In this document: piece by piece, positions 1 to 5,912 of the stretch
How positions within the stretch are numbered: the first letter of the stretch is position 1
How the letters are laid out: each line of letters starts with the position of its first letter
Virus record (IMG/VR): IMGVR_UViG_2529292720_000008
Origin: a virus
Taxonomy: Duplodnaviria > Heunggongvirae > Uroviricota > Caudoviricetes
DNA length: 5,912 bases
Direction: 5' to 3' (one strand)
The notes under the pieces: model-generated
What the model was told of the DNA's origin: nothing
Seen by the model: the letters and a program-made list of their open reading frames with translations, nothing else
The model's database searches: none
Program-made: the position numbers and the translations under genes

Positions 1-963
1 AAAAACCCCCGTTATGAGTTGTGCGCCACAGTACAGGAAGCACTAAAACCCGTTACGGTGAAGGAAGCGATTAACTACTGGCTGGAGGAATACGCGAAGG
101 ATAACCGCAAAGATTACATAAAGCTGGTGCAGCGTATGGATAAGCACATCATTTGCCATATTGGGGCAATTCCCCTTGATAAGTGTGATACAAGGCAGTG
201 GATCGCATGTTTTGACCGCGTACGAAAAAAAGCACCAGTAGCAGCGGGCCATGTCATGCAGACATGCAAACAGGCGCTAAAGTTTTGCCGCAGGCGGCGC
301 TACGCGTTTAGCAACGCCCTGGACGATTTGATCGTTACTGATGTGGGTAAGAGAGCAGAAATCCGCGAGAGAGTGCACAGCAACAGCGAACTAAAAGAAA
401 TTCTACGCGCTATTGATGGTGATGTGTTCGCTCCCTATTACAGTGCGTTAATGCGCTTGTTAATTGTGTTCGGGTGCAGAACGGCAGAGATCAGACTTTC
501 AGAGATCAAAGAATGGGATCTGAAAGAAATGTTGTGGACAGTGCCAAAAGAGCACAGCAAAACGAAGGTCGCCATATTCAGGCCAATACCGGAAAGCATT
601 TTACCGTTCGTCACGCAGCTGGTGGAGCAGAACAGACACACAGGGCTATTACTCGGGGAACTGAAACAGGAAGCCAGTGTGTCGCAATACGGCAGATTCA
701 TGCACAAAAAATTAAACCATCCGCACTGGTCACTACACGATATACGGCGCACGTTTACCACGATGCTGAACGATTTAGGCGTGGATCCGCATATTGTCGA
801 ACAACTCACCGCTCACCAGATGCCAGGGATGCAGCGAGTCTATAACCACTCCCGTTATCTCGATGCGAAACGTAATGCGCTGGACATGTGGACAGAGCGG
901 TTAGAGATACTGGCGGGTACTCACAAAAACGTAACCACACTGCCAATAGCCAGAGAAATATAA
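1..963 (+). CDS. int: Tyrosine recombinase / phage-type integrase, C-terminal portion; 5' end is outside the window (frame is open from position 1)
   Basis: Frame open from nt 1 to stop at 961-963. Translation carries the catalytic-domain hallmarks of tyrosine recombinases: conserved Arg in GCRTAEI, the HDIRRTF His-x-x-Arg box, and the C-terminal VYNHSRY tyrosine region, followed by a P4-type tail (LDAKRNALDMW). The TTG at 19 is only the ORF finder's first start, not the real one. Confidence 0.9.
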   Translation, partial: KNPRYELCATVQEALKPVTVKEAINYWLEEYAKDNRKDYIKLVQRMDKHIICHIGAIPLDKCDTRQWIACFDRVRKKAPVAAGHVMQTCKQALKFCRRRRYAFSNALDDLIVTDVGKRAEIRERVHSNSELKEILRAIDGDVFAPYYSALMRLLIVFGCRTAEIRLSEIKEWDLKEMLWTVPKEHSKTKVAIFRPIPESILPFVTQLVEQNRHTGLLLGELKQEASVSQYGRFMHKKLNHPHWSLHDIRRTFTTMLNDLGVDPHIVEQLTAHQMPGMQRVYNHSRYLDAKRNALDMWTERLEILAGTHKNVTTLPIAREI

Positions 964-990
964 TTTTTTTTGCGATTTTTTAGAACTGAC

Positions 991-1050
991 ACAACGTGAA
1001 ACAACGAGACACCACGACGAACAACGGCGAACAATCTGGAACAAACTTGA
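991..1050. repeat. Six contiguous 10-bp direct repeat units (acaacgtgaa / acaacgagac / accacgacga / acaacggcga / acaatctgga / acaaacttga), flanked by CTGACAC at 986-992 and 1062-1068
   Basis: Read directly from the sequence: each 10-mer block from 991 begins ACAAC, ACCAC, ACAAT or ACAAA, giving one-helical-turn phasing. Lies in the int-alpA intergenic region. Confidence 0.7.
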
Positions 1051-1330
1051 TTAACATCTGACTGACACCCTAAAAAGTTGATTTTCAGTCGTTTTACTGG
1101 CTTTTTGTACATTGGCGAATCACTCTTAAAAACATGTAAAAAAGGCGTAAAAACAGAATTTTATGCCTTTGCACCACAATGAATTAAAAGAGTTTTTATT
1201 CTCATTACCACACTTCTGTAAAATGACCGCCGCCAGTGTTTGCCATTCCATAAACACCCTGACACAATCCGACGCACCACAACACAATAGGACACCAAAT
1301 AACTCTTTAAGAAATATCAAAGGGGGAATT

Positions 1331-1519
1331 GTGTTAAGCACAGATCGCTTTATACGTGAAAAAGAATGTCAGCAACTTACAGGCCTGAGCCGTTCATGTC
1401 GGTACCGCCTGGAAAAAACCGGACAATTCCCATCACGGCGTAAGCTCGGCGGTCGTTCCGTTGGCTGGTCTTTATCCGAAGTTCTGGCATGGAAGGAAAG
1501 CTGCGAGGCAGTTCACTAA
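1331..1519 (+). CDS. alpA: AlpA-family (Phage_AlpA / MerR-like HTH) transcriptional regulator or excision activator, 62 aa
   Basis: Translation VLSTDRFIREKECQQLTGLSRSCRYRLEKTGQFPSRRKLGGRSVGWSLSEVLAWKE matches the AlpA pattern (TG-x-SR-x-x-Y ... FP ... LG-x-RSVGW ... E-x-x-x-W). GTG start at 1331 has a strong Shine-Dalgarno AAAGGGGGAA at 1319-1328. The in-frame ATG at 1163 lacks an RBS and would add a non-homologous 56-aa extension. Confidence 0.8.
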   Translation: MLSTDRFIREKECQQLTGLSRSCRYRLEKTGQFPSRRKLGGRSVGWSLSEVLAWKESCEAVH

Positions 1520-1525
1520 TCAGGC

Positions 1526-1544
1526 TGGCGGCACACAGCCGCCA
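1526..1544 (+). other. GC-rich stem-loop (TGGCGGC-acaca-GCCGCCA) just after the alpA stop
   Basis: Perfect 7-bp inverted repeat with a 5-nt loop, seen in the sequence. No U-tract follows, so it is not a canonical intrinsic terminator; it may be an RNA processing or stability element, or a protein-binding palindrome. Confidence 0.35.
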
Positions 1545-1571
1545 CCCATCCACTAATACAGAGATCTAACC

Positions 1572-2047
1572 ATGAATACTGGATATTCTCCCGAACAAGG
1601 GCGGGGCTTCGTTCGTCCTGAAAAACAGAATCTGCAAAATTTTGCCGAAATTATTCCGGTTATTTCCGGCCTTACTGGCGGGAGTGAAACCAATATTGTT
1701 AACGCCAGAGCGTTGCAGATGTTTGATGATAAAAAGGGAGTAAATTTAACTTACACCCCTGACGGCAATCAGAATATGAGCATTATCTCTGAGTCAGGTT
1801 TCTACAAACTAATAAAAACAAAAAGCGCCCCGTTGCCGGAGCGCCTTTGTGAACAATTAACCTACTGCGCAAAAAATGAATCTGAGCAGTGGGATTATAT
1901 CAACCGTGTGGCGAAGCGCCACAATTGCCGGATAACAGGCAAAACAAAGGCCACCCGCTACGGTGGCCCCTCGACACAAGCTACACGTTATCCCCAACGC
2001 ATGAGCATCACCAACAATGCCACATTTGCGGCTGGTGGGCAATGTGA
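1572..2047 (+). other. Possible coding region of uncertain status (start of a 470-codon stop-free frame); may be a decayed gene or a frameshifted remnant
   Basis: ATG at 1572 opens a frame whose first ~120 codons look protein-like (including an SESGFYKLI segment that faintly recalls the E-x-G-L-Y-x-L-I core of Bro-N/antirepressor proteins, from memory). There is no in-frame stop until 2984, and the middle of the frame (2050-2580) is Ser/Cys/Arg-rich, antisense-like translation. No boundary can be supported. Confidence 0.2.
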
Positions 2048-2221
2048 TCAGTCAGATTTGGTTCGTTCCAAGGTTTGCAACGAGAGCTTTTTCCTGTGCT
2101 CTTTAAGGAATTTCTCAAGAGCAAAAGCACATGGCGCGAATCTTTCTGATTCATGCTCTATCTTTCTGCGCCGTCTTTTCCGTGCCGGTGATAATGTTTT
2201 GGTCAATTCTTTATCGGTCAT
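2048..2221 (-). CDS. Small basic hypothetical protein (57 aa from the second ATG; the track start at 2236 gives 62 aa)
   Basis: Minus-strand ORF with charged, protein-like composition (MTDKELTKTLSPARKRRRRKIEHESERF...), in contrast to the junk-like plus-frame translation over the same DNA. AGGA lies 7 nt upstream of the second ATG. It sits directly downstream of the leftward RHH-like gene. No family recognised. Confidence 0.25.
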   Translation of the reverse strand: MTDKELTKTLSPARKRRRRKIEHESERFAPCAFALEKFLKEHRKKLSLQTLERTKSD

Positions 2222-2278
2222 TGTGTTGTCCTGCATAGCAATGCGCCGTAATACCTTACACCACGGCGCTGGTGATGG

Positions 2279-2551
2279 TCACTCCTGCTCTTTGGCCTTG
2301 CGACGCTGGAGTTCTTCACGCGCGACGGTGATGAGTTGCCCGATCTCCTCGGCTGCTTTGACTCCGATTTTTTCCACCTGCGCCAGTGCATCGAGCGAAG
2401 AAACCAGGGGATTTTCTCCGCTTCCTTCTGCCTGGCGGCGGGCGATCTCACCGCGAACGGCTGTAATCACGAAAGCGGCTATTGTTTCCCCTTCCGTTTT
2501 CGAATTTTCCATTTCCTCGATTACATCATGGGGGAAGCGGATATTTTTCAT
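2279..2551 (-). CDS. Putative ribbon-helix-helix-like DNA-binding protein, candidate repressor of the divergent rightward operon (90 aa; alternative start at 2584 gives 101 aa)
   Basis: Minus-strand ORF whose N-terminus (MKNIRFPHDVIEEMENSKTEGETIAAFVITAVRGEIARRQ) fits a beta-strand / helix / turn / helix RHH layout, with a helical charged C-terminus. The overlapping plus-frame translation is low-complexity. It is transcribed away from the palindrome-rich region at 2585-2780. The fold call comes from pattern only. Confidence 0.45.
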   Translation of the reverse strand: MKNIRFPHDVIEEMENSKTEGETIAAFVITAVRGEIARRQAEGSGENPLVSSLDALAQVEKIGVKAAEEIGQLITVAREELQRRKAKEQE

Positions 2552-2605
2552 TTGCGATCTGCTGTTGATATTTCCTGTTGCCATCAGAATGTCCGGTTAT
2601 TTTGA

Positions 2606-2709
2606 GGTGTGCATACATTACACCAAAAGGTGTGTAAATAAAACACTTGACACTGTAGCGCACTTAAATTTAATCTGTACACACACCAATGATTGTGGTG
2701 TATGTACAG
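2606..2709. promoter_or_regulatory. Divergent control region: rightward sigma70-like promoter (-35 TTGACA 2647-2652, 16-bp spacer, -10 TTTAAT 2669-2674) flanked by two palindromes built from GGTGTG/CACACC half-sites
   Basis: Consensus -35 hexamer and a 5/6 -10 hexamer at correct spacing. Upstream inverted repeat ACACC-aaaa-GGTGT at 2620-2633. Downstream 14-bp-arm inverted repeat CTGTACACACACCA (2675-2688) / TGGTGTATGTACAG (2696-2709) with one mismatch, overlapping the predicted transcription start. Further GGTGTG copies at 2606 and 2629. Confidence 0.55.
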
Positions 2710-2780
2710 CAAAGCCCCGCAGTGCTGGAACACATGCAGGGCTTCTAACCACCAACGATAGCGAAAGTATCGAGGTAGCT

Positions 2781-2984
2781 ATGAGAAATTATACCAGACA
2801 CCCGCAAGGGCGGGACTCGTACAACCTGAATAAATACATCTGGCGTTTTATCGCCCTGAGCACGGCACAACCGCGCGTGATTACCATTGAGGCCACCAGC
2901 GAACAGGAAGCGCGTCAGCAATCTCCTGATGGCTGCGTGATGGTATTCGCTGCCCGTATTCGCCAGGGGGAACACCATGATTAA
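2781..2984 (+). CDS. Icd-like small protein (host cell division inhibitor Icd-like family, as commonly annotated in P4-like prophages), 67 aa
   Basis: ATG at 2781 preceded by GAGGT at 2772-2776. Translation MRNYTRHPQGRDSYNLNKYIWRFIALSTAQPRVITIEATSEQEARQQSPDGCVMVFAARIRQGE fits my recollection of the Icd-like pattern (W-x-F-x-A-x-S ... SE-x-EAR ... FAAR). First gene downstream of the promoter; the stop overlaps the next start. Confidence 0.55.
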   Translation: MRNYTRHPQGRDSYNLNKYIWRFIALSTAQPRVITIEATSEQEARQQSPDGCVMVFAARIRQGEHHD

Positions 2985-3186
2985 CCTGTCACTTACCGAC
3001 CTTAACCGCGTTCAGTTTCGTGAGAAATTTACCGGGCAGCTACTGGTCAATGTGGATAAAGGTCGCGTGGTGTGTAATTACCACCTGCCAGATGAAGCCA
3101 TTGTCGCAACAAGGGAATCATTACAGGAACTCGCAGAACGTGCCGGAATGATTAACGCGAATATTCAGGGGGTGAGCCATGCATAA
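2977..3186 (+). CDS. Uncharacterised small protein, 69 aa; paralog of the next gene
   Basis: ATG at 2977 with SD GGGGG at 2966-2970; start overlaps the upstream stop (ATGATTAA). Shares an alignable core with the next ORF (FTGQLLVNVDKGRVVCNYHL versus YTGRVLVYLEKGRVKCQCRL, and ...AERAGM versus ...TKSGV). Confidence 0.6.
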   Translation: MINLSLTDLNRVQFREKFTGQLLVNVDKGRVVCNYHLPDEAIVATRESLQELAERAGMINANIQGVSHA

Positions 3187-3391
3187 TCATGAAACGCACT
3201 TACCTGTAGTGCTGAATGTGCCATCAGATTATACGGGGCGCGTACTGGTGTATCTGGAAAAAGGCCGGGTTAAATGTCAGTGCCGTTTAATGGAAAACGA
3301 ATTTATTAGCACTCTTGCGGGATTTTCTGAAATGCTCACTAAATCGGGTGTTAGTGCAGACCAGTTACGCGGGGGCGATTATGCGAAATAA
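3179..3391 (+). CDS. Uncharacterised small protein, 70 aa; tandem paralog of the 2977-3186 gene
   Basis: ATG at 3179 with SD GGGGGG at 3166-3171; overlaps the upstream stop (ATGcaTAA). About one third identity to the preceding protein when aligned by eye, including conserved TG, KGRV and Cys positions. Confidence 0.6.
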   Translation: MHNHETHLPVVLNVPSDYTGRVLVYLEKGRVKCQCRLMENEFISTLAGFSEMLTKSGVSADQLRGGDYAK

Positions 3392-3599
3392 ACATGATAT
3401 TGAAGACCTGGCATTTGAAGCCCTGCACTCTGCGAAAAAAATCAGGGAAGTCGTCAATATGTGGATGAACAGCCTTAGCACCGATGAATCCGATAGCAGA
3501 GAGGAAATTCTTATTTCTTTGTTGTTAGACCTGGCAAATACACAGGTTTCTCTGACATCTGATATTGAACTCGCCGCTAAAAATCTGCCTCTGGAGTAA
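3381..3599 (+). CDS. Uncharacterised small acidic, predicted helical protein, 72 aa
   Basis: ATG at 3381 with SD GGGGG at 3371-3375; 11-nt overlap with the upstream gene. The ORF-track start at 3315 lies inside the upstream gene and lacks an RBS. No family recognised. Confidence 0.5.
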   Translation: MRNKHDIEDLAFEALHSAKKIREVVNMWMNSLSTDESDSREEILISLLLDLANTQVSLTSDIELAAKNLPLE

Positions 3600-3605
3600 A
3601 AAAAC

Positions 3606-3905
3606 ATGAAACAGAAAAATTCTGGCTTTACTGCCAGTGGTCTCCCTCGGCCTGAAATCCGCCCCGGTGATATTTTCCGGGATAACTACGGTGGCACGGT
3701 AACGATTAAAAGCGTGGCGGGGCGGTGCGTTACTTACCGCCGTGATGGGTACGGCTATGACTGCGTGATGCCTGCTTATCAGTTCCGGCGTGATTTTTCA
3801 CTGATACAGGCCACACCACGCAAACAGCCCACCAGCAACGCAAAGGCACGGGCAAATATTCAGAAAATGAAAAACATGATTAACGCATTCAGGGGCAAAA
3901 AATGA
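3606..3905 (+). CDS. Uncharacterised small basic protein, 99 aa, translationally coupled to rep
   Basis: ATG at 3606 with GGAGT upstream; its stop overlaps the rep start (ATGA at 3902-3905). Gly/Arg/Tyr-rich core (GDIFRDNYGGTVTIKSVAGRCVTYRRDGYGYDCVMPAYQFRRDF) suggests a small beta-rich domain. No family recognised. Confidence 0.5.
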   Translation: MKQKNSGFTASGLPRPEIRPGDIFRDNYGGTVTIKSVAGRCVTYRRDGYGYDCVMPAYQFRRDFSLIQATPRKQPTSNAKARANIQKMKNMINAFRGKK

Positions 3906-5317
3906 AACTGGCACCGAACTTAAAAAAACAGCCACACGACAAAATGACCGAAGTCATTATTTTTGCGGGTAGTGATGCCTGGGCGCACGCGAAACAGTGG
4001 CAGGAACAGGACGGGCGACTTGCTGGTGATAACGTCCCGCCTGTATGGCTGGGAGACAGCCAGCTTGACGAACTGGCAGACCTGAAAATTATCGACGATG
4101 GTCGCTATTGTGTCCGGCTGTACAAGGCAGGCCACATCAAGCCGTCAAATATTAATGCTATCGGGCAAAAGCTGGCGGCGGCAGGTGTACGGGATGCGAA
4201 TTATTACCCTGATGGAATGCACAGCCAGAAGCTGGAGAACTGGCACGACTACCTGCAACGGATCCGCGAACAGGCAGAGCGCGGGGAAATACTTACTGAC
4301 GAGCAATACAGCCAGCGAAAAACCACGCTACCAATGAGCATTGGATCTGCAGGGTACGACACACAGCTTGATTATGTCGTTAAGGGCGTGATTCCGGCTA
4401 ATTCATTGTGCAGCACATACGGCGCGAGCGGTTCCTATAAATCGTTCCTCGCGTGTTCCTGGGCGTGTCATGTTGCCACTGGCCGTCACTGGGGAGGCCG
4501 CAGGGTGGCGCATGGTTCGGTGATGTATGTTGTCGGTGAAGGTGGCATTGGTGTCCCCCGCCGTATCAAGGCATGGGAAATCGTTAATGATGAACGGGTG
4601 GAAAATCTGTACCTGGTAAACCGCCCGATTTTTCCGGCAGTCCCGCTTGATGTTGATGAAATGGTCATCGCTTCCCGCCAGGTTGAACGGGAAACGGGTA
4701 AACCGGTACGCATGATTATTCTTGATACGCTGGCGCGTTGCTTTGGCGGTAATGATGAAAATGACGCGCGGGATATGGGGGCGTTTATCCGTGGATGTGA
4801 CGAACTGAAACGCCGCACAGGGGCCACGGTGCTGGTGGTTCACCATTCCGGCAAGGATGAAACAAAGGGGGCGCGTGGTTCCAGTGCATTTCGTGCATCT
4901 CTGGACGCTGAATACCGTATTCGCCGTGAAGGTGCAGACAGTGAAGCCCTGGTTATCTCCTGCACAAAAATGAAGGACGCGGAGGAACTGAAAGAGGCCG
5001 CATACGATTTACGTGTGGTGGAGCTTTTTACCGACACTGACGGGGAGTTAATCACGTCGCTGGTTGTTGTGGATAAGCCGCGCCCACCCGTTGAACTGGA
5101 GCGCATCGAGGAAGCCGGGAACAAGACGGAGAATCATGCCGCGCTATGGGGCTGTATCCGTTCACGCACACAGCGCGGAGATAAATGCACTATTCCGTTG
5201 TTGCGCGATGATATGAAAAAGCTGGGGTATGAGATGAAACACTTCCGGCGCTGGCTGTACAAGCTGGAAGGTGATGGCGTTATTGCTATTGACGGTGATG
5301 ACGTGCGCCCACTGTAA
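3902..5317 (+). CDS. rep: Replication protein: RepA-like / DnaB-like RecA-fold ATPase (AAA_25-type) with an uncharacterised N-terminal ~150-aa domain, 471 aa
   Basis: Walker A GASGSYKS at nt 4421-4444, Walker B-like hydrophobic stretch with Asp (RMIILDTLA, around nt 4709-4735), and the VLVVHHSGKDETKGARGSSA motif typical of RepA-like helicase/ATPase cores. Ends immediately upstream of an iteron cluster. The alternative start at the MTEV Met (nt 3944) cannot be excluded. Confidence 0.85.
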   Translation: MKLAPNLKKQPHDKMTEVIIFAGSDAWAHAKQWQEQDGRLAGDNVPPVWLGDSQLDELADLKIIDDGRYCVRLYKAGHIKPSNINAIGQKLAAAGVRDANYYPDGMHSQKLENWHDYLQRIREQAERGEILTDEQYSQRKTTLPMSIGSAGYDTQLDYVVKGVIPANSLCSTYGASGSYKSFLACSWACHVATGRHWGGRRVAHGSVMYVVGEGGIGVPRRIKAWEIVNDERVENLYLVNRPIFPAVPLDVDEMVIASRQVERETGKPVRMIILDTLARCFGGNDENDARDMGAFIRGCDELKRRTGATVLVVHHSGKDETKGARGSSAFRASLDAEYRIRREGADSEALVISCTKMKDAEELKEAAYDLRVVELFTDTDGELITSLVVVDKPRPPVELERIEEAGNKTENHAALWGCIRSRTQRGDKCTIPLLRDDMKKLGYEMKHFRRWLYKLEGDGVIAIDGDDVRPL

Positions 5318-5518
5318 AAAGTGGGTAGTAAAAGTGGGGAGTGTGGGGAATTTAACAAAATTGAAACGTGATTCCCCACTTTCCCACCTGTATATACCCC
5401 AAAAAGTGGGGAATAAAAAACACATTGAAAAACATCACGTTAGAATCACAAAAAAAAGAAGTGGGGAGACGTTGGGTAATTTCAAAAAGTGGGTAGTAAA
5501 AGTGGGGAGCAGTGAGGA
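5316..5518. repeat. Iteron cluster, putative origin of replication: at least 8 copies of AGTGGGGA-like 8-mers in both orientations, a 26-bp perfect direct repeat (5316-5341 and 5484-5509), and an A-rich tract
   Basis: Read directly: AAAAAGTGGGTAGTAAAAGTGGGGAG occurs twice. Additional GTGGGGA / TCCCCAC copies at 5334-5340, 5342-5349, 5373-5380 (inverted), 5381-5388 (inverted variant), 5405-5412 and 5461-5467. A-rich segment at 5411-5460. Position right after rep fits a rep-ori arrangement. Confidence 0.7.
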
Positions 5519-5770
5519 ATGACCAGAAAAACCAGAGATAAGACAGCGCCAAAATATAAAGCGTTAGACATGACAGAGCACGCCTTAAAGGTGGCAATCA
5601 GAACGATAGACCGCCACGCTGGGGAAGGATACGCGAAAGCACACCCCGAACTGATAAGCGCATTCATGACCACGACGGCGGCAAACTTTGCCACGCTGAC
5701 AGAACGGGAGATTGCCGAAGCGGAACAGGTGACAACCATCAACGTTAAAACTGGAGAGCAGACAGCATGA
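5519..5770 (+). CDS. Hypothetical protein, 83 aa
   Basis: ORF with ATG at 5519 (GGGGAG at 5504-5509 as a possible SD); its stop overlaps the next start (ATGA at 5767-5770). Helical, Ala/Thr-rich translation. No family recognised. Confidence 0.4.
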   Translation: MTRKTRDKTAPKYKALDMTEHALKVAIRTIDRHAGEGYAKAHPELISAFMTTTAANFATLTEREIAEAEQVTTINVKTGEQTA

Positions 5771-5912
5771 CAGCACAGATAGCGGCTTACGGGCGGCTGG
5801 TGGCTGACCCGCAGTTAAAGACCACCAGCAAGGGTACACAAATGACGATGGCTAGTATGGCGGTCCCCCTTCCGTGCAGCCAGGCAGATGACGGAACGGC
5901 GATGATGTGGTT
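5767..5912 (+). CDS. SSB-like OB-fold protein, N-terminal part only (continues beyond the window end)
   Basis: Translation MTAQIAAYGRLVADPQLKTTSKGTQMTMASMAVPLP...DDGTAMMW follows the N-terminal pattern of single-stranded DNA-binding proteins (G-x-L-x-x-DP-E/Q-L-R/K ... G ... A-x-x-AV ... W). Only 48 codons are visible. Confidence 0.35.
   Translation, partial: MTAQIAAYGRLVADPQLKTTSKGTQMTMASMAVPLPCSQADDGTAMMW

What the first reader, a model, noticed from the sequence alone, without database searches (positions are those of the whole stretch)
1..5912. Window is the int / alpA / regulator / rep / ori backbone of a satellite-type integrative element
Gene content and order (tyrosine integrase, AlpA, divergent small regulator, Icd-like gene, small-protein cassette, RepA-like ATPase, iteron ori, SSB-like gene) match the replication-regulation module of P4-like satellites or Gram-negative phage-inducible chromosomal islands. 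No capsid, tail or lysis genes appear. Such elements commonly carry helper-interference or anti-phage cargo, so the uncharacterised small genes here and the flanking DNA outside the window deserve attention.
Basis: partly seen in the sequence, partly recalled or inferred. Interest (0 to 1): 0.5.

Follow-up and report, generated by a model that had tools for sequence, protein, structure and literature searches.

The report
Left half of an E. coli PICI satellite
The window is the integration, regulation and replication half of a well-known type of E. coli phage satellite (a phage-inducible chromosomal island of the EcCICFT073 family), so the classification is ordinary, but its regulatory region holds an undescribed-looking repressor cassette lying antisense inside a conserved long reading frame.

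Summary
The window carries, in the stated order, a 5'-truncated tyrosine integrase, AlpA, a leftward small-gene cassette, an Icd-like gene, four small genes, a RepA-family helicase, an iteron origin, an 83-aa gene and the start of an SSB gene.

Positions 547-5912 match a 10.1-kb island in E. coli 90-9280 apart from two synonymous SNPs. That island has att direct repeats and sits between mcaS/abgR and smrA. Downstream it has a lambda gpE-like capsid gene, a gpD-like decoration gene, an AlpA-like gene and a Nu1-type small terminase, with no tail or lysis genes.

Gene order matches the characterised PICI EcCICFT073 (AlpA 96.8% identical). The element is a Gram-negative PICI, not P4-like, and is already common in databases.

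Three corrections apply:
- The integrase is a sharp chimera. Bases 1-569 are identical to the integrase of a capsid-forming PICI.
- The "divergent regulator" is a two-gene leftward cassette. It encodes a ribbon-helix-helix YlcI/YnfO-like protein and a 62-aa protein, with allele-specific operators.
- That cassette lies antisense inside a 470-codon rightward frame ending in the Icd-like gene, the same nested layout as P4 eta/kil. The frame stays open in 15 of 17 diverged allele groups (about 1 expected).

The parts
1..963 (+). Tyrosine integrase, C-terminal 320 codons (5' end cut by the window). It is chimeric. Bases 1-569 are 100% identical to the integrase of a capsid-forming PICI at the rcnR site of E. 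coli SMS-3-5. Bases 547-963 are identical to the integrase of the abgR/smrA-site PICI.
   Evidence: Pfam Phage_integrase 4e-16. Difference profile and junction. The frame stays open across the junction. Read from the translation: RTAE, HDIRR and VYNHSRY motifs, which look like the conserved catalytic motifs.
547..569 (.). Crossover interval of the chimeric integrase: 23 nt shared by both parental alleles.
   Evidence: The last difference from L001 is at 546 and the first difference from L005 is at 570. The junction 70-mer is absent from metagenome contigs and genome contigs. No complete E. coli genome matches across it. The best integrase cluster is only 86% identical.
1331..1519 (+). alpA, 62 aa with a GTG start. 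It is the master activator in the EcCICFT073 family.
   Evidence: Pfam Phage_AlpA 1e-17. 96.8% identical to EcCICFT073 AlpA. The function was shown for EcCICFT073 in PMC6092414.
1572..2984 (+). 470-codon 'bridging' reading frame. It has an N-terminal Bro-N/Ant-like remnant (about 1692-1862), a low-complexity middle that is antisense to the two leftward genes and the operator region, and a C-terminal Icd/Kil-like domain. It is the analogue of P4 eta.
   Evidence: ORF list. PHROG Ant hits at aa 44-90 and phrog_6196 at aa 380-469. The frame is open upstream of the Icd ATG for 130-408 codons in most of 96 loci, while the other two frames stop within 1-11 codons. 15 of 17 allele groups are open against 0.96 expected.
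2781..2984 (+). Nested icd/kil-like gene, 67 aa.
   Evidence: NCBIfam phage_ICD_like 1e-19. The same family and phrog_1743 hit the C-terminus of the P4 eta/kil frame.
2279..2584 (-). YlcI/YnfO-like protein, 101 aa, with a ribbon-helix-helix N-terminal domain and a long C-terminal helix. Proposed allele-specific repressor.
2048..2236 (-). 62-aa basic protein, second gene of the leftward cassette. Function unknown.
   Evidence: phrog_21027 2e-14. 84-100% conserved across most elements.
1821..1848 (-). Intrinsic-terminator-like hairpin for the leftward cassette: 12-bp stem followed by a T-run.
1946..1971 (-). Second minus-strand terminator-like hairpin downstream of the 62-aa gene.
2585..2708 (.). 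Divergent control region. Predicted rightward promoter: TTGACA at 2647-2652, a 16-nt spacer, and TTTAAT at 2669-2674. Four operator-like copies of GGTG-N5-6-CAG / CTGTA-N-CACC lie at 2606-2618, 2653-2663, 2675-2687 and 2697-2709; the last two form a 35-nt palindrome over the predicted transcription start.
   Evidence: Sequence. Palindrome. Invariant TTGA and allele-specific repeats at fixed offsets in other alleles.
2709..2780 (+). Conserved 72-nt leader just upstream of the icd-like start codon. It has two hairpins. Hairpin 1 is kept through compensatory changes. Hairpin 2 has invariant stems and a variable loop.
   Evidence: About 92% identical where the flanks are about 50%. RNAalifold found 13 pairs, 5 with compensatory changes. 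No Rfam family reached threshold; the only sub-threshold match was symR on the minus strand, 25 bits, E 0.14.
2977..3905 (+). Four small overlapping genes: 2977-3186 and 3179-3391 (paralogues, phrog_340), 3381-3599 (phrog_2196) and 3606-3905 (DUF4222).
   Evidence: No PADLOC hits.
3902..5317 (+). Replication protein, 471 aa, with a RepA-family (AAA_25) helicase core. Its N-terminal 131 aa are 63% identical to the N-terminus of the EcCICFT073 primase-type Pri-Rep.
   Evidence: Pfam AAA_25 3e-44. phrog_2850 7e-251. Comparison with EcCICFT073 Pri-Rep. The identical protein is indexed in 3115 blocks of the public assemblies.
5316..5509 (.). Replication origin. Two sets of iterons (AAGTGGGKA: six direct and one inverted exact copy, plus degenerate copies) flank an A-rich stretch at about 5410-5458.
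   Evidence: 7 matches against 0.09 expected. The layout matches the published E. coli PICI origins. Iteron sequence differs for each Rep allele.
5519..5770 (+). 83-aa conserved protein of unknown function.
   Evidence: phrog_1231 3e-50.
5767..5912 (+). First 48 codons of an SSB gene, cut by the window end.
   Evidence: Translation. The full-length gene in relatives carries Pfam SSB.

Best explanation
The window is the left part (integration, regulatory 'Bro' and replication zones) of a classical Gram-negative phage-inducible chromosomal island of the EcCICFT073 family.

Steps shown for the close relative EcCICFT073:
- Int integrates and excises the island.
- Rep together with the iteron origin drives replication.
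- Late genes lying just beyond the window divert helper packaging.

Steps I infer from comparative evidence:
- In the quiescent state, the leftward ribbon-helix-helix YlcI/YnfO-like protein binds three or four allele-specific operators. These overlap an internal rightward promoter, so the icd-to-rep operon stays off.
- After induction, AlpA-driven transcripts start upstream at the alpA promoter and run antisense through the repressor cassette.
- The 470-codon frame keeps ribosomes on that transcript until the icd-like gene, so the transcript is not terminated. This is the logic described for the P4 nested genes eta and kil, with a protein repressor in place of the P4 CI RNA.
For: Family assignment:
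- Domain hits for every gene.
- 547-5912 is virtually identical to a 10.1-kb island bounded by att repeats.
- The gene order equals that of EcCICFT073, and AlpA is 96.8% identical.
- The same late module occurs in all ten contexts of the identical Rep protein.
- Published functions of int, alpA and pri-rep-ori are given in PMC6092414.
- The five PICI core components are listed in PMC10085698.

Repressor inference:
- The predicted fold is RHH-like.
- 29 distinct YlcI-like proteins fall into about 17 N-terminal allele groups. Each group has its own repeated GGTG-N5-6-CAG motif at fixed offsets, in the promoter spacer and at the predicted transcription start.
- Window and clone D i14 have identical AlpA and identical 62-aa protein. 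Their YlcI N-termini and their operators both differ.

Bridging-frame inference:
- The Icd frame has zero stops in 47 of 51 distinct 'intergenic' sequences. The other two frames average 3.7 stops.
- Intergenic lengths differ by multiples of 3 (190, 193, 196, 199, 205) except in the four frameshifted sequences.
- When only the variable columns are shuffled, 0.96 of 17 groups are expected to be open. 15 are open.
- Frameshifted alleles still carry a 286-309-codon frame that ends 20 nt before the icd ATG.
- P4 eta/kil shares the Icd-like family. The P4 mechanism is summarised in PMC10111431.
Against: - The true flanks of this window are unknown, and the chimeric integrase was not found in any other sequence.
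- The integrase 5' part comes from a capsid-forming PICI, and PICIs and cf-PICIs can share identical left arms. The late module is therefore inferred, not seen.
- No binding, transcription or translation data exist for the cassette or the long frame.
- Over the two coding genes alone, the open antisense frame is not surprising given their amino-acid composition (P about 0.1-1 per gene, mostly 0.2-0.9).
- The published description calls Gram-negative PICIs unidirectional and found no repressor.
Confidence: 0.87

Rival explanations
1. The window is the left arm of a capsid-forming PICI (cf-PICI), with its own capsid, portal, protease, connector and TerL genes downstream.
For: Bases 1-569 are 100% identical to the integrase of the 14.9-kb cf-PICI at the rcnR site of E. 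coli SMS-3-5. That element has the same AlpA / YlcI-like / Icd-like / DUF4222 / Rep / SSB layout. The literature notes that PICIs and cf-PICIs can have identical left arms.
Against: Everything from 547 to 5912 is identical to classical PICIs. All ten contexts read for the identical Rep protein have the short late module without portal or TerL.
Confidence: 0.08
2. The window is a P4-like satellite backbone.
For: It shares int, an AlpA/Vis-type regulator, an Icd/Kil-like gene nested in a long frame, and a helicase-type replication protein.
Against: - Rfam C4 and isrK (the P4 CI RNA and seqA) are found in P4 but not in the window.
- Rep carries AAA_25 only, not the domains of the P4 alpha primase.
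- Relatives carry no psu/delta/sid.
- The origin lies 3' of rep, as in PICIs.
Confidence: 0.02
3. The leftward cassette is a type II toxin-antitoxin or addiction module (RHH antitoxin plus a small toxin) that only autoregulates itself. On this view, the long antisense frame is open because of constraints unrelated to translation.
Against: - The 62-aa protein matches no toxin or defence family.
- Two operator copies sit in the spacer and at the start site of the predicted rightward promoter, not only at the leftward one.
- The open frame and the 3n length rule hold in the non-coding operator region, where antitoxin coding cannot explain them.
Confidence: 0.12
4. The first 569 bases do not belong with the rest of the window. 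The window is an assembly chimera joining two co-resident PICIs at a 23-nt shared stretch.
For: - The switch from 100% identity with one parent to 100% identity with the other is abrupt.
- Both integrase types co-occur in single strains such as 90-9280.
- The junction is absent from every collection searched.
Against: The junction is in frame and falls in a conserved integrase motif, where natural recombination is plausible. These elements are highly mosaic elsewhere.
Confidence: 0.3

Closest known systems
EcCICFT073 (E. coli CFT073 PICI, between roxA and phoQ; PMC6092414, PMC6739421)
   Same: - The gene order is the same: int, alpA, a leftward YlcI-like gene plus a 62-aa gene inside a long rightward frame (428 codons there), icd-like, small genes, DUF4222, Rep, iteron origin, an 83-aa-type gene, SSB, then capsid and decoration genes.
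- AlpA is 96.8% identical and window 1500-2300 is about 97% identical, with 1553-1905 identical.
- The Rep N-terminal 131 aa are 63% identical.
   Different: - The Rep core is a RepA/AAA_25 helicase rather than a primase-type Pri-Rep, with different iterons: AAGTGGGKA against CTGTCTACC.
- The integrase allele and attachment site differ.
- The YlcI-like allele is the 101-aa form with different operators.
- The sibling island has an AlpA-like gene plus a Nu1-type TerS where EcCICFT073 has RppA.
Satellite phage P4: vis, the nested genes eta and kil, and CI RNA immunity
   Same: - An AlpA/Vis gene is followed by a long frame whose 3' end is an Icd/Kil-family small gene. NCBIfam phage_ICD_like and phrog_1743 hit both.
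- A promoter-like site lies inside the long frame.
- The literature describes eta translation as preventing termination of transcripts from the upstream promoter.
   Different: - No C4/isrK RNA is present.
- The immunity position holds an antisense protein-coding cassette instead.
- The frame is 470 codons against 214.
- The replication protein, origin position and late genes all differ.
Capsid-forming PICI at the rcnR site of E. coli SMS-3-5
   Same: The integrase 5' 569 nt are identical. The regulatory and replication layout is the same.
   Different: That element carries HK97-type capsid, protease, portal, connector, HNH, TerS and TerL genes, a primase-type Rep and GGTGAACAGTT iterons.
Helper-embedded PICIs (HE-PICIs; PMC10111431)
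   Same: Rep, the origin and the small genes are identical, and the late module is the same. The four-zone organisation (integration, Bro, replication, late) also matches.
   Different: HE-PICIs sit inside a lambdoid prophage portal gene and keep a full 192-aa Bro-N gene. The window has only a Bro-N remnant, fused into the long frame.

Membership tests
Gram-negative PICI (EcCICFT073 type; SatelliteFinder PICI model) | Integrase at the left end | tested here: met
   Pfam Phage_integrase 4e-16. The gene is 5'-truncated by the window.
Gram-negative PICI (EcCICFT073 type; SatelliteFinder PICI model) | AlpA-family regulator just downstream of int | tested here: met
   Pfam Phage_AlpA 1e-17. 96.8% identical to EcCICFT073 AlpA.
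Gram-negative PICI (EcCICFT073 type; SatelliteFinder PICI model) | Primase/replicase module followed by an origin with two iteron sets flanking an AT-rich stretch | tested here: met
   AAA_25 Rep whose N-terminus is shared with EcCICFT073 Pri-Rep. Seven iterons at 5319-5508 against 0.09 expected. The published origin layout is described.
Gram-negative PICI (EcCICFT073 type; SatelliteFinder PICI model) | Capsid-morphogenesis gene and small terminase or Rpp gene downstream | tested here: inconclusive
   These lie outside the window. They are present in the island identical from base 547 and in all ten contexts of the identical Rep protein.
Gram-negative PICI (EcCICFT073 type; SatelliteFinder PICI model) | No tail, holin or lysis genes; island of about 8-17 kb with specific att repeats | tested here: inconclusive
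   Met inside the window. Met in the sibling island: 10.1 kb with a 26-nt perfect att core. The window's own flanks were not recovered.
Gram-negative PICI (EcCICFT073 type; SatelliteFinder PICI model) | Induction by a helper phage and high-frequency transfer | not testable with these tools
   Shown only for EcCICFT073 and a few other elements.
P4-like satellite | psu-delta-sid operon | tested here: inconclusive
   Absent from the window and from every related island read. The window's own flanks were not recovered, so absence from this element is inferred.
P4-like satellite | CI immunity RNA and seqA (Rfam C4 and isrK) | tested here: not met
   No hit in the window at E up to 1. Both are found in P4 as a positive control.
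P4-like satellite | Alpha-type primase-helicase | tested here: not met
   Only AAA_25 is detected in Pfam. PHROG hits to primase families cover the helicase core or the short N-terminal domain only. P4 alpha itself was not compared directly.
Capsid-forming PICI | Portal, protease, head-tail connectors and TerL | tested here: inconclusive
   Not in the window. Absent from contexts that share the Rep allele. Present in the element that shares the integrase 5' part.
P4 eta/kil-type nested genes | An Icd/Kil-family small gene forms the 3' end of a longer in-frame ORF that begins next to the alpA/vis gene | tested here: met
   1572-2984 contains 2781-2984, and the frame starts 53 nt after the alpA stop. 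The protein family is shared with P4. The layout is conserved in 15 of 17 allele groups.
P4 eta/kil-type nested genes | Translation of the long frame prevents termination of transcripts from the upstream promoter | not testable with these tools
   Inferred from the conservation of the open frame and the near-gapless tiling of rightward ORFs.
Ribbon-helix-helix repressors | Beta-alpha-alpha DNA-binding fold | tested here: met
Ribbon-helix-helix repressors | Repeated operators near the regulated promoters that match the protein's specificity | tested here: met
   Allele-specific GGTG-N5-6-CAG repeats co-vary with the N-terminal allele and are independent of AlpA. Binding itself was not tested.

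The most novel reading that the evidence does not exclude
Gram-negative PICIs, including the model element EcCICFT073, may have an unrecognised immunity switch. Its parts would be:

- An allele-specific ribbon-helix-helix repressor (YlcI/YnfO-like), encoded antisense inside the rightward transcription unit. It silences an internal promoter of the icd-to-rep operon.
- A conserved bridging reading frame, nested with the icd/kil-like gene. Its translation lets AlpA-driven transcripts override the repressor cassette and probably silences it by convergent transcription.

This would be the P4 eta/kil logic rebuilt with a protein repressor in place of the CI RNA.
Probability: 0.4. Interest if true: 0.65.

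Novelty: new member of a known kind. Interest (0 to 1): 0.35.

Why it matters
As a classification the result is routine. The element is a common, already annotated E. coli PICI with no detectable defence cargo in this part.

It matters in two smaller ways. First, it illustrates how freely these satellites swap modules. The integrase is half from a cf-PICI. A shared Rep N-terminal domain is joined to different helicase cores, each with its own iterons.

Second, the 2018 description of Gram-negative PICIs left open whether they have a repressor at all. The antisense RHH cassette, its co-varying operators and the conserved bridging frame are also present in EcCICFT073. That gives a concrete hypothesis that can be tested directly in the model element. 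It also flags an annotation problem, since RefSeq calls this region inconsistently.

Tried and rejected
- **Real flanks.** I searched the 70-nt integrase junction in metagenome contigs and genome contigs and found no matches. A search with the integrase fragment against 5.8 billion proteins gave a best hit of 86%, with no chimeric representative. No IMG/VR locus carries the junction.
- **ORF3 N-terminus in species-representative genomes.** Nothing was found.
- **Long frame as an annotation artefact.** I rejected this first reading after the frame-conservation tests. A synonymous-codon shuffle showed that the part overlying the two minus-strand genes is not significant on its own.
- **P4-type immunity RNA.** Rfam found no C4 or isrK in the window, CFT073 or SMS-3-5, although both are found in P4. 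The only match, symR on the minus strand at 2708-2780, is far below threshold.
- **Leader fold from a single sequence.** It is not distinctive (z -1.5). Only the alignment shows covariation.
- **RHH by sequence alone.** A PDB profile search and Pfam scans of 14 alleles were inconclusive.
- **Rpp in the sibling island.** Neither the 127-aa nor the 180-aa late protein resembles RppA. The 180-aa protein has no PDB relative by sequence, and nor does Rep.
- **Defence cargo.** PADLOC gave no credible hits for nine window proteins (including the whole 470-aa frame) and one downstream protein; the only match was a 14-bit Cas5f/Csy2 hit (E 0.005) for the YlcI-like protein, which I treat as noise.
- **tRNA-type attachment site.** None occurs in the window or around the sibling island.
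- **First guess at the CFT073 coordinates.** It landed on a lambdoid prophage.

Full report
**What is in the window.**
- A 5'-truncated tyrosine integrase lies at 1-963 (Phage_integrase, 4e-16).
- alpA lies at 1331-1519 (Phage_AlpA, 1e-17).
- Two leftward genes lie at 2279-2584 (YlcI_YnfO_N, 8e-18) and 2048-2236 (phrog_21027).
- An Icd-like gene lies at 2781-2984 (phage_ICD_like, 1e-19).
- Four small overlapping genes follow at 2977-3905. Two are paralogues, and the last carries DUF4222.
- A 471-aa RepA-family protein lies at 3902-5317 (AAA_25, 3e-44).
- An 83-aa gene and the first 48 codons of an SSB gene close the window.
- Between rep and the next gene, the motif AAGTGGGKA occurs seven times within 190 bp, against 0.09 expected. 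The copies form two sets around an A-rich stretch.
- The window holds no tRNA and no structural or lysis gene.

**Relatives and boundaries.** The window matches 1888 of 5426 complete E. coli genomes in part, and 31 genomes over at least 80% of its length.
- From base 547 to the end it differs by only two synonymous SNPs from an island in E. coli 90-9280.
- That island is bounded by a 69-nt direct repeat with a 26-nt perfect core, and the repeat copies lie 10,139 bp apart.
- It lies between the McaS sRNA/abgR and smrA, with no tRNA nearby.
- Beyond the SSB gene it carries a lambda gpE-like major capsid gene, a gpD-like decoration gene, an AlpA-like gene, a Nu1-type small terminase and one small ORF. 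It has no tail or lysis genes.
- The identical Rep protein is indexed in 3115 blocks of the public assemblies. All ten contexts read show the same late module.
- Two of those contexts are islands inserted in the portal gene of a lambdoid prophage, the helper-embedded PICI arrangement (PMC10111431).

**Comparison with the characterised element.** EcCICFT073 in CFT073 lies between roxA and phoQ and has the same gene order, including the two leftward genes. I confirmed its identity through RppA, which matches the RppC crystal structure sequence at 5e-31.
- AlpA is 96.8% identical between the two elements.
- Window 1500-2300 is about 97% identical to CFT073, with 1553-1905 identical.
- For EcCICFT073, the literature shows that int, alpA and pri-rep are needed for transfer. 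It shows that AlpA is a helper-induced activator of its own promoter and of the next gene, ORF3. It shows that pri-rep-ori is a functional replicon, and that RppA redirects the helper TerS.
- The five PICI core components are integrase, regulator, primase-replicase, a capsid-morphogenesis gene and a small terminase. The window holds the first three, and its siblings hold the other two.

P4 membership fails. No C4 or isrK RNA is present, although both are detected in P4 itself. The replication protein shows only AAA_25 in Pfam, not primase-type domains. No psu-delta-sid occurs in any relative.

**Mosaicism.** The integrase is a sharp chimera.
- Bases 1-569 are 100% identical to the integrase of a 14.9-kb capsid-forming PICI at the rcnR site of E. 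coli SMS-3-5.
- Bases 547 onward are identical to the abgR/smrA-site element. The crossover therefore lies in 23 shared bases.
- The junction was not found in complete E. coli genomes, in JGI metagenomes, in species-representative genomes, among the fetched IMG/VR loci, or as a protein cluster.
- It is either a rare natural recombinant or an assembly artefact. Both parental integrase types co-occur in single strains.

The Rep protein shares its first 131 residues (63% identity) with the primase-type Pri-Rep of EcCICFT073, but the rest is a different helicase core. Each Rep allele has its own iteron sequence. The sibling island has no Rpp homologue; it carries an AlpA-like gene and a Nu1-type TerS at that position.

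**The regulatory region is more structured than the finding says.** The Icd-like gene is the 3' end of a 470-codon open frame at 1572-2984. The frame starts 53 nt after the alpA stop. It carries a Bro-N/Ant-like remnant at its N-terminus, and it runs antisense across both leftward genes and the divergent control region.

I first took this for an annotation artefact, because RefSeq calls it a 470-aa Icd-like protein in 90-9280 but leaves the region unannotated in CFT073. Comparative data argue otherwise.
In most, the Icd frame stays open for 130-408 codons upstream, while the other two frames close within 1-11 codons.
- In the diverged, nominally non-coding part between the YlcI-like start codon and a conserved leader, 47 of 51 distinct sequences have no stop in the Icd frame. 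The other two frames average 3.7 stops.
- Intergenic lengths are 190, 193, 196, 199 or 205 nt, all multiples of 3 apart. The four exceptions are 188 or 197 nt long.
- With the conserved columns held fixed and the variable columns shuffled, 0.96 of 17 allele groups would be expected to be open. 15 are open.
- The frameshifted alleles still carry a 286-309-codon frame across the cassette, ending 20 nt before the icd ATG.
- Over the two minus-strand genes themselves, openness is not significant given their composition. The signal comes from the operator region.

The layout equals that of the P4 nested genes eta and kil. The 214-codon P4 frame begins at the end of vis, and its C-terminus hits the same phage_ICD_like and phrog_1743 families. 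In P4, translating eta prevents termination of transcripts from the upstream promoter (PMC10111431 summarising Forti et al. 1999).

**The leftward cassette looks like an immunity repressor.**
- The 101-aa YlcI/YnfO-like protein models with pLDDT 82 as an extended segment, two helices and a long C-terminal helix.
- Across the loci there are 29 distinct proteins, in short (59-aa) and long (101-aa) forms. Their putative DNA-reading N-terminal strand varies by allele.
- Each allele has its own repeated GGTG-N5-6-CAG motif at fixed offsets. One copy lies next to the leftward start. One lies in the spacer of a conserved rightward promoter, which has an invariant TTGA and a TAnnnT-type element 16-18 nt downstream. 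One or two copies lie over the predicted transcription start.
- In the window, the promoter elements are TTGACA at 2647-2652 and TTTAAT at 2669-2674. The repeats lie at 2606-2618, 2653-2663, 2675-2687 and 2697-2709.
- Window and clone D i14 have identical AlpA and an identical 62-aa protein, but different YlcI N-termini and different operators. The operators therefore track the YlcI-like protein, not AlpA.
- Two minus-strand terminator-like hairpins close the cassette, at 1946-1971 and 1821-1848.
- A 72-nt leader upstream of the icd ATG (2709-2780) is conserved. Its first hairpin is kept through compensatory changes.

**Proposed mechanism.**
- *Shown in EcCICFT073.* A helper phage induces alpA. 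AlpA activates rightward transcription. Int, Rep and the origin excise and replicate the island.
- *Inferred here.* In the quiescent state, the RHH protein represses the internal rightward promoter and its own promoter. After induction, transcripts from the alpA promoter are translated almost without gaps through the bridging frame. They cross the repressor cassette antisense and reach the icd and rep genes.

This agrees with the published finding that AlpA overexpression alone triggers replication. I found no paper linking YlcI/YnfO or an RHH protein to PICI control. The 2018 paper states that the existence of a repressor was unclear.

**Verdict.** The window-level finding is correct and ordinary. 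It is the left part of a known, abundant PICI family, with no defence cargo detectable among its small genes. Interest is modest. It comes from the chimeric integrase and, mainly, from the testable repressor and bridging-frame hypothesis.

Noticed in passing
window 1-569 versus 547-5912: The integrase gene is a sharp in-frame chimera of two PICI integrase alleles: a cf-PICI at the rcnR site and a classical PICI at the abgR/smrA site. The two share only 23 nt at the crossover. The junction was found in no other sequence searched.
   Followed up: yes
window 1572-2984; L001 16541-17953; L004 29767-31053: RefSeq treats the same region inconsistently. In E. coli 90-9280 it is a 470-aa 'Icd-like protein'. 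In clone D i14 it is a 68-aa Icd-like gene plus a minus-strand YlcI/YnfO gene. In CFT073 the long frame is not annotated. Both strands appear to be under constraint, and their third codon positions coincide.
   Followed up: yes
window 2709-2780: A conserved 72-nt leader lies upstream of the icd-like start. It has two hairpins. Hairpin 1 keeps its pairing through compensatory changes in 5 of 6 consensus pairs. Hairpin 2 has invariant stems, a variable 7-nt loop and an invariant CTAACCACCAACGATAG stretch. It occupies the position of the P4 CI/seqC region but matches no Rfam family.
   Followed up: partly
window 3902-4294 (Rep residues 1-131): An N-terminal Rep domain of about 130 aa is shared at 63% identity between this RepA-type protein and the primase-type Pri-Rep of EcCICFT073. 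Iteron sequences follow the C-terminal part instead. The role of the shared domain is unknown.
   Followed up: partly
window 1524-1546: A GC-rich hairpin (GGCTGGCGGC ACACA GCCGCCAcc) lies directly after the alpA stop. It is identical in CFT073 and clone D i14 and has no T-run on either strand. Its function is unknown.
   Followed up: no
window 970-1050; L001 14613-14640; L005 13634-13660: The int-alpA spacer is rich in GAACAA/AACAAC repeats. These are the reverse complement of the TTGTTC/GTTGTT repeats next to the att cores. They may be arm-type Int sites or AlpA binding sites.
   Followed up: no
L001 14656-14681 and 24795-24820; L005 13676-13699 and 28586-28609: Both att cores are tandem duplications of an 11-12-mer: GGTGTAGTTAAT twice and TGTGTGGTCAG twice. 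In L001, attL lies about 175 nt from the McaS sRNA gene.
   Followed up: partly
L002 6621-7541 and 18355-18603; att copies at 7613-7681 and 18229-18297: In clone D i14, the same island with the same integrase protein and the same 69-nt att repeats, including their outer flanks, sits between two fragments of an IS110-family (ISEc45) transposase near tRNA-Asp. It is not at abgR/smrA there. This suggests the island moved together with its flanks.
   Followed up: no
L013 5975-15356 and L014 5975-15355: Islands with the identical Rep, origin and late module lie inside the portal gene of a lambdoid prophage (the helper-embedded PICI arrangement). They keep a full 192-aa Bro-N gene where the window has only a remnant.
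   Followed up: partly
L001 20736-21160: The SSB gene of the otherwise identical island in E. coli 90-9280 is annotated as frameshifted. The window ends before the relevant position, so its own SSB status is unknown.
   Followed up: no

What the first reader, a model, noticed from the sequence alone, without database searches (positions are those of the whole stretch)
986..1068. Six helically phased 10-bp repeats between int and alpA
Six consecutive 10-mers each begin with ACAAC or a close variant, so the recognisable core recurs on the same DNA face every helical turn, and CTGACAC bounds the array on both sides. The reverse complement of the units contains TGTTC, the core I recall from P4 type I iterons bound by the alpha protein (from memory, unverified). 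Possible roles: a secondary replication cis element (crr-like), a binding array for AlpA or integrase, or a DNA-bending module for excision control.
Basis: partly seen in the sequence, partly recalled or inferred. Interest (0 to 1): 0.5.

Follow-up and report, generated by a model that had tools for sequence, protein, structure and literature searches.

The report
Excisionase-type operator array of a phage satellite
Six short DNA repeats, one per helical turn, between the integrase and alpA genes of an E. coli phage satellite are most likely the docking track for the satellite's small excisionase-like regulator AlpA, because the same motif also sits on both arms of the satellite's attachment site.

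Summary
Six 10-bp units (988-1047) carry the core ACAA at a strict 10-bp phase. Simulated sequences never gave such a chain. All 57 distinct int-alpA spacers from related E. coli satellites (EcCICFT073-type PICIs) keep 5-6 units: the core and phase are conserved, the 5-bp spacers vary, and unit number changes in exact 10-bp steps. The CTGACAC "bounds" are not conserved.

The P4 crr/iteron idea fails. The element has a RepA-type helicase with its own AAAAGTGGGGA iterons downstream, and the array persists across different Rep alleles.

The decisive result came from outside the window. A weight matrix built only from these arrays finds the same motif, inverted and 10-bp phased, on both arms of the element's attachment site. 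There it lies next to a doubled GGTGTAGT(TAAT/CACT) motif that covaries perfectly (30/30 loci) with the integrase's arm-binding domain. The phased motif does not covary with it.

This matches dual-purpose recombination directionality factors (P2 Cox, 186 Apl, TorI, RdfS), which have operators at att and at a distant promoter. AlpA has an excisionase fold, and the published AlpA-activated PalpA fragment contains the array. Binding itself is inferred, not shown. Verdict: a new member of a known kind, of moderate interest.

The parts
988..1047 (+). Array of six 10-bp direct repeats: GACACAACGT, GAAACAACGA, GACACCACGA, CGAACAACGG, CGAACAATCT, GGAACAAACT. Consensus G-R-A-ACAA-Y; the reverse strand reads TTGTTC-like.
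   Evidence: real and non-random. (57 distinct relatives keep 5-6 units; core conserved, spacers free; unit gain or loss in exact 10-bp steps). (same motif on both att arms).
19..963 (+). 3' two-thirds of the tyrosine integrase gene (the 5' end lies outside the window). It is transcribed towards the array.
   Evidence: Pfam PF00589 and PF22022. The full gene is 1230 bp in L001.
964..987 (+). Conserved T-rich spacer (TTTTTTTTGCGATTTTTTAGAACT) between the int stop codon and the array. No hairpin precedes it.
1071..1083 (+). TAAAAAGTTGATT, a perfect match to the IHF consensus YAANNNNTTGATW (consensus recalled from memory). The YTGATTTT block is conserved and lies 34-37 or 46 bp after the last core in every subtype.
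   Evidence: conservation and spacing. The IHF assignment is inference only.
1106..1133 (+). Conserved block TTGTAC-N16-TAAAAA (TTATAC...TTTAAA in relatives). Weak candidate distal promoter or protein-binding site.
   Evidence: Not called by the promoter scan. Inference.
1141..1170 (.). Conserved hairpin AAAGGCGTAAAA-N6-TTTTATGCCTTT with changes that keep pairing (G.T, G-C, A-T) among relatives. It looks like a bidirectional terminator and is the better terminator on the minus strand (GCC followed by T6).
   Evidence: I7; z = -2.5.
1240..1268 (+). Predicted sigma-70 promoter of alpA: TTGCCA-N17-CACAAT with TG (extended -10). Conserved in relatives.
1261..1300 (+). Second, weaker 10-bp phased set (GACACAATCC, GACGCACCAC, AACACAATAG, GACACCAAAT). 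It overlaps the predicted -10 and leader, and starts 273 bp after the first array.
   Evidence: (D3). It does not form a cluster at the PWM threshold used.
1331..1519 (+). alpA (GTG start, 62 aa): a winged-helix protein with an excisionase-type fold, the proposed ligand of the array.
   Evidence: PF05930, E = 2.7e-18. PDB 8C3T by sequence. AF2 model pLDDT 87.6. Best Foldseek matches are GIsul2 excisionase (TM 0.83), RdfS, TorI and Pukovnik Xis.

Best explanation
The array is an operator for a recombination-directionality-factor-type winged-helix protein, most likely the element's own AlpA. One monomer would sit on each G-R-A-ACAA-Y unit, head to tail, one per helical turn. Binding would be cooperative and would bend or wrap about 60 bp of DNA. 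The element is an EcCICFT073-type phage-inducible chromosomal island (PICI). It carries the same motif in three places: on the P' arm just upstream of int, on the P arm at the right end (both next to the integrase arm sites), and, inverted, between int and alpA. The att copies would serve excision. The copy in the window would serve control of alpA. It lies upstream of the alpA promoter region, separated from it by an IHF-like site. It most likely mediates the positive autoregulation of alpA reported for EcCICFT073, giving a cooperative, switch-like commitment once a helper phage has triggered some alpA expression. Shown here: the array, its conservation pattern, the shared motif at both att arms, independence from the Int arm-domain variant and from the Rep allele, and the excisionase fold of AlpA. 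Inferred: that AlpA is the ligand, that binding activates rather than represses, and which promoter is affected.
For: (1) Geometry typical of RDF operators: six direct repeats at exactly 10 bp, a core of 4-5 bp and free spacers. RDFs bind head to tail to tandem repeats one DNA turn apart and need 3 or more adjacent sites (PMC7498355). TorI, which the EcCIMP1 paper groups with the AlpA-annotated excisionases, uses GTTCG-type pentamers, three of them at a 10-bp period (PMC2951348). (2) Selection acts on core and phase. All 57 distinct relatives keep 5-6 units, and indels are exact 10- or 20-bp steps (L192, L008). (3) A PWM built only from int-alpA arrays finds 10-bp-phased clusters on the opposite strand at the P' arm (L001 8620-8640) and the P arm (18759-18779). 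184 of 200 simulations gave no cluster. The result repeats in 12 further loci. The att core was defined against the empty K-12 site. RDFs that also regulate transcription use sites of the same sequence and arrangement at att and at a distant promoter (Apl, Cox, P4 Vis, RdfS). (4) The array is not an integrase arm site. The adjacent doubled GGTGTAGT(TAAT or CACT) motif tracks the Int N-terminal variant in 30 of 30 loci, including the recombinant L007, while the phased motif stays constant. (5) Elements with a diverged AlpA recognition region (68-70% identity; L137, L143) have a shifted phased core on their P' arm (TTCG, GTTCAT) and give no PWM cluster. (6) AlpA has an excisionase-type fold. (7) The published primers place the AlpA-activated PalpA-lacZ fragment at the equivalent of window 931-1388, so it contains the array. 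The primers match L006 exactly. alpA is required for induction and transfer of EcCICFT073, for excision of EcCIMP1, and is sufficient for excision in PICMIs.
Against: No binding data exist, so the ligand is inferred. The AlpA-responsive fragment is 458 bp and holds other conserved blocks. The array lies about 190-250 bp upstream of the only promoter the scan predicts, which is far for direct activation. AlpA over-expression did not change a Pint-lacZ fusion whose fragment appears to include the P' arm array, so AlpA either does not bind there alone or binds without effect. Relatives with 57-70% identical AlpA (L137, L143) lack an internal array and carry an ORF there instead, so the array is not essential to AlpA function in general. 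The covariation with AlpA rests on few independent lineages, and Int differs in them too. RDF sites on both att arms are unusual, since classical RDFs act on one arm.
Confidence: 0.6

Rival explanations
1. The array is the landing site for a helper-phage protein, for example the helper's own excisionase or Cox-like RDF. [quoted passage not shown]
For: Helper phages induce alpA transcription through an unidentified factor, and partly without AlpA (PMC6092414; PMC11773190). Both reporter fragments include this region. P2 Cox binds six or more cox-boxes near P4 P_LL. AlpA-family excisionases cross-complement between elements. Lambda X1 contains GTTGTGT.
Against: The same motif on both att arms of the satellite points to a satellite-specific factor. 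Helpers as different as lambda and phi80 both induce. Only one lambda Xis site resembles the core. AlpA alone activates the fragment in a phage-free strain.
Confidence: 0.12
2. The array is an accessory integrase (arm-type) binding site.
For: Arm-type sites can be tandem and roughly 10-bp phased, as in lambda P'1-3 (from memory). The array lies directly after int. The same motif flanks the presumed arm sites at att.
Against: It lies 1.4 kb from the crossover. The doubled GGTGTAGT motif, not the phased motif, covaries with the Int N-terminal domain in 30 of 30 loci. One arm-binding domain is unlikely to read two unrelated motifs.
Confidence: 0.05
3. The array is a secondary replication element (crr-like) bound by the element's Rep protein.
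For: It is an iteron-like tandem repeat. TGTTC is present in 3 of 6 units on the reverse strand.
Against: Rep is RepA/AAA_25, not P4 alpha. The ori iterons are AAAAGTGGGGA. The array is constant across different Rep alleles. rep-ori alone replicates. TGTTCACC is not enriched.
Confidence: 0.02
4. The array acts without a dedicated element-encoded ligand. It could be a host-factor array (for example a tandem-repeat-binding response regulator), intrinsically curved DNA that tunes the promoter, or a roadblock or insulator between int and alpA transcription.
For: The phase between the array and the downstream YTGATTTT/IHF-like block is roughly kept. No terminator separates int from the array. A host factor cannot be excluded, because the host of the diverged L137 element is unknown.
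Against: There are no phased A-tracts of 4 or more, and the conserved C inside the core argues for base-specific reading. The motif is confined to three positions of the element, two of them att arms. I know of no E. coli factor with this motif at a 10-bp period (ArcA and PhoB use 11 bp; from memory).
Confidence: 0.1

Closest known systems
186 Apl and P2 Cox operators (dual-purpose RDF and transcription regulator); P2 Cox boxes upstream of the P4 P_LL promoter
   Same: Five to seven direct repeats of a 5-9 bp core, one helical turn apart. They are present both at the attachment site and at a promoter region far from it, and are bound cooperatively by a small winged-helix protein that bends or wraps DNA (PMC7498355, PMC3936717). 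In P4 the array controls the operon that begins with the alpA homologue vis.
   Different: The protein family differs (Cox/Apl against AlpA, PF05930). Apl and Cox arrays overlap face-to-face lytic and lysogenic promoters and mainly repress, whereas here the published effect of AlpA is activation. The motif lies on both att arms here. Binding is not shown.
TorI (KplE1/HK620 excisionase) sites in attL
   Same: TorI is a protein of the same AlpA/Xis-like kind. Its sites have pentameric cores (GTTCG, GATCG, GTCCG), three of them at a 10-bp period, in attL just upstream of an inward-facing int gene. The sites double as regulators of int (PMC2951348). The reverse strand of two window units reads TTGTTCG.
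   Different: TorI sites are known only in attL, and there they repress int. No distant array upstream of torI is described. The conserved core here is TTGT rather than TTCG.
RdfS of ICEMlSymR7A
   Same: An excisionase-fold wHTH protein that binds attP and its own promoter, coordinating rdfS/intS expression with excision (PMC11963761). It is the second-best structural match to the AlpA model.
   Different: RdfS sites show no consensus motif (indirect readout), and oligomerisation uses an extra N-terminal helix that AlpA lacks.
   Same: Short repeats in a satellite of enterobacterial phages, with a partial TGTTC match.
   Different: Different replication protein, different iterons at the real ori, no covariation with Rep, and no requirement for replication of a rep-ori plasmid.
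Pseudomonas aeruginosa AlpA antiterminator and its ABE
   Same: The name, and an HTH that reads a short DNA element in a promoter.
   Different: That protein is much larger (functional residues up to 142). It reads a single GGGACG element between -35 and -10 and inserts an N-terminal ring into the RNA exit channel (PMC9371919). The 62-aa PICI AlpA has only the wHTH.

Membership tests
RDF (excisionase) operator arrays, dual att-plus-promoter type | Tandem direct repeats spaced one DNA helical turn apart, with three or more adjacent sites | tested here: met
   Six units at exactly 10 bp. 5-6 units in 57 distinct relatives.
RDF (excisionase) operator arrays, dual att-plus-promoter type | Sites of the same sequence and arrangement in the attachment-site arms | tested here: met
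   A PWM from the array finds 10-bp-phased clusters at the P' and P arms of L001 and in 12 other loci. The att core was defined against the empty K-12 site.
RDF (excisionase) operator arrays, dual att-plus-promoter type | The element encodes a small winged-helix RDF-type protein | tested here: met
   AlpA is PF05930. AF2 model pLDDT 87.6. Best folds are GIsul2 excisionase, RdfS, TorI and Pukovnik Xis.
RDF (excisionase) operator arrays, dual att-plus-promoter type | The motif tracks the RDF, not the integrase | tested here: inconclusive
   Independent of the Int arm-domain variant (30 of 30 loci). The core is shifted in elements with a diverged AlpA, but these are few lineages and Int differs in them too.
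RDF (excisionase) operator arrays, dual att-plus-promoter type | Cooperative protein binding and DNA bending at the sites; the protein is required for excision | not testable with these tools
   Literature on relatives only: alpA is needed for induction and excision, and AlpA activates a fragment that contains the array.
P4-type replication iterons / crr | P4 alpha-type primase-helicase encoded by the element | tested here: not met
   Rep is AAA_25 / RepA-family helicase.
P4-type replication iterons / crr | Repeats match the iterons of the element's own ori and covary with Rep | tested here: not met
   The ori iterons are AAAAGTGGGGA at 5317-5520. The array is unchanged across Rep alleles. TGTTCACC is not enriched.
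Integrase arm-type sites | Located in the att arms within a few hundred bp of the crossover | tested here: not met
   The array lies about 1.4 kb from the core AATATCGTGA.
Integrase arm-type sites | Covary with the integrase N-terminal arm-binding domain | tested here: not met
   The doubled GGTGTAGT(TAAT or CACT) motif covaries with it. The ACAA/TTGT repeats do not.
Intrinsically curved A-tract DNA | Phased A/T tracts of 4 or more bp with no base-specific core | tested here: not met
   Units hold only AA or AAA, and the C inside ACAA is nearly invariant.
Known structured RNA | Match to an Rfam family over the array | tested here: not met
   No hit in 900-1330. The only weak hit in the window is symR at 2708-2780, E = 0.14, below the gathering score.

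The most novel reading that the evidence does not exclude
The array is the cis-acting sensor of helper-phage induction. Under this reading an excisionase or Cox-type protein made by the induced helper prophage binds the six phased sites, which mimic RDF operators, and fires the first alpA transcripts. AlpA then takes over the same track for positive feedback and spreads to the two att arms to trigger excision. That would identify the long-sought induction route of Gram-negative PICIs as RDF cross-talk, a mechanistic parallel to P2 Cox acting at P4 P_LL.
Probability: 0.1. Interest if true: 0.8.

Novelty: new member of a known kind. Interest (0 to 1): 0.5.

Why it matters
[quoted passage not shown] This analysis gives a concrete and cheap test. 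A 60-bp operator and two matching att-arm arrays predict that AlpA is a dual-purpose RDF. The analysis also separates the integrase arm sites (doubled GGTGTAGT motif) from the accessory-factor sites in the attachment site. The array marks the fragment to mutate when searching for the helper-encoded inducer. For engineered PICI "drones", it marks a cis element that should not be deleted.

Tried and rejected
2. The pattern scan ACAAY(N5)x4 of IMG/VR was mostly noise from giant-virus repeats. Only 8 of about 120 loci were PICIs.
3. The P. aeruginosa AlpA antiterminator model was rejected. That protein is far larger and uses a single ABE inside the promoter.
4. Coding potential of the minus-strand 63-aa ORF over the array (921-1112) was rejected, because relatives differ by 10-bp indels that break any reading frame.
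5. The terminator-like hit inside the array (1029-1010, minus strand) is an artefact of the repeat.
6. Lambda Xis sites: only X1 carries GTTGTGT, which is not enough for a claim.
7. The argument that L137 shares host and att site with the E. coli elements was dropped after its flank failed to match roxA.
8. Attempts to find full-length relatives of the L146 element, which has a different 4 x TCAGG phased array, failed.
9. No paper on PDB 8C3T was found in the library.
10. No paper in the library combines AlpA, PICI, EMSA and excision.
11. Promoter assignment for the conserved 1106-1133 block stayed unresolved.

Full report
**Context.** The window is the left part of a roughly 10-kb E. coli phage-inducible chromosomal island (PICI) of the EcCICFT073 type. 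It holds these features, in order:
- int, cut at its 5' end (19-963)
- a 367-bp spacer
- alpA (GTG start, 1331-1519; PF05930)
- a variable zone with a minus-strand YlcI-like gene
- small ORFs and a DUF4222 gene
- a RepA/AAA_25 helicase gene (3902-5317)
- an iteron-type origin (5317-5520)
- the start of ssb

In strain 90-9280 a 97.3% identical copy of the element lies between mcaS/abgR and smrA and continues with capsid, decoration and small-terminase genes. The published EcCICFT073 primers match the window with 0-1 mismatches and match relative L006 exactly.

**Observation.** Six 10-bp units start at 991, 1001, 1011, 1021, 1031 and 1041.
- Chance does not explain them. No run out of 1000 simulations had 3 or more phased ACAAY.
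- A motif-agnostic scan for phased chains gave at most 3-4 units in 500 simulations, against 6 in the window.
- CTGACAC at 986 and 1062 is real but is not a conserved boundary.
- The same scan shows a second, weaker phased set at 1252/1261-1300. It overlaps the only promoter the scan predicts: TTGCCA-N17-CACAAT with an extended -10 TG.

**Conservation.** I collected int-alpA spacers from 13 E. coli genomes and 68 IMG/VR contigs.
- All 57 distinct spacers whose AlpA is at least 87% identical carry the array, with 5 or 6 units by the automatic count. One of them, L192, shows an extra, seventh unit on inspection.
- The ACAA core is almost invariant. The flanks read G (-3), R (-2), A (-1) and Y (+4). 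The remaining positions carry 0.2-0.4 bits. The core values are partly circular, because units were picked by the core. A flank-anchored alignment shows the same contrast.
- Unit number changes by exact 10- or 20-bp steps (L192, L008). This keeps the helical phase and rules out a coding function.
- The distance from the last core to the next conserved block (YTGATTTT, an IHF-consensus match in the window at 1071-1083) is 34-37 or 46 bp in all subtypes.

**Not a replication element.** Four results argue against a crr-like role:
- The array is the same in relatives with clearly different Rep alleles.
- The origin iterons are AAAAGTGGGGA.
- In EcCICFT073 the rep-ori segment alone replicates.
- TGTTCACC is not enriched in the window.

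**The key result lies outside the window.** Alignment with the empty K-12 site places the crossover at AATATCGTGA.
- Both island arms carry a 69-bp module. On the P' arm its first part is four 10-bp phased units (CTTGTTCCAA, CTTGTTCCAC, GTTGTACCCC, CTTGTGCAAT), which are the reverse complement of the array's motif. The P arm copy is 77% identical and keeps three phased units.
- The second part of the module, identical on both arms, is a doubled GGTGTAGTTAAT.
- A weight matrix built only from int-alpA arrays recovers both arm clusters, at exact 10-bp spacing and on the opposite strand. 184 of 200 simulated loci gave no cluster.
- The same picture repeats in 12 other loci.

**Integrase sites are a different motif.** The doubled motif occurs as ...TAAT or ...CAC(T/A).
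- This variant matches the variant of the integrase N-terminal (arm-binding) domain in 30 of 30 loci.
- One of these loci, L007, is a recombinant. Its catalytic part is 98% identical to L001, but its N-terminal domain and its doubled motif are both of the other type.
- The doubled motif is therefore the integrase arm site. Its positions are about 78 bp upstream and 143 bp downstream of the core. These resemble the 81 and 132 bp reported for a doubled motif in helper-embedded PICIs (PMC10111431).
- The phased TTGT/ACAA motif does not change with the integrase variant.

**More distant elements.** Elements with AlpA 68-70% identical and a changed recognition region (L137, L143) keep the architecture of phased repeats followed by a doubled arm motif upstream of int.
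- Their phased core is shifted to TTCG or GTTCAT, and they give no cluster with the PWM.
- These elements carry an iolg-like ORF between int and alpA and have no internal array.
- One 57%-identical relative (L146) has a different 4 x TCAGG phased array in the int-alpA spacer.

**The candidate ligand.** AlpA is 62 aa.
- Its AF2 model (pLDDT 87.6) is a winged helix.
- Its best structural matches are excisionases: GIsul2 8C3T (TM 0.83, 38% identity), RdfS, TorI and Pukovnik Xis.

**Literature on RDFs.**
- RDFs bind head to tail to tandem repeats one turn apart, cooperatively, and need 3 or more sites. Several of them (Apl, Cox, P4 Vis, RdfS) also regulate transcription at a site far from att, using operators of the same sequence and arrangement.
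- TorI uses GTTCG-type pentamers, three of them at a 10-bp period.

**Literature on AlpA in satellites.**
- AlpA activates a PalpA-lacZ fragment that corresponds to window 931-1388 and so contains the array.
- AlpA does not affect a Pint fragment that appears to contain the P' arm.
- Helper phages induce alpA through an unidentified factor.
- In PICMIs, AlpA is sufficient for excision and is proposed to be an excisionase.
- I found no paper in the library that defines AlpA binding sites in PICIs.

**Mechanism proposed.** AlpA monomers would bind cooperatively to the six in-phase sites and bend the DNA upstream of the alpA promoter region, possibly with IHF. This would give positive feedback. 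The same protein would occupy the shorter arrays next to the integrase arm sites on both att arms to drive excision.
- Shown: the anatomy, the conservation pattern, the shared motif, independence from Int and Rep variants, and the fold of AlpA.
- Inferred: the ligand, the sign of regulation and the target promoter.
- Main weaknesses: there are no binding data; the array is far (about 190-250 bp) from the predicted promoter; AlpA had no effect on Pint; and the covarying lineages are few.

**Verdict.** The repeat is real, conserved and functional-looking. The crr/iteron reading is wrong. The AlpA-binding and DNA-bending reading is the best supported. It is a new member of a well-known kind of system, the dual-purpose RDF operator, in an element family where the operator had not been described. 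Interest is moderate.

Noticed in passing
window 5317-5520: Replication origin just after the helicase gene. Two exact 26-bp copies of AAAAAGTGGGTAGTAAAAGTGGGGAG lie 168 bp apart, with further GTGGGGA/TCCCCAC copies around an AT-rich centre. [quoted passage not shown]
   Followed up: partly
L001 8656-8680 and 18796-18819 (outside the window): A doubled GGTGTAGTTAAT motif lies on both att arms, about 143 bp and 78 bp from the crossover AATATCGTGA. Its last four bases (TAAT or CACT) match the variant of the integrase N-terminal domain in 30 of 30 loci, so these are the probable integrase arm-type sites.
   Followed up: yes
window 1141-1170: Conserved hairpin AAAGGCGTAAAA/TTTTATGCCTTT with pairing-preserving substitutions among relatives. 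It looks like a bidirectional terminator that is stronger on the minus strand, which would shield int from antisense transcription coming from the variable zone.
   Followed up: partly
window 1252-1300: A second 10-bp phased set (GACACAAT-like units) overlaps the predicted alpA -10 and leader. It starts 273 bp (26 turns of 10.5 bp) after the first array. It may be a weak second AlpA site or simply the promoter.
   Followed up: partly
window 1071-1083: TAAAAAGTTGATT fits the IHF consensus YAANNNNTTGATW (recalled from memory). The YTGATTTT part is conserved in all relatives at a roughly phase-constant distance from the array.
   Followed up: partly
window 1572-2984: This 470-aa ORF is annotated in RefSeq as 'Icd-like'. 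It has no Pfam hit, runs across a minus-strand YlcI-like gene (2279-2584) and an operator-like region, and is broken into several small genes in relatives. It is probably an annotation artefact or a fusion.
   Followed up: partly
window 2676-2708: Long imperfect inverted repeat TGTACACACACCAAT-G-ATTGTGGTGTATGTACA between the minus-strand YlcI-like gene and the rightward operon. It is a likely operator of the variable-zone switch. A sub-threshold symR-like Rfam hit (2708-2780, minus strand, E = 0.14) lies next to it.
   Followed up: no
L009-L016 and many IMG/VR relatives, between the int stop and the array: The commoner subtype has an extra perfect 16-bp palindrome, CAGTATGCGCATACTG, directly before the array. 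The window lacks it. Its function is unknown.
   Followed up: no
L007 / L160 relatives, between the array and the YTGATTTT block: Three further 10-bp phased TGATTA units (TCTGATTATC, TATGATTATT, TCTGATTAAC) replace the sequence found in the window. They add about 10 bp, so the helical phase is kept.
   Followed up: no
L137, L138, L143, L144 (AlpA 68-70% identical): A 257-302 aa ORF with no Pfam family fills the int-alpA gap and overlaps the int stop by 4 nt in some loci. It resembles the 'iolg' gene shown to be needed for excision in Vibrio PICMIs. Elements with this ORF have no internal repeat array.
   Followed up: partly
L001 8340-8435 and L228 1159-1252: The island in strain 90-9280 is inserted about 90 bp from the 5' end of the small regulatory RNA gene mcaS, between mcaS and smrA. 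mcaS itself stays intact.
   Followed up: no

What the first reader, a model, noticed from the sequence alone, without database searches (positions are those of the whole stretch)
1572..2278. Ambiguous region: a 1.4-kb stop-free frame that cannot be a single gene
The + frame opening at 1572 runs without a stop to 2984, which is very improbable by chance at this base composition. Yet it passes antisense through the RHH-like gene and then runs in-frame into the Icd-like gene, which has its own promoter and RBS. Only its first ~120 codons look like real protein. Explanations: a decayed gene that has lost its stop or been frameshifted, a sequencing indel, or an openness artefact of antisense codon bias. 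The region could also hide a non-coding RNA.
Basis: partly seen in the sequence, partly recalled or inferred. Interest (0 to 1): 0.45.

Follow-up and report, generated by a model that had tools for sequence, protein, structure and literature searches.

The report
Conserved translated bridge frame in satellites
The odd 1.4-kb stop-free frame is real and neither chance nor simple gene decay: related phage satellites in many enterobacteria keep the same frame open, apparently so that ribosomes can cross an antisense repressor cassette, although the encoded amino acids are not conserved.

Summary
The frame is open from 1557 to 2984, with ATG at 1572 (470 aa). RefSeq annotates it as one 'Icd-like' protein.

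The window is an EcCICFT073-type phage satellite (PICI). The frame has four parts:
- 1572-1838 is a chimeric remnant of two antirepressor genes (AntA/B N-terminus plus the middle of BRO-N).
- 1839-2047 crosses two minus-strand terminators.
- 2048-2584 is antisense to a small ORF and a YlcI/YnfO ribbon-helix-helix gene.
- 2781-2984 is the Icd-like gene.

The surprise is conservation of the open frame. In 85 of 103 related loci from more than 8 genera, a 200-608-codon stop-free frame bridges the gap between the upstream gene and Icd. The intervening DNA is often unalignable between lineages. Unannotated parts hold 0 stops in 11,659 codons, against about 780 in each other frame. Substitutions show no codon-position bias there (ratio 0.96). 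The frame's first start codon carries a strong Shine-Dalgarno at the upstream gene's stop.

Best reading: the frame is kept open because it is translated, and the act of translation matters rather than the product. It probably couples alpA-driven rightward expression to the replication genes. No expression data were available, so this is inference.

The parts
1331..1519 (+). alpA (AlpA-family regulator), the upstream gene of the rightward operon
   Evidence: Pfam Phage_AlpA, 66 bits. PGAP annotates it as a helix-turn-helix regulator.
1557..2984 (+). Long stop-free 'bridge' frame (ATG 1572, TAA 2982-2984). RefSeq annotates it as the 470-aa 'Icd-like protein' WP_001387819.1.
   Evidence: The homologous frame is open in 85 of 103 related loci.
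1572..1838 (+). Chimeric antirepressor remnant that now supplies the start codon of the bridge. 1587-1718 resembles the AntA/AntB N-terminus (77% aa identity to L004). 1695-1838 resembles the second half of a BRO-N domain (69% to L007). Crossovers lie at about 1712-1722 and 1812-1822.
   Evidence: tblastn, blastn blocks, alignment. Pfam Bro-N scores 16.8 bits, below the 25.6 cut-off. PHROG anti-repressor hits cover aa 44-90 only.
1821..1848 (-). GC-rich hairpin followed by a U-tract on the minus strand (terminator-like). It is homologous to the hairpin just downstream of the intact ant gene in L004. On the + strand it folds more weakly and has a poor U-tract.
   Evidence: -20.5 kcal/mol on the minus strand, -13.7 on the plus strand.
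1946..1971 (-). Intrinsic terminator of the minus-strand RHH-orf62 unit. Read in the + frame it gives 'KTKA', a block that recurs in many relatives.
   Evidence: (-18.5 kcal/mol).
2005..2052 (.). Highly conserved block ('AGGQ' in the + frame) downstream of orf62. It is found alone in many E. coli genomes.
2048..2236 (-). orf62, with a probable true start at M6 (2221, SD AGGA). It is a small minus-strand gene under weak constraint. Function unknown.
   Evidence: PHROG 21027, E=1.9e-14. Substitution rates by minus-strand codon position run pos2 < pos1 < pos3. PGAP calls it a hypothetical protein in L002 and L004.
2279..2584 (-). YlcI/YnfO-family ribbon-helix-helix gene (101 aa). It is the constrained gene in the overlap, and its wobble positions coincide with those of the bridge frame.
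   Evidence: NCBIfam NF041551, 64 bits. PHROG 6522, 1e-48. Codon-position ratio 3.92. Phase identical in 68 of 68 distinct sequences.
2675..2709 (.). 35-bp inverted repeat between the RHH gene and Icd. It may be an operator or the first leader hairpin (inference only).
2781..2984 (+). Icd-like gene with its own RBS. It is the only part of the long frame that matches the family which gives the RefSeq name.
   Evidence: NCBIfam NF033153, 70 bits. In the 470-aa product it matches residues 422-465 only. Codon-position ratio 2.62.

Best explanation
The window is an EcCICFT073-type phage-inducible chromosomal island (PICI). Between the rightward genes (alpA and an ant/bro accessory gene) and the rightward Icd-replication genes lies a leftward cassette: a YlcI/YnfO RHH gene, orf62 and their terminator. 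Across the element family, one + frame spanning this whole gap is kept free of stops and frameshifts and carries a ribosome-binding site at its 5' end. Its amino-acid sequence is unconstrained. It is therefore most likely a translated 'bridge' ORF in which the act of translation is what selection sees. Ribosomes would follow RNA polymerase coming from the alpA promoter through the antisense cassette. That would shield the RNA from Rho-dependent polarity, and perhaps melt the terminator and leader hairpins or help polymerase past roadblocks. It would also deliver ribosomes to Icd and the overlapping downstream replication genes. In this window a recombination removed most of the antirepressor gene together with the bridge's own start. 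What remains is a chimeric Ant/BRO-N remnant (1572-1838) fused in frame to the bridge, which explains the 470-codon ORF. Shown here: frame conservation, lack of amino-acid constraint, SD-plus-start signals, and the mosaic origin. Inferred: that translation occurs, and what it is for.
For: (1) In the 900 nt upstream of the Icd domain, the Icd frame has 0-1 stops in 14 of 21 loci from E. coli, E. ruysiae, Klebsiella, Enterobacter, Rahnella, Rosenbergiella, Acerihabitans, Superficieibacter and Intestinirhabdus. The other + frames have 11-22 stops.
(2) Of 103 loci, 85 have an extension of at least 130 codons. There are 68 distinct complete frames of 200-608 codons.
(3) Three Pectobacterium loci have the frame in a different phase: it begins at the stop of the upstream ant/bro gene and merges with the gene after Icd. 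In L003-type loci and L012 it ends just before the Icd ATG. Bridging, not fusion to Icd, is therefore the common feature.
(4) Unannotated parts hold 0 stops in 11,659 codons, against 772 and 799 in the other two frames. About 2,488 codons of mutually unalignable sequence are stop-free, giving nominal P about 1e-75.
(5) The substitution ratio pos3/mean(pos1,2) is 0.96 in unannotated parts, against 2.62 for Icd and 3.92 for the RHH overlap. No Pfam domain was found in 8 long products. The extensions have a random-like composition.
(6) The first in-frame ATG/GTG has a mean anti-SD duplex energy of -5.15 kcal/mol, against -1.19 for 262 internal in-frame ATG/GTG codons (p=2e-8). It usually abuts or overlaps the upstream stop: GGAGG..ATGA, GGAGG..GTGA, TAAaGGGGAG..ATG.
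(7) All 40 distinct RHH alleles leave the antisense frame open, although synonymous resampling gives P mostly 0.1-0.4 per allele. The phase is always wobble-on-wobble.
(8) In an independent library of 150 Icd-like cluster representatives, 96 have at least 100 aa and 68 at least 200 aa upstream of a C-terminal Icd domain.
(9) Published context: Gram-negative PICIs are reported as transcribed rightward, with AlpA activating PalpA and a reporter fused to EcCICFT073 ORF3 (PMC6092414). The CFT073 locus is about 96% identical to window 1302-2309.
(10) Precedent in a related locus: Gifsy-1 orf45 has conserved nucleotides and variable amino acids, and its translation is required for the downstream gene (PMC4825925).
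Against: There is no expression, ribosome-profiling or proteomic evidence. Transcription of the + strand across the whole gap is not shown; the fusion point of the CFT073 'ORF3' reporter could not be located. In this window the start at 1572 has only a weak SD (-2.9 kcal/mol). The + strand C/G ratio in unannotated parts is about 1, so there is no strong rut signature. Pseudomonas AlpA is a processive antiterminator (PMC7969949, PMC9371919). If PICI AlpA acts the same way, Rho shielding by ribosomes would be less necessary. About 8 loci (L003-type and L028) have an interrupted bridge, so continuity is not absolute. The indel statistic is conditioned on the frame being open. The sample is dominated by E. 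coli-type relatives, so the nominal P values overstate independence. Some 'unannotated' sequence may be unrecognised gene remnants or unrecognised RHH variants.
Confidence: 0.6

Rival explanations
1. The long frame encodes a genuine long protein: a rapidly evolving, possibly disordered N-terminal extension of Icd whose product has a function.
For: Gene callers and PGAP predict such proteins widely. The frame has real initiation signals. The Icd domain is usually fused at the C-terminus.
Against: There is no amino-acid constraint (ratio 0.96), no domains and a random-like composition. Much of the sequence is dictated by the antisense RHH gene. In Pectobacterium the frame is fused to a different gene, and in L003-type loci and L012 to none. 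No part of the extension is conserved as protein across genera.
Confidence: 0.12
2. The frame is translated, but not to counter Rho. Ribosome transit might instead open the structured leader and Icd RBS for translational coupling. Or it might drive convergent interference with the RHH repressor transcript to flip a switch.
For: The leader at 2670-2785 folds into three hairpins (z = -3.7), and the last partly pairs with the Icd SD. The orf45-anrP coupling is a precedent (PMC4825925). The bridge runs convergent to the RHH gene.
Against: Coupling to Icd would need only a short upstream ORF, not 200-600 codons reaching back to the previous gene. Nothing here tests interference.
Confidence: 0.2
3. 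Accident: a decayed gene that lost its stop, plus antisense codon bias, plus chance, with no selection on the frame.
For: The 5' remnant really did lose its stop. The antisense stretches are cheap to keep open (P about 0.16).
Against: About 149 codons in this window lie outside any gene and would still need P about 4e-4 (rates). More decisive, the same frame is open in unrelated sequence contexts across genera, with SD-plus-start signals.
Confidence: 0.04
4. Sequencing or assembly indel, or a structured non-coding RNA occupying 1572-2278.
For: None was found. The only weak Rfam hit is symR-like, at 2708-2780 on the minus strand (25 bits against the 61 required), which lies outside the region.
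Against: The sequence is identical in four complete genomes. No Rfam family matches at E<=1 in the region. A frame-specific absence of stops is not a property of an RNA gene.
Confidence: 0.02

Closest known systems
EcCICFT073-type Gram-negative PICIs (Fillol-Salom et al. 2018, PMC6092414)
   Same: The gene order is the same: int, alpA, accessory ant/bro, Icd-like, small ORFs, DUF4222, RepA-type helicase, then iterons. The CFT073 locus is about 96% identical to window 1302-2309. AlpA is the activator of rightward expression.
   Different: The paper describes these islands as transcribed unidirectionally and without a clear repressor. Neither the leftward RHH/orf62 cassette nor the long bridging frame is discussed in the text I read.
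Gifsy-1 isrK-orf45-anrP (PMC4825925)
   Same: It is an upstream ORF with conserved nucleotides and variable amino acids. Its stop overlaps the next start, and its translation is required for downstream expression. The isrK plus C4 arrangement sits upstream of an Icd-like gene in the relative L011.
   Different: orf45 is 45 codons long, sense-only and controlled by an sRNA. The bridge is 200-600 codons long and overlaps a protein-coding cassette in antisense. No isrK or C4 RNA is detected in this window.
P1/P7 immI operon (c4 RNA-icd-ant) and the P4 kil/eta leader genes
   Same: From my own knowledge (Biere et al. 1992 Genes Dev; Forti et al. 1999 J Bacteriol; neither paper is held in the library): translation of icd, or of the nested P4 leader genes, prevents premature Rho-dependent termination and so permits downstream transcription. 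An Icd-type gene heads the operon.
   Different: Those are short ORFs gated by an antisense RNA. Here no antisense RNA was found, and the translated stretch reaches back to the previous operon across an opposing gene cassette.
Antisense 'shadow' ORFs opposite real genes
   Same: The part of the frame opposite RHH and orf62 is in the wobble-on-wobble antisense phase, where stops arise only at NNT-CAN, NNT-TAN and NNC-TAN. It is therefore relatively easy to keep open.
   Different: Shadow ORFs end with the gene that casts them. This frame continues through hundreds of codons of non-genic, lineage-specific DNA and has its own RBS.
BRO-N / AntA-AntB antirepressor genes of satellites and prophages
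   Same: Residues 6-49 match an AntA/B N-terminus and residues 42-90 match the second half of a BRO-N domain. Intact versions occupy the same slot in L004, L007, L013-L017.
   Different: Neither domain is complete. The remnant has lost its C-terminus and its stop.

Membership tests
Gram-negative PICI (EcCICFT073 type) | int-alpA-...-replication (pri/rep) gene order, with iterons 3' of the replication gene | tested here: met
   Integrase 19-963, AlpA 1331-1519, AAA_25/RepA helicase 3902-5317. Six AAAAGTGGGKAG repeats at 5316-5509. About 96% nt identity to the CFT073 island over 1302-2309.
Gram-negative PICI (EcCICFT073 type) | Induction by a helper phage, and packaging and transfer in helper particles | not testable with these tools
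   This needs experiments. The window also ends before any packaging genes.
Icd-like protein (NCBIfam NF033153) | Match to the 48-position Icd-like domain above the cut-off | tested here: met
   70.4 bits for 2781-2984. In the 470-aa product only residues 422-465 match. The RefSeq name therefore applies to the last 14% of the ORF.
Protein-coding gene under purifying selection (whole 470-aa product) | Excess of third-position substitutions, and a conserved amino-acid sequence among homologues | tested here: not met
   Unannotated parts give a ratio of 0.96, against 2.62 for Icd. Products from other genera share only blocks that are conserved as DNA. No Pfam domains.
BRO-N domain protein (PF02498) | A complete Bro-N domain above the gathering score | tested here: not met
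   16.8 bits against a 25.6 cut-off, covering profile positions 36-85 of 96 only.
AntA/AntB antirepressor | Full-length homology to an AntA/AntB protein | tested here: not met
   Only residues 6-49 align with the 283-aa L004 protein. No Pfam AntA hit.
YlcI/YnfO family (minus-strand gene 2584-2279) | Match to NF041551 above the cut-off | tested here: met
   64.2 bits against a cut-off of 30. PGAP gives homologues the same name.
C4 / isrK antisense-RNA controlled Icd operon (P1 immI type) | A C4 (RF01695) or isrK (RF01394) RNA upstream of icd | tested here: not met
   No hit in the window at E<=1. Both RNAs are present in the relative L011.
Translated leader or coupling ORF (translation matters, product does not) | ORF integrity and initiation signals conserved without amino-acid conservation | tested here: met
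Translated leader or coupling ORF (translation matters, product does not) | Demonstrated translation, and a polar effect of nonsense mutations on downstream genes | not testable with these tools
   This needs ribosome profiling, reporter fusions and mutants.

The most novel reading that the evidence does not exclude
Enterobacterial PICI-type satellites maintain a 200-600-codon 'ribosome bridge'. This is an ORF with no protein function of its own, selected only to stay translatable. It carries coupled transcription-translation from the helper-induced alpA operon, antisense through a resident RHH repressor cassette and its terminators, into the Icd-replication operon. It would be a long, family-wide overlapping ORF selected for the act of translation. 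It would also mean these islands have a hidden divergent repressor module.
Probability: 0.45. Interest if true: 0.8.

Novelty: new variant of a known kind. Interest (0 to 1): 0.7.

Why it matters
If correct, this is an unusually clear natural case in which selection preserves an open reading frame for translation itself. It does so over hundreds of codons and in antisense overlap with a real gene.

It bears on three things. First, how Gram-negative PICIs are induced: the literature describes a single rightward transcription programme and no clear repressor. Second, Rho polarity and transcription-translation coupling as design constraints on mobile elements. Third, how to recognise 'functional but non-coding-like' ORFs.

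There is also a practical consequence. RefSeq/PGAP annotates this region in at least four inconsistent ways: a 470-aa 'Icd-like protein'; a short Icd plus YlcI/YnfO; a partial BRO-N pseudogene; or nothing. Protein databases hold many spurious-looking long 'Icd-like' proteins.

Tried and rejected
- **Translated search of 1572-2280 with intact BRO-N and Ant proteins, all frames.** Only same-frame hits appeared, at 1587-1838, with no frameshifted homology beyond.
- **Family scans.** Pfam, PHROGs and NCBIfam on the + product of 1851-2278 found nothing. PADLOC on the small proteins found nothing meaningful.
- **Rfam.** On the window there was only a sub-threshold symR-like hit outside the region. 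On 14 relatives there was no RNA family in the bridge, apart from isrK and C4 in L011.
- **First genome scan, with an RHH alignment.** It returned no confirmed loci. I repeated it with an Icd alignment.
- **Counting raw gaps in blastn HSPs.** This was too noisy: spurious 1-nt gaps appeared even inside real genes. I replaced it with an anchor-based analysis, which is itself conditioned on the frame being open and is used only as supporting evidence.
- **Rut-like C>G bias.** It is absent from the pooled data (C/G 0.97) and only mild locally in the window.
- **Locating the CFT073 'ORF3' reporter fusion in the paper's supplements.** This failed.
- **Literature searches.** Searches on AlpA antitermination in PICIs, on YlcI/YnfO and on Icd-like proteins in satellites found no description of this frame. 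One search was wasted on an over-broad term. The Heinrich 1994 P1 paper is not held.

Full report
**Observation**

The + frame containing ATG 1572 has no stop from 1557 to the TAA at 2982-2984. That is 475 codons, or 470 aa from the ATG. At the window's base composition a given frame stays open that long with P about 1.7e-11. The same 1.7 kb is 100% identical in four complete RefSeq E. coli genomes and 99.9% in a fifth, so it is not an assembly error. In those records PGAP annotates 1572-2984 as one CDS, 'host cell division inhibitor Icd-like protein' WP_001387819.1. The NCBIfam Icd-like model matches only residues 422-465 of that product.

**Context**

The window carries, in order:
- an integrase (19-963);
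- alpA (1331-1519);
- the long frame;
- a minus-strand 62-aa ORF (2236-2048);
- a minus-strand YlcI/YnfO ribbon-helix-helix gene (2584-2279);
- an Icd-like gene (2781-2984);
- small overlapping + ORFs, then DUF4222 and a RepA-type helicase (3902-5317);
- six iterons (5316-5509) and the start of ssb.

The E. coli CFT073 island EcCICFT073 is about 96% identical over window 1302-2309. The element is therefore a Gram-negative phage-inducible chromosomal island (PICI) of the type described by Fillol-Salom et al. 2018 (PMC6092414).

**Anatomy of 1572-2278**

*The 5' remnant.* Residues 6-49 of the ORF are 77% identical to the N-terminus of a full-length AntA/AntB-type gene that occupies this slot in L004. 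Residues 42-90 are 69% identical to the second half of the BRO-N domain of an intact 192-aa gene in L007. No other frame of the window shows homology to either protein.

*The junctions.* Window 1814-1870 matches the DNA that in L004 lies just after the ant stop codon, including a hairpin. The three-way alignment places the crossovers at about 1712-1722 and 1812-1822. The 5' part is thus a chimeric antirepressor remnant that lost its C-terminus and its stop. Pfam Bro-N stays below threshold and covers only profile positions 36-85 of 96.

*The terminators.* Two strong minus-strand terminator-like hairpins follow, at 1848-1821 and 1971-1946. They fold at -20.5 and -18.5 kcal/mol and each is followed by a U-tract. 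The second closes the minus-strand RHH-orf62 unit.

*orf62.* It matches PHROG 21027. Its substitution pattern is that of a weakly constrained minus-strand gene. It probably starts at its sixth codon.

**How much of the openness is cheap?**

The bridge frame and both minus-strand genes share their wobble positions. Stops in the + frame can arise only where a T- or C-ending codon precedes a Tyr, His or Gln codon. Synonymous resampling of the two proteins leaves the + frame open with P=0.18 for RHH and 0.90 for orf62. The remnant and Icd cost nothing. About 149 codons outside any gene remain unexplained in this window alone.

**The unexpected result: the frame is conserved across the family**

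I fetched relatives by searching for the Icd-like peptide only, so nothing in the retrieval favoured long ORFs. In the 900 nt upstream of the Icd domain, the Icd frame has 0-1 stops in 14 of 21 loci, while the other two + frames have 11-22. These loci come from E. coli, E. ruysiae, Klebsiella, Enterobacter, Rahnella, Rosenbergiella, Acerihabitans, Superficieibacter and Intestinirhabdus.

After adding 80 metagenome loci, the 103 loci divide as follows:
- 85 have an extension of at least 130 codons.
- 68 distinct complete frames span 200-608 codons.
- 5 loci are cut by contig ends and show no stop.
- 7 are L003-type, where the frame ends 20 nt before the Icd ATG.
- 1 (L028) is interrupted.
- 5 more distant loci carry the frame in another phase.

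In three Pectobacterium loci the frame starts at the stop of the upstream ant/bro gene, passes over Icd in the +1 phase, and merges with the gene after Icd (267-409 codons). The common feature is therefore a frame that bridges the gap. Fusion to Icd is incidental.

The DNA under the bridge is swapped between lineages. This window has an orf62 module, while L010, L019, L022 and L020 have direct-repeat modules.

Pooled over the 68 sequences, parts that match no known gene hold 0 stops in 11,659 codons, against 772 and 799 in the other two frames. About 2,488 of those codons are mutually unalignable, giving a nominal P near 1e-75. That figure overstates independence and should be read as 'far beyond chance'.

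An independent check used a library of gene-caller predictions. Of 150 Icd-like cluster representatives, 96 have at least 100 residues and 68 at least 200 residues upstream of an Icd domain that sits at the extreme C-terminus.

**Is the product a protein under selection?**

It is not. Substitution rates by codon position of the bridge frame are flat in the unannotated parts (0.083, 0.094, 0.085; ratio 0.96). The ratio is 2.62 in Icd and 3.92 opposite RHH. In the RHH overlap the least variable + position is the one that pairs with the RHH second codon position, so RHH is the constrained partner.

Eight long products from other genera have no Pfam domain. The extensions have a random-like composition: Ser 11%, Cys 3.5%, Glu and Asp about 3% each. 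Across genera the products share only blocks that are conserved as DNA. These are the terminator ('KTKA'), the 'AGGQ' block, the RHH antisense and the Icd leader.

**Is it translated?**

Indirect evidence says yes.
- The first in-frame ATG/GTG of the bridge has a much stronger Shine-Dalgarno match than in-frame ATG/GTG codons further in. Mean duplex energy is -5.15 against -1.19 kcal/mol (33 contexts against 262; p=2e-8).
- That first start usually sits on or just after the stop of the upstream gene. Examples are GGAGGctattgtATGA in Klebsiella, GGAGGtgctgaGTGA in Enterobacter, GGAGGcccaccATGacTAA in L016, and TAAaGGGGAGca..ATG in several E. coli types.
- All 40 distinct RHH alleles leave the antisense frame open, although resampling gives each only about 0.1-0.4.
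- The phase relation is identical in 68 of 68 distinct sequences.
- Length differences between homologous anchors are multiples of three in 120 of 121 distinct cases in unannotated parts. This is conditioned on the frame being open, so it is supporting evidence only.

**Most likely mechanism (inferred)**

A frame-specific absence of stops and frameshifts, with an RBS but no amino-acid constraint, indicates selection for translation itself. The literature reports that these islands are expressed rightward. AlpA activates PalpA and a reporter fused to the next ORF (PMC6092414). Downstream of Icd the + genes overlap stop-to-start.

The bridge fills the only gap in that chain, which is the leftward RHH/orf62 cassette. 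I propose that ribosomes follow polymerase from the alpA operon across the cassette. This would prevent Rho-dependent polarity on a stretch of roughly 1 kb that would otherwise be untranslated. It might also melt the terminator and leader hairpins and help polymerase past roadblocks. It would deliver ribosomes to Icd and the replication genes.

There are precedents in related loci:
- Gifsy-1 orf45 has conserved nucleotides and variable amino acids, and its translation is required for the next gene (PMC4825925).
- From my own knowledge, P1 icd (Biere et al. 1992) and the P4 kil/eta leader genes (Forti et al. 1999) must be translated to prevent premature Rho-dependent termination.

In this window the bridge's own start, present in L004 as GGAGG..ATG overlapping the ant stop, was deleted by the recombination. 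The chimeric remnant is joined in frame about 10 codons into the bridge, in the same phase as in L004. The remnant's ATG at 1572, which has a weak SD, now has to feed the bridge.

**Caveats**

- There are no expression data.
- The + strand shows no marked rut-like C>G bias.
- Pseudomonas AlpA is a processive antiterminator (PMC7969949, PMC9371919). If the PICI AlpA behaves the same way, protection from Rho might not need ribosomes.
- A few natural variants break the bridge.
- The hairpin at 1821-1848 could partly terminate + transcription.
- Rival purposes for the translation cannot be separated here. These include unmasking the Icd RBS, since the leader folds with z = -3.7, and interference with RHH expression.

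**Comparison and novelty**

The element is a member of the EcCICFT073-type PICIs. The C-terminal 67 aa is a member of the Icd-like family, and the minus-strand gene is a member of YlcI/YnfO. The 5' remnant fails membership of both BRO-N and AntA/B as an intact protein. The whole 470-aa product fails the test for a constrained protein. No C4 or isrK RNA is present here, unlike in the relative L011.

I found no paper describing the long frame or the leftward cassette in these islands. A 2026 survey simply lists BRO, AntA/B, YlcI/YnfO and Icd as accessory genes (PMC13612085). ORFs translated for coupling or anti-polarity are a known kind. A family-wide 200-600-codon bridge that overlaps a repressor cassette in antisense would be a new variant of that kind.

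**Verdict**

The dominant cause is a conserved, apparently translated bridge frame. Interest 0.7. Confidence in the translated-bridge reading is 0.6, and lower for the specific anti-Rho purpose.

Noticed in passing
window 5316-5509: Six copies of a 13-nt repeat (AAAAGTGGGKAG core), including a 26-nt unit repeated exactly 168 nt apart, lie directly after the RepA-type helicase gene. They look like iterons of the island's replication origin, which the PICI paper places 3' of pri-rep.
   Followed up: partly
window 988-1045: Between int and alpA there are at least three, and possibly five, 10-nt-spaced copies of GA(A/C)ACAACG. These may be binding sites for Int or AlpA. The Rfam int-alpA RNA motif (RF02996) is found at the equivalent place in L004 and L008 but not in this window.
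   Followed up: partly
window 2279-2584 (-) and relatives: The YlcI/YnfO RHH gene occurs as at least 20 allelic types. The N-terminal (DNA-reading) part is variable, and the C-terminal half is optional (59-67 aa against 101 aa). A 35-bp inverted repeat (2675-2709) lies between it and Icd. This could be the 'missing' repressor and operator of Gram-negative PICIs.
   Followed up: partly
L011 2726-2914 (E. albertii): In this relative the RHH cassette is replaced by isrK and C4 antisense RNA genes directly upstream of the Icd-like gene (P1 immI-like control). A 219-codon stop-free + frame still runs through both RNA genes.
   Followed up: partly
L010 2400-2650, L019, L022, L020 2200-2600: In Klebsiella, Enterobacter and Intestinirhabdus the bridge region contains short direct repeats, seen as repeated 'NPSLRG' peptides. 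L020 has repeated 'ALQ(H/Y)T..KS.S..HYP' units. Their function is unknown.
   Followed up: no
RefSeq records L001-L007: PGAP annotates the same region inconsistently across genomes. Versions include one 470-aa Icd-like CDS, a 172-aa N-terminally extended Icd that overlaps the RHH gene, a 'BRO-N, incomplete' pseudogene, a 'hypothetical, incomplete' pseudogene, and nothing between alpA and the RHH gene.
   Followed up: yes
window 5768-5912 / L001 7468-7701: The ssb gene at the right edge of the window is annotated as frameshifted (a pseudogene) in the identical RefSeq genome.
   Followed up: no
window 2005-2052: A 48-nt block downstream of orf62 is conserved at 93-100% and occurs up to five times in some E. 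coli genomes, sometimes without the flanking sequence. Its role is unknown.
   Followed up: no

What the first reader, a model, noticed from the sequence alone, without database searches (positions are those of the whole stretch)
2048..2551. Leftward pair: RHH-like gene followed by a small basic ORF
The gene order is reminiscent of a repressor or antitoxin with a partner, or of a two-gene maintenance/immunity cassette transcribed opposite to the replication operon. The downstream ORF is highly basic (an RKRRRRK run) and could instead be a nucleic-acid-binding peptide or a spurious ORF.
Basis: inference. Interest (0 to 1): 0.4.

Follow-up and report, generated by a model that had tools for sequence, protein, structure and literature searches.

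The report
Satellite repressor operon with small partner gene
The leftward pair is a real two-gene operon of an E. coli phage satellite (PICI): a ribbon-helix-helix protein that very probably represses the satellite's replication operon, followed by a conserved 57-residue protein of unknown role that is not its toxin partner.

Summary
The upstream gene is 2279-2584(-), 101 aa, a YlcI/YnfO-family protein with a ribbon-helix-helix (RHH) fold. The small gene is 2048-2221(-), 57 aa, net charge about +8.

The window is the left half of an E. coli phage-inducible chromosomal island: int, alpA, this pair, then a rightward Icd-like/DUF4222/RepA operon.

In 217 related loci, about 50 RHH variants each carry their own 8-12 nt motif. 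The motif is repeated inside and just after the rightward promoter, and again after the leftward -10. This indicates an immunity-type repressor that also regulates itself.

The small ORF lies exactly 57 nt downstream in every locus. It has its own Shine-Dalgarno sequence, a core under purifying selection (pN/pS 0.15 in frame, at least 1 in the other sense frames), and an intrinsic terminator after it.

The same small-ORF variant pairs with 13 RHH specificities in three architectures. Elements in five other genera have the RHH gene alone. No toxin, defence or structural match was found. A toxin-antitoxin reading is therefore unlikely.

The small protein's function remains unknown. It is most likely an accessory factor carried on the repressor transcript. 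Ordinary in kind, moderately interesting.

The parts
2279..2584 (-). RHH gene (YlcI/YnfO family), 101 aa. It has an N-terminal strand-helix-helix DNA-binding module (about residues 12-54), a long C-terminal helix (59-100), and a basic tail RRKAKEQE.
   Evidence: NCBIfam NF041551 scores 64.2 bits against a cutoff of 30. phrog_6522 matches at 1e-48. The AF2 model has pLDDT 82.7. The top Foldseek PDB hits are Arc, CopG, AmrZ, MatP and KacA. RefSeq annotates the gene in a relative.
2243..2269 (-). GC-rich hairpin (GCGCCGUGGUG-UAAGG-UAUUACGGCGC) in the invariant 57-nt intercistronic spacer (2222-2278). No U tract follows it.
   Evidence: The spacer length is 57 nt in every locus examined. The hairpin is predicted in the MFE and centroid folds. 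The GCGCC...GGCGC core is kept in nearly all of the spacer variants listed. No clear compensatory changes were seen, so its function is inferred only.
2229..2232 (-). Shine-Dalgarno element (AGGA) of the small ORF, 7 nt upstream of the ATG at 2221.
   Evidence: Read directly from the sequence. CAGG is invariant at this position in the spacer variants listed.
2048..2221 (-). Small ORF, 57 aa plus stop. It has a basic N-terminal arm (RKRRRRK), a conserved core EHESERFAPCAFALEKFLKE, and a variable C-terminal tail.
   Evidence: Homologues and alignment. pN/pS of the core is 0.147 in frame. phrog_21027 matches at 2e-14. AF2 predicts two helices, 12-27 and 29-56, pLDDT 73.
2005..2047 (-). Conserved 3' element (ATCACATTGCCCACCAGCCGCAAATGTGGCATTGTTGGTGATGC) between the small ORF and the terminator.
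   Evidence: It is conserved in most variants. It is also present directly after an RHH gene that lacks the small ORF (L249), and in an ash-type element with no RHH gene (L248). It therefore belongs to the shared convergent terminator region, not to the small ORF.
1938..1971 (-). Intrinsic terminator of the leftward operon: a 10-bp GC-rich stem (GGGGCCACCG...CGGGTGGCC) followed by TTTGTTTTG.
   Evidence: Found by the terminator scan. Across the commonest downstream variants listed, an equivalent terminator with a different stem sequence but the same T tract lies about 60-110 nt after the small ORF stop. A second minus-strand terminator lies at 1821-1848.
2606..2640 (.). Operator-like repeats on the leftward side. 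Copies of TGTAYRYACACC lie at 2606-2617 and 2629-2640. The first abuts the inferred leftward -10 (TAATGT, 2615-2620 on the minus strand).
   Evidence: Motif search and repeat search. The same position holds the type-specific motif in other RHH types. The promoter hexamers are inferred from alignment of the types; the consensus scan did not call them.
2647..2676 (+). Inferred rightward promoter of the Icd-like/replication operon. The -35 is TTGACA (2647-2652). The -10 is TTTAAT or TAATCT (2669-2676).
   Evidence: TTGAC(A/G) is at the same place in nearly all RHH types, with a -10-like hexamer 17 nt downstream. Inferred, not mapped.
2675..2709 (.). Palindromic operator (two inverted copies of TGTACAYACACC, 0 mismatches each), immediately downstream of the rightward -10 and covering the expected start site.
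   Evidence: inverted repeat I2: 14-nt arms, 93% complementary. The equivalent copies in other types change with the RHH variant.

Best explanation
The pair is the leftward 'maintenance' operon of a Gram-negative phage-inducible chromosomal island (PICI).

Gene 1 is a YlcI/YnfO-family ribbon-helix-helix protein. It binds type-specific repeats that lie within and just downstream of the rightward promoter of the Icd-like/DUF4222/RepA replication operon. It also binds one copy just after the -10 of its own promoter. It would thereby keep the island silent and regulate itself, as an immunity-type repressor.

Gene 2 is a genuine 57-aa, two-helix, basic protein. It is translated from its own Shine-Dalgarno sequence on the same transcript. 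That transcript ends at an intrinsic terminator about 77 nt after its stop codon.

The small protein is an optional, lineage-restricted add-on (Escherichia/Shigella, with a divergent form in Citrobacter). It rides on the repressor transcript and so should be made while the island is quiescent, in the way rexAB ride on the lambda cI transcript. It acts independently of the repressor's DNA specificity. Its own target is not known.

Shown here: gene boundaries, conservation, purifying selection, linkage, the terminator, and covariation between operator motif and RHH variant. Inferred: repression, co-transcription, timing of expression, and the small protein's independence of the RHH.
For: Context. 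The window holds int, alpA, the pair, then Icd-like, DUF4222 and a RepA helicase. Relatives continue with ssb, capsid, decoration protein and terS, and sit between chromosomal genes abgR and smrA. The same pair is found in the O157:H7 capsid-forming PICI.

RHH fold and family. NF041551 scores 64 bits. AF2 gives a strand-helix-helix topology. Arc, CopG, AmrZ and MatP are the top structural neighbours, with TM 0.66 normalised to Arc and rmsd 1.8 A over 40 residues.

Repressor role. Across about 50 RHH variants, each type has its own 8-12 nt motif. It is repeated at three fixed positions: in the spacer of TTGAC(A/G)-17-(-10), directly after that -10, and directly after the leftward -10. The flanking DNA stays conserved. 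In the window, 4 copies cluster in 2606-2708, two of them with 0 mismatches.

Small ORF is coding. Core pN/pS is 0.147, against 1.09 and 2.07 in the other sense frames. Indels are in frame, and the start codon and SD are invariant.

Operon structure. The gap is a constant 57 nt in the 217 loci. No terminator lies between the genes, and a terminator follows them in the variants examined.

Independence of the two genes. One small-ORF variant pairs with 13 RHH types across three architectures. RHH-only elements exist.
Against: No experiment supports any of this. DNA binding, repression and co-transcription are inferred from comparative anatomy only.

Foldseek E-values for the RHH model are all above 1, which is usual for a 45-residue domain but weak.

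The promoter hexamers were not called by the consensus scan.

The window's own RHH type lacks a clear operator copy inside the promoter spacer.

Published work on E. coli PICIs attributes induction to the activator AlpA and describes no repressor (PMC6092414). The repressor may therefore be one layer of several.

For the small protein the explanation says where and when it is made, not what it does. The strictly invariant 57-nt spacing and its hairpin could mean a tighter functional coupling than 'independent accessory gene'.
Confidence: 0.55

Rival explanations
1. The small protein is a modulator of the island's regulatory switch. It could be a co-repressor, an anti-repressor, or a sensor that contacts the RHH tail, AlpA or a helper-phage inducer. 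On this view the pair works as one regulatory unit.
For: The small ORF is never seen without an RHH gene upstream (217 of 217 loci). Spacing is an invariant 57 nt with a conserved hairpin. The conserved recombination block begins within the last codons of the RHH gene (RRKAKEQE), so the tail and the small ORF travel together.
Against: Arc-like RHH types with a different tail (RGIEPKG) pair with the same small ORF. Many functional-looking islands have the RHH gene alone. No co-variation with the RHH type was seen.
Confidence: 0.2
2. The pair is a type II toxin-antitoxin module: RHH antitoxin and autorepressor upstream, small basic toxin downstream, stabilising the island.
For: The gene order (RHH first, small partner second) and autoregulation-like operators resemble RHH-antitoxin modules. 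A KacA antitoxin and a MazE-family chain appear among the weak structural neighbours.
Against: No toxin, TA or defence profile matches the small protein in Pfam, NCBIfam or PADLOC. No PDB sequence or fold match was found.

The genes are 57 nt apart rather than overlapping. The RHH gene occurs alone in five genera and in E. coli L249. The small ORF reassorts freely with three RHH architectures, including 59-aa forms that lack the C-terminal helix.

The operators lie over the divergent replication promoter, not only over the pair's own promoter.

Three contigs carry a frameshifted RHH gene with an intact small ORF. This could be a homopolymer sequencing error.
Confidence: 0.07
3. The small protein is an arginine-rich-motif RNA-binding factor, comparable to lambda N or HK022 Nun. 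It would act on an RNA hairpin of the island or of the lambdoid helper phage, modulating termination or translation.
For: The window's variant has an N-terminal RKRRRRK arm in a predicted helix. Stable hairpins flank the gene: in the spacer, and in the 3' element plus terminators. Known helpers of these islands are lambdoid phages (PMC6092414; bioRxiv 10.1101/2022.09.08.507074).
Against: The arginine run is not conserved. Family members read SQKTNREHENMA or MSEDELQKLAFSMPEKQHEKTV in its place. The constrained part is the acidic-hydrophobic core, not the arm. There is no similarity to N or Nun. The hairpin loops are not boxB-like.
Confidence: 0.1
4. The small ORF is not a functional gene. Its conservation would reflect a DNA or RNA element, or the antisense + strand ORF 1572-2984.
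For: PGAP annotates the + strand ORF across this region in some genomes and omits the small ORF in many. N- and C-terminal parts show relaxed pN/pS (0.64 and 0.82). The family is tiny: 9 representatives at E <= 0.001 among 1.84 billion proteins, one of them a spurious repeat protein.
Against: The core pN/pS of 0.147 is lowest in the annotated frame. The mirror antisense frame gives 0.305 and the other antisense frames 1.3-2.4. Start codon and SD are invariant, and indels are in frame. The + strand ORF is a mirror-frame artefact joined to the real Icd-like gene, and is not annotated as such in close relatives.
Confidence: 0.07

Closest known systems
P22 immI region (Mnt / Arc-Ant) and other RHH phage repressors (Arc, Mnt, CopG)
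   Same: A small ribbon-helix-helix repressor is transcribed divergently from the operon it controls. Repeated operators overlap the promoters, and the repressor regulates itself. A candidate antisense RNA lies at the 5' end of the controlled operon, as sar RNA does in immI.
   Different: There is no sequence-level relationship beyond the fold. Here the controlled operon is a satellite replication module headed by an Icd-like gene. The RHH protein carries an extra 42-aa helical insert in the long form. A second small gene follows the repressor gene.
Stl/Rpr master repressors of Gram-positive PICIs (SaPIs)
   Same: The position and logic are the same: a leftward repressor gene between int and the rightward replication/packaging operon, divergent promoters, and many allelic specificities.
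   Different: Stl proteins are larger helix-turn-helix proteins that are inactivated by binding helper-phage proteins. For Gram-negative PICIs the literature describes only the activator AlpA and calls the existence of a repressor unclear (PMC6092414). No derepression mechanism is known for this RHH protein.
Lambda cI-rexA-rexB (accessory genes carried on the repressor transcript)
   Same: An accessory gene sits downstream of the maintenance repressor on the same transcript. It is dispensable for repression and present only in some relatives.
   Different: RexAB is a characterised two-protein abortive-infection system. The 57-aa protein has no known activity and no similarity to Rex. This is an analogy of layout only.
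YlcI (DLP12) and YnfO (Qin) of E. coli K-12, NCBIfam NF041551 / phrog_949
   Same: They share the N-terminal 42-residue module (8e-18; phrog_949 2e-20).
   Different: From my own knowledge of the K-12 map, the K-12 genes lie next to the nohD/nohA packaging genes of defective lambdoid prophages. They are not in a divergent regulatory region. No function is published for either.
RHH-antitoxin type II toxin-antitoxin modules (e.g. ParDE, RelBE, KacAT)
   Same: The RHH gene comes first and a small partner second, with probable autoregulation.
   Different: See the membership test: no toxin domain, no obligate pairing, a 57-nt gap, free reassortment, and operators over a divergent promoter.

Membership tests
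YlcI/YnfO family (NCBIfam NF041551) | Score above the curated cut-off for the N-terminal 42-residue model. | tested here: met
   64.2 bits against a cutoff of 30, E 8.2e-18, residues 9-50. RefSeq names the orthologue 'YlcI/YnfO family protein'.
Ribbon-helix-helix (Arc/MetJ/CopG) DNA-binding superfamily | Strand-helix-helix topology of about 45 residues. | tested here: met
   The AF2 model has an extended segment at 12-18 and helices at 19-28 and 35-54, with pLDDT 81-92 over this part.
Ribbon-helix-helix (Arc/MetJ/CopG) DNA-binding superfamily | Significant structural or sequence similarity to solved RHH proteins. | tested here: inconclusive
   The top Foldseek hits are Arc (1myl, 1par, 1bdv), CopG, AmrZ, CdbA, NikA and MatP, with target-normalised TM up to 0.69, but all E-values are above 1. 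The PDB profile search finds no RHH protein. No Pfam RHH family passes threshold.
Ribbon-helix-helix (Arc/MetJ/CopG) DNA-binding superfamily | Dimer that inserts a two-stranded sheet into the major groove of repeated operator half-sites. | not testable with these tools
   Indirect support only: type-specific repeats co-vary with the RHH variant.
Type II toxin-antitoxin module | The partner carries a recognisable toxin domain. | tested here: not met
   No Pfam, NCBIfam, PADLOC, PDB or fold match for the 57-aa protein or its 34 aligned homologues.
Type II toxin-antitoxin module | Obligate, co-evolving pair with tightly coupled (overlapping or abutting) genes. | tested here: not met
   The gap is 57 nt. 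The RHH gene is alone in Klebsiella, Yersinia, Serratia, Salmonella, Enterobacter and E. coli L249. One small-ORF variant pairs with 13 RHH types.
Type II toxin-antitoxin module | Toxicity of the partner and rescue by the antitoxin. | not testable with these tools
   Needs expression experiments.
Arginine-rich-motif antiterminators (lambda N / HK022 Nun type) | Conserved N-terminal arginine-rich motif with a cognate boxB-type hairpin. | tested here: not met
   The arginine run is present in the window but replaced by non-basic sequence in family members. No boxB-like loop was seen.
Gram-negative PICI (host element of the pair) | The sequence int, alpA, replication module with iteron origin, then a few phage late genes; about 10-15 kb at a chromosomal att site. 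| tested here: met
   The window has int, AlpA (2.7e-18), DUF4222 and a RepA/AAA_25 helicase. Six 13-nt iterons lie at 5316-5509. Relatives add ssb, capsid, decoration protein and terS between abgR and smrA. A 10.8-kb circular copy is deposited as a 'plasmid'.

The most novel reading that the evidence does not exclude
The 57-aa protein is a new kind of satellite effector, made constitutively from the repressor transcript of quiescent PICIs. It is present in about a third of complete E. coli genomes, including the O157:H7 cf-PICI and Nissle 1917. It would act on the helper phage or the host, for example by binding an RNA hairpin or a host or phage protein through its invariant ERFAPCAFALExFLK helix. 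That would link satellite immunity to helper sensing or exclusion.
Probability: 0.12. Interest if true: 0.7.

Novelty: new member of a known kind. Interest (0 to 1): 0.4.

Why it matters
For Gram-negative PICIs, only the activator AlpA has been described, and the existence of a master repressor is called unclear (PMC6092414). The comparative anatomy here nominates one. It is a swappable RHH protein with matching operators over the replication promoter, and it can be tested directly with reporter fusions and footprints. The specificity types would also give a natural set of orthogonal repressor-operator pairs.

The small ORF is widespread: its DNA block is in 1714 of 5426 complete E. coli genomes. 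Yet it is often unannotated, or hidden under a spurious antisense CDS that is labelled 'Icd-like protein' or 'hypothetical protein'. Correcting that annotation has practical value, even though the protein's function is unknown.

Tried and rejected
Family and structure searches for the small protein all returned nothing. These were Pfam, NCBIfam, PADLOC and PHROG function, the PDB sequence profile, and Foldseek against PDB and BFVD.

A profile search of 1.84 billion representative proteins found only 9 hits. One of them is a spurious eukaryotic repeat protein.

tblastn against 50,697 phage genomes found no match. The small ORF is therefore not a phage gene.

Rfam found nothing above threshold in the window. 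In particular there was no C4 or isrK immunity RNA, which other PICIs carry (PMC10111431).

Stop-codon read-through fusing the RHH protein to the small ORF was considered, because the two are in frame and the window's spacer is open. It was rejected: other spacer variants carry an in-frame TAG, and the RHH stop codon varies among TAA, TAG and TGA.

A helix-hairpin-helix reading of the RHH insert rests on one weak hit (Hef, E 0.016). It conflicts with the single long helix in the AF2 model, so it is left open.

The 470-aa + strand ORF 1572-2984 was rejected as a gene. It lies in the mirror frame of both minus-strand genes and runs into the real Icd-like ORF. Close relatives are not annotated that way.

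Literature searches found no functional study of YlcI/YnfO proteins or of this pair.

Full report
**What is in the window**

The 5.9-kb window is the left half of an Escherichia coli chromosomal island. From left to right it holds the following features.
- A tyrosine integrase, cut at the 5' end (19-963).
- An AlpA-family regulator (1331-1519, Pfam PF05930, 2.7e-18).
- The leftward pair under study.
- A rightward operon: an Icd-like protein (2781-2984), two phrog_340 proteins, a small ORF (3381-3599), a DUF4222 protein and a RepA/AAA_25 helicase (3902-5317).
- Six 13-nt iterons after the helicase gene (5316-5509).

The closest genomes (97% identity) place the element between abgR and smrA. There it continues with ssb, a major capsid protein, a head decoration protein and a small terminase. 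This is the organisation of Gram-negative phage-inducible chromosomal islands (PICIs) described in PMC6092414 and PMC10111431. The pair lies in what the latter paper calls the dynamic zone, between the integration and replication zones.

**Checking the observation**

Both ORFs exist on the minus strand, but both starts need correcting.

The upstream ORF runs 2279-2584 and encodes 101 aa.
- Its MAT... start is shared by relatives.
- RefSeq annotates the 101-aa form.

The downstream ORF is mechanically 62 aa (2048-2236).
- The first ATG is polymorphic in relatives.
- The second Met (2221) is invariant in 39 homologues.
- That Met follows a conserved CAGG(A) element at Shine-Dalgarno distance.

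The gene is therefore 2048-2221 and encodes 57 aa: MTDKELTKTLSPARKRRRRKIEHESERFAPCAFALEKFLKEHRKKLSLQTLERTKSD. Its net charge is about +8.

**The upstream protein is a ribbon-helix-helix protein of the YlcI/YnfO family**

- NCBIfam NF041551 matches residues 9-50 at 64 bits against a cutoff of 30.
- phrog_6522 covers the whole protein.
- An AlphaFold2 model built on 42 homologues (pLDDT 82.7) shows an extended segment, helices 19-28 and 35-54, and a long helix 59-100.
- Its best structural neighbours in the PDB are Arc, CopG, AmrZ, CdbA, NikA and MatP. The TM-score normalised to Arc is 0.66, with rmsd 1.8 A over 40 residues. All E-values exceed 1, as is common for so small a domain.
- No Pfam family reaches threshold.

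I accept the fold and treat it as moderately well supported.

**Evidence that this protein is the island's repressor**

I collected 217 related loci from IMG/VR by searching with the small ORF. They carry about 50 distinct RHH proteins in three architectures.
- Long YlcI-like forms, 100-106 aa.
- Short YlcI-like forms, 59-65 aa, lacking a 42-residue helical insert.
- Arc-like forms, 43-63 aa, ending in RGIEPKG.

The DNA on both sides of the intergenic region is conserved. The region between the RHH start and the Icd-like leader changes with the RHH variant.

When oriented rightward, nearly every type shows the same plan.
- A -35 of TTGAC(A/G).
- A type-specific 8-12 nt motif directly inside the 17-nt spacer.
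- A -10-like hexamer.
- A second copy of the motif directly after that hexamer.
- A third copy directly after the -10 of the leftward promoter.

Examples:
- TGAAACACAC with KSQLTTVRVP.
- TGTCAGCCAC with KSKKLEARVPH.
- TGTCTTACAC with KSQSVTARIAH.
- GTGCGCACA with KSAKKNIRFPH.

In the window itself, the four best copies of TGTAYRYACACC all fall in 2606-2708. Two perfect inverted copies form the palindrome 2675-2709 immediately after the rightward -10.

Operators placed within and just after a promoter, changing in step with the only variable protein nearby, are the signature of an immunity-type repressor with autoregulation. This is inference from comparative anatomy. No binding or repression has been shown. 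The consensus promoter scan did not call these hexamers.

**The small ORF is a real gene**

- It has 51 protein homologues, and 211 IMG/VR stretches encode a relative.
- The DNA block from the 3' end of the RHH gene through the small ORF occurs in 1714 of 5426 complete E. coli genomes, with up to 6 copies per genome. These include O157:H7 and Nissle 1917.
- Among 54 unique alleles, the 20-codon core (EHESERFAPCAFALEKFLKE) has pS 0.42 and pN 0.06, a ratio of 0.147.
- The ratio is 1.09 and 2.07 in the other two sense frames. It is 0.305 in the mirror antisense frame and 1.3-2.4 in the remaining antisense frames.
- Length differences are in frame.
- The N-terminal arm (ratio 0.64) and the C-terminal tail (0.82) are much less constrained. 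The tail exists in at least five mosaic versions.
Some members carry SQKTNREHENMA or a non-basic N-terminus instead.
- AlphaFold2 predicts two helices, 12-27 and 29-56, with a kink at the invariant Pro-Cys (pLDDT 73).

**Operon structure**

- The small ORF starts exactly 57 nt after the RHH stop codon in all 217 loci. This holds whatever the RHH architecture, once GTG/TTG starts and three frameshifted RHH genes are allowed for.
- The spacer contains a conserved GC-rich hairpin without a U tract (2243-2269).
- A conserved 45-nt element follows the small ORF. After it comes an intrinsic terminator, at 1971-1946 plus TTTGTTTTG in the window. In relatives the terminator stem differs but the T tract is kept.
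- This 3' module also occurs directly after an RHH gene with no small ORF (L249), and in an element with no RHH gene at all (L248). It therefore belongs to the shared convergent terminator region.
- The segment made of the spacer and the small ORF behaves like an inserted cassette.

**Is the pair a toxin-antitoxin or an obligate two-component unit?**

The evidence is against it.
- The window's small-ORF variant is found with 13 RHH specificities across all three architectures.
- Long-form RHH orthologues in Klebsiella, Yersinia, Serratia, Salmonella and Enterobacter PICIs are followed by non-coding DNA or a terminator, with no small ORF.
- Only a Citrobacter element has a divergent 63-aa counterpart, 60 nt downstream.
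- No toxin, defence or other profile matches the small protein or its homologues.
- No solved or predicted viral structure resembles it.
- It is absent from 50,697 phage genomes, and the family has only a handful of representatives among 1.84 billion proteins.

It is thus a satellite-specific, lineage-restricted protein.

**Most likely mechanism**

I commit to the following.
- The RHH protein silences the replication operon and limits its own synthesis.
- The small protein is co-transcribed with it and is therefore present while the island is quiescent.
- It is an accessory function that does not depend on which repressor it follows.

The layout parallels lambda cI-rexAB, P22 immI (Mnt versus Arc-Ant), and the Stl/Rpr repressors of Gram-positive PICIs.

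What the small protein binds is unknown. A modulator of the switch is the main rival (0.2). An arginine-arm RNA binder (0.1), a toxin (0.07) and a non-gene (0.07) are less likely.

**Relation to the literature**

[quoted passage not shown] - I found the same pair in the O157:H7 cf-PICI: an Arc-like RHH gene followed by the small ORF. There PGAP covers it with a 247-aa antisense 'hypothetical protein'.
- No paper in the library characterises YlcI/YnfO proteins or the small ORF.

**Verdict**

The repressor or immunity reading is supported. The antitoxin reading is not. The small ORF is a genuine but functionally unassigned gene.

In kind this is a new member of a familiar arrangement. Interest is moderate, because it nominates a testable repressor for Gram-negative PICIs and exposes a widespread, frequently mis-annotated small gene.

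Noticed in passing
window 2708-2795, minus strand: Candidate cis-antisense small RNA opposite the 5' UTR, RBS and start codon of the Icd-like gene. A perfect extended -10 (TGGTATAAT, plus-strand 2787-2795) lies inside codons 3-5 of that gene. It is followed by two hairpins, the second being a terminator-like hairpin (2712-2744) with a UUUGCU tail. In 22 unique relatives the terminator stem has 3 pairs with compensatory double changes. It also has many G-U pairs that would be A-C mismatches on the + strand. Rfam gives only a sub-threshold SymR hit (25 bits against a gathering score of 61, E 0.14).
   Followed up: partly
window 1572-2984, plus strand; also L001 13541-14953 and L247 8807-9550: A 470-aa + strand ORF is annotated by PGAP in NZ_CP024240 as 'host cell division inhibitor Icd-like protein'. 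It is the mirror-frame antisense of both leftward genes fused to the real 67-aa Icd-like ORF. A similar 247-aa antisense 'hypothetical protein' hides the pair in the O157:H7 cf-PICI. These are probably mis-annotations.
   Followed up: partly
window 1572-2047, plus strand: The N-terminal part of the long + ORF has a weak Bro-N/anti-repressor match over residues 51-91 only (Pfam E 0.013; phrog_130 1e-5). It contains two minus-strand terminators (1946-1971 and 1821-1848). Some relatives have an intact 192-aa gene beginning MNKNIAVTGKG... in the equivalent position, and others have alpA directly. It is probably a decayed Bro-N gene.
   Followed up: partly
window 5316-5509: Six direct copies of a 13-nt iteron (AAAAGTGGG(G/T)AG), plus inverted copies, lie just after the RepA helicase gene. 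This is the expected PICI replication origin.
   Followed up: no
L255 (NZ_CP148328.1, 10,790 bp, circular): A complete related island (int, alpA, unannotated small ORF at 2170-2346, YlcI/YnfO gene at 2404-2709, Icd-like, primase, protease-capsid fusion) is deposited as a circular 'plasmid'. This suggests an excised episomal PICI caught in an assembly.
   Followed up: no
RHH residues 55-96 (window about 2297-2422, minus strand): The 42-aa insert that distinguishes long from short RHH forms gives a weak profile hit to the helix-hairpin-helix region of Hef nuclease (E 0.016, motif L..VEKIG.KAAEEI). AlphaFold2, however, models it as part of one long helix. Its role is unresolved; oligomerisation or a second DNA contact are possibilities.
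   Followed up: no
L189 (IMG/VR locus), upstream of the small ORF: One relative has an extra 47-aa hydrophobic ORF (MQQKIYWFGSLFLYVFLLGNC...) inserted between the RHH gene and a remnant of the RHH tail, followed by the spacer and the small ORF. This shows that the junction is a site where small cassettes are gained.
   Followed up: no

What the first reader, a model, noticed from the sequence alone, without database searches (positions are those of the whole stretch)
2585..2780. Palindrome-rich divergent switch with a near-consensus promoter and a long hairpin at the transcript start
A TTGACA-16 bp-TTTAAT promoter faces the rep operon. A 14-bp-arm inverted repeat (2675-2709, one mismatch) begins at the predicted +1, and a second ACACC-aaaa-GGTGT palindrome sits upstream of the -35. 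All are built from GGTGTG/CACACC half-sites. This looks like an operator array for a dimeric repressor, with the leftward RHH-like gene the obvious candidate. Alternatively the 5' leader hairpin could be RNA-based control, as in P4 immunity, where a small processed RNA acts on the leader transcript.
Basis: partly seen in the sequence, partly recalled or inferred. Interest (0 to 1): 0.6.

Follow-up and report, generated by a model that had tools for sequence, protein, structure and literature searches.

The report
Satellite repressor switch plus antisense RNA
The palindromes are most likely the operator sites of a small ribbon-helix-helix repressor that guards the replication operon of an E. 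coli phage satellite, and right beside them lies a conserved, unannotated antisense small-RNA gene that covers the ribosome-binding site of the operon's first gene.

Summary
The window is the left part of a roughly 10-kb Gram-negative phage-inducible chromosomal island (PICI)-type satellite.

The leftward gene (2584..2279) encodes an Arc/Mnt-like ribbon-helix-helix (RHH) protein. Each variant of that protein comes with its own repeated palindromes around a conserved TTGAC-type -35. That pairing is the signature of a repressor/operator immunity module.

The 14-bp inverted repeat behaves as a DNA operator, not as an RNA leader hairpin:
- its mismatches show no strand bias;
- in other immunity types the two arms flank the -10;
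- the transcript should start inside the left arm.

The P4/P1-type processed-RNA idea fails, because the window has no C4/isrK match.

The region 2781->~2703 on the minus strand looks like a predicted ~78-nt cis-antisense sRNA gene:
- it has an extended -10 (TGgTATAAT, 2796..2788) inside icd codons 3-6;
- it forms two hairpins with compensatory changes and minus-only G-U pairs;
- it ends in a terminator-like stem.

It overlaps the start of Icd-like genes in 79/80 and 79/80 protein-selected loci.

All of this is computational; no transcript or DNA binding has been shown.

The parts
2279..2584 (-). Gene for a 101-aa ribbon-helix-helix (YlcI/YnfO family) protein, the candidate repressor. It has an N-terminal arm and beta-strand (..RSQMKNIRFPHDV..), two helices, and a roughly 40-aa C-terminal extension that is absent in the 59-aa relatives.
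   Evidence: NCBIfam NF041551, E 8e-18. A profile of relatives hits P22 Arc 1b28/1myl at E 0.002 over Arc residues 6-50, and also CopG, HicB and MazE RHH chains. hhalign versus Arc gives probability 61%, E 8e-5. Variation among relatives is concentrated in the arm and beta-strand.
2606..2617 (.). Operator half-site GGTGTGCATACA, next to the start of the repressor gene. It overlaps the tentative leftward -10 TAATGT (2618..2613 on the minus strand), so it is probably the autoregulatory site.
   Evidence: It is one of the 3 GGTGTNNNNACA matches. An equivalent site next to a conserved minus-strand TATACT is present in most other class-A immunity types. The leftward promoter itself is only inferred.
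2620..2640 (.). Palindrome ACACCaaaaGGTGT (2620-2633) together with a weaker half-site GGTGTGTAAATA (2629-2640), upstream of the -35.
   Evidence: Sequence; direct repeat D1. Kept in the window-type relatives.
2647..2676 (+). Rightward promoter of the icd/replication operon. The -35 is TTGACA (2647-2652). The -10 is either TTTAAT (2669-2674, 16-nt spacer) or, more likely, TAATCT (2671-2676, 18-nt spacer). The spacer holds a degenerate half-site CTGTAGCGCAC (2653-2663).
   Evidence: TTGAC(A/G) or TTGAA(G/A) sits at the equivalent place in the printed class-A immunity types and the printed class-B loci. The relative L008 has TTGACA-17-TATTAT (11 of 12) at that place. T-12, A-11 and T-7 of TAATCT are kept in 7 of 7 variants. 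Activity has not been shown.
2675..2709 (.). Main operator: two inverted half-sites (arms 2675-2688 and 2696-2709) whose centres are 21 bp apart. It covers about -7 to +28 of the rightward transcript.
   Evidence: One pair changes on both sides (C-G to T-A). Mismatches occur as U-G on the plus strand in L134 and L135, and as C-A on the plus strand in the window and L099, so there is no strand bias.
2703..2781 (-). Predicted cis-antisense small RNA of about 78 nt. SL1 spans 2781-2746, opposite the icd start codon, the Shine-Dalgarno sequence and the leader. SL2 spans 2745-2711 and is a G+C-rich terminator-like stem. The tail is UUUGCUGU.
   Evidence: The minus-strand fold is -58.1 kcal/mol (z -8.6) against -38.8 (z -3.9) for the plus strand. 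The minus strand is the more stable in 71 of 71 and 26 of 26 unique relatives. Nine SL2 pairs show compensatory changes, and 0 of 500 shuffles reach the observed covariation score. G-U pairs form only on the minus strand. Covariance model R1 finds it overlapping the icd-like ATG in 79/80 and 79/80 protein-selected loci. It scans as terminator-like.
2788..2796 (-). Extended -10 promoter TGgTATAAT of the antisense RNA, inside icd codons 3-6. There is no recognisable -35. The predicted start is near 2780-2782.
   Evidence: TGGTAT(G/A/T)AT is kept in about 99 of 103 unique gene starts. There is no synonymous variation in icd codons 3-11 and almost none up to codon 18, against abundant variation in codons 19-67.
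2772..2984 (+). Shine-Dalgarno GAGG (2772-2775) and the 67-aa Icd-like gene (2781-2984). This is the first gene of the operon that ends in the RepA-type helicase (3902-5317).
   Evidence: NCBIfam NF033153, E 1e-19. Gene order and annotation.

Best explanation
The region is a two-layer control point for the early/replication operon of a Gram-negative PICI-type satellite.

Layer 1 (DNA and protein). The leftward gene makes an Arc/Mnt-like ribbon-helix-helix repressor. It binds GGTGT-N4-ACA half-sites in three places:
- on the inverted repeat that covers the start of the rightward transcript (2675-2709);
- on weaker sites in and upstream of the promoter;
- on a site at its own promoter (2606-2617).
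Binding shuts the rightward promoter and autoregulates the repressor. The operator sequence and the protein's DNA-reading strand differ together between satellites, which gives each one its own immunity specificity.

Layer 2 (RNA). A promoter embedded in the first codons of the icd-like gene fires leftward. It makes a two-hairpin RNA of about 78 nt that is perfectly complementary to the leader, Shine-Dalgarno sequence and start codon of icd, and that stops at SL2. Pairing blocks translation of the putative division inhibitor from leaky transcripts. It probably also lowers expression of the downstream replication genes through mRNA decay or polarity. The two convergent promoters, about 100 bp apart, could also interfere with each other.

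What is shown and what is inferred. Shown here, all computationally: the sequence features, their conservation, covariation and strand asymmetry, and the protein/operator co-variation. Inferred: DNA binding, promoter activity, the existence of the RNA, and its effect.
For: Element identity: int, alpA, Icd-like, DUF4222, RepA helicase, ssb, capsid, decoration protein and terS, lying between abgR and smrA.

Repressor and operators:
- RHH assignment.
- At least 15 protein types, each with its own repeated palindrome flanking the -10 of a conserved TTGAC-type promoter. Examples: TGGTACGTACCA x2, GTGTTnAACAC x3, GTGTGTTTCA x3, GGTAATTACC x2.
- Proteins with similar beta-strands have similar operators, e.g. 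LTTVRV and MTTVRI with GTGT(G/A)TTTCA.
- Half-site enrichment and rarity of the inverted repeat.

Antisense RNA:
- The block conserved in 1570 of 5426 complete E. coli genomes begins at about 2705-2712, which is the predicted 3' end of the RNA.
- Strand asymmetry of folding.
- Covariation.
- SL1 is rebuilt from different sequences in Klebsiella-type, Tenebrionibacter, O157 and O104 variants, and several of these place the anti-Shine-Dalgarno CCUC/CUCC in the loop.
- Conserved extended -10 and suppression of synonymous change.
- Terminator-like SL2.
- Invariable position and orientation at icd-like starts.
Against: - No transcript, start site, binding or reporter data exist, and none were found in the literature searches.
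- The rightward -10 is poor in the window.
- The antisense promoter has no -35, and in the window its terminator tail (UUUGCUGU) is weaker than in most relatives.
- The first 126 relatives were retrieved with a DNA pattern lying inside SL1, so invariance of those columns is partly ascertainment bias. The protein-selected sets correct for this.
- Mosaic recombination could contribute to the low synonymous variation at the 5' end of icd.
- The RHH match to Arc is weak (E 0.002; 61%).
- Published work on EcCICFT073 assigns induction to the activator AlpA and found no repressor (PMC6092414). How AlpA relates to this switch is unknown.
Confidence: 0.65

Rival explanations
1. The inverted repeat 2675-2709 is an RNA hairpin at the 5' end of the rightward transcript and acts in a P4 CI / P1 C4-type immunity, in which a small RNA processed from the leader pairs with downstream sites.
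For: The downstream gene is Icd-like, as in the P1 c4-icd-ant operon. C4, isrK and c4-a1b1 modules do occur in a related satellite (L008) and in some PICIs (PMC10111431). The plus strand can form the hairpin.
Against: - The window has no C4/isrK/a1b1 match even at E<=1.
- The predicted start lies inside the left arm.
- In other immunity types the arms straddle the -10.
- Mismatches show no strand bias.
- The plus-strand fold leaves the ribosome-binding site free and shows no long-range pairing.
Confidence: 0.05
2. There is no separate small RNA. The conserved block would instead be one of two things: a structured plus-strand leader of the icd mRNA, or the attenuated 5' leader of a long leftward mRNA for the repressor that starts at 2781, with SL2 acting as an attenuator.
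For: The block has the same orientation as the repressor gene. No strong leftward promoter is evident in the window. In class-B relatives the repressor ATG overlaps the rightward -35, so its promoter must lie further right. The window's SL2 tail is weak.
Against: - G-U pairs form only on the minus strand, and the fold asymmetry is present in 97 of 97 unique sequences, which excludes a plus-strand structure.
- In most relatives SL2 is a stem of 11-15 bp followed by 5-6 U.
- Homology between elements stops exactly after the tail.
- A conserved minus-strand TATACT next to the repressor gene is a separate candidate promoter.
Confidence: 0.15
3. The RHH protein is an antitoxin-type autoregulator of its own small operon (with the 62-aa ORF 2236..2048) and does not control the rightward operon.
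For: RHH antitoxins bind palindromes at their own promoters. A second small ORF follows in the window-type elements. The profile also touches HicB, MazE and Rv0623-like antitoxin families.
Against: The gene that follows the RHH gene varies or is absent (none in L005; a SWIM protein in L008 and L010). The strongest sites flank the -10/+1 of the rightward promoter, not the leftward one. The 62-aa ORF matches no family.
Confidence: 0.08
4. The inverted repeat 2709..2675 serves, in addition or instead, as a second intrinsic terminator for the antisense RNA, giving a three-hairpin RNA of about 107 nt.
For: The scan lists it as terminator-like on the minus strand, with a 14-bp stem and the tail ATTAAATTTA. 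On the minus strand the window's mismatch becomes a G-U pair. The window's SL2 tail is weak.
Against: Two of seven variants have A-C mismatches on the minus strand (L134, L135). The tail is simply the A+T-rich -10 region of the rightward promoter. Most other immunity types have no such hairpin.
Confidence: 0.12

Closest known systems
Phage P22 immI region (Mnt and Arc RHH repressors, Pant/Pmnt operators, sar antisense RNA)
   Same: Small RHH repressors act on palindromic operators at divergent promoters. A short cis-antisense RNA, whose promoter sits at the start of the regulated gene, covers that gene's ribosome-binding site; a review notes that sar RNA inhibits anti-repression (PMC5415839). 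The finer P22 details are from my own knowledge. The family profile aligns with Arc. The 101-aa form, with its C-terminal extension, resembles Mnt's two-domain layout (inference).
   Different: The regulated operon is icd plus replication genes of a satellite, not an antirepressor. There is no Rfam sar match. Sequence similarity to Arc is marginal. The operators are arranged differently.
SymR/SymE of E. coli (Rfam RF01809)
   Same: [quoted passage not shown] It has a two-hairpin layout and a similar apical GUGUU..GCAC stem. The only Rfam matches to the RNA studied here are to symR: 25.4 bits in the window and 36.1 bits in L004.
   Different: Both scores are far below the gathering score of 61. 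The model built from the satellite RNAs does not find K-12 symR. The target is an Icd-like protein, not the AbrB-fold SymE. The context is a satellite rather than the hsd/mcr region.
P1/P7 immI (c4 RNA-icd-ant) and P4 CI RNA immunity (Rfam C4 RF01695, isrK, c4-a1b1)
   Same: An RNA antagonist sits immediately upstream of an Icd-type gene at the head of an operon that must stay silent. [quoted passage not shown] P4 CI acts on seqA (PMC10111431).
   Different: Those RNAs are cut from the same strand as the leader and pair with separate target sites. Here the RNA is predicted to be transcribed from the opposite strand and to be fully complementary. The window has no C4/isrK match.
Gram-negative PICIs such as EcCICFT073
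   Same: The same element type and gene order: int, alpA, replication genes, capsid and terS (PMC6092414).
   Different: [quoted passage not shown] Neither the divergent RHH gene with its operators nor the antisense RNA is described in the papers found.

Membership tests
Ribbon-helix-helix (Arc/MetJ-type) repressor with operators | N-terminal beta-strand followed by two helices (RHH fold) | tested here: met
   NCBIfam YlcI_YnfO_N. The profile hits Arc over residues 6-50 at E 0.002, plus CopG, HicB and MazE RHH chains. Individual members hit Pfam Arc, RHH_1 and HicB. hhalign gives 61%. This is sequence-level and weak; no structure was predicted.
Ribbon-helix-helix (Arc/MetJ-type) repressor with operators | Repeated or palindromic sites overlapping the regulated promoter | tested here: met
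   for the window. Relatives have equivalent sites flanking the -10.
Ribbon-helix-helix (Arc/MetJ-type) repressor with operators | Specificity residues and operator sequence change together | tested here: met
   At least 15 protein types, each with its own site. The variation lies in the arm and beta-strand. The comparison is qualitative and carries no statistic.
Ribbon-helix-helix (Arc/MetJ-type) repressor with operators | Binding and repression demonstrated | not testable with these tools
   Needs gel shift, footprinting or reporter assays.
Cis-encoded antisense sRNA (SymR / sar / Sok kind) | Own promoter on the strand opposite the target's 5' end | tested here: met
   TGgTATAAT at 2796..2788, conserved in about 99 of 103 unique gene starts, with suppressed synonymous change. 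This is a prediction only.
Cis-encoded antisense sRNA (SymR / sar / Sok kind) | Conserved structure specific to that strand, ending in a terminator | tested here: met
Cis-encoded antisense sRNA (SymR / sar / Sok kind) | RNA detected and shown to repress the target | not testable with these tools
   No expression data are available. Literature searches found none.
SymR family (RF01809) | Score at or above Rfam's gathering score, and reciprocal detection | tested here: not met
   25.4 and 36.1 bits against a gathering score of 61. Model R1 finds nothing in the K-12 symER locus at E<=10.
C4 / CI / isrK processed immunity RNAs (RF01695, RF01394, RF03163) | Match to the covariance model upstream of icd, on the same strand | tested here: not met
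   No match at E<=1 in the window. The positive control L008 gives 75.4 and 74 bits.
C4 / CI / isrK processed immunity RNAs (RF01695, RF01394, RF03163) | Leader loops complementary to separate downstream target sites at the ribosome-binding site | tested here: inconclusive
   The plus-strand minimum-energy fold shows only local hairpins and a free ribosome-binding site. No dedicated search for intermolecular pairing was run.
Gram-negative PICI | int and alpA co-oriented, a replication module, and a few packaging genes in an island of about 10 kb | tested here: met
   Annotation of the identical locus in NZ_CP024240; Pfam matches.

The most novel reading that the evidence does not exclude
Gram-negative PICIs would possess the 'missing' immunity system. 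It would consist of a hypervariable RHH master repressor plus a widespread family of cis-antisense sRNAs that is absent from Rfam. The sRNA and the Icd-like gene would form an obligate toxin/antidote-like pair. The hypervariable SL1 loop (16 heptamer variants on an invariant stem) and SL2 (33 variants) would give each satellite a private RNA specificity, so that co-resident satellites (up to 6 copies per genome) do not silence each other.
Probability: 0.3. Interest if true: 0.7.

Novelty: new member of a known kind. Interest (0 to 1): 0.55.

Why it matters
The founding paper on Gram-negative PICIs says it is unclear whether these islands have a global repressor, and it explains induction only through the activator AlpA (PMC6092414). 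A conserved divergent RHH gene with type-specific operators at the head of the replication operon is a concrete candidate that can be tested directly.

The antisense RNA block is present in about 29% of complete E. coli genomes (1570 of 5426). It is not annotated and not in Rfam, and it always overlaps the start of Icd-like genes. It would be a new sRNA family, and it would account for how a putative division inhibitor is kept silent.

The work also exposes an annotation error: PGAP fuses a 470-aa read-through ORF and so hides the repressor gene.

Tried and rejected
- Rfam scan of the window at E<=1: only a sub-threshold symR match, and no C4, isrK or sar.
- SymR homology: rejected, because the reciprocal search of the K-12 symER locus with my own model found nothing.
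- Plus-strand leader structure: rejected on fold energies and on the G-U versus C-A pattern.
- Inverted repeat as an RNA hairpin: rejected on the lack of strand bias and on its position relative to the -10.
- Phage collection: blastn and tblastn found only one unrelated-looking induced prophage record.
- Genome-contig scan with the single Icd-like protein: only 3 loci.
- Literature searches for Icd-like plus satellite, PICI plus antisense RNA, YlcI/YnfO/DUF3950, and the RNA's sequence strings: nothing relevant.
- PMC196329 (P1 c4-icd-ant) is not held in the library.
- Pfam on the 1572 ORF, the 62-aa ORF and the small rightward ORFs: no families.
- Alternative -10 inside the loop of the inverted repeat: rejected by inspection, because no usable -35 lies upstream.
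- Not done: structure prediction of the RHH protein.

Full report
CONTEXT

The window is 100% identical to a stretch of E. coli O114:H49 strain 90-9280. There it forms the left part of an island of about 10 kb lying between abgR and smrA. The island's gene order is:
- integrase
- AlpA
- a leftward small-gene pair
- Icd-like gene
- three small ORFs
- DUF4222
- RepA/AAA_25 helicase
- iterons
- ssb
- major capsid protein
- decoration protein
- terS

Pfam and NCBIfam agree with these assignments. This is the gene organisation of Gram-negative phage-inducible chromosomal islands (PICIs) (PMC6092414). The finding covers exactly the intergenic region between the leftward gene (2584..2279) and the Icd-like gene (2781-2984).

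OBSERVATION

All the sequence features are present at the stated coordinates.
- An inverted repeat with 14-nt arms, at most one mismatch and a 3-12 nt loop occurred in only 2 of 300 first-order resamples of the window.
- The 12-mer GGTGTNNNNACA occurs three times (2606, 2676 on the minus strand, 2697) and nowhere else in 5.9 kb. The expectation is 0.2.

- TTTAAT lacks the A at position 2, and the consensus scan skipped it.
- Among seven variants of the same operator type, TTTAAT drifts to TCTAAT or TTTAAG. The overlapping TAATCT keeps T-12, A-11 and T-7 throughout.
- With either hexamer the transcript should start near 2680-2683, inside the left arm of the repeat. The full 14-bp hairpin would therefore not be present in the RNA.

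WHAT THE PALINDROMES ARE

I collected about 370 related loci from four sources:
- E. coli genomes;
- IMG/VR, using a DNA pattern;
- IMG/VR, using three Icd-like proteins;
- GTDB genomes.

The region upstream of about 2705 is not conserved between elements, but its architecture is. Each element has a TTGAC(A/G) or TTGAA(G/A) -35, then one copy of an element-specific motif in the spacer, then an A+T-rich -10, then a second copy, usually inverted. A third copy often lies next to the leftward gene. In relative L008 the promoter is TTGACA-17-TATTAT, 11 of 12.

The leftward gene falls into two classes, YlcI/YnfO and a shorter Arc-like class. Both show the beta-strand/helix/helix pattern.
- A profile of both classes aligns with P22 Arc across its whole domain (E 0.002) and touches other RHH chains.
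- hhalign gives 61% probability.
- Single members hit Pfam Arc, RHH_1 and HicB.

Variation among the proteins is concentrated in the N-terminal arm and the beta-strand, whereas the helices are nearly constant. In RHH proteins this strand reads the DNA (established knowledge of Arc/MetJ-type proteins). Each protein type has its own operator motif, and near-identical strands have near-identical motifs.

Within the window's own type, the inverted repeat shows one pair changed on both sides. Its mismatches are U-G on the plus strand in two variants and C-A on the plus strand in two others. The absence of strand bias fits a DNA site and does not fit an RNA stem. The arm centres are 21 bp apart, so the two half-sites face the same side of the helix.

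THE RNA LAYER

In 1570 of 5426 complete E. coli genomes a conserved block begins at about 2705-2712 and runs into icd. Five lines of evidence bear on it.

1. Folding is strand-asymmetric.
   - In the window the minus strand reaches -58.1 kcal/mol (z -8.6), against -38.8 (z -3.9) for the plus strand.
   - Across 71 unique sequences of the pattern-retrieved set the minus strand is always the more stable, with means of -36.6 and -22.4.
   - The same holds for 26 of 26 divergent sequences chosen through the protein, with means of -35.3 and -23.4.
   - The cause is G-U pairs, which become C-A mismatches on the plus strand.

2. The structure covaries. It has two hairpins.
   - SL2 has 33 sequence variants, and 9 of its pairs show compensatory changes. 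The covariation score exceeds all 500 shuffles and all slid controls.
   - In most relatives SL2 is followed by a U run, and it scans as an intrinsic terminator. In the window the tail is weaker.
   - SL1 is invariant in the main E. coli type. This is partly an ascertainment effect of the retrieval pattern.
   - In Klebsiella-type, Tenebrionibacter, O157 and O104:H4 variants SL1 is rebuilt from different sequences. Several of these put the anti-Shine-Dalgarno CCUC/CUCC in the loop.
   - The SL1 heptaloop has 16 variants on an invariant 5-bp stem.

3. A promoter sits at the right distance upstream. It is an extended -10, TGgTATAAT (2796..2788), lying in icd codons 3-6.
   - TGGTAT(G/A/T)AT is kept in about 99 of 103 unique gene starts. 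Amino-acid changes fall on the non-critical promoter positions.
   - Synonymous variation is absent in codons 3-11 and nearly absent up to codon 18, but plentiful in codons 19-67.

4. The association with icd-like genes is tight. A covariance model built from the alignment finds the element on the minus strand, overlapping the icd-like ATG, in 79/80 and 79/80 protein-selected loci. One unmatched locus has no upstream DNA (L351); the other, L262, was not examined. Seven loci carry a second hit about 750 nt upstream of the first.

5. It is not a known family.
   - Rfam gives only sub-threshold symR matches.
   - My model does not find K-12 symR.
   - C4 and isrK are absent from the window but present downstream in L008.

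MECHANISM

Shown computationally: two convergent promoters about 100 bp apart, operators over the rightward one, and a structured antisense RNA gene over the ribosome-binding site of the first gene.

Inferred:
- The RHH protein represses the rightward promoter and autoregulates its own.
- The constitutive antisense RNA neutralises leaky icd transcripts by occluding the Shine-Dalgarno sequence and the AUG. It would reduce downstream replication genes through decay or polarity, as SymR does for symE (PMC1891008) and c4 does for ant (PMC8546580).
- On induction, strong rightward transcription would outrun the RNA and might also interfere with its promoter.

How helper phage or AlpA flips the switch is unknown. 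One speculative route is read-through from alpA across the antisense of the repressor gene.

COMPARISON WITH KNOWN SYSTEMS

In logic the region is closest to P22 immI (RHH repressors plus sar RNA) and to SymR/SymE. It is not a member of the SymR or C4 RNA families. The papers found on Gram-negative PICIs describe neither component.

VERDICT

- The operator/RHH interpretation is supported.
- The leader-hairpin/P4 interpretation is rejected.
- A conserved cis-antisense sRNA gene is added to the picture.
- It is a new member of known kinds, and of moderate interest because it makes the question of a repressor in Gram-negative PICIs testable.

Noticed in passing
window 1572-2984 (+): A 470-aa ORF stays open across the antisense of both leftward genes and across the intergenic switch, in frame with icd. 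PGAP annotates it as 'Icd-like protein' in the source genome, so the YlcI/YnfO gene goes unannotated there. Similar N-terminally extended or pseudo 'Icd-like' calls occur in relatives.
   Followed up: partly
window 5316-5508: Six to seven copies of AAAAGTGGGGA (some inverted) lie just after the RepA-type helicase gene. They are probably the iterons of the satellite's replication origin.
   Followed up: partly
window 1821-1848 and 1946-1971 (minus strand): Two strong intrinsic-terminator-like hairpins end the leftward unit, which consists of the RHH gene plus a 62-aa ORF at 2236..2048 that matches no family.
   Followed up: no
L008 1684-2347: A related satellite carries isrK, two C4 RNAs and a c4-a1b1 target module with further Icd-like genes, downstream of the antisense-RNA block. 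Both kinds of RNA control can therefore coexist in one element.
   Followed up: partly
L002 75-143; L004 264-329: The Rfam int-alpA RNA motif (RF02996) is present between int and alpA in two distant relatives, but it is not detected in the window's int-alpA spacer (964-1330).
   Followed up: no
L327, L341, L350, L354, L362, L372, L374 (~250-510): A second hit to the antisense-RNA model lies about 750 nt upstream of the first. Tandem icd/antisense modules are one reading; whether an icd-like gene follows the upstream hit was not checked.
   Followed up: no
window 2802-2815: A G+C-rich hairpin, CCCGCAAGGGCGGG, lies in icd codons 8-12 and is essentially invariant, including at synonymous sites. 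It sits just upstream of the antisense promoter on the minus strand. Its role is unknown.
   Followed up: no
L016 and L031 (same isolate, IMG 2541047882): Two satellites in one genome differ in operator motif, in SL2 and in the SL1 loop. This is anecdotal support for private specificities. Another pair, L034/L039, is identical.
   Followed up: partly
L008, L010 and other class-B loci: In class-B elements the ATG of the RHH gene overlaps the rightward -35 (TTGACAT). The leftward promoter must therefore lie inside the rightward promoter or leader, giving overlapping face-to-face promoters.
   Followed up: no

What the first reader, a model, noticed from the sequence alone, without database searches (positions are those of the whole stretch)
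2977..3391. Tandem paralogous ~70-aa proteins of unknown function at the head of the rep operon
Two adjacent genes encode clearly homologous small proteins (shared TG-x-x-LV-x-x-KGRV-x-C core). Each has its own GGGGG Shine-Dalgarno and an overlapping stop/start junction, indicating a duplicated cassette. I do not recognise the family. Small early proteins in satellites often act on helper-phage or host targets (derepression, capsid redirection, interference), so a duplicated, diverged pair is a plausible place for a specificity-determining function.
Basis: partly seen in the sequence, partly recalled or inferred. Interest (0 to 1): 0.6.

Follow-up and report, generated by a model that had tools for sequence, protein, structure and literature searches.

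The report
Two antirepressor-family genes in a satellite
The two small adjacent genes are real, distantly related copies of a known family of phage "antirepressors" (FsoA of Salmonella phage Fels-1, Rem of the E. coli Qin prophage), carried here by a phage-parasitic island, so they most likely switch on resident prophages by binding their repressors.

Summary
Confirmed: 2977-3186 (69 aa, ORF-A) and 3179-3391 (70 aa, ORF-B) are homologous (29% identity, E 3e-9), and both evolve under purifying selection (dN/dS about 0.2).

The window is an EcCICFT073-type phage-inducible chromosomal island (PICI). Gene order is int, alpA, Icd-like, A, B, C, DUF4222, repA, iteron ori.

The family is not unknown. 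Both proteins fall in phrog_340, which also contains Fels-1 FsoA and Qin Rem. ORF-B is 39% identical to FsoA (E 3e-13) and ORF-A 32% (E 2e-8). A profile-profile comparison of the family with Rem gives probability 95%.

FsoA and Rem are experimentally shown antirepressors. They inactivate short, non-cleavable CI-like repressors (GtgR, DicA). So A and B are most likely satellite-borne antirepressors made from the AlpA-activated early operon. They sit in the slot that the derepression gene epsilon occupies in phage P4.

They are not a local duplication. B is closer to phage members than to A. A-only, B-only, fused two-domain and three-domain versions exist. Only 5 of 5426 complete E. coli genomes carry this A+B pair.

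The GGGGG/ATG...TAA junction occurs at every cassette of a shuffling array, related or not.

Targets are untested. This is a new member of a known kind, of moderate interest.

The parts
2977..3186 (+). ORF-A, 69 aa. FsoA/Rem-family (phrog_340) small antirepressor-like protein, and orthologue of the N-terminal domain of the two-domain fused versions.
   Evidence: ORF. phrog_340 E 5e-23. Family HMM E 2e-23, and 32% identity to FsoA over 41 aa, E 2e-8. 71% identity to the N-domain of fusion P0018. dN/dS 0.22. pI 6.0.
3179..3391 (+). ORF-B, 70 aa. Second FsoA/Rem-family antirepressor-like protein, from a different subfamily.
   Evidence: ORF. phrog_340 E 2e-20. Family HMM E 1e-30, and 39% identity to FsoA over 59 aa, E 3e-13. 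33% identity to Rem over 42 aa. dN/dS 0.21. pI 6.8.
2964..2984 (+). Icd-like/ORF-A junction: GGGGG Shine-Dalgarno, ATG 2977, and the upstream stop TAA at 2982-2984 (8-nt overlap).
   Evidence: Sequence. The same junction type occurs at all cassettes of related islands.
3166..3186 (+). ORF-A/ORF-B junction: GGGGG, ATG 3179, TAA 3184-3186 (8-nt overlap). Implies translational coupling.
   Evidence: Sequence.
3368..3391 (+). ORF-B/ORF-C junction: GGGGG, ATG 3381, TAA 3389-3391 (11-nt overlap).
   Evidence: Sequence. The ORF-C start is as annotated in RefSeq.
2781..2984 (+). Icd-like gene (67 aa) immediately upstream. It is the counterpart of the Icd-like C-terminus of the P4 'cI ORF137' that precedes epsilon.
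   Evidence: NF033153 E 1e-19. P4 ORF137 hits NF033153 at E 8e-21.
3381..3599 (+). ORF-C, 72 aa, acidic (pI 4.6). An unrelated small cassette gene of the same array.
   Evidence: phrog_2196 E 2e-5. pI. Recurs as the 'C' cassette.
3606..3905 (+). DUF4222 gene, the conserved right border of the cassette array.
   Evidence: PF13973 E 7e-24. Present downstream of the array in 91 of 104 loci.
3902..5317 (+). RepA-type (AAA_25) replicase of the island, followed by iterons at 5316-5508.
   Evidence: PF13481 E 3e-44. Iterons.
1331..1519 (+). alpA, the activator of the island's early operon, in which A and B lie.
   Evidence: PF05930 E 1e-17. CDS as annotated. AlpA function in EcCICFT073 from PMC6092414.

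Best explanation
ORF-A and ORF-B are two diverged members of the FsoA/Rem family of small phage antirepressors, carried by an EcCICFT073-type PICI.

Inferred mechanism:
1. When the island's AlpA-activated early operon is transcribed, A and B are translated by coupling to the Icd-like gene.
2. Each binds a short, non-cleavable CI-like repressor (the DicA/RacR/GfoR/GtgR type) of a prophage resident in the same cell, probably two antirepressor domains per repressor dimer.
3. The repressor leaves its operator and that prophage, or prophage remnant, is derepressed.
4. Two paralogues give the island two repressor specificities.

The genes occupy the position that the helper-derepression gene epsilon has in satellite P4, so the likely benefit is recruitment or co-induction of helper or competitor prophages.

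Shown: gene structure, homology, selection, genomic setting.
Inferred: binding partner, stoichiometry, biological benefit.
For: (1) Family membership.
- Both ORFs hit phrog_340. FsoA (E 1e-26) and Rem (E 4e-21) hit the same PHROG.
- ORF-B vs FsoA: 39% over 59 aa, E 3e-13. ORF-A vs FsoA: 32% over 41 aa, E 2e-8.
- hhalign of the family alignment vs Rem: probability 95%, E 4e-8.
- An exhaustive HMM search seeded only with A/B-type sequences recovered FsoA-like representatives P0086 and P0087 (73-85% identical to FsoA) at E 1e-9 and 2e-8, and Rem-like P0126 at E 1e-4.
- A family member carries the precomputed label PF27490 'Rem'.

(2) Identity of the characterised proteins.
- Primers le154 and le162 of Lemire et al. 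encode MNSQQMM and EAGIRFEEISNVG, the two ends of Fels-1 STM0898.2n. This shows that this ORF is FsoA.

(3) Known function.
- GfoA, GftA and FsoA bind repressors, forming an apparent A2B2 complex, and the repressor dissociates from DNA (PMC3121763).
- Rem derepresses dicBp 165-fold (PMC10448788).

(4) Setting.
- FsoA lies in the Fels-1 early-left operon, as do family members in Serratia, Klebsiella and E. coli phages.
- A and B lie in the island's early operon, which AlpA activates in EcCICFT073 (PMC6092414).
- P4 has Icd-like, then epsilon with an 8-nt overlap, then small ORFs and the primase. The window has Icd-like, then A with an 8-nt overlap, then small ORFs and the replicase.

(5) Other support.
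- The proteins are near-neutral or acidic (pI 6.0 and 6.8; family median 6.0), as expected for protein binders rather than DNA binders.
- Natural two-domain fusions fit two domains per repressor dimer.
- dN/dS is about 0.2 for both.
Against: - No binding or derepression assay exists for A, B or any satellite-borne member.
- Identity to FsoA and Rem is only 28-39%.
- The known helpers of EcCICFT073 (lambda, phi80) have cleavable CI repressors, and AlpA is switched on only after the helper is already induced (PMC6092414). A role in helper induction is therefore not obviously needed.
- FsoA itself is dispensable for induction of its own phage (PMC3121763).
- Structure prediction was only moderately confident (pLDDT 58 and 72, pTM 0.38) and fold searches found nothing. 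There is no structural confirmation.
- A-only and B-only islands exist, so the pair is not an obligate unit.
Confidence: 0.6

Rival explanations
1. A and B are FsoA/Rem-fold binders that have been retargeted. They would act on some other HTH regulator or host protein, such as the island's own regulators, host-takeover targets or anti-defence targets, rather than on prophage repressors.
For: - Only 28-39% identity to characterised members.
- The slot holds many unrelated small cassettes of unknown function, next to a cell-division-inhibitor-like gene.
- In phages the family sits among accessory early-left genes, many of which target host proteins.
Against: - Every member tested so far (FsoA, Rem; remotely GftA/GfoA) is an antirepressor (PMC3121763, PMC10448788).
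- There is no hit in the defence/anti-defence library.
- The core motifs are conserved with FsoA.
Confidence: 0.2
2. A and B are accessory replication factors of the island, such as loader, origin or primase cofactors, co-translated with the replicase.
For: - They always lie just upstream of DUF4222 and the replicase, and are translationally coupled.
- One family member (P0099) is fused to a CHC2 primase zinc ribbon.
Against: - The replicase type (RepA, D5_N/DUF5906, DUF927) swaps independently of which cassettes are present.
- Phage members lie in the early-left operon, away from the replication genes.
- The EcCICFT073 rep gene plus ori under an arabinose promoter replicates on its own (PMC6092414).
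- Homologues have a different, demonstrated function.
Confidence: 0.07
3. A and B are small DNA-binding regulators that control the island's own transcription.
For: - A beta-hairpin plus helix could in principle dimerise into a DNA-binding sheet.
- The TGR motif is conserved.
Against: - The proteins are near-neutral or acidic.
- No similarity to known DNA-binding families was found in Pfam, NCBIfam or the PDB.
- Characterised relatives act by binding proteins.
Confidence: 0.05
4. One or both genes are decaying passengers with no current function.
For: - Truncated and chimeric variants are common in databases.
- The A+B combination is rare.
Against: - dN/dS is about 0.2 for both.
- Reading frames are intact in all near-identical islands.
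- SD and coupling signals are conserved.
Confidence: 0.05

Closest known systems
FsoA, antirepressor of Salmonella prophage Fels-1 (STM0898.2n; Lemire, Figueroa-Bossi & Bossi 2011, PMC3121763)
   Same: - Same family: phrog_340. ORF-B is 39% identical and ORF-A 32%.
- Same size (about 70-78 aa).
- Encoded in an early operon that is expressed only once the element is induced.
- Acts, or is predicted to act, in trans on another element's repressor.
   Different: - FsoA is a single-copy gene of a complete temperate phage, under the control of that phage's CI-like repressor.
- A and B are two copies in a satellite under AlpA control.
- The target of FsoA (GtgR of Gifsy-2) is known. The targets of A and B are not.
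Rem, antirepressor of DicA in the E. coli K-12 Qin cryptic prophage (Ragunathan et al. 2023, PMC10448788); Pfam PF27490 'Rem'
   Same: - Same PHROG and same core.
- hhalign probability 95%.
- 28-33% identity.
   Different: - Rem is 83 aa, with an extra N-terminal hairpin.
- It lies in the nin/late-regulatory region of a defective prophage.
- It is more distant from A and B than FsoA is.
GfoA/GftA/GfhA, LexA-controlled antirepressors of the Gifsy prophages
   Same: - The same kind of mechanism is proposed: a small protein binds the repressor in an apparent A2B2 complex, and the repressor leaves the DNA.
- Weak profile similarity: hhalign probability 40%, E 3e-4.
   Different: - Different PHROG (phrog_4847).
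- Located in a dinI-antirepressor-irsA operon under LexA.
- Homology to A and B is only suggestive.
Epsilon of satellite phage P4 (PF25738, derepression protein that inactivates the P2 C repressor)
   Same: - Same genomic slot: directly after the Icd-like reading frame with an 8-nt overlap, upstream of small ORFs and the primase/replicase.
- A satellite-encoded helper-derepression function.
   Different: No detectable sequence similarity, and a different Pfam family. This is an analogy, not homology.
Tum (phage 186) and Ant (P22) antirepressors
   Same: They are also proteins that inactivate phage repressors by binding, some with broad specificity (discussed in PMC3121763).
   Different: They are larger, unrelated proteins. 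No similarity was found here.

Membership tests
FsoA/Rem small antirepressor family (phrog_340; Pfam PF27490 'Rem') | Significant sequence similarity to experimentally characterised members (FsoA, Rem) | tested here: met
   - ORF-B vs FsoA: E 3e-13. ORF-A vs FsoA: E 2e-8.
- All four proteins hit phrog_340 at E of 1e-20 or lower.
- hhalign of the family vs Rem: probability 95%.
- FsoA- and Rem-like representatives were retrieved by a profile built from A/B-type sequences only.
FsoA/Rem small antirepressor family (phrog_340; Pfam PF27490 'Rem') | Small single-domain protein (about 65-85 aa) with the conserved core F-T-G-R-hhhh-h-E-N-G-x-V ... L ... E-h-h-x-T-L ... F-x-E-h-A ... A-G | tested here: met
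   Alignments and column statistics. AF2 predicts a beta-hairpin plus helix for each domain, at moderate confidence.
FsoA/Rem small antirepressor family (phrog_340; Pfam PF27490 'Rem') | Encoded outside the immunity region of a temperate element, in an operon expressed on induction | tested here: met
   A and B lie in the island's early operon downstream of alpA. AlpA activation of downstream genes is shown for EcCICFT073 only (PMC6092414). Expression of A and B themselves was not measured.
FsoA/Rem small antirepressor family (phrog_340; Pfam PF27490 'Rem') | Binds a short, non-cleavable CI-like repressor and releases it from its operator | not testable with these tools
   Requires reporter, pull-down or EMSA experiments, or multimer co-folding.
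P4 epsilon / 'Derepression' family (PF25738) | Sequence match to PF25738 or to P4 epsilon | tested here: not met
   No Pfam hit for A or B. BLASTP and HMM comparison against P4 epsilon are non-significant. Only the gene position is shared.
HicB-like antitoxin N-terminal domain | Profile similarity to the HicB N-domain | tested here: not met
   hhalign of the family vs E. coli HicB residues 1-69 gives probability 0.3%. The HicB sequence was verified against PDB entry 6HPB. No HicB Pfam hit in any of 48 members.
Bro-N / 'Bro network' domain-swapping proteins of PICI Bro zones | Presence of a Bro-N or related nuclease-like DNA-binding domain | tested here: not met
   A and B have no Bro-N domain. 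Only one distant family member (P0104) is a Bro-N fusion.
MORN / YwqK-like beta-hairpin repeat proteins | Multiple tandem hairpin repeats without the C-terminal helix | tested here: not met
   Long hits P0082, P0090, P0117, P0137 and P0139 match only profile positions of about 8-39, and do so repeatedly. A and B have one hairpin plus the helix.

The most novel reading that the evidence does not exclude
Gram-negative PICIs are not merely passive responders to helper induction. They would carry a recombining array of one to three FsoA/Rem-family antirepressor domains, separate or fused into two-domain 'clamps', in the P4-epsilon slot. With these they would actively derepress several heteroimmune resident prophages that have non-cleavable repressors. 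The cassette combination would set which prophages an island can summon as helpers or sabotage as competitors.
Probability: 0.3. Interest if true: 0.7.

Novelty: new member of a known kind. Interest (0 to 1): 0.5.

Why it matters
If A and B do inactivate prophage repressors, E. coli PICIs would have an active derepression arm like that of P4. Antirepressor-mediated "phage crosstalk" (Lemire et al. 2011) would then extend to satellites. An island could trigger or synchronise induction of prophages, including cryptic ones whose repressors hold back toxic genes (DicA/dicBF, RacR/ydaST). That would affect horizontal transfer, lysogen stability and cell fate.

The work also gives a functional label to a sizeable PHROG (phrog_340) that is listed as 'unknown function', and to hundreds of 'hypothetical protein' annotations in E. 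coli. It also shows a compact cassette array with uniform junctions, which is a convenient system for studying how satellites swap small effector genes.

Tried and rejected
- Pfam and NCBIfam scans of A, B and 48 family members gave no consistent hit. The local Pfam copy lacks PF27490.
- PADLOC: no hit.
- PDB sequence search returned only a chance match to an RNF4 hairpin.
- AF2 of ORF-A alone gave pLDDT 58. AF2 of the natural fusion P0143 gave pLDDT 72 and pTM 0.38, so the inter-domain packing is not reliable.
- The HicB-like fold idea was rejected by hhalign.
- Homology to P4 epsilon, ORF151 or ORF106 was rejected.
- tblastn of ORF-A against phage genomes found nothing. The phage members were found only with a more typical family member as query.
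- The genome-contig scan yielded only 2 loci; the first attempt failed for lack of a conserved stretch.
- Rfam found no C4/isrK-type immunity RNA, only a sub-threshold symR-like hit.
- My first AlpA query was one base out of frame, so the 'AlpA' labels are unreliable. This was corrected.
- Literature searches for DUF4222, Icd-like, phrog_340 and PF27490 found nothing about these genes. No paper in the library reports satellite-borne FsoA/Rem homologues.

Full report
**1. What is in the window**

The 5.9-kb window is the left half of an EcCICFT073-type phage-inducible chromosomal island (PICI) of E. coli. Its genes are:
- a tyrosine integrase (19-963, cut at the window edge);
- alpA (1331-1519);
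- a YlcI/YnfO-family gene on the minus strand (2279-2584);
- an Icd-like gene (2781-2984);
- ORF-A (2977-3186), ORF-B (3179-3391) and ORF-C (3381-3599);
- a DUF4222 gene (3606-3905);
- a RepA/AAA_25 replicase (3902-5317);
- six AAAAGTGGGGA iterons (5316-5508).

A 97%-identical island lies between abgR and smrA in E. coli 90-9280. It continues with a capsid homologue, a head-decoration homologue, an HTH gene and terS. That is the gene set described for EcCICFT073 (PMC6092414).

**2.

ORF-A (69 aa) and ORF-B (70 aa) align over 52 residues at 29% identity, E 3e-9. Both hit the same PHROG (phrog_340) at E 5e-23 and 2e-20. Each ATG is preceded by GGGGG at 5-6 nt and overlaps the previous stop by 8 nt.

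Among orthologues collected from related islands, the median pairwise dN/dS is 0.22 for A-type and 0.21 for B-type genes. Both are therefore maintained as protein-coding genes.

**3. The family is known**

Pfam (local copy), NCBIfam, PADLOC and the PDB gave nothing.

An exhaustive profile search of 1.84 billion representatives found only 90 proteins at E of 1e-3 or lower. Most are 60-90 aa proteins from Enterobacterales.

A context look-up for one of them (P0104) carried the precomputed label 'PF27490: Rem'. The E. coli K-12 Qin-prophage protein Rem (b1561) matches:
- my family HMM (E 5e-11);
- phrog_340 (E 4e-21);
- the family alignment by hhalign (probability 95%).

Ragunathan et al. (PMC10448788) showed that Rem relieves DicA repression of dicBp 165-fold. 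They had found Rem by iterated searches starting from the Salmonella antirepressors GfoA and FsoA.

The Fels-1 ORF STM0898.2n, which I had already found as a phage member of the family, is FsoA itself. Primers le154 and le162 of Lemire et al. encode its first seven and last thirteen residues. Against FsoA:
- phrog_340 scores E 1e-26;
- ORF-B is 39% identical over 59 aa (E 3e-13);
- ORF-A is 32% identical over 41 aa (E 2e-8).

FsoA-like representatives (P0086, P0087) had been retrieved by the profile built from A/B-type sequences alone.

GftA of Gifsy-2 (STM1020.1n, identified the same way) belongs to another PHROG. It shows only suggestive profile similarity (probability 40%).

**4. Mechanism, by homology**

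Lemire et al. (PMC3121763) showed the following:
- These small proteins bind short CI-like repressors that lack the RecA-cleavage site.
- The complex behaves as A2B2, and the repressor dissociates from its operator.
- Antirepressors cross-react with repressors of heteroimmune prophages.
- FsoA sits in the Fels-1 early-left operon, is dispensable for Fels-1 induction, and inactivates the Gifsy-2 repressor.
- Homologous repressors (DicA, RacR and others) are present in most E. coli genomes.

In other temperate phages the family is likewise a single gene in the early-left operon, between the repressor and xis/int.

In the island, A and B sit in the early operon that AlpA activates in EcCICFT073. 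They directly follow the Icd-like gene. In P4 the Icd-like reading frame is directly followed, with the same 8-nt overlap, by epsilon, the P2-derepression gene. Small ORFs and the primase come next. A and B have no sequence similarity to epsilon, so the resemblance is positional and functional only.

A and B are near-neutral or acidic (pI 6.0 and 6.8; family median 6.0), which fits protein binders.

I therefore propose that A and B are satellite-borne antirepressors that inactivate repressors of resident prophages. Binding partners, stoichiometry and benefit are inferred, not shown.

**5. Not a local duplication, but part of a cassette array**

I surveyed 104 non-redundant related loci: 2 from species-representative genomes and the rest from IMG/VR. 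They were retrieved by family peptide patterns, so the sample is biased.

The order Icd-like, small cassettes, DUF4222, replicase is conserved. Icd-like lies upstream in 88 loci and DUF4222 downstream in 91.

The slot in between holds one to three FsoA/Rem-type domains plus at least three unrelated small-gene families: X, Y, and C (which is ORF-C). There are at least 21 arrangements. Counted on the first 93 loci held (the window, call-8, context and phage loci plus the first pattern-scan loci, duplicates not removed), the domain architectures were:

| Architecture | Loci |
|---|---|
| Two-domain fusion followed by a single gene | 47 |
| One single gene | 35 |
| Two separate genes, as in the window | 7 |
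| Fusion only | 4 |

Further points:
- A-only and B-only islands both exist.
- In the CFT073-like island, X replaces A.
- Among 5426 complete E. coli genomes, 385 carry part of the A+B region but only 5 carry both genes together.
- A is the orthologue of the N-terminal domain of the fusions (71% identity). B is closer to phage members than to A.
- The replicase type (RepA, D5_N/DUF5906, DUF927) varies independently of the cassettes.
- Every cassette, related or not, begins with GG(G/A)GG, 5-7 nt, ATG, then an out-of-frame stop within 10 nt.
- Chimeric proteins joined at these junctions occur: P0154, P0150, P0060.

It may also act as a recombination site. The fused two-domain forms fit the reported ratio of two antirepressors per repressor dimer, but this is inference.

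**6. Structure**

AF2 predicts a beta-hairpin followed by a helix for each domain. pLDDT is about 80 within domains of the fusion, and pTM is 0.38, so the relative placement of the domains is unreliable. Column statistics suggest additional short strands on either side.

**7. Rivals**

- A retargeted binder acting on a non-repressor partner cannot be excluded (0.2).
- A replication-accessory role is unlikely. The replicases swap independently, phage members are not near replication genes, and EcCICFT073 rep plus ori suffices for replication.
- A DNA-binding regulator or a decaying gene is unlikely, given the charge, the selection signal and the homology.

**8. Verdict**

This is a new member of a known kind: FsoA/Rem antirepressors, here on a satellite. 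The paper library searched (7.7 million PMC papers plus bioRxiv) holds no report of satellite-borne members.

Interest is moderate (0.5). The result is readily testable and would give Gram-negative PICIs an active prophage-derepression function, but the function is not demonstrated.

Noticed in passing
window 1572-2984 (+), overlapping 2279-2584 (-) and 2048-2236 (-): A 470-aa open frame runs from just after alpA to the end of the Icd-like gene, and RefSeq annotates it whole as 'Icd-like protein'. Only its last 67 aa match the Icd-like model. It overlaps, antisense, a YlcI/YnfO-family gene and a 62-aa phrog_21027 ORF. Long stop-free frames ending in the Icd-like domain recur in most related islands. 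This recalls the nested Eta/Kil/cI arrangement of P4, whose 'cI ORF137' is Phage_ASH plus Icd-like.
   Followed up: partly
window 2675-2780 (-): There is a sub-threshold symR-like Rfam match (25 bits, E 0.14) at 2708-2780. Next to it is a 14-bp hairpin with a T-run at 2709-2675. Both are antisense to the leader of the Icd-like gene. This may be an antisense regulatory RNA, or it may be chance.
   Followed up: no
window 2965-3605 and loci L011-L117: The slot between the Icd-like and DUF4222 genes is a cassette array. It holds at least four unrelated small-gene families (Rem-like, X, Y, C) in at least 21 arrangements among 104 loci. All are joined by the same GG(G/A)GG-N5-7-ATG-NN(N)-stop junction. 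Chimeric proteins fused at these junctions occur (P0154 A+X, P0150 B+C, P0060/P0155 fusion+Y).
   Followed up: partly
window 3381-3599 (+): ORF-C is a 72-aa, strongly acidic (pI 4.6) predicted protein (phrog_2196, unknown function). It follows B with the same overlap junction and recurs as a cassette in many islands.
   Followed up: no
window 3902-5317 and loci L002, L007, L011-L117: The replicase downstream of the conserved DUF4222 gene is exchanged among three unrelated types: RepA/AAA_25, D5_N+DUF5906 and DUF927. The exchange is independent of the cassette content upstream.
   Followed up: partly
window 5316-5508: Six copies of the iteron AAAAGTGGGGA, arranged in two 26-nt blocks plus singles, begin at the repA stop codon. 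This is the island's probable replication origin, matching the iteron-flanked ori described for E. coli PICIs (PMC6092414).
   Followed up: partly
databases (phrog_340; RefSeq 'hypothetical protein' WP_001356034.1 and WP_000551492.1): PHROG 340 is labelled 'unknown function' although it contains the experimentally characterised antirepressors FsoA and Rem. RefSeq calls A and B hypothetical proteins. The annotations lag behind the literature.
   Followed up: yes
P0099 (L122, L123) and P0104 (L124): Rare fusions of the Rem-like domain exist. One is to a CHC2 primase-type zinc ribbon, in an AlpA-containing element. The other is to a Bro-N domain, upstream of a phage lysis cassette.
   Followed up: partly

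What the first reader, a model, noticed from the sequence alone, without database searches (positions are those of the whole stretch)
2781..5317. Six consecutive genes joined by overlapping stop/start junctions
Every junction from the Icd-like gene to rep is overlapping or nearly so: ATGATTAA at 2977, ATGcaTAA at 3179, an 11-nt overlap at 3381, a 6-nt gap at 3600-3605 and ATGA at 3902. Three consecutive starts reuse a GGGGG Shine-Dalgarno. This implies obligatory translational coupling and fixed stoichiometry between the small proteins and Rep, as if they act as one module.
Basis: seen in the sequence. Interest (0 to 1): 0.4.

Follow-up and report, generated by a model that had tools for sequence, protein, structure and literature searches.

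The report
Phage-satellite replication operon with overlapping genes
The six overlapping genes are real, but they are the ordinary early/replication operon of an E. coli phage satellite built like the classic satellite P4. The tight joints most likely keep ribosomes on the message from start to finish, rather than fixing the proportions of a protein complex.

Summary
Observation confirmed. Five junctions link six + strand genes from 2781 to 5317: -8, -8, -11, +6 and -4 nt. Three of them have GGGGG Shine-Dalgarno runs.

The window is the left half of an E. coli PICI-type phage satellite: int, alpA, an immunity region, this operon, a RepA-type helicase and an iteron origin.

The first gene belongs to the same family as P4 Kil. 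P4's own operon has the same layout: vis/eta -4, kil/epsilon -8, epsilon/orf151 -8, ending in alpha.

In 78 related satellites, 329 of 340 junctions between icd and rep are 7 nt or tighter. The genes between them are shuffled: 17 families in 27 orders. Only DUF4222 always sits directly before rep. Tightness is therefore conserved while content is not, which argues against a fixed-stoichiometry complex.

The chain also extends upstream. The Icd frame is open for 1209 nt back to ATG 1572, just after alpA, as in P4 eta/kil. That long frame contains:
- an antisense RHH repressor gene;
- four operator copies;
- a covariation-supported antisense RNA that covers the icd ribosome-binding site.

Best reading: a P4-like design in which continuous translation prevents polarity and entry is controlled at the first start sites. 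This is inferred, not shown. The finding is a new member of a known kind, of modest interest.

The parts
19..963 (+). 3' part of the tyrosine integrase gene, at the left end of the satellite.
   Evidence: ORF. Annotated as a tyrosine recombinase in the 97%-identical E. coli locus L001.
1331..1519 (+). alpA (AlpA/Vis family regulator). GTG start, preceded by GGGGG at 1322-1326.
   Evidence: Pfam Phage_AlpA, E 2.7e-18. AlpA is the activator of Gram-negative PICIs (PMC6092414).
1572..2984 (+). Eta-like long ORF of 470 codons, in the same frame as the Icd-like gene, which forms its last 67 codons. It has a weak Bro-N remnant at its N-terminus. The middle part runs antisense through two minus-strand genes and the regulatory region.
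   Evidence: Stops between the alpA stop and ATG 2781 number 1, 23 and 22 in the three + frames. None of 20000 randomisations stayed open. The same open frame occurs in other genera and in IMG/VR relatives. PGAP calls it a 470-aa Icd-like protein in L001. Bro-N match E 0.09.
1821..1971 (-). Two terminator-like hairpins (1821-1848 and 1946-1971) that would end the leftward ylcI-orf62 transcript.
   Evidence: Terminator scan: 12-bp and 10-bp stems followed by T runs on the minus strand.
2048..2236 (-). Small minus-strand ORF (62 aa) downstream of the repressor gene.
   Evidence: ORF. Detected in 62 of 80 IMG/VR relatives at 59-100% identity.
2279..2584 (-). YlcI/YnfO-family gene (101 aa), the candidate immunity repressor. 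My reading of the N-terminal sequence is a ribbon-helix-helix fold. It is transcribed divergently from the operon and lies antisense inside the long ORF, with third codon positions of the two frames coinciding.
   Evidence: NCBIfam NF041551, 64 bits; phrog_6522, E 1e-48. Present in 77 of 80 relatives at 28-100% identity, with matching locus-specific operator repeats. AT skew turns negative over 1951-2700, as expected for minus-strand coding. Frame relation.
2606..2710 (.). Operator cluster: four copies of GGTGTRTRTACA (2606, 2629, 2676 reversed, 2697). They flank a TTGACA -35 hexamer at 2647-2652, the candidate promoter for the short Icd-like form.
   Evidence: Pattern search: 6 matches against 1.26 expected, 5 of them within 105 nt. 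TTGAC is conserved in the alignment of relatives. The consensus promoter scan did not flag it because the -10 is weak.
2708..2796 (-). Candidate cis-antisense RNA of about 73 nt (2780 down to 2708), with its extended -10 promoter TGGTATAAT at 2796-2788 inside icd codons 3-6. It is complementary to the SD and leader of the Icd-like gene.
   Evidence: Weak Rfam symR matches at the same place and strand in three loci: 25.4, 35.9 and 27.6 bits, all below the gathering score of 61. The RNAalifold consensus energy is -13.5 kcal/mol on the minus strand against -6.3 on the plus strand. 97.9% of cells pair on the minus strand against 91.5% on the plus strand; 8 pairs show compensatory changes; 0 of 500 shuffles reach the observed values. 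The -10 is conserved.
2781..2984 (+). Gene 1: Icd-like / P4 Kil-like protein (67 aa), the short form of the long ORF.
   Evidence: NF033153, 70 bits. P4 Eta's C-terminus hits the same model at 73 bits. A relative's Icd is 44% identical to P4 Kil, E 9e-14. The family profile matches Kil with probability 96.6%.
2977..3186 (+). Gene 2 (69 aa, phrog_340). Overlaps gene 1 by 8 nt (ATGATTAA). SD GGGGG at 2966-2970.
   Evidence: Present in 20 of 80 relatives.
3179..3391 (+). Gene 3 (70 aa, phrog_340), a paralogue of gene 2. Overlaps it by 8 nt (ATGCATAA). SD GGGGGTGA at 3168-3175.
   Evidence: BLASTP between genes 2 and 3: 29% identity, E 3e-9. Present in 13 of 80 relatives.
3381..3599 (+). Gene 4 (72 aa, unknown function). 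Overlaps gene 3 by 11 nt. SD GGGGG at 3371-3375.
   Evidence: Weak phrog_2196 match. Present in 11 of 80 relatives.
3606..3905 (+). Gene 5: DUF4222 protein (99 aa). Follows gene 4 after a 6-nt gap (3600-3605). SD GGAG at 3593-3596.
   Evidence: Pfam PF13973, E 7e-24. Directly upstream of rep in 78 of 78 elements. The AF2 model (pLDDT 77) shows a small beta-barrel plus a basic C-terminal helix, with no significant PDB match.
3902..5317 (+). Gene 6: Rep, a RepA-type (AAA_25) helicase of 471 aa. Overlaps gene 5 by 4 nt (ATGA).
   Evidence: Pfam AAA_25, E 3e-44; phrog_2850 over the full length. Residues 136-468 are conserved in 80 Enterobacterales loci, while the N-terminus varies.
5315..5510 (.). 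Replication origin: two sets of iterons (AAAAAGTGGGTAGTAAAAGTGGGGAG at 5316 and 5484, plus a copy at 5400) around an AT-rich centre.
   Evidence: Repeat families D1 and D6 and inverted repeat I3. This matches the Gram-negative PICI origin layout described in PMC6092414.
5519..5912 (+). 83-aa gene (5519-5770) followed by the start of ssb (ATG 5767). They are joined by another ATGA overlap.
   Evidence: L001 annotation: 17488-17739 and 17736-18160.

Best explanation
The six genes are the early/replication operon of an E. coli PICI-type phage satellite, built on the same plan as the left operon of satellite P4.

Gene order: AlpA/Vis-family regulator, then a long Eta-like ORF whose last 67 codons are also made separately as an Icd/Kil-like protein, then a variable set of small genes, then the replication helicase, then the origin.

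Proposed mechanism:
- The stop/start overlaps let a terminating ribosome restart on the next gene, so the message stays covered by ribosomes from the first start site to rep.
- This protects a long transcript full of small genes from Rho-dependent premature termination (polarity).
- It also makes rep expression depend on ribosome entry at the upstream start sites, where control is concentrated.

Control points seen in the sequence:
- a divergent YlcI/YnfO-type repressor gene with four operators at the local promoter;
- a small antisense RNA that covers the ribosome-binding site of the Icd/Kil-like gene;
- the AlpA-dependent upstream promoter, whose transcript is translated through the long ORF.

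Shown here: the junctions, the identities of the genes, the homology to P4 Kil, the family-wide conservation of tight junctions with shuffled content, the long open frame, and the conserved antisense RNA structure.

Inferred: that coupling actually occurs, that its benefit is avoidance of polarity, and that the repressor and the RNA act as proposed.
For: Identity of the element:
- The window is 97% identical to a 10.5-kb island between abgR and smrA in E. coli 90-9280. That island carries int, alpA, this operon, ssb, capsid, decoration and terS genes.
- The origin iterons are.

P4 parallel:
- P4 Eta's C-terminus hits the same Icd-like model (73 bits).
- Kil is 44% identical to a family member (E 9e-14).
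- P4 junctions are vis/eta -4, kil/epsilon -8, epsilon/orf151 -8 and orf106/alpha +14.
- PMC10111431 summarises Forti et al. 1999. Kil is translated from a promoter internal to eta. [quoted passage not shown] Eta translation prevents termination, so the transcript reaches the downstream genes. [quoted passage not shown]

Conservation of tightness without conservation of content:
- 329 of 340 junctions are 7 nt or tighter in 78 elements, across 27 gene orders drawn from 17 families.
- In other genera, 47 of 67 junctions directly upstream of rep are that tight.

Continuous ORF cover:
- The Icd frame has 0 stops in 403 codons upstream of ATG 2781, against 23 and 22 in the other two frames between the alpA stop and that ATG.
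- The median open length is 796 nt in relatives, against 18 and 0 in the other frames. It reaches the alpA stop in 27 of 53.
- In other genera the long ORF starts 10 nt after alpA, behind a strong SD.
- In L100, even a bona fide C4 RNA gene (72.7 bits) lies inside a second translated Icd-like ORF.

Control elements: operators; antisense RNA structure with covariation and a minus-strand preference; its conserved -10.

No internal promoter or terminator signal lies between 2781 and 3902.
Against: - No expression data exist. Coupling, Rho dependence and the antisense RNA are all unobserved.
- Every downstream gene has its own SD, and the DUF4222 and rep start sites look accessible, so independent initiation may suffice.
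- In this window the long ORF starts 52 nt after alpA behind a weak SD, not 10 nt or -4 as in relatives and P4.
- About 12 relatives (the L002 type) have a stop that breaks the fusion of the long frame to icd (the second open frame was examined in L002 only). The nested form is therefore not indispensable.
- No C4/CI-type RNA was found in the window.
- The symR matches are far below Rfam's threshold.
- Tight packing is common in phage DNA in any case.
Confidence: 0.55

Rival explanations
1. One reading: the overlaps enforce obligatory coupling so that the small proteins and Rep are made in fixed proportions, because they assemble into one replication complex.
For: - The junction geometry fits coupling.
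- DUF4222 sits directly before rep in 78 of 78 relatives, joined by ATGA in 75 of 76 scored junctions, whichever Rep type follows (466-471, 582-605 or 706-710 aa).
- Huber et al. 2023 (PMC10666635) report that overlapping pairs often encode subunits of complexes.
Against: - Genes 2-4 are present in only 11-20 of 80 close relatives and are replaced by unrelated families.
- They accompany Rep homologues in only 2-4 of the loci surveyed (80 from other species plus two close E. coli loci).
- DUF4222 allele identity does not track Rep allele identity (rho 0.19, p = 0.11).
- Rep plus ori alone replicated a plasmid for EcCICFT073, although that is a different allele.
- Coupling sets a dependency, not a fixed ratio.
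Confidence: 0.12
2. Passive compaction. The overlaps are a by-product of selection for a small genome that must fit a capsid, together with the ease of evolving ATGA-type overlaps. They have no regulatory role.
For: - The satellite is about 10.5 kb.
- 59% of junctions in an ordinary lambdoid prophage are equally tight, with runs of up to 6.
- The -4 and -8 spacings are the classes that arise most easily (PMC12548453).
Against: - Tightness here is much greater than in the prophage (97% against 59%, p = 6e-13).
- It is local. The same element tolerates gaps of 367 nt (int-alpA), 52 nt and 201 nt elsewhere.
- Compaction does not explain an open frame kept across a 196-nt promoter/operator region and an antisense gene.
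Confidence: 0.15
3. The junctions are recombination linkers. Short sequences shared at gene boundaries allow small-gene cassettes to be swapped between satellites, and the overlap format is simply carried along with them.
For: - Unrelated upstream genes end in near-identical strings (ATTC..CAGGGGGTG..CCATG..TAA).
- The same downstream gene appears behind different partners with the same joint.
- There are 27 gene orders among 78 elements.
- This view is compatible with the main explanation.
Against: - The shared strings are short (about 15-20 nt) and double as SD plus start codon, so convergence is an alternative.
- No breakpoint mapping was done.
Confidence: 0.1
4. The operon doubles as an abortive-infection or superinfection-exclusion module, with the Icd/Kil-like protein as the toxic effector. 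This would resemble the ECOR61 locus, where an Icd-like gene plus five linked genes including a primase were all needed for cell death triggered by a phage accessory gene.
For: - Silas et al., bioRxiv 10.1101/2023.04.06.535777: Tn5 suppressors fell in an Icd-like gene and the next two small overlapping genes. All six linked genes were needed to reconstitute the effect.
- The architecture is the same as here.
- P4 Kil kills cells when over-expressed (Forti 1999, cited from memory and through).
Against: - The ECOR61 sequence could not be fetched, so homology beyond the Icd-like domain is untested. Its gene sizes differ (122, 62 and 64 aa).
- No PADLOC model matched the operon genes or the long ORF; the one sub-threshold match was to the repressor gene.
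- Polar Tn5 effects could explain the ECOR61 genetics.
Confidence: 0.08

Closest known systems
Left (early/replication) operon of satellite phage P4: vis - eta/kil - epsilon - orf151 - orf106 - alpha
   Same: - An AlpA/Vis-family gene comes first.
- It is followed by a long ORF whose C-terminal 65-67 codons are a separately translated Icd/Kil-family protein.
- The next genes are joined by -8 overlaps.
- The operon ends in the replication protein.
- Regulatory elements lie inside the long ORF.
- Translation of eta/kil is known to prevent premature termination (PMC10111431).
   Different: - No CI/C4-type RNA was detected in the window. In its place are a divergent YlcI/YnfO-type protein gene with operators and a SymR-like antisense RNA.
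- The long ORF is 470 codons against 199, and starts 52 nt after alpA instead of overlapping it.
- The replication protein is a RepA-type helicase without a recognisable primase domain, not alpha.
- The small genes are unrelated.
- The island has no sid, delta or psu.
Gram-negative phage-inducible chromosomal islands (EcCICFT073 and relatives; zones Integration / Bro / Replication / Late)
   Same: int, alpA, mostly unidirectional genes, pri/rep followed by an origin with two iteron sets around an AT-rich centre, then capsid and terS genes.
   Different: - This window's element is not among the PICIs named in the passages I read, and no comparison with the reference PICI set was made. Its closest matches are unnamed islands in E. 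coli genomes.
[quoted passage not shown] Here a candidate repressor with operators is visible.
Translational coupling of overlapping gene pairs (termination-reinitiation; -4, -1 and -8 spacing classes)
   Same: Co-directional genes with -4, -8 and short positive spacings, and SD sequences inside the upstream gene.
   Different: - The -8 and -11 classes dominate here (154 of 340 junctions), rather than -4 far ahead of -1 and -8.
- Dependence of downstream translation on upstream translation is untested.
P1 immI region (c4 RNA - icd - ant)
   Same: - An Icd-family first gene whose translation is controlled by a small RNA and which leads into downstream genes.
- One relative (L100) carries a genuine C4 RNA and a1b1 targets inside a second Icd-like ORF.
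   Different: - C4 is a trans-acting RNA encoded on the same strand; the candidate RNA here is cis-antisense.
- The downstream genes are replication genes, not an antirepressor.
- The P1 details are from my own knowledge and were not checked in a paper here.
SymE/SymR (an antisense RNA of about 77 nt covering the start region of a toxic gene)
   Same: Same size, a two-hairpin layout, a start next to the target's start codon, and a promoter inside the target's first codons.
   Different: - Scores of 25-36 bits are far below Rfam's 61-bit threshold.
- The target protein is unrelated to SymE.

Membership tests
Gram-negative PICI | Integrase at one end, followed by an AlpA-family regulator in the same direction. 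| tested here: met
   int 19-963 and alpA 1331-1519.
Gram-negative PICI | A replication gene followed by an origin with two iteron sets flanking an AT-rich stretch. | tested here: met
   Rep 3902-5317 (AAA_25). Iterons at 5316, 5400 and 5484. Layout as described in PMC6092414.
Gram-negative PICI | Small island (about 10-17 kb) at a specific chromosomal site, lacking most phage structural and lysis genes. | tested here: met
   The 97%-identical copy in L001 spans about 10.5 kb between abgR and smrA. Its only late genes are capsid, decoration and terS. The window itself covers only the left half.
Gram-negative PICI | Induction, replication and packaging depend on a helper phage. | not testable with these tools
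   Requires experiments.
P4-type eta/kil nested genes with translation-dependent read-through | The first translated gene of the operon is an Icd/Kil-family protein of about 65 aa. | tested here: met
   NF033153 gives 70 bits for the window gene and 73 bits for P4 Eta's C-terminus. Profile against Kil: probability 96.6%.
P4-type eta/kil nested genes with translation-dependent read-through | That gene is the end of a longer in-frame ORF that begins next to the alpA/vis homologue, upstream of the local promoter. | tested here: met
   ORF 1572-2984, with no stop in 403 codons upstream of ATG 2781. The gap to alpA is 52 nt here, 10 nt in relatives and -4 in P4.
P4-type eta/kil nested genes with translation-dependent read-through | An immunity RNA of the CI/C4 type with its target sites lies inside the long ORF. 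| tested here: not met
   No C4, c4-a1b1 or isrK match in the window at E up to 10. The same search finds C4 at 72.7 bits in relative L100.
P4-type eta/kil nested genes with translation-dependent read-through | A Rho-dependent terminator is overcome by translation of eta/kil. | not testable with these tools
   Requires transcript analysis with nonsense mutants and Rho inhibition.
P4-like satellite (as a whole element) | Carries sid, delta, psu and an alpha-type primase. | tested here: not met
   None of these is annotated in the complete island in L001. Rep has no primase domain hit in Pfam.
Translationally coupled gene chain | Co-directional genes on one transcript, with overlaps or very short gaps. 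| tested here: met
   Spacings of -8, -8, -11, +6 and -4. No internal promoter or terminator signal between 2781 and 3902. That scan is only a consensus match, so the 'one transcript' part is inferred.
Translationally coupled gene chain | Downstream translation depends on translation of the upstream gene. | not testable with these tools
   Indirect evidence only: family-wide conservation of tight junctions. Predicted RNA structure gives no clear occlusion of the start sites.
SymR antisense RNA (Rfam RF01809) | Score at or above the Rfam gathering threshold of 61 bits. | tested here: not met
   25.4, 35.9 and 27.6 bits in three loci. It resembles SymR in design only.

The most novel reading that the evidence does not exclude
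In this PICI lineage the whole transcription unit from alpA to rep is kept continuously translatable. A 470-codon Eta-like 'carrier' ORF has absorbed a complete immunity region. That region comprises a divergently transcribed RHH repressor gene encoded antisense within the ORF (third codon positions of the two frames shared), its four operators and promoter, and a SymR-like cis-antisense RNA gene over the Kil/Icd start site.

This would be a protein-plus-RNA immunity system replacing P4's CI RNA. It would also supply the 'missing' repressor of Gram-negative PICIs. The overlapping small-gene chain would then be the downstream half of a ribosome relay that makes rep expression an all-or-none readout of those controls.
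Probability: 0.35. Interest if true: 0.55.

Novelty: new member of a known kind. Interest (0 to 1): 0.33.

Why it matters
- **For the finding as stated:** little. Tightly overlapping early operons are normal in phages and satellites, and this one copies the P4 plan.
- **Lesson for annotation:** the 470-aa 'Icd-like protein' that PGAP calls in some genomes, and the 67-aa form it calls in others, are probably two products of one nested gene.
- **Open question on PICI regulation:** how Gram-negative PICIs are kept silent and then switched on is only partly understood. AlpA is the known activator, and the existence of a repressor was left open in PMC6092414. This locus offers a concrete, testable candidate: a repressor with operators, plus an antisense RNA.
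- **Natural experiment:** 78 elements with shuffled genes but fixed junctions could be used to separate translational coupling from polarity.

Tried and rejected
- **EcCICFT073:** I guessed its position in CFT073 (1.40-1.45 Mb). That region is a lambdoid prophage. I used it only as a baseline for junction spacing.
- **Phage collection, DNA:** megablast of the whole window found no match.
- **Phage collection, protein:** tblastn with the Icd-like protein gave one hit, the PICI-like 'phage' vB_KppS-Ant. P4 was missed, and direct BLASTP of the window protein against the P4 'cI' ORF (the Eta C-terminal region) was not significant (E 4.5). Homology had to be shown through family members, a profile and NCBIfam.
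- **PADLOC:** no defence model matched the operon genes or the long ORF. The only listed match was a sub-threshold Cas5f/Csy2 hit to the YlcI-like protein (E 0.0047, 14 bits), which I treat as chance.
- **PDB by sequence:** nothing for DUF4222, Rep or gene 3.
- **DUF4222 model:** Foldseek gave only generic SH3/KOW-like barrels at E of 0.02 or worse, which is not enough to assign a function.
- **Junction RNA folding:** no local structure was more stable than shuffled sequence (z between -0.9 and +1.4). I therefore dropped the 'RNA unfolding' form of coupling as a specific claim.
- **DUF4222-Rep co-variation:** not significant, so I dropped the idea that they co-evolve.
- **Forti et al. 1999 (PMC94026):** not held. 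It is cited through PMC10111431 and from memory.
- **ECOR61 contig QOYT01000045:** could not be fetched.
- **First chain-walking script:** it skipped genes of about 65 aa and produced false gaps of about 195 nt. This was corrected.

Full report
**1. The observation**

- Gene 1 (2781-2984) and gene 2 (2977-3186) share ATGATTAA.
- Gene 2 and gene 3 (3179-3391) share ATGCATAA.
- Gene 3 and gene 4 (3381-3599) overlap by 11 nt.
- Gene 5 (3606-3905) starts 6 nt after gene 4.
- Gene 5 and rep (3902-5317) share ATGA.
- GGGGG runs lie 5-6 nt before the starts at 2977, 3179 and 3381.

A start-site scorer that uses only the Shine-Dalgarno match and the start codon, and ignores the upstream stop, picked the same five downstream starts. 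The consensus scan found no + strand terminator-like site inside the operon. It found no promoter-like site before rep.

GGGGG is not over-represented in the window as a whole: 10 found against 10.2 expected. Its placement before start codons is what matters.

**2. What the region is**

The window is 97% identical to an island of about 10.5 kb between abgR and smrA in E. coli 90-9280 and four other genomes. Looser matches occur in 1888 of 5426 complete E. coli genomes.

The island reads: integrase, alpA, the region studied here, an 83-aa gene, ssb, major capsid, head decoration, an HTH protein and terS. This is the layout of a Gram-negative phage-inducible chromosomal island (PICI; PMC6092414; PMC10111431).

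Gene identities:

| Gene | Coordinates | Identity |
|---|---|---|
| 1 | 2781-2984 | Icd-like, NF033153, 70 bits |
| 2 and 3 | 2977-3186, 3179-3391 | both phrog_340; paralogues (29% identity, E 3e-9) |
| 4 | 3381-3599 | unknown function |
| 5 | 3606-3905 | DUF4222 |
| 6 | 3902-5317 | RepA-type AAA_25 helicase |

Directly after rep lie two sets of iterons around an AT-rich centre. That is the origin layout described for these islands.

**3. Is the tight chain special?**

- Against host DNA, yes. Only 1 of 9 co-directional junctions flanking the island is 7 nt or less.
- Against phage DNA, not on its face. In a PGAP-annotated lambdoid prophage of CFT073, 29 of 49 junctions are that tight, with a longest run of six.
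- Across relatives the picture sharpens. A search of IMG/VR with an alignment of Icd-like proteins returned 80 loci whose Icd-like protein is 89-100% identical to the window's.
  - In 78 elements (77 of those loci plus the window), I could walk from icd to rep with the blind start picker.
  - They gave 340 junctions: 85 at -4, 102 at -8, 52 at -11 and 85 at +1 to +7. Only 11 exceeded 40 nt.
  - That is 97% tight against 59% in the prophage (Fisher p = 6e-13).
- In Rep-bearing loci from other Enterobacterales genera, 47 of 67 junctions directly upstream of rep are also tight.
- An independent annotation of a related element, vB_KppS-Ant, shows -4, -8, -4 and -17 leading to its primase.

**4. 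Tightness is conserved, content is not**

- Among the 78 elements, the genes between icd and rep fall into 17 families arranged in 27 different orders, with 2 to 6 genes per chain.
- The window's order occurs in only 3 elements.
- Genes 2, 3 and 4 are detectable in 20, 13 and 11 of the 80 loci.
- In the survey (80 Rep-bearing loci from other species plus two close E. coli loci), they were detected in only 2-4 loci.
- Only DUF4222 is constant. It lies directly before rep in 78 of 78, joined by ATGA in 75 of 76 scored junctions, whichever Rep type follows (466-471, 582-605 or 706-710 aa).
- Even so, DUF4222 identity does not track Rep identity (Spearman 0.19, p = 0.11). The gene beyond the origin does track it (0.47).
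- An AlphaFold model of DUF4222 (pLDDT 77) shows a small SH3/KOW-like beta-barrel and a basic C-terminal helix. It has no significant PDB match.
- For another E. coli PICI, rep plus ori alone maintained a plasmid.

Together these results speak against a fixed-stoichiometry complex of all six products. A DUF4222-Rep partnership remains possible but unproven.

**5. The P4 connection**

PHROG labels the Icd-like family 'transcriptional repressor'. P4 is the one place I saw that label: the GenBank record names the 'cI' ORF (137 aa) 'transcriptional repressor'. That ORF covers the Eta/Kil C-terminal region. The link between the two labels is my inference.

- P4 Eta (199 aa) hits the same Icd-like model over residues 146-193 (73 bits).
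- P4 Kil is 44% identical to the Icd-like protein of relative L034 (E 9e-14).
- The family profile that includes the window protein matches Kil with probability 96.6%.
- P4's own junctions are vis/eta -4, kil/epsilon -8, epsilon/orf151 -8, orf151/orf106 +135 and orf106/alpha +14.

PMC10111431 summarises Forti et al. 1999 as follows:
- Kil is translated from a promoter internal to eta.
- Full-length eta is translated only from the upstream promoter and is translationally coupled to the alpA homologue.
- Eta translation prevents termination, so transcription reaches the downstream genes.

I could not read Forti et al. directly. My recollection of its abstract agrees with this summary.

**6. The chain continues upstream**

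- The Icd frame is open from ATG 1572, 52 nt after the alpA stop, to 2984.
- Between the alpA stop and ATG 2781 the three + frames contain 1, 23 and 22 stops.
- In 20000 randomisations, which kept the two minus-strand proteins and shuffled the rest, the frame never stayed open. The 196-nt regulatory region alone stays open with probability 0.016, and the stretch antisense to ylcI with probability 0.19.
- The same holds in other genera: stop counts of 0/12/19, 0/14/16, 1/18/21, 1/14/16 and 2/17/16. In the three of those loci where alpA was located (L034, L042, L047), the long ORF starts 10 nt after the alpA stop, behind GGGGTGGG or a close variant.
- In the IMG/VR set, the median open length upstream of the icd ATG is 796 nt, against 18 and 0 in the other frames. 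It reaches the alpA stop in 27 of 53 loci.
- About a dozen loci (the clone D i14 type, L002) break the fusion. In L002, the one such locus examined, a second frame stays nearly open to 19 nt before the icd ATG.
- PGAP calls the 470-aa form in some genomes and the 67-68-aa form in others.
- Apart from a weak Bro-N remnant, the long product has no domain. Its middle part looks like antisense sequence. The AT skew shows that 1951-2700 is compositionally minus-strand coding.

I read the long ORF as an Eta-like carrier that is translated rather than used as a protein. This is an inference.

**7. What is embedded in the long ORF**

- *A repressor gene.* A 101-aa YlcI/YnfO-family gene lies on the minus strand (2279-2584; NF041551 64 bits, phrog_6522 E 1e-48). 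From its N-terminal sequence I read it as a ribbon-helix-helix protein. A 62-aa ORF and two terminator-like hairpins follow it. Its third codon positions coincide with those of the long ORF. It is present in 77 of 80 relatives at 28-100% identity.
- *Operators and a promoter.* Four copies of GGTGTRTRTACA lie within 105 nt around a TTGACA hexamer. Relatives carry different repeats at the same places. This is the pattern of diversifying immunity.
- *A candidate antisense RNA.* Just upstream of the icd ATG are two hairpins.
  - In 51 distinct sequences they show 8 pairs with compensatory changes, and 0 of 500 shuffles reach the observed values.
  - On the minus strand 97.9% of cells pair, against 91.5% on the plus strand. 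At two positions, G-U pairs on the minus strand (31 and 10 sequences) correspond to A-C mismatches on the plus strand.
  - The RNAalifold consensus energy is -13.5 kcal/mol (minus) against -6.3 (plus).
  - An extended -10, TGGTAT(A/G)AT, is conserved on the minus strand inside icd codons 3-6. It is placed to start an RNA at about 2780.
  - Rfam's SymR model matches this spot on this strand in three loci at 25-36 bits, well below its 61-bit threshold.
  - I conclude there is a candidate cis-antisense RNA of about 73 nt covering the SD and leader of the Kil-like gene. It resembles SymR in design but is not shown to be a member of that family.
- *No C4/CI RNA in the window.* Relative L100 carries a genuine C4 RNA (72.7 bits) and a1b1 targets inside a second, 154-aa Icd-like ORF joined to the first by -8.

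**8. How it most likely works**

- *Silent state.* The repressor holds the local promoter. The antisense RNA blocks the Kil/Icd start site.
- *After helper-phage induction of alpA* (shown for other PICIs). Transcription from the alpA promoter runs rightward and is translated through the long ORF. This also sends RNA polymerase antisense through the repressor gene.
- *Through the chain.* Ribosomes terminating at each stop restart a few bases away, so the message stays covered as far as rep. This avoids Rho-dependent termination across a string of small genes.
- *Replication.* Rep then fires the adjacent origin.

The shown and inferred steps are listed under the best explanation. Two points weaken the word 'obligatory'. 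First, 95% of chain genes have their own SD. Second, the A-rich start regions of DUF4222 and rep are predicted to be open, while the G-rich SDs of genes 2-4 sit in poorly accessible sequence (percentiles 12, 27 and 1), without a significant hairpin.

**9. Other readings**

- Passive compaction fits the small genome. It does not explain the local extremity of the packing or the open frame across non-coding control DNA.
- Junction strings are shared between unrelated genes (ATTC..CAGGGGGTG..CCATG..TAA). They may serve as recombination linkers. This is compatible with the main model and untested.
- A preprint reports an Icd-like gene with five linked genes, including a primase, that is needed for phage-triggered cell death in ECOR61. 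That raises a possible abortive-infection role. I could not compare the sequences, and PADLOC found nothing for the operon genes.

**10. Verdict**

The structure is a new member of a known kind, a PICI version of the P4 left operon. What may be new lies mostly just outside the reported coordinates: the protein-plus-antisense-RNA immunity region carried inside a translated Eta-like ORF.

Noticed in passing
window 1572-2984 (+): The Icd-like frame is open for 470 codons back to just after alpA. PGAP annotates the long form in some genomes and the 67-68-aa form in others. This resembles the P4 eta/kil nested genes.
   Followed up: yes
window 2279-2584 (-), inside the long + strand ORF: A YlcI/YnfO-family gene (read as RHH from its N-terminal sequence) is encoded fully antisense within the long ORF. 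Third codon positions of the two frames coincide in every locus examined. Allele identity ranges from 28 to 100% while the neighbouring icd stays at 89-100%.
   Followed up: partly
window 2708-2796 (-): Candidate antisense RNA of about 73 nt opposite the icd SD and leader. Two hairpins carry compensatory changes and G-U pairs that fit only the minus strand. An extended -10 lies inside icd codons 3-6. Weak symR-model matches occur at the same place in three loci.
   Followed up: yes
window 2606-2710: Four copies of GGTGTRTRTACA lie around a TTGACA hexamer. Relatives carry different repeats at the same positions, which suggests immunity specificity.
   Followed up: partly
window 2802-2815 (+): A GC-rich palindrome, CCCGCAAGGGCGGG, sits in icd codons 8-12. 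It is conserved in close relatives and lies just upstream of the antisense -10. Its role is unknown.
   Followed up: no
window 2977-3391: Genes 2 and 3 are tandem paralogues (phrog_340, 29% identity). Relatives also have a 121-aa form with the same N-terminus plus an extension.
   Followed up: partly
junctions in L085-L164, e.g. family 3 to 2 and family 1 to 4: The G runs at the junctions vary in length (G5 to G9) between otherwise identical joints. This shifts the upstream gene's stop, for example from +3 to -8 or from -8 to -28. It could reflect slippage or sequencing error.
   Followed up: no
L100 2893-3357: A second Icd-like ORF (154 aa) follows the first by -8. It contains a genuine C4 antisense RNA (72.7 bits) and a1b1 target sites, i.e. 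a P1-type immunity cassette inside a translated ORF.
   Followed up: partly
window 3606-3905 and relatives: DUF4222 always sits directly before rep, whichever Rep architecture follows. The same domain also occurs next to the excisionase gene in a CFT073 lambdoid prophage (L083 191-430). The model is an SH3/KOW-like barrel plus a basic helix.
   Followed up: partly
window 3902-4306 (Rep residues 1-135): The Rep N-terminal region is swapped among relatives. Most homologues align only from about residue 136, and total lengths fall into classes of about 470, 590 and 707 aa.
   Followed up: no
window 5767-5770: The 83-aa gene and ssb, downstream of the origin, are also joined by an ATGA overlap.
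   Followed up: no
window 1821-1848 and 1946-1971 (-): Two strong terminator-like hairpins for leftward transcription lie inside the long + strand ORF. Rightward ribosomes would have to melt them.
   Followed up: no

What the first reader, a model, noticed from the sequence alone, without database searches (positions are those of the whole stretch)
3902..5317. Rep ATPase carries an unassigned N-terminal domain in place of an obvious primase domain
The C-terminal two-thirds is a clear RepA-like RecA-fold ATPase, but the first ~150 residues (MTEVIIFAGSDAWAHAK ... LKIIDDGRYCVRLYKAGH) match no primase signature I can name. The VIIFAGSD and IIDDG segments could be a degenerate Toprim-like fold or a distinct iteron-binding or helper-interaction domain. 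At 471 aa it is far shorter than P4 alpha (roughly 780 aa, from memory), so primase activity may be absent or supplied elsewhere.
Basis: partly seen in the sequence, partly recalled or inferred. Interest (0 to 1): 0.45.

Follow-up and report, generated by a model that had tools for sequence, protein, structure and literature searches.

The report
Satellite Rep helicase with primase-relic head
The replication protein of an E. coli phage satellite starts with a conserved, uncatalogued 130-residue domain that sits where a primase normally would, most resembles a primase core in fold but lacks its catalytic residues, and is swapped as a cassette between four kinds of satellite helicase.

Summary
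ORF 3902-5317 encodes a 471-aa RepA/AAA_25 ATPase. Residues 1-130 match no Pfam, NCBIfam or PDB sequence family.

The window is part of an EcCICFT073-type phage-inducible chromosomal island (PICI).

The N-terminal "head" is a real, confidently folded α/β domain (pLDDT 92). Its DNA occurs in about 21% of complete E. coli genomes. It is fused to four different NTPase bodies: AAA_25, D5_N/SF3, DUF927 and VapE. One of these proteins is the experimentally validated EcCICFT073 Pri-Rep.

Natural chimeras carrying a near-identical head have unrelated origin iterons, so the head does not set iteron specificity. The body and C-terminal winged-helix-like domain do.

The best reading is a non-catalytic, Toprim-like module in the primase slot, with priming left to the host. 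That function is inferred, not shown.

It is a new variant of a known kind and moderately interesting.

The parts
3902..5317 (+). rep gene: 471-aa replication initiator-helicase of the satellite. The start ATG overlaps the stop of the upstream DUF4222 gene (ATGA).
   Evidence: (phrog_2850 full length, E 7e-251)
3902..4285 (+). N-terminal 'head', residues 1-128. A compact alpha/beta domain: b18-22, a26-41, b48-50, a52-56, b70-75, a81-93, b98-102, a115-126. Invariant positions are A4 P5 E17 G23 A26 P47 L55 G77. E112 is acidic in 20 of 21 copies.
   Evidence: (pLDDT 91.9)
4286..4351 (+). Variable acidic linker, residues 129-150. Predicted with low confidence; this is the recombination joint between head and body.
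   Evidence: 26-100% identity, independent of the flanking modules
4352..5086 (+). RepA/DnaB-like RecA-fold ATPase, residues ~151-395 (Pfam AAA_25 at 152-320). Walker A is GASGSYKS at residues 174-181 (nt 4421-4444); Walker B is around D275.
5087..5314 (+). C-terminal region, residues 396-471. Three helices plus a beta-hairpin form a winged-helix-like domain, the likely iteron-recognition domain.
   Evidence: pLDDT 84-94. Iteron type follows body/C-terminus, not head. The DNA-binding role is inferred.
5316..5509 (.). Putative replication origin: at least 6 direct and 2 inverted copies of AAAGTGGGKA flanking an AT-rich core, directly after the rep stop codon.
   Evidence: Organisation matches that described for Gram-negative PICI origins (PMC6092414).
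3606..3905 (+). Upstream DUF4222 gene with an overlapping stop/start. It is a neighbour of the head in E. coli islands whatever the body type, but it is absent upstream of distant heads.

Best explanation
The gene encodes the replication initiator-helicase of an EcCICFT073-type phage-inducible chromosomal island (PICI). The island runs int, alpA-like, icd-like, small ORFs, DUF4222, rep, ori, ssb, capsid, decoration protein, terS.

The protein has three modules that recombine independently:
1. A ~130-residue N-terminal head.
2. A RepA/DnaB-like AAA_25 ATPase that drives unwinding.
3. A C-terminal winged-helix-like domain that most likely reads the AAAGTGGGKA iterons just downstream.

The head is a lineage-restricted cassette (Enterobacterales and Pasteurellaceae) placed in front of four unrelated helicase/NTPase bodies. 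It always sits in the slot where mobile-element helicases normally carry a primase. Its fold is closest to the Toprim core of DnaG-type primases. It has no conserved acidic residue where Toprim carries its catalytic Glu and DxD, and no zinc-binding module.

I therefore read it as a non-catalytic primase relic or look-alike, comparable to the inactive primase-like domain of human Twinkle. It would sit on the N-terminal face of the helicase ring and link the helicase to priming or replisome assembly by host factors such as DnaG.

Shown here: the domain exists, is portable, lacks known signatures and conserved catalytic acids, and is independent of iteron type. Inferred: Toprim ancestry, and the role as an adaptor or collar for host priming.
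For: - Satellite context.
- No family match for the head.
- Confident fold: (pLDDT 91.9, pTM 0.85).
- DnaG also ranks 2nd in Foldseek-PDB and 4th in BFVD.
- Same head on four bodies, AAA_25, D5_N+DUF5906+Pox_D5, DUF927 and VapE.
- P4 alpha has Zn_Ribbon_Prim + Toprim_3 ahead of the same D5_N body, so the head occupies the primase slot.
- Only E17 and E112 are conserved acids, none lies just after beta1 or beta3, and no Cys/His is conserved: with strand positions.
- Head is uncoupled from iterons. L003 has a head 100% identical over residues 1-69 but TGTTCACC iterons. EcCICFT073 has a 63% identical head and CTGTCTACC iterons. L004 has the same body and AAAGTGAGG iterons.
- Module shuffling within the AAA_25 class.
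- EcCICFT073 rep+ori replicates in DH5alpha without a helper or other island genes (PMC6092414).
- No other primase is annotated on the island.
- Twinkle precedent: PMC9371709.
Against: - Foldseek finds nothing significant in the PDB.
- hhalign of the head profile against T7 gp4, DnaG, P4 alpha and a 3-sequence Toprim profile gives probability below 1%.
- I could not obtain model coordinates or a structural alignment. The motif mapping (EGxxD to A22-G23-S-D-A26; DxDxxG to R72-L-Y-K-A76-G77) is by eye.
- No evidence of any kind links the head to DnaG or another host protein.
- The head is near-neutral (median pI 6.1), which neither supports nor excludes DNA binding.
- Two invariant or near-invariant glutamates (E17, E112) and the invariant N-terminal A-P motif remain unexplained.
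Confidence: 0.5

Rival explanations
1. The head is an active primase of a new, minimal type. It would use E17, E112 and the conserved N-terminal segment instead of the canonical Toprim Glu/DxD, so these 'Pri-Rep' proteins really do prime their own replication.
For: - It occupies the primase slot ahead of four helicase bodies.
- Rep+ori of EcCICFT073 is a self-sufficient replicon in E. coli.
- No other primase is present on the island.
- Two acidic positions are essentially invariant.
- The nearest folds are primase cores.
Against: - It is only ~130 residues, with no zinc ribbon or other template-recognition module and no conserved Cys/His.
- Only two conserved acids are present, whereas DnaG-type sites use four or more. 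By secondary structure, E17 lies at the N-terminal end of beta1, away from the usual Toprim site.
- No similarity to any primase HMM.
Confidence: 0.12
2. The head is a DNA-handling domain that is not sequence-specific. It would bind ssDNA or the AT-rich core to help melt the origin or load the ring, as proposed for the N-terminal regions of some SF4 helicases.
For: - It is shared by bodies that all must load at an iteron/AT-rich origin of the same layout (PMC6092414).
- Independence from iteron sequence is compatible with non-specific binding.
Against: - The domain is near-neutral to acidic (median pI 6.1, net charge -1), with no conserved basic residue in the invariant set.
- No DNA-binding fold appears among the structural hits.
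Confidence: 0.18
3. The head is a regulatory or partner-binding module specific to satellite biology. It could sense or sequester a helper-phage replication protein (interference), or bind a co-encoded small protein such as DUF4222.
For: - It is restricted to satellites and satellite-like elements of Enterobacterales and Pasteurellaceae.
- It is tightly linked and translationally coupled to DUF4222 in E. coli islands whatever the body type.
- A stand-alone 112-aa structural homologue exists in an uncultured phage.
Against: - DUF4222 is absent upstream of the head in Klebsiella, Pasteurella and vB_KppS-Ant elements.
- EcCICFT073 rep+ori works without a helper phage or other island genes.
- A purely regulatory add-on would not be expected to be invariably present on four different bodies.
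Confidence: 0.15

Closest known systems
EcCICFT073 Pri-Rep (WP_000761835.1) and the '4 allelic variants' of Pri-Rep of Gram-negative PICIs (Fillol-Salom et al. 2018, PMC6092414)
   Same: - Same island layout and the same position of the gene, followed by an iteron/AT-rich origin.
- The head is 63% identical over 134 residues.
   Different: - The body is D5_N+DUF5906+Pox_D5 (SF3) rather than AAA_25, and the iterons are unrelated.
- The literature calls the protein a primase. In the library searched, no paper describes the head or notes that a primase domain is missing.
Human Twinkle (PDB 7t8b) and its relation to T7 gp4
   Same: - An SF4 RecA-fold helicase preceded by a primase-like Toprim-fold domain that has lost the zinc finger and catalytic residues (PMC9371709).
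   Different: - Twinkle's domain is larger and demonstrably homologous to gp4 primase. Here homology cannot be shown by sequence.
- The ATPase here is RepA/AAA_25-type and carries an extra C-terminal winged-helix-like domain.
Satellite phage P4 alpha protein (777 aa)
   Same: A satellite replication protein that combines an N-terminal priming region, a helicase and C-terminal origin binding, with an AlpA/Vis-type regulator upstream.
   Different: - P4 alpha has Zn_Ribbon_Prim (29-65) and Toprim_3 (209-298) with EGYATA and DRD motifs, plus an SF3 body.
- The window protein has none of these, and no sequence similarity to them.
RSF1010 RepA helicase (PDB 1g8y)
   Same: RecA-fold hexameric-helicase ATPase of the AAA_25 type; it is the only PDB sequence relative.
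   Different: - RepA is 279 aa, with neither the N-terminal head nor the C-terminal DNA-binding domain.
- From established knowledge of RSF1010: that replicon supplies priming and origin binding through separate proteins, RepB' and RepC.

Membership tests
RepA/DnaB-like (AAA_25) helicase ATPases | Match to the AAA_25 profile above the curated cut-off | tested here: met
   151.3 bits against a cut-off of 27, residues 152-320
RepA/DnaB-like (AAA_25) helicase ATPases | Walker A and Walker B motifs intact | tested here: met
   GASGSYKS at 174-181; MIILDTL with D275 invariant
RepA/DnaB-like (AAA_25) helicase ATPases | Hexameric ring and 5'-3' unwinding activity | not testable with these tools
   Needs biochemistry or a solved structure
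Toprim domain of DnaG-type primases | Match to a Toprim profile (PF01751, PF13155, PF13362, PF13662) | tested here: not met
   No Toprim hit for any of 21 heads. hhalign to T7 gp4, DnaG, P4 alpha and a small Toprim profile gives probability below 1%.
Toprim domain of DnaG-type primases | Four-stranded alpha/beta Toprim fold | tested here: inconclusive
Toprim domain of DnaG-type primases | Conserved catalytic Glu after beta1 and DxD after beta3 | tested here: not met
   After beta1 comes A22-G23. After beta3 comes A76-G77. No acidic column is conserved at either site; only E17 and E112 are conserved acids.
Toprim domain of DnaG-type primases | Associated zinc-binding domain for template recognition | tested here: not met
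   No Zn-ribbon hit and no conserved Cys/His. P4 alpha shows one under the same scan.
Archaeo-eukaryotic primase / Prim-Pol | Match to AEP or Prim-Pol profiles | tested here: not met
   No such Pfam or NCBIfam hit. None among the structural neighbours.
Gram-negative PICI replication module (Pri-Rep + ori) | Gene lies downstream of and co-oriented with int and alpA, and is followed directly by two iteron sets flanking an AT-rich region | tested here: met
   The definition is in PMC6092414.
Gram-negative PICI replication module (Pri-Rep + ori) | Sequence relationship to a validated PICI Pri-Rep | tested here: met
   The head is 63% identical to that of EcCICFT073 Pri-Rep. The bodies are unrelated.
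Gram-negative PICI replication module (Pri-Rep + ori) | rep+ori drives autonomous replication; induction by a helper phage | not testable with these tools
   Shown for EcCICFT073 only

The most novel reading that the evidence does not exclude
The head is a previously unrecognised functional unit common to all Gram-negative PICI replicons. It would be either a new minimal primase catalytic domain, or a dedicated adaptor that captures the host primase or replisome for four unrelated helicases. If so, the name 'primase' given to thousands of annotated proteins rests on a domain nobody has characterised.
Probability: 0.3. Interest if true: 0.7.

Novelty: new variant of a known kind. Interest (0 to 1): 0.45.

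Why it matters
Proteins carrying this head are annotated 'DNA primase' or 'Pri-Rep' in about a fifth of E. coli genomes and in the model island EcCICFT073. Yet none of the libraries searched recognises a primase domain in them. The name comes from the P4-type helicase part.

Recognising the head as a separate, portable, probably non-catalytic module has three consequences:
- It changes how satellite replication should be modelled. The question of who makes the primers is open.
- It explains the 'four allelic variants' of Pri-Rep as one head on four bodies.
- It gives a clean handle for experiments, such as head deletion, head swaps, and E17 or E112 mutants.

It also defines a candidate new domain family for Pfam or InterPro.

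Tried and rejected
- **Sequence libraries.** Pfam, NCBIfam and PDB sequence or profile searches of the head found nothing.
- **Bridge to Toprim.** A profile search of 5.8 billion proteins with the head alignment gave 130 hits, none bridging to a Toprim family.
- **Profile comparisons.** hhalign of the head profile against T7 gp4, E. coli DnaG, P4 alpha, and a profile of their three Toprim segments gave probability below 1%.
- **Foldseek.** Against the PDB, no hit was better than E 0.05.
- **AFDB50.** This fold library was unavailable.
- **Model coordinates.** I could not make a structure-based residue alignment or map the conserved residues in 3D.
- **Iteron-binding role for the head.** Rejected using natural chimeras.
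- **DUF4222 as an obligate partner.** Rejected, because it is absent in distant elements.
- **'IIDDG' as a DxD motif.** Rejected, because the residues are not conserved and lie in a loop.
- **RepB_primase_C.** This faint Pfam hit (E 0.11-0.17, 16 residues) was dismissed as noise.
- **Rfam.** The scan of the window gave no hits.
- **Literature.** Searches found no description of this domain.

Full report
**1. The observation**

The ORF at 3902..5317 on the + strand is real and encodes 471 residues. Pfam recognises only AAA_25, at residues 152-320 (E 3e-44). The only sequence relative with a solved structure is the RSF1010 RepA helicase, matching residues 153-326 weakly (E 0.004). Walker A (GASGSYKS, 174-181) and Walker B (D275) are intact.

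Residues 1-150 match nothing in Pfam or NCBIfam. PHROGs places the whole protein in phrog_2850 (function unknown). It also aligns residues 3-135 to an N-terminal segment of phrog_864, 'DNA primase' (E 3e-18).

The true start is Met1 (MKLAPNLK...), not the Met15 that begins the quoted peptide. A4 and P5 are invariant in all relatives, and the ATG overlaps the stop of the upstream gene. Also, the last ~75 residues are a separate three-helix plus hairpin domain, winged-helix-like, with pLDDT 84-94.

**2. What element this is**

The window is 97% identical to a ~10 kb island between abgR and smrA in E. coli chromosomes. That island carries, in order:
- int, an AlpA-type HTH regulator and icd-like
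- small ORFs, then DUF4222
- this rep gene, a small ORF, and ssb
- major capsid, head decoration protein, an HTH regulator, and terS

This is the layout of Gram-negative phage-inducible chromosomal islands (PICIs). The model island EcCICFT073 (NC_004431, 1377930-1388654) has the same gene order.

Directly after the rep stop codon, at 5316-5509, lie at least six direct and two inverted copies of AAAGTGGGKA around an AT-rich core. This is the origin organisation described for PICIs (PMC6092414).

**3. The head is a real, portable domain**

Searching with residues 1-150 alone finds the same ~130-residue head at 27-97% identity, joined to four different bodies:
- AAA_25, as in this window
- D5_N + DUF5906 + Pox_D5, an SF3 helicase. 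Examples are EcCICFT073 Pri-Rep, Pasteurella Pmp7 and vB_KppS-Ant.
- DUF927, for example in Klebsiella P12620-1
- VapE-like

This probably corresponds to the 'four allelic variants of Pri-Rep' noted for E. coli PICIs (PMC6092414).

The head's DNA is found in 1122 of 5426 complete E. coli genomes. The protein family is small, about 100-130 clusters, and the hits whose sources give an organism name are almost all from Enterobacterales and Pasteurellaceae.

The three modules also recombine independently within the AAA_25 class:

| Relative | Head identity | ATPase identity | C-terminus identity |
|---|---|---|---|
| P0032 | 44% | 98% | 89% |
| P0058 | 62% | 69% | 97% |

Across 21 diverse heads, the invariant residues are A4, P5, E17, G23, A26, P47, L55 and G77. 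Positions P11, I20, L50, A92 and E112 are nearly invariant.

**4. Fold**

AlphaFold2 models the head with mean pLDDT 91.9 and pTM 0.85. The topology is a b-a-b-a-b-a-b domain followed by a C-terminal helix.

| Search | Result |
|---|---|
| Foldseek vs PDB | Nothing below E 0.05; S. aureus DnaG ranks 2nd |
| Foldseek vs BFVD | One significant hit, an uncharacterised 112-aa phage protein (E 4e-5); a DnaG-Toprim entry ranks 4th, not significant |
| hhalign to T7 gp4, DnaG, P4 alpha and their joint Toprim profile | No signal |

The DnaG-type Toprim is therefore consistently the nearest known fold. Homology is not demonstrated.

**5. Catalytic residues**

In real primases the motifs are as follows:

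| Protein | Motif after beta1 | Motif after beta3 |
|---|---|---|
| T7 gp4 | VVTEGEID | FDMDEAG |
| E. coli DnaG | VVEGYMD | YDGDRAG |
| P4 alpha | IAEGYAT | ADRDLSG |

In the head, beta1 (VIIFA, residues 18-22) is followed by invariant G23, and beta3 (CVRLYK, 70-75) is followed by A76 and invariant G77. The glycine landmarks are there but the acids are not.

Only E17 (21 of 21) and E112 (20 of 21) are conserved acidic positions. Neither lies at the C-terminal strand ends, where Toprim sites sit. The 'IIDDG' aspartates lie in a loop and are not conserved. No Cys or His is conserved, and there is no zinc ribbon. Under the same scan, P4 alpha shows Zn_Ribbon_Prim plus Toprim_3 ahead of its D5_N body.

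**6. The head is not the iteron reader**

Three natural comparisons address this:

| Locus | Head vs window | Body | Iteron type |
|---|---|---|---|
| Window | reference | AAA_25 | AAAGTGGGKA |
| L003 (strain 08-00022) | 100% over residues 1-69; 86% over 131 | SF3 | TGTTCACC |
| EcCICFT073 | 63% | SF3 | CTGTCTACC |
| L004 | 87% over the whole protein | AAA_25 | AAAGTGAGG |

Iteron type follows the body and C-terminus, not the head. The C-terminal winged-helix-like domain is the likely reader, though this is an inference.

**7. Other constraints on function**

- EcCICFT073 rep plus ori maintains a plasmid in DH5alpha without a helper phage or other island genes (PMC6092414). A head-bearing protein therefore needs only host factors.
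- The island encodes no other primase.
- DUF4222 is translationally coupled to the head in E. coli whatever the body type. It is absent upstream of the head in Klebsiella, Pasteurella and vB_KppS-Ant, so it is not an obligate partner.
- The head is near-neutral (median pI 6.1), so it is not an obvious DNA binder.

**8. Most likely mechanism**

The C-terminal domain would bind the iterons, and the AAA_25 ring would assemble and unwind from the AT-rich core. The head occupies the primase slot on the N-terminal face. It would act as a non-catalytic Toprim-like collar or adaptor that links the helicase to host priming and replisome assembly. This parallels the inactive primase-like domain of human Twinkle (PMC9371709).

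My confidence in each part differs:
- The domain's existence, portability, lack of a known signature and lack of canonical catalytic residues: high.
- Independence from iteron type: about 0.85.
- Toprim ancestry: about 0.5.
- The host-priming adaptor role: about 0.35.

The rivals are a cryptic minimal primase, a non-specific DNA-loading domain, and a satellite-specific partner-binding module.

**9. Novelty**

The protein is an ordinary member of PICI replication proteins. The head is an uncatalogued domain family that is widespread in E. coli. It is hidden under the label 'DNA primase', which derives from the helicase part. No paper in the searched library describes it.

It is best classed as a new variant of a known kind: a helicase with a degenerate primase-like N-terminal domain. 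It is moderately interesting, chiefly because it makes 'who primes PICI replication?' a directly testable question.

Noticed in passing
window 1572-2984 (+), 2279-2584 (-), 2781-2984 (+): The 470-aa ORF, which RefSeq annotates in a 97%-identical island as 'host cell division inhibitor Icd-like protein', looks like a read-through artefact. Only its last 67 residues (from Met404, nt 2781) match the 66-aa Icd-like protein of EcCICFT073, at 92% identity. A YlcI/YnfO-family ORF (NCBIfam E 8e-18) lies on the opposite strand inside it, and AT skew flips sign there.
   Followed up: partly
window 5316-5509; L004 7400-7600; L003 7815-8040; L009 10000-10240: Origin iterons differ between related islands: AAAGTGGGKA, AAAGTGAGG, TGTTCACC and CTGTCTACC. 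The window and L004 differ by one iteron base while their Rep C-terminal domains differ at six positions (for example H447N). This is a candidate recognition code.
   Followed up: partly
window 2977-3186 and 3179-3391 (+): Two adjacent, overlapping small ORFs (69 and 70 aa) both belong to phrog_340 (unknown function). They form a tandem paralogue pair upstream of the replication gene.
   Followed up: no
proteins P0133, P0136, P0214, P0181, P0153: Database proteins fuse the head directly to the C-terminal half of SSB, to PerC, or to DUF4222. These are probably deletion or frameshift derivatives of decaying islands. In the 97%-identical island L001 the ssb gene is itself frameshifted.
   Followed up: partly
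window 19-963 (+) and 1163-1519 (+): The window starts inside the integrase gene. The 314-aa ORF is the C-terminal part of a ~409-aa integrase (1230-nt gene, L001 11703-12932). The AlpA-domain ORF is listed as 118 aa, but RefSeq calls only the last 62 aa (AlpA domain at residues 61-110).
   Followed up: no
L010 (Klebsiella phage P12620-1, PQ569648.1 98633-100768); L002 (vB_KppS-Ant): A 106-kb record deposited as a Klebsiella phage contains a head+DUF927 gene typical of satellites. The 16.5-kb 'Escherichia phage vB_KppS-Ant' has integrase, head+SF3 rep, capsid, portal, connector and terminase genes, so it looks like a capsid-forming PICI rather than a phage.
   Followed up: no
BFVD entry A0A6J5LID1: A stand-alone 112-aa uncharacterised protein from an uncultured Caudovirales phage is the only significant structural match of the head (E 4e-5, TM 0.57/0.67, 18% identity). 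The fold may therefore also exist as a free-standing phage protein.
   Followed up: no
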